Of a stretch of DNA of 13,262 bases, positions 1-13,262 are shown one piece after another. How positions within the stretch are numbered: position 1 is the first letter of the stretch; the number at the start of each line of letters is the position of its first letter. The notes beneath the pieces were generated by a model. The model was not told where the DNA came from. It did not search any database and saw nothing but the letters and a program-made list of their open reading frames with translations. Source of the stretch: an uncultured archaeon (GTDB taxonomy: Archaea; Asgardarchaeota; Lokiarchaeia; Sigyniarchaeales; SOKP01). The stretch covers positions 1 through 13,262 of the forward strand of contig CAYLZE010000132.1 in assembly GCA_964388035.1 (NCBI GenBank), given 5' to 3'. A program made the translations under genes and the position numbers.

Positions 1-41
1 CCCAATACCAGAACTCTTTTATAAAATTGTTTGTTTGACAT
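1..41 (-). CDS. 5' end of a CDS truncated by the window edge (MSNKQFYKRVLVLG...); possibly another alkaline phosphatase-superfamily protein or a Rossmann-fold enzyme
   Basis: ATG at 41-39, open to position 1, and absent from the ORF track. KRVLVLG is a typical first beta-strand and resembles KSILVIGID at the start of the 633-aa protein. It is preceded by about 380 nt of AT-rich intergenic DNA. Confidence 0.55.
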   Translation of the reverse strand, partial: MSNKQFYKRVLVL

Positions 42-194
42 TTTTTAATATAGAATATAATTCCAAATTTAACGTATTTTAGAATGGTAATACAATATAA
101 TAAATGTATCCATTTTAACTATTTGAAAAAAAACTATCATGGGTGGGGGTAATTCACCTTTTTTCAGTAAAGATCAGAAATAAAAAACTCCAAG

Positions 195-223
195 AGGTTT
201 TTAAAAAACCTTAAAAAACCTTA
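195..223. repeat. Overlapping inverted repeat (AGGTTTTT-A-AAAAACCT, 195-211) and tandem 10-mer repeat (TTAAAAAACC x2 plus TTA, 201-223); possible promoter/operator
   Basis: Read directly from the sequence; function not shown. Confidence 0.35.
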
Positions 224-397
224 GAAGACTATAAAATAATTAAATTCCATTCTATATAAATATTTGAGTTTTAACTTTTTTAACGTGTAATAATTTGGCT
301 GAGTTTTTCTTCAATTATAGTTGTAATGGCAATTTTATTCAAAAATATTAAAAAAAAGATGTAAATTTTTAAAACTAGAAATCAAAGATTATGAGAT

Positions 398-419
398 AAA
401 AAAAAAGAGGGAAAAAAAA
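398..419 (-). terminator. Archaeal-type oligo-T terminator after the 7TM gene
   Basis: T8 (419-412) and T9 (406-398) tracts on the minus strand immediately after the TGA stop. Confidence 0.55.
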
Positions 420-1154
420 TCACGCCTCTTTTATTAAGCGTTTTTTTAGCCAATTTGGCAAGAAAAAGCCGAAATAGAATTCGATAGCGCTTGAAATTAA
501 CCCCAGTCTCACGAGAATCAGTAAGAGCGTGGTTAAAGAAAACAGTCCTGCGTCCAGTAATCCTGTTATGAAAAAGGAAATCCATGCAATTATTAAGAAC
601 TTTCCTTTTAATCTTATTTCTGGTTGTTCCGATTTCATTGATTCCAATCCCACAGAAATGCCCGTAATTAAAGCAATGATTAAAACGATAAGCACGTAGA
701 GTAAGAAGGGAAGGTTTAACTCATCATCAAACAATCCCACTTTTGTACCAATGACGGATACATTTGTAAGAGTAAAATAGAGAAAAACCGTGTCATAAAT
801 TATCCATTGAATTAAAAGAATGATTGTAACGATTTTCTGGTTCTTTGGATGCTTTAATATCATGTAAAGGGTTACCCAGAAGAACAAGGGAATGGGAATC
901 CAGAAATAACTTAAAAAGAGATAGGCAGTTTCACTTAAGGGATTCCCTAAGATTAAAACACTAAGGAATTCCGTAGCATTGCTTGTCCAAGGAGTGGAAA
1001 TTCCAATCCACGCGATTCCTGCAAAAATAAATGCATTTTGCTTGTGGGTCTTGTATTTTGTTAATAATCGTATTCCCACAATAACGGAAATTACGATAAA
1101 TATCAGCGCAGATATACCAGAAATAAATTCTTGCGCACTCATTTGTATTGCCAT
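420..1154 (-). CDS. Stand-alone seven-transmembrane integral membrane protein (sensor-domain-like, unknown function)
   Basis: About 7 hydrophobic segments, with basic loops after TM1, TM3 and TM5 and a basic C-tail, suggesting N-out/C-in topology. The ORF track starts at GTG 1163, but that GTG lies inside an AAGGTGAT Shine-Dalgarno motif just upstream of ATG 1154, so 1154 is preferred. Confidence 0.85.
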   Translation of the reverse strand: MAIQMSAQEFISGISALIFIVISVIVGIRLLTKYKTHKQNAFIFAGIAWIGISTPWTSNATEFLSVLILGNPLSETAYLFLSYFWIPIPLFFWVTLYMILKHPKNQKIVTIILLIQWIIYDTVFLYFTLTNVSVIGTKVGLFDDELNLPFLLYVLIVLIIALITGISVGLESMKSEQPEIRLKGKFLIIAWISFFITGLLDAGLFSLTTLLLILVRLGLISSAIEFYFGFFLPNWLKKRLIKEA

Positions 1155-1158
1155 AAAT

Positions 1159-1166
1159 ATCACCTT
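1159..1166 (-). promoter_or_regulatory. Shine-Dalgarno motif AAGGTGAT
   Basis: Archaeal-type SD a few nt upstream of ATG 1154. Confidence 0.6.
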
Positions 1167-1396
1167 AATATAATTTTTTATTAGAACAATAAACTTATTT
1201 TCCCTTAATATAGTTTTGTATTGTATTGCATTTCTTACGATGGAATTGGATAACCAATTGAAAGTATTTTTTAGGATTAAGGTAAATTTTTGATTCTATT
1301 TAAAAACCTTTTAAAAATGTAAGATATTGGAGTAAAATGGAATAAGTATGAGACGAATTCAAACATGAAAATGGGAAAATATAAGACCGATTTAAT

Positions 1397-3298
1397 TCAT
1401 TTTATTAATTCATGAATGATTCTACCTTGAGAAGTGTTCGGTGGTGATATTTCGAGTAAATGAGCGATGGTTGGGGCAACATCTATCAGATTAATTTTAG
1501 TTTTTAATTCTACTCCGTTCTTAATACCAGGGCCATTTATCATGAAAGGGACACTGATAGAAAAATCTCCATGTTTTTGGGTGGGTAAATAATAAGCATG
1601 TGCTGCAAAATTAGTAGTACAATCATAGGCTTCGGGTTTTACTATGAGATCGGTGGATTGTTCCGCAGCATTGAGTTGATTCAATCCTCCATCGAAAAGA
1701 GTGTATTTTGGATTCAAGAAATAAACCACATCTCCCACTCTTTCACCATCTTGACCCAAAAAACCCGCTTCCTCTTTTTTTAACGCTAGTTTAACGATAT
1801 TTTCATTGGTATCCGGATCTCTCATTTGATATAATGTTCTTATGATCTCTTCTCTTACCGTCTCATAATCTTCTGGTTCCACTACTCCTTGTGGATCTCT
1901 TCCTCTTAAATTGACCCAAACGTGCGGAGGTTCTAAATATGGAAATGCTACAGACTTCTGCCAATTAATAATGAATCTATTTTTAGTAGAATTCCATTCA
2001 TATTGAATAAGATTCGATTTATTAAAAGCTGAGGGAATATTCGCAACCCTCCAAGAGGGTATGGCGCCATGATCAGAAAGAAAGATTACAATTGTATCTT
2101 GATCGACACAAGATTTTATCAAATTCCCCACTAACTCGTCCACGATTTTATAGGATGTTCTCACAAATTCCCAAGCTTTTTCTGCATCTCTTTCATTGTA
2201 TAAAGGTGATTTCTCATATAATCGAGAAAGGGTCCTATGATTCACGCTATCCAAAAGATGAAAATGGAAAAAGCACAATTTCCAATTCAAATATTTTTTC
2301 ATGTAATTAATGGTTTCAGCGAGCGTAATCGCTTCTCTCCTGGCAAACAGGAGATGAGATTTTATCTTACCCGTTATCATGAAATCAACATCTTGTTCCT
2401 TAACTTCTTTAACCGACTCTAAAATGAAGGAATTTCTAATTATCTCTTGCGATATTTTTTCAGGTACCGTCCAGCCTTTTGTATTATAAAGACTACTGAC
2501 ATGGATTTTTATTTCACTTCCATCTTCCTTTAATTCAAGTAGCTTCACTCTAAATAGACAGGGTAAATCCCCATACTTCGTGGAAATCTTTAAAGATATC
2601 CATTCACTCCATTCCTCTTTTTCTATTATCGTCCACTCAGAGGAGAGGATTTGTTGAAGTGCCAAAACATCATAGTAATTTTTTTTAATGGAAAGAAGAT
2701 AAGCATTAATTGCTAGGGGTACCTCAATATCCTTGGATGTAATTGTTAGGATTACCTTTAAGGGAGGGAAATTACTTGTAAGCTCTAACGAATCTTTTGT
2801 ATCTGTAATTAAATATTCTTTTTGAGATCGATTTTTTGAATAAGATAATGTTTTTGGAGAGGATATTGTTCTTGGAAGAGATTCTGGAAGCGGCCAAGTA
2901 TATAAAGCCATTGCTCCATTCTTAAAGTTACTTGGCCAACCACTAGGATAATTTAATACAAAAGGAGTAATATTGTTACGGTCAGCAACATCCCATATAT
3001 ATTCTGCCGTGCAATATCTAGAAAGAGACCCCCTTGACCTGATATCCAATGCTAAATCAAAAGGTTCTCCCGGAAGATGGGTATAAAAACTTGTATTTCC
3101 ATGAACGGCAGTAGTTGCTCCCGTAGCAATGGTTGTCCAATTTGTAGGAGTATCACATGGGGGACAGGAAAGTCCCTCACAATAAACACCATTTTGATAT
3201 AAACTAGTGATATGGGGTATGATTCCTTCCTTCATGAATTGTTTAATCAAGCACGGAATGGATTGATCAATTCCGATAACCAATATGCTCTTTGACAT
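1397..3298 (-). CDS. Alkaline phosphatase superfamily protein (type I phosphodiesterase / nucleotide pyrophosphatase-like)
   Basis: ILVIGID (metal Asp), PCDTPTNWTTIATG (Thr nucleophile region), LDSVNH, FLSDHG, a C-terminal AAHAY His and LIDVAPTIAHLL; large central insertion; no signal peptide. Confidence 0.9.
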   Translation of the reverse strand: MSKSILVIGIDQSIPCLIKQFMKEGIIPHITSLYQNGVYCEGLSCPPCDTPTNWTTIATGATTAVHGNTSFYTHLPGEPFDLALDIRSRGSLSRYCTAEYIWDVADRNNITPFVLNYPSGWPSNFKNGAMALYTWPLPESLPRTISSPKTLSYSKNRSQKEYLITDTKDSLELTSNFPPLKVILTITSKDIEVPLAINAYLLSIKKNYYDVLALQQILSSEWTIIEKEEWSEWISLKISTKYGDLPCLFRVKLLELKEDGSEIKIHVSSLYNTKGWTVPEKISQEIIRNSFILESVKEVKEQDVDFMITGKIKSHLLFARREAITLAETINYMKKYLNWKLCFFHFHLLDSVNHRTLSRLYEKSPLYNERDAEKAWEFVRTSYKIVDELVGNLIKSCVDQDTIVIFLSDHGAIPSWRVANIPSAFNKSNLIQYEWNSTKNRFIINWQKSVAFPYLEPPHVWVNLRGRDPQGVVEPEDYETVREEIIRTLYQMRDPDTNENIVKLALKKEEAGFLGQDGERVGDVVYFLNPKYTLFDGGLNQLNAAEQSTDLIVKPEAYDCTTNFAAHAYYLPTQKHGDFSISVPFMINGPGIKNGVELKTKINLIDVAPTIAHLLEISPPNTSQGRIIHELIK

Positions 3299-3488
3299 TA
3301 TATTGTTATTTGATTGTTTTATTTTTTAAATTATTTATTATAACTTTTAATTTTTCTTCATGATCTAAATTTTCATTGAAAAAGTAAACACCTCCTCCTT
3401 TACCACGAAACACATTTTTGATCCTGAACCGGAGAATCTTTAATCCTTCTTTTAAAATTGAATTAAAAAAGGAACTCTTGTTTAAATT

Positions 3489-3500
3489 AAAAAAAAAAAA
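3489..3500 (-). terminator. Oligo-T terminator after the amidohydrolase gene
   Basis: T12 tract on the minus strand about 15 nt after the stop codon. Confidence 0.55.
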
Positions 3501-3515
3501 GAGAAAGAAGATGAT

Positions 3516-4979
3516 TTAGCTTTTAGTTCTCTTTTTTAAAAGGTTAAAAGGAATTTTGAATCCTTCGGGGAAGGGAGATTTATACTTTTTATCTTTAAAG
3601 GTTTCTTCAAATTCTTTTTTCGCTTTCTCCACATATTCGGGCTTGTTCATAAAATCTAATGCGGTAAGTGCCATGACTTTTGCTGCTGCAATCATTCCTT
3701 TATGTCCAATGCTCATTCCTGCAGTAGCAGTATTTTGCCATGAGTGACCGGGGGAGCCCATGGTATGGCAGGCCGTGGAAAATTCCCCTAAAGGAGTGAC
3801 CCATGATACATCTGCTACATCAGTAGAACCTGGTAATACTTGTCCTTTTCCTATTGGAGGCAAGATTATAGGACATAAAGGTTCACTGAATAATTTTCTT
3901 GCCATATCTTGAAGGTTTTGTGGGATGAGTTTCATGTATCCTTCCATTGAATTTGGTGGGATGGACTTGTTAATCTCTTTTGCAAATTCTTGCTCTTCCT
4001 TATTAAATCGCGGAGGACCAATGAATTGCATGTTTTCTTGGATCACGTTACTGATGAATTCATTATGAATTGGATTATAGGTGCCACTTAGAAAATTTAC
4101 TTTAAGTTCTGTTTCTGTCATCATTTTTGCCCCTTCTGCAACTTTAATTAATCTGTTATAGATTTCTTCTACTTGATGTCGTTCGGGCGCCCGAACAAAA
4201 TAATATACTTCTGCTTCTTCCGGGACAACATTCGGAGCTTCTCCTCCATTAGTAATAATATAATGAATTCTAGCGTCCGGAATGATATGTTCTCGCATAT
4301 AATTTGCGCCAACATTCATTAACTCTACAGCATCCAATGCACTTCTCCCATTAAATGGGTCTCCTGCAGCATGAGCTGTTCTTCCGTAGAAATTAAAGAT
4401 AACGGAGTTCATGGCTAAAGCAGACATCGTAGCTACTGCATTAAAGTAAGCCGGATGCCATGCTATGGAGATGTCTACATCGTCGAAAACACCACCCGGC
4501 TTGACCATGTATCCCTTGGCATTATACATTTCTTCTGCTGGGCAACCATAATATCTAATTGTACCCTTTGCGTTCCCTTCTTCAATTGCCTTCTTAATCG
4601 CAAACACTGCCCCTATACCAGCAGCCCCCAATAGATTATGACCACACCCATGTCCCGGAGCTCCTTCCTTAAGGATTGCTTTTACAGGCTCTGCTTTTTG
4701 ACTAAGTCCCGGTAATGCATCATATTCGCCGAGTACTCCAATCACCGGTTTCCCCATCCCGTAGGTTGCAACGAACGCTGTGGGAATATCAGCAATGCTT
4801 TCTTTTACTTGAAAACCTTCCTCTTTTAAGGTATTAACTAGTAATTCAGAAGATTTATATTCTTCAAATCCTAATTCAGCAAATCCCCAAATTTTATCAC
4901 TTAATTCAATAAACCTATCTTGGTTGGCTTGAATCCATCTGGAATAATTCTTCTTAAGATCTTTTAAATCTTGTGACAT
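3516..4979 (-). CDS. abgB: M20-family amidohydrolase, p-aminobenzoyl-glutamate hydrolase subunit B (AbgB)-like
   Basis: EYDAL, GHGCGHN, GCPAEE, WHP, AHAAGDPFNGRSALDAVELMNVGANYMREH, GSTDVADVSW and GHSW motifs; AAGGTG SD at 4993-4988. Family is secure; substrate is not. Confidence 0.88.
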   Translation of the reverse strand: MSQDLKDLKKNYSRWIQANQDRFIELSDKIWGFAELGFEEYKSSELLVNTLKEEGFQVKESIADIPTAFVATYGMGKPVIGVLGEYDALPGLSQKAEPVKAILKEGAPGHGCGHNLLGAAGIGAVFAIKKAIEEGNAKGTIRYYGCPAEEMYNAKGYMVKPGGVFDDVDISIAWHPAYFNAVATMSALAMNSVIFNFYGRTAHAAGDPFNGRSALDAVELMNVGANYMREHIIPDARIHYIITNGGEAPNVVPEEAEVYYFVRAPERHQVEEIYNRLIKVAEGAKMMTETELKVNFLSGTYNPIHNEFISNVIQENMQFIGPPRFNKEEQEFAKEINKSIPPNSMEGYMKLIPQNLQDMARKLFSEPLCPIILPPIGKGQVLPGSTDVADVSWVTPLGEFSTACHTMGSPGHSWQNTATAGMSIGHKGMIAAAKVMALTALDFMNKPEYVEKAKKEFEETFKDKKYKSPFPEGFKIPFNLLKKRTKS

Positions 4980-4987
4980 GTATTATA

Positions 4988-4993
4988 CACCTT
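4988..4993 (-). promoter_or_regulatory. Shine-Dalgarno motif AAGGTG
   Basis: 8 nt upstream of ATG 4979. Confidence 0.55.
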
Positions 4994-5074
4994 AGAATAA
5001 TATATCTAAATATAATTATTATAAATCATCAAAATACTTTTACATGATTAAATAATAACTATTAAGGGTGAATT

Positions 5075-5094
5075 AAAAAAAAACTATAAAAAAA
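5075..5094 (-). terminator. Oligo-T terminator after the helicase gene
   Basis: T7 and T9 tracts on the minus strand about 45-65 nt after the stop codon. Confidence 0.4.
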
Positions 5095-5139
5095 CTTGAG
5101 AATAAACCTAATCAGGGAATAATAACTCTTAGAATGAGA

Positions 5140-6300
5140 TTAATAGAATGGAAAGTGATATTCTGGATCTCTTGGTTTTTCAAAGCTTCGCAGTTCTATT
5201 TCTTTATCAATGAATCCTTCTATATAACAAAGAAATCGGTAATCCTGTTCTAGTACAAGGGTAATCGCTGTTCCTTTTTTATTCATTCGAGAGGTTCTTC
5301 CAATGCGGTGTACGTAATTTTCAGGATACTTTGGAACATCATAATTAATGACATGGGACACGTTGTTAATATCAAGTCCTCTTGCTGCCACATCCGTAGC
5401 TATAAGCATGTTAATTTGATGCTTTTTAAAAGCTTTAAGAATGTGTTCCCTTTGGTGTTGAGAAAGATCTCCTGAAATTAGGTTGACTCTATAATCAAAT
5501 TTCTTAAGAGATGTTAATTTATGAGATAACCATGATGCGGTTTTTTTTGTATTGACGAATACTAATGCATGATCAGGCTTTTCTCTTCGTAATATTTTCA
5601 AAAAAGTTGAAAATTTTTGATCAAAGCGTTCTATCATATAATAATATTGTCTTGTATTCTTGACAGTAAGCTCATCTCTACTTAAATTGAGAAATTCGAA
5701 GGAATTTTTTGTGTGAGCCTTAACCATCTTTCTCATATCCTTATCAAGAGTTGCAGAAAATAACATTAACTGGTTCGATTTCGATGCTTCTTTAATCGAG
5801 GTTAAAATATATTTAATATCAGGAGCAAATCCCATATCCCAAAGACGGTCTGCTTCGTCTAAAACGACGAATTTTATATTGTTAAATGATAACTTCCGTC
5901 TCTTATATAAATCAATTATTCTTCCCGGAGTTCCAACAATTAGTTGTACTCCTCGATCGAGTTTCTCAATTTGATTATTAATGGAAACACCGCCATAAAT
6001 AGTCATCGATCTAGCCCGATCACGACTTATTTTTTCAAACACTTCATTTACTTGCTTTGCTAATTCCCTTGTCGGTTCAATAATGATACATTCGTTGGTA
6101 ACGGAATTCAACCGTTCAAGGATGGGTAATAGAAAAGCAAGAGTTTTCCCTGATCCTGTTTTAGCTTGGACCATAATGTTTTCCCCTTCTAAGATGAGGG
6201 GAATAGATTCTACTTGAACAGGAGTAGGTTTGGAAATGTTAAATATTGTTTTTAAGTCGTCAGTTGTCTGGTTATTAATACCTAATTCTATAAAATTCAA
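5140..6300 (-). CDS. DEAD-box RNA helicase (core only)
   Basis: Q motif PTPVQ, AKTGSGKT, PTRELA, GG, TPGRI, DEAD, SAT, FVNTK, ATDVAARGLD, HRIGRTSR. TTG start with a GAGTG SD-like motif upstream. Confidence 0.97.
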   Translation of the reverse strand: MNFIELGINNQTTDDLKTIFNISKPTPVQVESIPLILEGENIMVQAKTGSGKTLAFLLPILERLNSVTNECIIIEPTRELAKQVNEVFEKISRDRARSMTIYGGVSINNQIEKLDRGVQLIVGTPGRIIDLYKRRKLSFNNIKFVVLDEADRLWDMGFAPDIKYILTSIKEASKSNQLMLFSATLDKDMRKMVKAHTKNSFEFLNLSRDELTVKNTRQYYYMIERFDQKFSTFLKILRREKPDHALVFVNTKKTASWLSHKLTSLKKFDYRVNLISGDLSQHQREHILKAFKKHQINMLIATDVAARGLDINNVSHVINYDVPKYPENYVHRIGRTSRMNKKGTAITLVLEQDYRFLCYIEGFIDKEIELRSFEKPRDPEYHFPFY

Positions 6301-6498
6301 AAAAATGCACTCAATTCGCTATACTTTTTCGCTTTCTTCTTCAAGAGAAAAAATGTTTTAAATGTAATAAACTTAATTAAATGGAAGGGAAAAAGTAAAG
6401 AGAGTTGAATGATTTCTTTTTTTTCATTATCTTATATTTTCTTACATTTTAGCAATCTGAGATCGAAATTTAATAATTTCTGTGATTAAGATATATTT

Positions 6499-7848
6499 TT
6501 AAAAATCTGGTAATCTCTTAATTCTTGTCCATTCTTTATTCATCAAAAAATCAGACTCGTTTGAATCTTCATTTGAATAACTTAATAAGTCTACAATTAT
6601 GGTGGAAGGAGTAAAATACCGTGCTCCAAAACCTTTATCCTCTTGACAATGATAGGTTTCTCTAAATCCATTTCTCTTTATCATGTTTAGGGTTTTTTCA
6701 AGTAATTCTTGAGCAATATTGATAAATCCGTGCTTTAAAAGTCCTTTAATGATTAACCAATTAGTAATCATCCGCGATGAGTTTTTCCAAGAATCTTGAT
6801 TCGAAGAAATGGTACTTTTTTCATCCATTGAAATCTGAGGAACCGGATTCTTTGTCCAAAATTCTTTAGGATTTAATAAGTGGTCCTCCACTAAGCATGT
6901 AGCTTTATTCAATGGTAATCCGTCTAAAATTAGAGGGATTAATGAGCTTATGGTTTTAATTTTCTTCTTTGAGCAAGAAGGATCATGAATTCCTAGAAAA
7001 ATTTCAAGATCTGCATTCCAACATTTTTTTAACAGTGAATTTTCTATTTTTGTTGCTTTAAACAAACAATCTTGTTTTTCCATATCATTTTTTAACTCAT
7101 TGAAGAGAAATGCCAAATCCCGATACCCTTGAATAAAGAGACTATTGAATATTAAATCTTGATATAAAAATCCTTTATTCTTCCTAATCTCTGAAACATT
7201 CGAATTAGATTTCTCAACACAATCAAGTATTTGAATGTAACTTTCCGAGATTAGTTTAGTAGTACTTTGATCTTTAGTTCCTGAGTTAAAATATTCCTTG
7301 TAAATCATGGTGTCTTCGATTACATCTTCCCACGGATGAATTATATTTAAAAGATAATTTTCTTCTTTTGAAATAACACGAAAATTAGTTAGATAGTCGT
7401 AAAAGTTTTTGGTTTTCTGTATATTATCTTGCAAGAAGGTTCTCTCATAATTTTTATTATAAATAGCTTTCAATGCTTGAGCCAACAAGGGCATTATAGT
7501 CAAAGAACTGAAAGCTTGAAGCTCATACATGGTTTTAACTCGATTGGAGAGAAAAGGATAATTTCCGCTCCAAAAATTGATCCTCCTAATCATTCCCTCC
7601 TTAGTTTGTGTGAGAAATATTGATTCAAATTCTTTTTTAGCTAGTGCTAAATCGAAATGGCTATTAATTATTACATGAATGCATGAATCCTCCACGCGTT
7701 GAAATGGGTATATTCTGCGATTAGAGGAAGTATAAATGGTTGTTTTTGATAAGGTTTGATTTAATTTACACACTTTAAGATTAAATTCTAAGATATTCCT
7801 TGCTGCTTTTTCAAGCTTCAAAATTTGAGGATCGTTAGTTGAAATCAA
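6499..7848 (-). CDS. GH63/MGH1-like (alpha/alpha)6 glycoside hydrolase fold protein, active site apparently degenerate
   Basis: Motifs occur in family order but are eroded: YPFQRVEDS (cf. YP.QW.WDS), HPWEDVIED (cf. HPWESG.DNSP), LIPLIL, HLLNPKEFWTKNPVP, SWKNSSRMITNWLIIKGL (cf. YWRGP.W...NW), GFRETY...GFGARYF (cf. GF.EYY....G.G.GA..FSW). TTG start uncertain. Confidence 0.8.
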   Translation of the reverse strand: MISTNDPQILKLEKAARNILEFNLKVCKLNQTLSKTTIYTSSNRRIYPFQRVEDSCIHVIINSHFDLALAKKEFESIFLTQTKEGMIRRINFWSGNYPFLSNRVKTMYELQAFSSLTIMPLLAQALKAIYNKNYERTFLQDNIQKTKNFYDYLTNFRVISKEENYLLNIIHPWEDVIEDTMIYKEYFNSGTKDQSTTKLISESYIQILDCVEKSNSNVSEIRKNKGFLYQDLIFNSLFIQGYRDLAFLFNELKNDMEKQDCLFKATKIENSLLKKCWNADLEIFLGIHDPSCSKKKIKTISSLIPLILDGLPLNKATCLVEDHLLNPKEFWTKNPVPQISMDEKSTISSNQDSWKNSSRMITNWLIIKGLLKHGFINIAQELLEKTLNMIKRNGFRETYHCQEDKGFGARYFTPSTIIVDLLSYSNEDSNESDFLMNKEWTRIKRLPDF

Positions 7849-7965
7849 TTTTAGATCAATCTATTTAATTTAGAGGTAAAATATAATCAAAAAATATCAT
7901 AAAATATTAAAATAGATTAAAAAATTTCGATATTACGATTCAAAAGTAAAGGGCAATAAATCTTT

Positions 7966-8511
7966 TCATTTTCGCATGAAACTTGGCAACATGAGTTGAA
8001 AAATTTCCGCTATTTTCTTTAACTTGTCTTGAGCTTTTATTCTCGTGAGAATCAAGATACTTCTTTCCAATTCATCCCGATCTAATGATCCTCCGGAGTA
8101 AATAGCTTCTTTTTCATTGAGAAGTAATAGATATCTCACGTTTGGATTATTTACAATATTGATGTTAGGGGTACCTTTTAATTGATCATAATAGGTTTGA
8201 TAGATAGGGGGAATTGTACTCCGTTCATTAATTATTAGACTTATAGATATTTGTTTATTAGCAGCATTTATTAATTCTCTTGTATAGAAATTATCTACCT
8301 TTGGAGTAACCAGATTTATAAATTCCTCAGAAGAATGAAGCATTTCAATAATTTTTTCATTTACTAGATTTTTATGCCCTTCTCCACCACTCTGGTCTAT
8401 TTCAATCATCCCAACTAAATTAAGAATCTTACTTTCTAAATTTTGCACTTCCTTTTTTAATCGCATATTTTCTACTTTTAATTCAACCAATCTATCGGAC
8501 AATGAAATCAC
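7966..8511 (-). CDS. N-terminal coiled coil plus single PLD-like domain lacking the HKD motif
   Basis: Heptad leucines in LSDRLVELKVENMRLKKEVQNLESKILNL. PLD-fold pattern IIEMLHSSEEFINLVTP...ISISLIIN...VRYLLLLNEKEAIYSGGSL. The start may be TTG 8502, with GTGAT as its SD. Confidence 0.75.
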   Translation of the reverse strand: MISLSDRLVELKVENMRLKKEVQNLESKILNLVGMIEIDQSGGEGHKNLVNEKIIEMLHSSEEFINLVTPKVDNFYTRELINAANKQISISLIINERSTIPPIYQTYYDQLKGTPNINIVNNPNVRYLLLLNEKEAIYSGGSLDRDELERSILILTRIKAQDKLKKIAEIFQLMLPSFMRK

Positions 8512-8566
8512 TTTTTCAATATTTATTTGATATATGATAAATTCGAATTATTTATTTTCTATAAAT

Positions 8567-11149
8567 TTAATCTATTTGTCTCCAAGGGATTCCAAAAATT
8601 ATGTAGTTCGGAACTTTAAATGAGAGTTGGGAAGAACGCGGATTTAAACTTCCTTGCCTATTATCTCTGATACTTATCTCACATTCCTTAATGATACTTG
8701 GAGTAAGAAATTGTTTTTGTGCGTTTAACATTGAAATGCCTAACTGTTCTCCTTTAATCAGATTCTCATAAAAACGAGAAACCACTTGATCGTAAACAGC
8801 ATGCTCATTGATAGCAACCTTGAAAACTACTCCTGTTAGGTGACTTAAATTAATTAAGGAAGCAATTTGACTATAAGTTGAAATAGGATTCTCTATTTTT
8901 CGTCCATCAATATCGAACACTTGGATATCAAAGAAAATCAATAGACTAGTTCTGGAATGAGATTTTACGCTATTCTCTATTATTTCTCTTAATTTAATAA
9001 TATTATTATCATGGGTAATTAAAAAACTCTCTTGAGGGTTATTCATCGAATAAATCAGGTTTCCGATAATATGAATAATATTGAAATTATTTTCTTTTAA
9101 CGAATTTAGGATAAGATTTCGATTAGAATGTTCTTTGGTCAATGCAACAATCGTATTTATCTCTTCTTTAGAGGAAAATAAATTAGTAATGAATTCGCTT
9201 CTCTCTTCTCCTCCTGGAAATGGGTATATTAGGTCCTTTTTATTTTCTTTTTCATTCCATTTGAGAGGTCCTTTTGAATTTATACTTTCAATTAATAGCA
9301 CTCGCAATTCTGAGCTTTTCTTTCCTTGCTCCTTTTGTTTTACAAGATTACTCTCAAAATCGATTGCTTCTAATGTTGTTGGGTCGCTATAATAAGTACA
9401 AGAATAATTTAACATGAGAAATTTATTGGGATATATTAATTCATAAGGGAATGCTACTTCTTCTGTAATAAATAAGATATGAGGGGTAAAATTCAATATC
9501 GAAATCTCAAATTGAGATAATAAGCGACGCAATACCTTAGGTAATAAAATGTAGGATAATATTCCCAAATCTTCTATTGAAAAATCCCATCTAGGCTTCT
9601 GGTTGCTAAAGAAAATCTCATCATAAATATCGCGTAGCTGAGAATCATTCCAATATTCTGAAGTAATCGATATTTCTTTTATCTCATTTTCTATCGACAA
9701 CATTTTACAGTGAATCAATTTACCTGAAAAAAGGAAAATTGCAATTTGCTTTATAATGTAATTGGGATCGTTTAAAGAGGTGTCTTCAAACTCTTCCTGA
9801 AATGCATAGATCTTTGCTCGGTAGGCATCTGCTTTTACAATTAAATTTGATAAATCTTTCAAGTGAGTAAATATTTTTGGATTAAGATATGGCAGAATTT
9901 TCTGGGAAATAGAAATATTTTTCTCTTCAAAAAGTGCACGATAAAAAATTATGTTCCAGAATTCTTGCTCTTCAACTGAGGAAAACATGGATTTGATCCC
10001 CCATATATAATTATAAGTATAAAAATAATGGAAGAGATCTTGTTCAGTTTGCGGAATTTTGAGATGTGCACCTAATTTTTCTAAAGCTTGGAGTAAATAC
10101 TTTTTTTCTTTAACTTTAGAAAAATTCTTGGAAGCTTCTGCCCATAATTCAATTAAACCTTTATCGTAGGTCAAATCTGACTGATAGATATAAATATCTT
10201 CCAAAAAAGAATACAGTTCAAACGCAATTTCATATCGATTCCTTTCTATAAAAAATTTTATATTACGTTGAAGGAAAGTAATTGCCTCACCAAACGATTG
10301 ATATTCTTTTATTTTGTTATATAGATTTTTTAAAATAGCCGGGATCCACGTTGGTTCACTAATATTATTAAGATAACGAATCAAATCCTCTAAATCAGGG
10401 ATAAAAGAAGCGAAACTACGCTCGTTCATTGTGATTCTCTTGAGATTTCCAAATTCATTTTTTAAATCATTTGGAATTCTGTTTAACAATAAACCACTAA
10501 CTTCTTTGACAAAATCCGAATTATGAGATAATTGATATCTAAGGTTTACGTTTTCAAGCAATATATAAAGAAATAAAGCTCTCTTGCTAGGTTCAAGTTT
10601 TATTATGATTTTATTTAGCTCTTCCATGCTTTGGGTAAATAATTCTGTAGGAGATAAAGATTTAGTTAAAAAAGCTAATAAAACTTGCAACTCAATTAAT
10701 TTTAGATATTGATTATTCTTTTTAATAATTATAGAGAAAGAATTAATAAATTTAGAGATTCCTGATTCGGAAGTTTTCTCATTTTCTAAAATATATCGCA
10801 AAAAGTCTTCATAATATAAATTAAATAAATATAAATCATTCAATTTTGATAAAAATGAAAAAAAACGCTTAGATGCATCTACATATAAAATATAATCTTC
10901 TTTTAATCCCAAATCTTTTCTATGCATGAGATTCTGGATGTAAGTCCACCAGGAATTTGATATCAACATTATTAATTTATGCTTTCTCTGAACATCTAAC
11001 CATTCATTTTTTTCAATTGCTAAGTACAATCCGCCCAAGATTTTATCCGCCCAATGATGATTTGCATCTTTAAGCAAATTTCTAGCTAAAAATATTTTAT
11101 TTTGAAAATCTAACATGAAGTTTTTTTTATATTCAATACTCACGGACAA
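8567..11149 (-). CDS. Large alpha-helical (solenoid/TPR-like) protein with C-terminal CHAT/caspase-like domain lacking the His-Cys dyad
   Basis: C-terminal ~330 aa show CHAT hallmarks in order: LG...YILLP, ILFIT....FPYELI, LRVLLI, FNIIHIIGN, LIFFDIQ, RFYENLIKGEQLGISMLNAQ, YIIFGIP. N-terminal ~450 aa are amphipathic helices. Confidence 0.75.
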   Translation of the reverse strand: MSVSIEYKKNFMLDFQNKIFLARNLLKDANHHWADKILGGLYLAIEKNEWLDVQRKHKLIMLISNSWWTYIQNLMHRKDLGLKEDYILYVDASKRFFSFLSKLNDLYLFNLYYEDFLRYILENEKTSESGISKFINSFSIIIKKNNQYLKLIELQVLLAFLTKSLSPTELFTQSMEELNKIIIKLEPSKRALFLYILLENVNLRYQLSHNSDFVKEVSGLLLNRIPNDLKNEFGNLKRITMNERSFASFIPDLEDLIRYLNNISEPTWIPAILKNLYNKIKEYQSFGEAITFLQRNIKFFIERNRYEIAFELYSFLEDIYIYQSDLTYDKGLIELWAEASKNFSKVKEKKYLLQALEKLGAHLKIPQTEQDLFHYFYTYNYIWGIKSMFSSVEEQEFWNIIFYRALFEEKNISISQKILPYLNPKIFTHLKDLSNLIVKADAYRAKIYAFQEEFEDTSLNDPNYIIKQIAIFLFSGKLIHCKMLSIENEIKEISITSEYWNDSQLRDIYDEIFFSNQKPRWDFSIEDLGILSYILLPKVLRRLLSQFEISILNFTPHILFITEEVAFPYELIYPNKFLMLNYSCTYYSDPTTLEAIDFESNLVKQKEQGKKSSELRVLLIESINSKGPLKWNEKENKKDLIYPFPGGEERSEFITNLFSSKEEINTIVALTKEHSNRNLILNSLKENNFNIIHIIGNLIYSMNNPQESFLITHDNNIIKLREIIENSVKSHSRTSLLIFFDIQVFDIDGRKIENPISTYSQIASLINLSHLTGVVFKVAINEHAVYDQVVSRFYENLIKGEQLGISMLNAQKQFLTPSIIKECEISIRDNRQGSLNPRSSQLSFKVPNYIIFGIPWRQID

Positions 11150-11194
11150 GTTTTTTTACCCTTTTTGTTAAAGTTATTTCTACTAAAAATTCTA

Positions 11195-12358
11195 TCAAAC
11201 GTCTTTAGGAAGGTTATTTTTAGAATATTCTGCTTCATATCCGGGATTAATAAGCCAACCTTTTTGTAATAGATCTTTTGAATATAATATAGAAGCCCCA
11301 ATCCAACCCATATTGTCCCTTTCGTCTACAGCAAGGATTCGGATATTTTGACTTATTTTCTCGGGAAAATATTGCATTAATTGATTTTTAAGGCGTTCTT
11401 TTAAACCTGGAATTAAACTTCCCCCTCCGGTAAGAATAATATTAGACACTAATTCTTCCCAATTCTCCCGTTCCCAAACTTTCACGATATTTGCAATAAT
11501 TTCATCTAATCCGGCATAATTTACATGGAGGATATTAGGATAAAAAAGAGGTTCTGAGACGAGAAATCGTTCAGAATTCAGTTCTATATTACTCCCATCG
11601 GGTAGATTAACTACTTGCTTAAATTTAGTGGTTCCTTCCTTTATTTGCTTTATTTCTTTTTCAAAATTCAAAACACACAAGGAGCTTTTTTCTTTAATTT
11701 CTTTCGCAAGCCATTTATCAATGTAGGTATTCTGATTGGAGCTTTTTAAAATTAAGTTTAAATAAAATTCCGTGAGATCCTTTCCGGCGATGGGAAAAAT
11801 ATCTCGAGCCAATTCATTAGCAAATCCATGAACAGCAGAAATCACATAAGTATAGGATTCCCCTAAATTGATAACTATTCCTGTTCTTTTTTGTAATGTG
11901 GCAAAGATTGCTTGTTCTTCAGGTAAAAATAAAAGATATGGAAAATTGAACTCTTCAAAAAAAATCTTTCTTAATCGTTCTTTTTCTTGTTCGCTAACAT
12001 AAAAGGGATTAATCATTATGATGGGTTGTTTATATCTAAATTCGGGTGCGATTCCTAATTTATCGTAATGATGGAGAAAAAATTTCGCGAAAATATTATA
12101 ATTATTTTCTTTTTTAAATTCATGTAATTTTAAAACATGTTGATATTTCAAGGCATCATTTCCATAAAGATAATTAGTATCTTTTCCCTCAATAAATAAA
12201 TCTTCAAGTCCATCGATAACTTCTGTAAAAAATAAAAAATCTGTTTGATCTGTATAGATGCTGGGTATAATAATCTTCGGAGAATCATCTCCCGCCCATC
12301 CAAATCGAAAAGTGTTATTTCCTAAATTTACGATTAAAGCTCGCTCAAAATGAGACAT
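11195..12358 (-). CDS. Divergent actin-related protein (eukaryotic actin/Arp-type, Asgard actin paralogue)
   Basis: Colinear with actin throughout: FGWAGDDSPK..IPS, FEEFNFP, TGIV.NLG, AGKDLT, EIKEK, LPDG, ERF...EPLF.P, NIILTGGGS..PG..ERL, WIGASIL; 387 aa. Confidence 0.95.
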   Translation of the reverse strand: MSHFERALIVNLGNNTFRFGWAGDDSPKIIIPSIYTDQTDFLFFTEVIDGLEDLFIEGKDTNYLYGNDALKYQHVLKLHEFKKENNYNIFAKFFLHHYDKLGIAPEFRYKQPIIMINPFYVSEQEKERLRKIFFEEFNFPYLLFLPEEQAIFATLQKRTGIVINLGESYTYVISAVHGFANELARDIFPIAGKDLTEFYLNLILKSSNQNTYIDKWLAKEIKEKSSLCVLNFEKEIKQIKEGTTKFKQVVNLPDGSNIELNSERFLVSEPLFYPNILHVNYAGLDEIIANIVKVWERENWEELVSNIILTGGGSLIPGLKERLKNQLMQYFPEKISQNIRILAVDERDNMGWIGASILYSKDLLQKGWLINPGYEAEYSKNNLPKDV

Positions 12359-12381
12359 GATTTTTGAATCGTTAATATATA

Positions 12382-12390
12382 CTTAAAAAA
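12382..12390 (-). promoter_or_regulatory. Possible TATA box (TTTTTTAAG) for a leaderless or short-leader actin-like transcript
   Basis: 24-32 nt upstream of ATG 12358, with no SD before that ATG. Weak evidence because the DNA is very AT-rich. Confidence 0.3.
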
Positions 12391-12411
12391 TTCATGAAAT
12401 TATTGATATTA

Positions 12412-13257
12412 TTACATGATATATTGAAGTTGATGAATAAATTCATCTGTTTGTCTTTTTAATTGGTATTCTTTTACTTGTAATTCAAGCATTCCCAATA
12501 CTTTTTTAAATTCCTCTGCCATTTGTTCTATATCGACTTTTGCCATTTTTTCAACATCATCTCTCTTTATTTTAAAATACATTAACCCCGTTTTAATGCG
12601 ATCATAGGATTGATTGATATAATTTACTAATTGCATTGTATTTTTTTCCGTTACTTTCCTCATTTTCCTCAATATGGCAAGAATATTTGAAATTTGTGTT
12701 TCCCAGAGTTCATATTTTTGAGAGTCATCTTGATATAATTTCTCAATAAAAATAGCTAATTTAGTATAAATATCTTCTTCCTTTGGTACTTCTCCTTTCT
12801 GGACTTCAACCTGCTCTGGGATGTTCTGCTCTTCCGAAACATCCTGCTCTGATTCAGAAGGGGATAATGACTCTAGAGGGGGTATCTCAGAAGTCGTATC
12901 AGATGGAATCTCATTTTGCTTTTCAGTATTTTCATATTTCATCTCGGGAAGTTTTATTCTTTGTTGTTCTCCTTTTCGTTCTGTTAAGGGAATATCTTCC
13001 ATTAAATATTCTTTTACGATTTTTTGCTTTTCTATAGTTTCTTGCTCAGGTGAACTTTTTTCTCTTAATTCACTTTTTTCTTTTCCTTGTTCTAATTTTT
13101 CAACTTGATCTTCTTCGCCCTCATTAATTGTTCGCAATAATCCTTGCAAGGAAGTTTCAGTTTTTTTAGTCGATAACAATGCTGAATCTAAAGAATAAGA
13201 TGCTATCGAATCTTCCTCCTCCTTTTTTGACTTTGATTTTTTTTTAGGTCGAGGCAT
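12412..13257 (-). CDS. Hypothetical protein: basic N-terminus, acidic disordered linker, C-terminal coiled-coil/helical domain
   Basis: MPRPKKKSKSKK start; E/S/P/Q-rich residues ~48-160; amphipathic helices ~161-281. An in-frame TAA directly upstream of the ATG shows the ORF is complete. Confidence 0.85.
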   Translation of the reverse strand: MPRPKKKSKSKKEEEDSIASYSLDSALLSTKKTETSLQGLLRTINEGEEDQVEKLEQGKEKSELREKSSPEQETIEKQKIVKEYLMEDIPLTERKGEQQRIKLPEMKYENTEKQNEIPSDTTSEIPPLESLSPSESEQDVSEEQNIPEQVEVQKGEVPKEEDIYTKLAIFIEKLYQDDSQKYELWETQISNILAILRKMRKVTEKNTMQLVNYINQSYDRIKTGLMYFKIKRDDVEKMAKVDIEQMAEEFKKVLGMLELQVKEYQLKRQTDEFIHQLQYIM

Positions 13258-13262
13258 TTAAA

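Follow-up and report, generated by a model that had tools for sequence, protein, structure and literature searches.

A conserved four-gene cassette of Lokiarchaeia with an actin-related protein and a catalytically dead TPR-CHAT protein as its core gene pair

Introduction

Eukaryotic actin-related proteins (Arps) function as subunits of complexes; Arp11 of dynactin and the nuclear Arp4 and Arp8 are divergent Arps of this kind, with one end lying under a dedicated partner. Asgard genomes encode several actin paralogues besides Lokiactin. Elsewhere in the archaea, crenactin is bound by arcadin-2 in its barbed-end cleft. Crenactin is encoded together with small partners, and arcadin-2 has been found to act on it (PMC12050087, PMC11188069). 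Three ARPs have been named in Ca. L. ossiferum, among them UYP47647.1, whose transcript level is several-fold below that of Lokiactin (PMC9834061); the available part of that paper gives no partner, operon or function for it. In Craspase and DdvA, TPR-CHAT proteins act as allosteric sensors (PMC11506125).

The literature searched, with subscription journals outside its coverage, contains no description of the cassette presented here and no described partner for any Asgard Arp, and UYP47647 appears in one paper only.

Results and Discussion

Gene map

The window analysed is an entire contig of 13,262 nt (CAYLZE010000132.1) from an uncultured Lokiarchaeia archaeon. Five minus-strand ORFs have been recovered with the coordinates in Table 1, and the gaps between them, 53, 45, 55 and 117 nt, are those of the initial annotation; the gaps to the left of the cluster are 198, 160, 217 and 233 nt, with a further 419 nt to the contig end. 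The initial annotation had also set the cluster apart by the long T-tracts that follow several left-hand genes. Such runs do occur 3' of the DEAD, M20 and last genes (T9, T12 and T9), with T3-T6 as the longest inside the cluster, but only T6 follows the GH63-like gene and T5 the phosphodiesterase gene, so that T-tracts are no marker of the cluster edge. Of the region upstream of the CC start codon the window contains 5 nt, and the promoter therefore lies outside it. A sigma-70 promoter and terminator scan gave chance-level results, sigma-70 being the wrong model for archaea; for P. syntrophicum, the sole RNA run covering the locus yields one 37.6-kb contig with even depth over genes of both strands and is uninformative on transcription and co-transcription.

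Table 1. Genes and predicted features of the cluster, in window coordinates.
Feature	Position	Strand	Comment
CC protein, 281 aa	12412..13257	-	no Pfam family; companion gene
Arp (actin-related protein), 387 aa	11195..12358	-	orthologue of Ca. L. ossiferum UYP47647.1; core member
Arp residues 38-57, family-specific D-loop replacement	12188..12247	-	main predicted contact to TPR partner
TPR/pseudo-CHAT protein	8567..11149	-	built like Csx29 and separase, no catalytic dyad; core member
Pseudo-CHAT N-terminal TPR helices, residues 18-141	10727..11098	-	predicted Arp-binding surface
Pseudo-CHAT N697, catalytic His position	9059..9061	-	alignment to intact relatives
Pseudo-CHAT Q743, catalytic Cys position	8921..8923	-	alignment to intact relatives
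Pseudo-PLD protein	7966..8511	-	PLD/Nuc-fold domain; companion gene
MGH1/GH63-like glycoside hydrolase, degenerate	6499..7848	-	outside conserved module

Conservation and gene linkage

The order CC-Arp-CHAT-PLD is the dominant arrangement, found in three families and shared by the window's own family with P. syntrophicum (DSAG12_01478-81) and Ca. L. ossiferum (NEF87_003930-003933), where the four genes retain ~20-40% identity and the flanking genes have changed. Synteny in related genomes, on which the initial annotation had staked its proposal, thus holds across families. Among the genomes searched the cassette is restricted to one order of Lokiarchaeia, and both cultured species carry it. 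The fifth protein matches PF22422 (E 1e-32) and TTHA0978 of T. thermophilus (E 1e-9); the GH63 motifs WDS, ESGxD and WRGPxW read EDS, EDVIE and WKNSSR in the window copy, while two orthologues (L098 and L099) have them intact. Its gene is present in five of the 36 genomes of the family and in 7 of 154 loci, and was not found when looked for in P. syntrophicum and L. ossiferum. It is a patchy passenger, a lineage-specific insertion 3' of the PLD gene, and the conserved module has four genes (CC, Arp, TPR/pseudo-CHAT and pseudo-PLD), not the five first proposed.

Arp and CHAT share their orientation in 137 non-redundant loci and are immediate neighbours in 135, with a median gap of 24 nt and frequent overlaps; in L110, where the order has been reshuffled to Arp-CHAT-CC, the two still adjoin. 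Both are absent from genera g14 and g17, where CC and PLD abut. These losses are based on one closed genome (G044 of g14, a single closed contig) together with draft genomes, and a single origin for them is rejected by the CC+PLD tree (AU p = 0.003). Arp and pseudo-CHAT are thus the core pair: they always lie side by side and have disappeared together in two independent events.

Within family f1, unrelated neighbours (AbrB-ACT, an Eco57I-type methylase) are linked almost as tightly as the module genes, so that synteny in f1 is by itself weak proof. Neither the gelsolin, roadblock, vWA and AbrB-ACT neighbours nor the methylase, DEAD and GTPase genes have been accepted as members, their linkage being limited to that family. 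A role in defence, prompted by the CHAT, PLD and methylase genes, has likewise been rejected: the cassette occurs in single copy, is inherited vertically and has no active effector.

The encoded proteins

All four of the folds initially recognised (Arp, CHAT, PLD and GH63) have been confirmed. The TPR/pseudo-CHAT protein consists of a TPR-like solenoid (residues 1-445), a pseudo-protease region (~466-600) and a caspase-fold CHAT domain (~613-860). With its structure model (pLDDT 83), Csx29, separase and DdvA headed both fold searches; the best Foldseek match had an E of 1.8e-10, and VIA gave Z 17.9 against 7zoq_A (rmsd 3.9 over 297 residues) and Z 16.9 against separase 5fc2_B. A PDB search with its sequence returned no sequence relative. 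In alignment with intact relatives, the catalytic His position is Asn in 138 of 141 rows and the catalytic Cys position Gln in 125 of 138, with His and Cys, respectively, in none; judged by these residues, CHAT is catalytically dead in every orthologue examined.

The pseudo-PLD protein has a short N-terminal coiled coil followed by a single PLD/Nuc-fold domain, which VIA aligns to NucT with Z 19.4 (rmsd 2.2, 142 residues), to FAM83A with Z 17.2 and to TrmB with Z 14.1, the top 28 rows all being PLD-fold proteins. Its HxKxxxxD motif reads VxYxxxxN in the window copy (nt 8116-8139), and the His and Lys of the motif are both absent in 128 orthologues, by which this protein too is catalytically dead throughout. 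The C-terminal motif LPSFMR is almost invariant. The family is Promethearchaeota-specific, and it predates the Arp-CHAT pair. The CC protein, with orthologues NEF87_003933 and DSAG12_01478, has a basic N-terminus, a variable low-complexity middle and a conserved helical C-terminal domain (~residues 160-278); searches of Pfam and the ESM Atlas yielded no usable match. The altered catalytic motifs ascribed to all four folds therefore stand family-wide for CHAT and PLD and in part for the Arp, but for GH63 they stand in the window copy and not in its close orthologues.

The Arp matches Pfam Actin (PF00022, E 2e-48) over residues 6-375 and the PDB actins with an E of 5e-43, conventional actins being its top matches and no eukaryotic Arp appearing among the best 60 PDB matches. 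It does not qualify as a Lokiactin, which would combine high identity with a canonical D-loop, DSGDG loop and H161: it is only 27% identical to the Lokiactin of the same genome, its D-loop is replaced by a longer conserved segment, D154 is changed to N and H161 to Y. The HGI sensor loop is also remodelled. It is the syntenic orthologue of UYP47647.1 (NEF87_003932), whose GenBank record of 307 aa is without the phosphate-1 loop; the full frame has 362 aa.

The predicted complex and its interpretation

Modelled with its partner minus the CHAT C-terminal domain (601-860), the Arp complex scored 0.71, and the best of three controls 0.00; in calibration, 58 of 80 solved complexes came up to the mark used, as did 2 of 110 mismatched pairs, though this calibration is only rough for the alignments used here. 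The runs concur in at least 95% of contacts, with a partner pLDDT of at least 86, and since no sequence relative of the partner was found in the PDB, the model is less likely to echo a complex already solved. The model seats the N-terminal TPRs at the Arp pointed end, over the remodelled D-loop, leaving the barbed face free. Interface residues of the partner are better conserved than the remaining solenoid (0.64 vs 0.58, p = 0.025); on the Arp side the difference from the rest of the protein is not significant (p = 0.16). Coevolution between the proteins, over 106 paired loci (effective number ~49), gave noise, even the best within-protein pairs being implausible. Interaction between members, as the initial annotation envisaged, is thus predicted for this pair, together with its contact site.

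We favour, with moderate confidence, a four-gene cassette made of two pairs and accompanied by GH63 as a passenger. Arp and TPR/pseudo-CHAT would pair up as a dedicated heterodimer, in which the dead protease would use its first TPR hairpins to hold, and block, the Arp pointed end (subdomains 2 and 4) by way of the family-specific segment that substitutes for the D-loop. The partner would cover the surfaces used in actin for long-pitch filament contacts; the bound Arp, probably nucleotide-loaded, would therefore be a subunit and not a filament former, blocked from self-polymerisation. The dead caspase-fold end would remain available as a binding module. CC and pseudo-PLD would be companions able to persist without the Arp-CHAT pair, and may have a role in the same complex where it is present. 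We give a stand-alone regulatory or adaptor complex, comparable to the nuclear Arp modules, a slight edge over a complex that caps or seeds filaments of Lokiactin.

The cap or seed is a specific version of the same explanation, in which the free barbed face of the Arp would dock on or template a Lokiactin filament, as may be compared with Arp11-p62 in dynactin and Arp2/3 at the branch; we regard it as possible but doubtful. It agrees with the predicted geometry, with the conservation in the family of barbed-face residues G178, F179, W295, R297 and F331, with the retention of acidic residues at actin positions 286 and 288, and with the gelsolin-like and roadblock genes upstream of the module in f1. 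However, the barbed-face consensus is 23% identical to the Lokiactin of the same genome, not above the overall figure, and in the cultured species the gelsolin-like gene lies ~310 kb from the cassette, its linkage lost. In the co-IP study of Lokiactin, the enriched proteins named in the main text are profilin, gelsolins and an ARF GTPase, and the module proteins are not among them (PMC13716822).

It is unlikely that the Arp is instead an active, polymerising ATPase, with a Glu of the MreB/ParM type at Q137, which pseudo-CHAT would hold monomeric, much as DNase I sits on the actin pointed end, and release once its dead protease domain senses a signal. The nucleotide-binding residues (D11, G13, K18, G156, K213, E214, G301-G302) are indeed in place, the window's N11 being exceptional: phosphate-1 position 11 carries D or E in 71 of the 73 rows, N11 being near-private to the window's genome; G13, G156, K213 and G301 are invariant (73/73), and position 18 is R or K in 69. 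Actin Q137 pairs with Arp E147 ungapped, or with Q149 given two gaps; E or D stands at the ungapped position in 60 of the 73 rows, and Glu probably substitutes for Q137 in the hydrolysis site. The allosteric sensing of TPR-CHAT proteins noted above also fits. Against a polymerising Arp, most rows have N in place of D154, H161 is substituted, the D-loop and sensor loop are remodelled, and the Arp diverges rapidly (~30% identity between families), unlike Lokiactin, which polymerises. From its residues, the nucleotide pocket appears mostly retained and the hydrolysis site rewired. The altered motif ascribed to the Arp is only partly borne out, and the description of the whole cluster as non-enzymatic is unsupported for an Arp that keeps most of its nucleotide-binding residues and may well bind nucleotide.

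The single scaffold first proposed, obligate for all four or five proteins, we likewise think improbable. The dominance of the four-gene order in three families would suit it, as would nine f1 genomes without a detected CHAT gene, in which neither CC nor Arp is matched and, in seven, PLD is not matched either. Five genomes of two lineages, however, keep CC and PLD with neither Arp nor CHAT, and the persistence of these two as neighbours implies that they do not require the Arp; the PLD gene is located elsewhere in G053 and L110, and the sparse GH63 gene with its intact orthologues has already been described. That the gene order is merely inherited, with no physical complex behind it, as the collinearity of f1 over ~10 genes, unrelated ones included, might suggest, is very improbable, for the core outlasts turnover of the flanks and internal shuffling, Arp and CHAT have been lost twice as an exact pair, and the complex test was passed against three controls.

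Comparison with known systems

Pseudo-CHAT has the TPR solenoid, pseudo-protease and caspase-fold in common with Csx29 (of the type III-E Craspase), separase and DdvA, and its TPR part is predicted to bind a partner as theirs do. They differ in keeping the His-Cys dyad (PMC11506125), which every pseudo-CHAT orthologue has lost, and in their partners, which are Cas7-11, securin and a sigma factor, whereas that predicted here has an actin fold. The pseudo-PLD shares its fold with the dead PLD domains of FAM83, MITD1, vaccinia F13 and the sugar-binding domain of TrmB; unlike these it is a single domain after a short coiled coil, with a near-invariant C-terminal motif. The crenactin-arcadin cluster of Thermoproteales is likewise an archaeal actin encoded with dedicated partners, though crenactin is a polymerising actin and the partner families differ from those of the module.

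The module names a candidate partner for one Asgard Arp; the predicted interface supplies residues to mutate, among them D91, R95 and F97 of the partner, and the cultured Lokiarchaeia that carry it make testing possible now. Should the favoured reading be true, actin would have been turned into a capped complex subunit in archaea too, by means of a protease fold, TPR-CHAT, that is otherwise familiar from separase and from CRISPR immunity. The predicted arrangement resembles the dynactin pointed end (Arp11 with p62, p25 and p27) and the nuclear Arp4/Arp8 modules in having a divergent Arp as a subunit, one end of which a dedicated partner covers. No homology of the module partners to p62/p25/p27 or to HSA proteins was found, and since, among the genomes searched, only one order has the module, parallel invention is likelier than an ancestor of the eukaryotic complexes. 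Tentatively, a dead separase-like protein might cap the pointed end of the Arp, the two together seeding or capping filaments of Lokiactin or linking these to CC/PLD cargo; such a complex, if real, would have arisen independently and before eukaryotes as an analogue of Arp2/3 or of the pointed end of dynactin.

Locus and genome setting

The window is one entire contig of a 5.47-Mb, 33% GC genome whose relatives are recorded under Promethearchaeota/Promethearchaeia (= Lokiarchaeia), and its nine genes all lie on one strand. The first five are single-copy in this genome. The gaps between them on which the initial annotation had based a five-gene cluster (53, 45, 55 and 117 nt) proved exact on recheck; the T-tracts that it had also invoked do not mark a cluster edge.

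Genes of the contig, in reading order
Gene	Position	Strand	Length (aa)	Remark
Coiled-coil protein (CC)	12412-13257	minus	281	
Actin-related protein (Arp)	11195-12358	minus	387	
TPR/CHAT-like	8567-11149	minus	860	
PLD-like	7966-8511	minus	181	
GH63-like	6499-7848	minus	449	
DEAD-box helicase	5140-6300	minus		after the block in 22/48 loci
M20 peptidase/amidohydrolase	3516-4979	minus		
Phosphodiesterase/alkaline-phosphatase-family protein	1397-3298	minus		
Multi-pass membrane protein	420-1163	minus	247	no Pfam match

Three other actins are encoded in the genome, among them Lokiactin (27% identity to the window Arp). An actin paralogue of 513 aa elsewhere in the genome (contig C117, 1609-2619 region) has two zinc-ribbon-like CxxC pairs within an insertion that precedes its C-terminal actin segment. 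Another contig, C186 (4474 nt), holds NnrDE, gelsolin-like, roadblock and AbrB-ACT genes on its minus strand, ends just past AbrB-ACT, and is probably the upstream continuation of the window across an assembly gap; in the congener (L031), unlike a simple join of the two, four other genes lie between the corresponding upstream genes and the cassette.

Gene linkage

Around 47 Arp orthologues plus that of the window, CC is present at 48/48 loci, CHAT at 45, PLD at 39 and GH63 at 5. In a second count, of 154 non-redundant loci, Arp adjoins CHAT in 135/137, CC adjoins Arp in 130/131 and CHAT adjoins PLD in 126/130, while GH63 directly follows PLD at 7. In family f1 the shared gene order runs beyond the cassette: NnrDE, gelsolin-like, roadblock, vWA and AbrB-ACT genes precede the four, and Eco57I-type methylase, DEAD and MglA-like GTPase genes follow. 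Synteny in f1 is therefore weak evidence for a cassette, and gene order in other families is the stronger test. Both P. syntrophicum (DSAG12_01478-01481) and Ca. L. ossiferum (NEF87_003933-003930) keep the four-gene order between different flanks, the gelsolin-like gene lying ~310 kb away in the cultured species. Of the five-gene cluster first proposed, four genes thus hold together across families; GH63 was found in only 5/36 family genomes. The Eco57I-type methylase gene usually comes next after PLD in f1 (L032:14597-16801 and 88 similar loci); the locus in the window and its congener lacks that gene and has GH63 there.

Searches recovered the full-length CHAT-like family from 117/134 f1, 7/14 f2 and 1/1 f3 genomes; three genomes from another family of the same class gave weak matches to its C-terminal domain only, and of the 400 genomes searched no more distant one gave a match. 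Arp and CHAT never part in the loci compared: the order in L110 is Arp-CHAT-CC without a gap, as also appears to be the case across a contig break in G053, and in L111 the two genes overlap by 4 nt. Neither was found in genus g14 (G037, G040 and the closed G044) or genus g17 (G042, G046), where CC and PLD are both present as immediate neighbours. The CC+PLD tree places g14 as sister to the L. ossiferum/P. syntrophicum group (support 96/95) and g17 apart, a single clade of the five genomes being rejected (AU p = 0.003); if this tree reflects descent, there were two losses of the Arp-CHAT pair. The PLD gene predates the cassette, since two more distant families have PLD-like relatives but not the other cassette genes.

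Directly behind the CC-PLD pair of G042 lies a gelsolin-like paralogue (L240:5979-6929; 31% identity over 94 aa to the f1 protein). Two other families (L242-L245; G057, G059, G060) have distant coiled-coil + PLD-like relatives whose C-terminal motif is similar; these stand in different gene contexts, one behind a 2136-aa gene.

Catalytic sites

The initial annotation had all four recognisable folds altered at their catalytic motifs, which holds throughout the orthologues of two. In the CHAT-like protein, aligned to relatives with intact HYAGH and LNAC motifs, N697 and Q743 take the places of the catalytic His and Cys, and none of the orthologues checked has either catalytic residue there; N624, P628, W631, N697 and P705 are conserved around the old active site. 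In its predicted structure (pLDDT 83, pTM 0.74), best matched by Csx29, separase and DdvA, a helical solenoid spans 1-445, a beta-rich pseudo-protease domain ~466-600 and a caspase fold ~613-860. The PLD fold was confirmed by a match to NucT (Z 19.4; rmsd 2.2 over 142 residues); its HxKxxxxD motif reads VxYxxxxN, with no His or Lys at those positions in any of 128 orthologues.

A 1012-aa relative, P0081 (L108:6805-9843), combines a helical N-terminal region with TPRs and a CHAT domain whose His-Cys dyad is intact, and no actin gene adjoins it; it could be an active cousin of the pseudo-protease. P0084 and P0093, by eye LRR + small GTPase + CHAT proteins, also have intact dyads.

For the Arp the claim holds only in part. 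N11 is almost unique to the window copy in a 73-row alignment, where 71 rows have D or E; G13, G156, K213 and G301 are invariant, the K18 position is R or K, and D154 and H161 are mostly N and Y. MreB and ParM have Glu in the role of Q137; the ungapped alignment gives E or D there in 60/73 rows, and the gapped HMMER alignment places Q149 at that position. The residues kept make nucleotide binding likely; hydrolysis may occur. The Ca. L. ossiferum orthologue, UYP47647.1, is one of three ARPs named in PMC9834061. Its GenBank record (L078:9700-10788, G055) gives 307 aa, without the phosphate-1 loop at the N-terminus; read from its longer start, as in WP_457920139.1, the open frame encodes 362 aa, and this is the version to use in expression work.

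Three GH63 copies (the window's, the congener's and one more) have lost WDS, ESGxD and WRGPxW and form one long-branched clade (99/99); orthologues at L098 and L099 keep all three motifs. Selection still seems to constrain the degenerate copy (identity is 69% at second positions and 28% at four-fold sites), so it may have a local role. The degenerate copies share a strongly conserved C-terminal tail of ~17 aa ending KRLPxF (window 6499-6560), absent from distant relatives and possibly a binding motif. In G012 the GH63-like gene behind PLD is broken into two frames (L070:14278-15462), which fits a decaying insertion; in G005 a 995-aa TrmB-HTH and long coiled-coil protein (L092:3790-6777) lies between PLD and an intact GH63.

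The Arp-partner complex and its possible function

Within the non-enzymatic Arp scaffold first suggested, an interaction was indeed predicted for the most closely linked pair: CHAT residues 1-600 and Arp 4-376, each with a 73-row alignment, gave a score of 0.71, against 0.00 for the best of three controls. The mark for such scores, reached by 58/80 solved complexes and 2/110 mismatched pairs, applies roughly, own alignments having been used. Contacts agreed between runs to at least 95%, with Arp pLDDT at least 86. The predicted interface sets partner residues 18-37, 86-101 and 113-141 on Arp 38-57, 71-76, 212 and 252-255, which align to the D-loop region, near 60-65, the 203 region and 242-245 of actin and Lokiactin, pointed-end surfaces in long-pitch filament contacts; at Arp 38-57 the family has a conserved segment of its own in place of the D-loop. 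Conservation is higher at the partner's interface residues than elsewhere in the solenoid (p = 0.025); on the Arp side the difference is not significant (p = 0.16). No sequence relative of the partner was found in the PDB, which makes recall of a solved complex less likely, though still possible. The model supports binding.

Most likely, on this model, the pseudo-protease would cap the pointed end of the Arp, turning it into a subunit, and the dead caspase domain would be left as a binding surface. The heterodimer might cap or seed Lokiactin, since the barbed face is free in the model and conserved in the family; this is improbable, as that face is no more Lokiactin-like than the rest of the protein (23% against 27% identity) and the text of the Lokiactin co-immunoprecipitation study (PMC13716822) does not name the cassette proteins. 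A stand-alone adaptor or regulatory complex therefore ranks slightly above it, and above a sequestered but active polymer former, which we consider slightly less probable again. Because the readings are not exclusive of the best explanation, their probabilities do not add up to one.

The Arp gene has been published and the fold types are already known; no description of the cassette, the pair or a dead separase-like partner was found in the openly accessible literature. The cassette can be tested in cultured strains. It is a real, undescribed variant, four genes with a two-gene core, of the theme of the Arp as a subunit.

Follow-up and report, generated by a model that had tools for sequence, protein, structure and literature searches.

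A conserved Asgard actin-related protein family with a retained nucleotide pocket, replaced catalytic residues and a conserved four-gene cassette

The window analyzed here, a 13,262-bp stretch that is an entire contig from a 5.47-Mb assembly (~31% G+C), encodes an actin-related protein (Arp) belonging to a conserved Asgard family that appears, from its sequences, to be defined by an E137/N154/E157/Y161 nucleotide site and by loss of the actin sensor loop. We consider it fairly probable that this Arp is an ATP- or ADP-holding, poorly hydrolyzing, non-filament subunit that works with the partners encoded in its gene cassette. In the mechanism that we propose, the actin fold is kept, a working nucleotide pocket would be maintained by the glycines of the phosphate loops, by Arg or Lys in place of K18, and by the ribose and adenine contacts, and the chemistry of hydrolysis would be lost through replacement of the water-positioning Gln137 by Glu, replacement of the D154/H161 proton relay by Asn and Tyr, and deletion of the PIEHG sensor loop. 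In the lineage of the window protein (P0001), the metal-water ligand D11 is in addition replaced by Asn, as are S14 and G15. ATP (or ADP) would then be a stably bound cofactor, structural or acting as a switch, that is turned over very slowly or not at all, in a non-filament subunit joined to the 281-aa helical, 860-aa CHAT-like, and 181-aa proteins of the cassette. Since neither of the known catalytic sets is complete, slow or absent hydrolysis would be the likeliest outcome, and nucleotide binding, weak hydrolysis, and complex formation are what we infer for the Arp; the data themselves establish the gene, its fold, the substitutions and how they are conserved, and the synteny.

The Arp gene (11195..12358, minus strand) is an intact ORF of 387 aa with an ATG start; the plus-strand frame over the same interval contains stop codons throughout, and every large ORF of the window lies on the minus strand. 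The Pfam Actin family (PF00022) matches residues 6-375 with an E value of 2.2e-48 and 165 bits (cutoff 27), phmmer ranks eukaryotic actins, at ~150 bits, first by sequence among the solved structures, and the AlphaFold2 model and a fold search identify an actin fold with all four subdomains, in which the plug region has a length like that in actin. Among NCBIfam models, MamK, BeeR, syringactin, salactin, and FtsA match weakly and in part, far under their cutoffs. A pseudogene or a sequencing error is ruled out by the intact ORF and by the presence of 42 of the 42 invariant family columns, and the occurrence of N11 and N164 in many independent assemblies likewise leads us to reject sequencing error. 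The features discussed below are collected in Table 1.

Table 1. Features of the Arp and of its cassette in the window, with substitutions in actin numbering.
Feature	Position	Strand	Description
Upstream cassette gene, 281 aa	12412..13257	-	N-terminal half acidic and disordered; C-terminal 130 aa helical and conserved
Phosphate-1 loop	12314..12331	-	Residues 10-15, VNLGNN; D11N, N12L, S14N, G15N; G13 retained
Enlarged subdomain-2 (D-loop) segment	12161..12253	-	Residues 36-66, acidic and aromatic; ~11 residues longer than in actin by alignment
Site of the lost nucleotide-sensor loop	12101..12124	-	Actin YPIEHGIV replaced by HEFK-KENN; 3 residues deleted, no H73 equivalent
E147-E148-Q149, start of hinge helix	11912..11920	-	E147 probably equivalent to actin Q137 and Q149 (11912-11914) to V139, by DSSP register and ungapped multiple alignment
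Phosphate-2/catalytic loop	11846..11872	-	Residues 163-171, INLGESYTY; D154N, D157E, G158S, V159Y, H161Y; G156 retained
Adenosine motif	11417..11434	-	Residues 309-314, LTGGGS; equivalents of actin G301, G302, and T304
Downstream cassette gene, 860 aa	8567..11149	-	Helical region and weak CHAT-like match
Fourth cassette gene, 181 aa	7966..8511	-	No family match in Pfam or NCBIfam

The phmmer alignment of the Arp to solved actins, the MAFFT L-INS-i alignment, and the hhalign alignment concur in pairing N11, N14, N15, and R18 with actin D11, S14, G15, and K18, and N164, E167, S168, and Y171 with D154, D157, G158, and H161. They thereby confirm D11N and D154N as they had been proposed in an earlier, sequence-only reading of this DNA, and the motifs quoted there (VNLGNN, INLGES, and TGGGS) stand as given, at residues 10-15, at residues 163-168, and within LTGGGS at residues 309-314, respectively. 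The codon of N11 is AAT, such that D11N needs a single G-to-A change. The actin catalytic set D11/Q137/D154/H161 is absent from the Arp, which instead has N11, N164, Y171, and E147 (or, according to the profile aligners, Q149). The MreB-type Glu at the Q137 position is present as E147 according to the DSSP register of the AlphaFold2 models and the multiple alignment, the profile aligners placing Q149 there, and the MreB-type T-X-[D/E] pair at the V159 and H161 positions is absent from the family, where residue 169 is N, Y, or H and residue 171 is Y, S, or T. Judged on sequence, then, neither the actin catalytic set nor the E...T-X-[D/E] motif of MreB is complete in the Arp family. All of the invariant pocket residues of the family are present in the Arp (G13, G166, G192, K222, G311, and S314), and the adenosine motif, which had been described as intact, is part of a scaffold for adenosine and the phosphate backbone that is both present and strongly constrained.

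Roles for the residues concerned are described elsewhere. In F-actin, the attacking water is positioned by Q137, and the proton passes to a bridging water that D154 and H161 bind; the actin Q137A/D154A/H161A triple mutant has no measurable ATPase activity (PMC9646518). Because Q137, D154, and H161 are all replaced in the Arp family, the hydrolysis chemistry of actin appears to have been lost. The MreB proteins need the E...T-X-[D/E] motif, in which the Glu (E140) corresponds to actin Q137 and the acidic residue to H161, and a natural MreB without the motif, MreB3 of Spiroplasma, has slow Pi release (PMC9597168).

Which residue takes the position of Q137 depends on the register of the strand and helix that precede the second phosphate loop. 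Both phmmer and a family-versus-actin hhalign comparison open a two-residue insertion in the preceding strand and offset it by a two-residue deletion in the helix, a gap pair that matches "QAI" of the Arp with "QAV" of actin and puts Q149 at the Q137 position. MAFFT L-INS-i with intermediate sequences places E147 at Q137 and Q149 at V139 without gaps, in a stretch bounded by the invariant P140 (actin P130) and G160 (actin G150). As a control for the register, the Lokiactin encoded by the same genome (P0121) was modeled by the same AlphaFold2 procedure (pLDDT 87), and from FN[F/V]P the two models agree at every DSSP position for 50 residues without any shift, following a common pattern of a strand of 6, a helix of 8, a loop of 5, and a strand of 6 residues. 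The first residue of the helix is E147 in the Arp model and Q144, the equivalent of actin Q137, in the Lokiactin model. The identical register does not support an insertion and a deletion that cancel each other inside a buried strand and helix, and E147 therefore probably occupies the Q137 position, a register reached indirectly, by comparing the DSSP assignments of two predicted structures. The substitution Q137E, previously offered as probable, is thus strengthened, with phmmer and hhalign dissenting. In this register, residue Q149 is conserved where actin has the hydrophobic V139.

A homologue search over 5.8 billion proteins found 283 relatives, and the residue counts given here use the best 120 of the 283, which are 53-72% identical to the Arp; where a source is named for any of the 120, it is a Loki-type (Promethearchaeota) or other Asgard-labeled MAG. 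With a family profile, a single copy is found in each of 23 genomes out of 25 from the same GTDB family and, at E <= 1e-60, none in 126 genomes spread over 26 further families of the phylum. When 1.84 billion representatives at 50% identity are searched, the family forms one full-length cluster, to which the combination of E137, Q139, and N154 is confined among the representatives listed. Across the 120 relatives, the Q137 position is E in 117 (with Q149 in 116), the D154 position is N in 108, D157 is E in 115, G158 is S in 98, H161 is Y in 92, and K18 is R in 102, and the D11 position is D in 106, N in 7, and E in 6. The glycines and the lysine of the pocket are retained almost without exception (G13, G192, and K222 in 120/120 and G166 in 119/120), as is the adenosine motif (G311 and S314 in 120/120 and G312 in 114/120).

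The rate at which each column changes separates the pocket from the catalytic positions. Counted as parsimony changes on the tree of the 120 sequences, where the median column has 10, the pocket is nearly frozen (in actin numbering, G13 0, G156 1, G182 0, K213 0, G301 0, G302 1, and the T304 equivalent 0), and the positions that are catalytic or linked to the metal in actin change at average to fast rates (D11 9, D154 9, H161 10, S14 17, G15 33, and V159 33). The pocket scaffold is constrained, and positions D11, D154, and H161 drift about as fast as an average column, which is the signature expected from selection for holding a nucleotide and not for hydrolyzing it by the actin route. Other positions of the Arp are constrained as well, namely E147 (3 changes), Q149 (1), E167 (3), and T170 (2).

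The substitutions had been presented as features of this one paralogue. They are real, as stated, although by the family alignments D154N, Q137E, and H161Y are hallmarks of the whole family, and D11N alone (with S14N) is lineage-specific, flipping back and forth at the tips of the tree. Seven independent protein clusters have residue N11, and a single one of them represents 59 member sequences. It is found in the small basal clade of the Arp (P0001, P0002, and P0004), where P0003, the close sister of P0004, has D, and additionally at four other tips beside sisters that bear D. The D11N change is a real, recurrent, and tolerated minority state of some lineages, and is neither an error nor restricted to one genome; confinement of the changes to a single genome is likewise contradicted by the family-wide counts for N164 and E147. 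The triple N11/N14/N15 is found in P0001 alone among the 120 relatives. The interpretation given in the sequence-only reading holds in outline once it is recast for a whole family; that reading passed over H161Y, the loss of the sensor loop, and the recurring cassette of four genes.

Outside the nucleotide site, the enlarged subdomain-2 segment, modeled at a pLDDT of ~58-62, contains residues D40, F43, S45, I48, G50, L51, and E52 that are invariant or nearly so across the family. The C-terminal helix and tail, which contribute to the barbed-end groove in actin, are missing or unrelated in the Arp. In subdomain 3, residues W295, R297, E298, N299, and W300 (11459-11476, minus strand; consensus WDRENW) are invariant.

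The Arp gene is the second of four co-directional genes, in the order 281 aa, Arp, 860 aa, and 181 aa, with gaps of 53 and 45 nt on its two sides. The same order is found around relatives that are 54-65% identical (L005-L010). An Arp of the sister clade A (31% identical; L011) has the same four-gene arrangement with homologues of all four genes, and an Arp of clade B (L012) precedes a homologous 833-aa protein; in both sister loci, the reading frames of the Arp and the large protein share 4 nt. Thus, in the window and in L005-L012, an Arp lies directly upstream of a homologous protein of ~830-870 aa. The 860-aa protein has 147 homologues at 40-59% identity, is homologous to the genes that follow the sister-clade Arps (E 5e-43 for L011 and 1e-17 for L012), and matches Pfam CHAT with an E value of 2e-4, which is under the cutoff; its Asn697, in the segment IHIIGNL, is invariant across 65 homologues. 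The 281-aa protein is without a match in Pfam and NCBIfam, and its C-terminal ~130 aa are 32% identical (E 1e-20) to the product of the gene upstream of the clade-A Arp; its acidic N-terminal half does not align with the counterpart in that locus. The 181-aa protein is 39% identical (E 4e-43) to its L011 equivalent. One genome of this GTDB family that is 99% complete has neither the Arp nor the large protein, and both are also lacking from two genomes of a second GTDB family of the same order. A complex prediction for the Arp with residues 248-860 of the 860-aa protein gave a score of 0.00, which speaks neither for nor against binding. The cassette proteins may be physical partners of the Arp, and conserved synteny is by itself no proof of binding. 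After the cassette, both in the window and in its nearest relatives (L005-L007), comes a gene for an MGH1-like glycoside hydrolase (6499-7848, minus strand). Relatives at a greater distance have a methyltransferase/Eco57I-like gene there instead, and the MGH1-like gene is thus probably outside the conserved core.

In a tree of the available representatives, midpoint-rooted and containing neither an outgroup nor named eukaryotic Arps, the Arp family and clades A and B form one clade apart from actin, Lokiactin, and other Arp-like representatives (FastTree SH-like support of 1.0 for the family and 1.0 for the family with A and B). The sister clades have A, H, S, P, N, Q, or E at position 137, D or S at 154, and R or S at 161, which suggests that the catalytic positions are free to vary across the cassette-linked group. 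Single-protein searches with a clade-A (P0136) and a clade-B (P0137) member at E <= 1e-70, run without a positive control, found no match in 151 sampled genomes of the phylum. The best phmmer matches outside the family are "actin-related" proteins of Anaeramoeba, which we rejected as kin because they fall outside the family in the tree; a common amino acid composition may explain their scores. In these proteins (P0128-P0130), which are 761-895 aa long, the actin domain is C-terminal and ~400 aa of extension precede it at the N-terminus. A protein named centractin belongs to the cluster of a representative that groups with the actins and not with the Arp family.

The same data have to be weighed against readings other than a nucleotide-holding subunit with slow turnover. 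The conserved E147, Q149, E167, and T170 (1-3 changes each) would fit a working Glu-based catalytic site too, and one alternative, which we think unlikely, is that the site is rewired and active, with Glu147 serving as the water-activating base as in MreB, ParM, and Hsp70 and offsetting the loss of D154 and H161, and with the ATPase timing the assembly or release of a complex. The near-fixation of E147, its modeled placement at the Q137 position, the equivalence of MreB E140 to Q137 (PMC9597168), and the conservation of E167 and T170 are all consistent with this, as is the net charge over positions 11, 137, and 154, which in most of the family would equal that of actin owing to the swap of Q137E for D154N. 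The earlier suggestion that the Glu compensates for lost charges fits as such a family-level swap (D11/E137/N154 in place of D11/Q137/D154), but it does not hold for P0001, which has lost D11 too and is one negative charge short, and position 137 of the cassette-linked sister clades is occupied by A, H, S, P, or N, which also counts against an active Glu-based site. Further points against such a site are the absence of the T-X-[D/E] half of the motif, residue 169 (N, Y, or H) being among the fastest columns and 171 mostly Tyr, and the drift of D11 and N164 at the average rate. A more elaborate form of this idea, which we regard as very doubtful, is that the charge-swapped site (Gln137 to Glu, Asp154 to Asn, and His161 to Tyr) hydrolyzes by a Glu-based route intermediate between the MreB/ParM-type and actin-type chemistries, acting as a slow timer in an Asgard complex centered on the CHAT-like protein, with the D11-to-N flips tuning its rate from lineage to lineage.

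It is also conceivable, though quite improbable in our estimation, that the Arp builds filaments as a distinct type of actin, with the cassette proteins as its regulators or adaptors, as in crenactin-arcadin or ParMRC loci. The presence of all four subdomains and of a plug region about as long as that of actin would allow this, and its neighbors are conserved, as are those of other prokaryotic cytomotive actins; moreover, the invariant residues on the subdomain-2 loop and the subdomain-3 helix could make homotypic filament contacts as easily as contacts with a partner. However, a longer acidic segment stands in place of the D-loop, the elements for the barbed-end groove are missing or unrelated, and the residues that couple polymerization to hydrolysis in actin are gone. 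In Ca. Lokiarchaeum ossiferum, the non-Lokiactin homologues, which are compared with the Arp here as a class, are transcribed several-fold below Lokiactin, to which the filaments are assigned (PMC9834061). Finally, the pocket of the N11/N14/N15 lineage might no longer bind Mg-nucleotide at all, making the protein a nucleotide-free structural pseudo-ATPase. Three polar substitutions in one phosphate loop, seen in P0001 alone of the 120 relatives, point in this direction, and D11A by itself weakens ATP binding by Arp3 15-fold and uncouples the conformational change from nucleotide binding (PMC2171590). Against this, the six invariant pocket residues are all present in P0001, Asn can still hydrogen-bond to metal-bound waters, and close relatives with D11 and with N11 are otherwise alike, such that we judge a nucleotide-free pocket extremely improbable and retain the nucleotide-holding, poorly hydrolyzing subunit as the preferred reading.

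Compared with Lokiactin and eukaryotic actin, the family differs in Q137E, D154N, D157E, G158S, H161Y, and K18R, the Arp has a deleted PIEHG loop, a longer and acidic D-loop, and a different C-terminus, and P0001 adds D11N, S14N, and G15N. The MreB/ParM-type bacterial actins have the Glu at the Q137 position in common with the Arp, but the T-X-[D/E] half of their motif is missing from the Arp, which in both sequence and fold resembles eukaryotic-type actin far more. Degenerate ATPase sites are familiar among the actin-related proteins of eukaryotes, where Arp4, Arp8, and Arp7/9 are nuclear Arps of this kind in the INO80 and SWI/SNF-type remodelers, and the Arp family is therefore not a new category. 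The eukaryotic nuclear Arps combine altered catalytic residues with a probable role as a stable complex subunit instead of a polymer, as we propose here by analogy only, and they differ in having an HSA-helix ATPase partner where the Arp has a CHAT-like protein and two small proteins. A further comparison is with the Asgard "ARPs", such as the three of Ca. L. ossiferum, which are likewise divergent paralogues beside a canonical Lokiactin, making four actin homologues in total (Rodrigues-Oliveira et al. 2022, PMC9834061), a likeness that we draw at the level of class. Spiroplasma MreB3 (PMC9597168), which naturally lacks the catalytic motif, provides a precedent for a protein that binds but barely hydrolyzes, though it is a bacterial MreB that still polymerizes and its kinship to the Arp is no closer than the superfamily.

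The literature searched contained nothing specific on the Arp family, its nucleotide-site signature, or its cassette, and we found no paper that assigns an activity, a partner, or a nucleotide behavior to Asgard actin-related proteins besides Lokiactin. One such family is now described precisely enough to be tested, with a conserved pocket, a replaced hydrolysis machinery, a probable Glu in place of Gln137, and three fixed neighbors. If the Arp is an ATP-bound structural subunit, the eukaryotic use of actin-fold proteins as non-polymerizing parts of complexes would already be present in archaea, and if instead the Glu sustains hydrolysis, the family would show how the catalytic chemistry of actin can be rebuilt.

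The genome encodes four actin-family genes, which are a canonical Lokiactin and three divergent paralogues that include the Arp. The Lokiactin (P0121, 413 aa; contig C5, L001:1474-2715) scores 423 bits to Pfam Actin and has D11, Q137, D154, and H161 all present; with a canonical Lokiactin encoded elsewhere in the genome and the Arp in a separate clade, the view that the Arp is distinct from Lokiactin is borne out. The Lokiactin has a C-terminal extension of ~45 residues past the actin domain, with a pLDDT below 50 in the model. The other two paralogues are P0122 (374 aa with a TTG start; contig C123, L002:1474-2598, minus strand), with Q137D, D154E, S14Q, and G15F, and P0123 (513 aa; contig C117, L003:925-2466, minus strand), with Q137T and D154E, such that all three of the non-Lokiactin actins of this genome have non-canonical catalytic residues that differ from one another. 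P0123 also contains an insert of ~150 aa close to the C-terminal portion of its actin domain, with four CxxC pairs that resemble two zinc-ribbon motifs.
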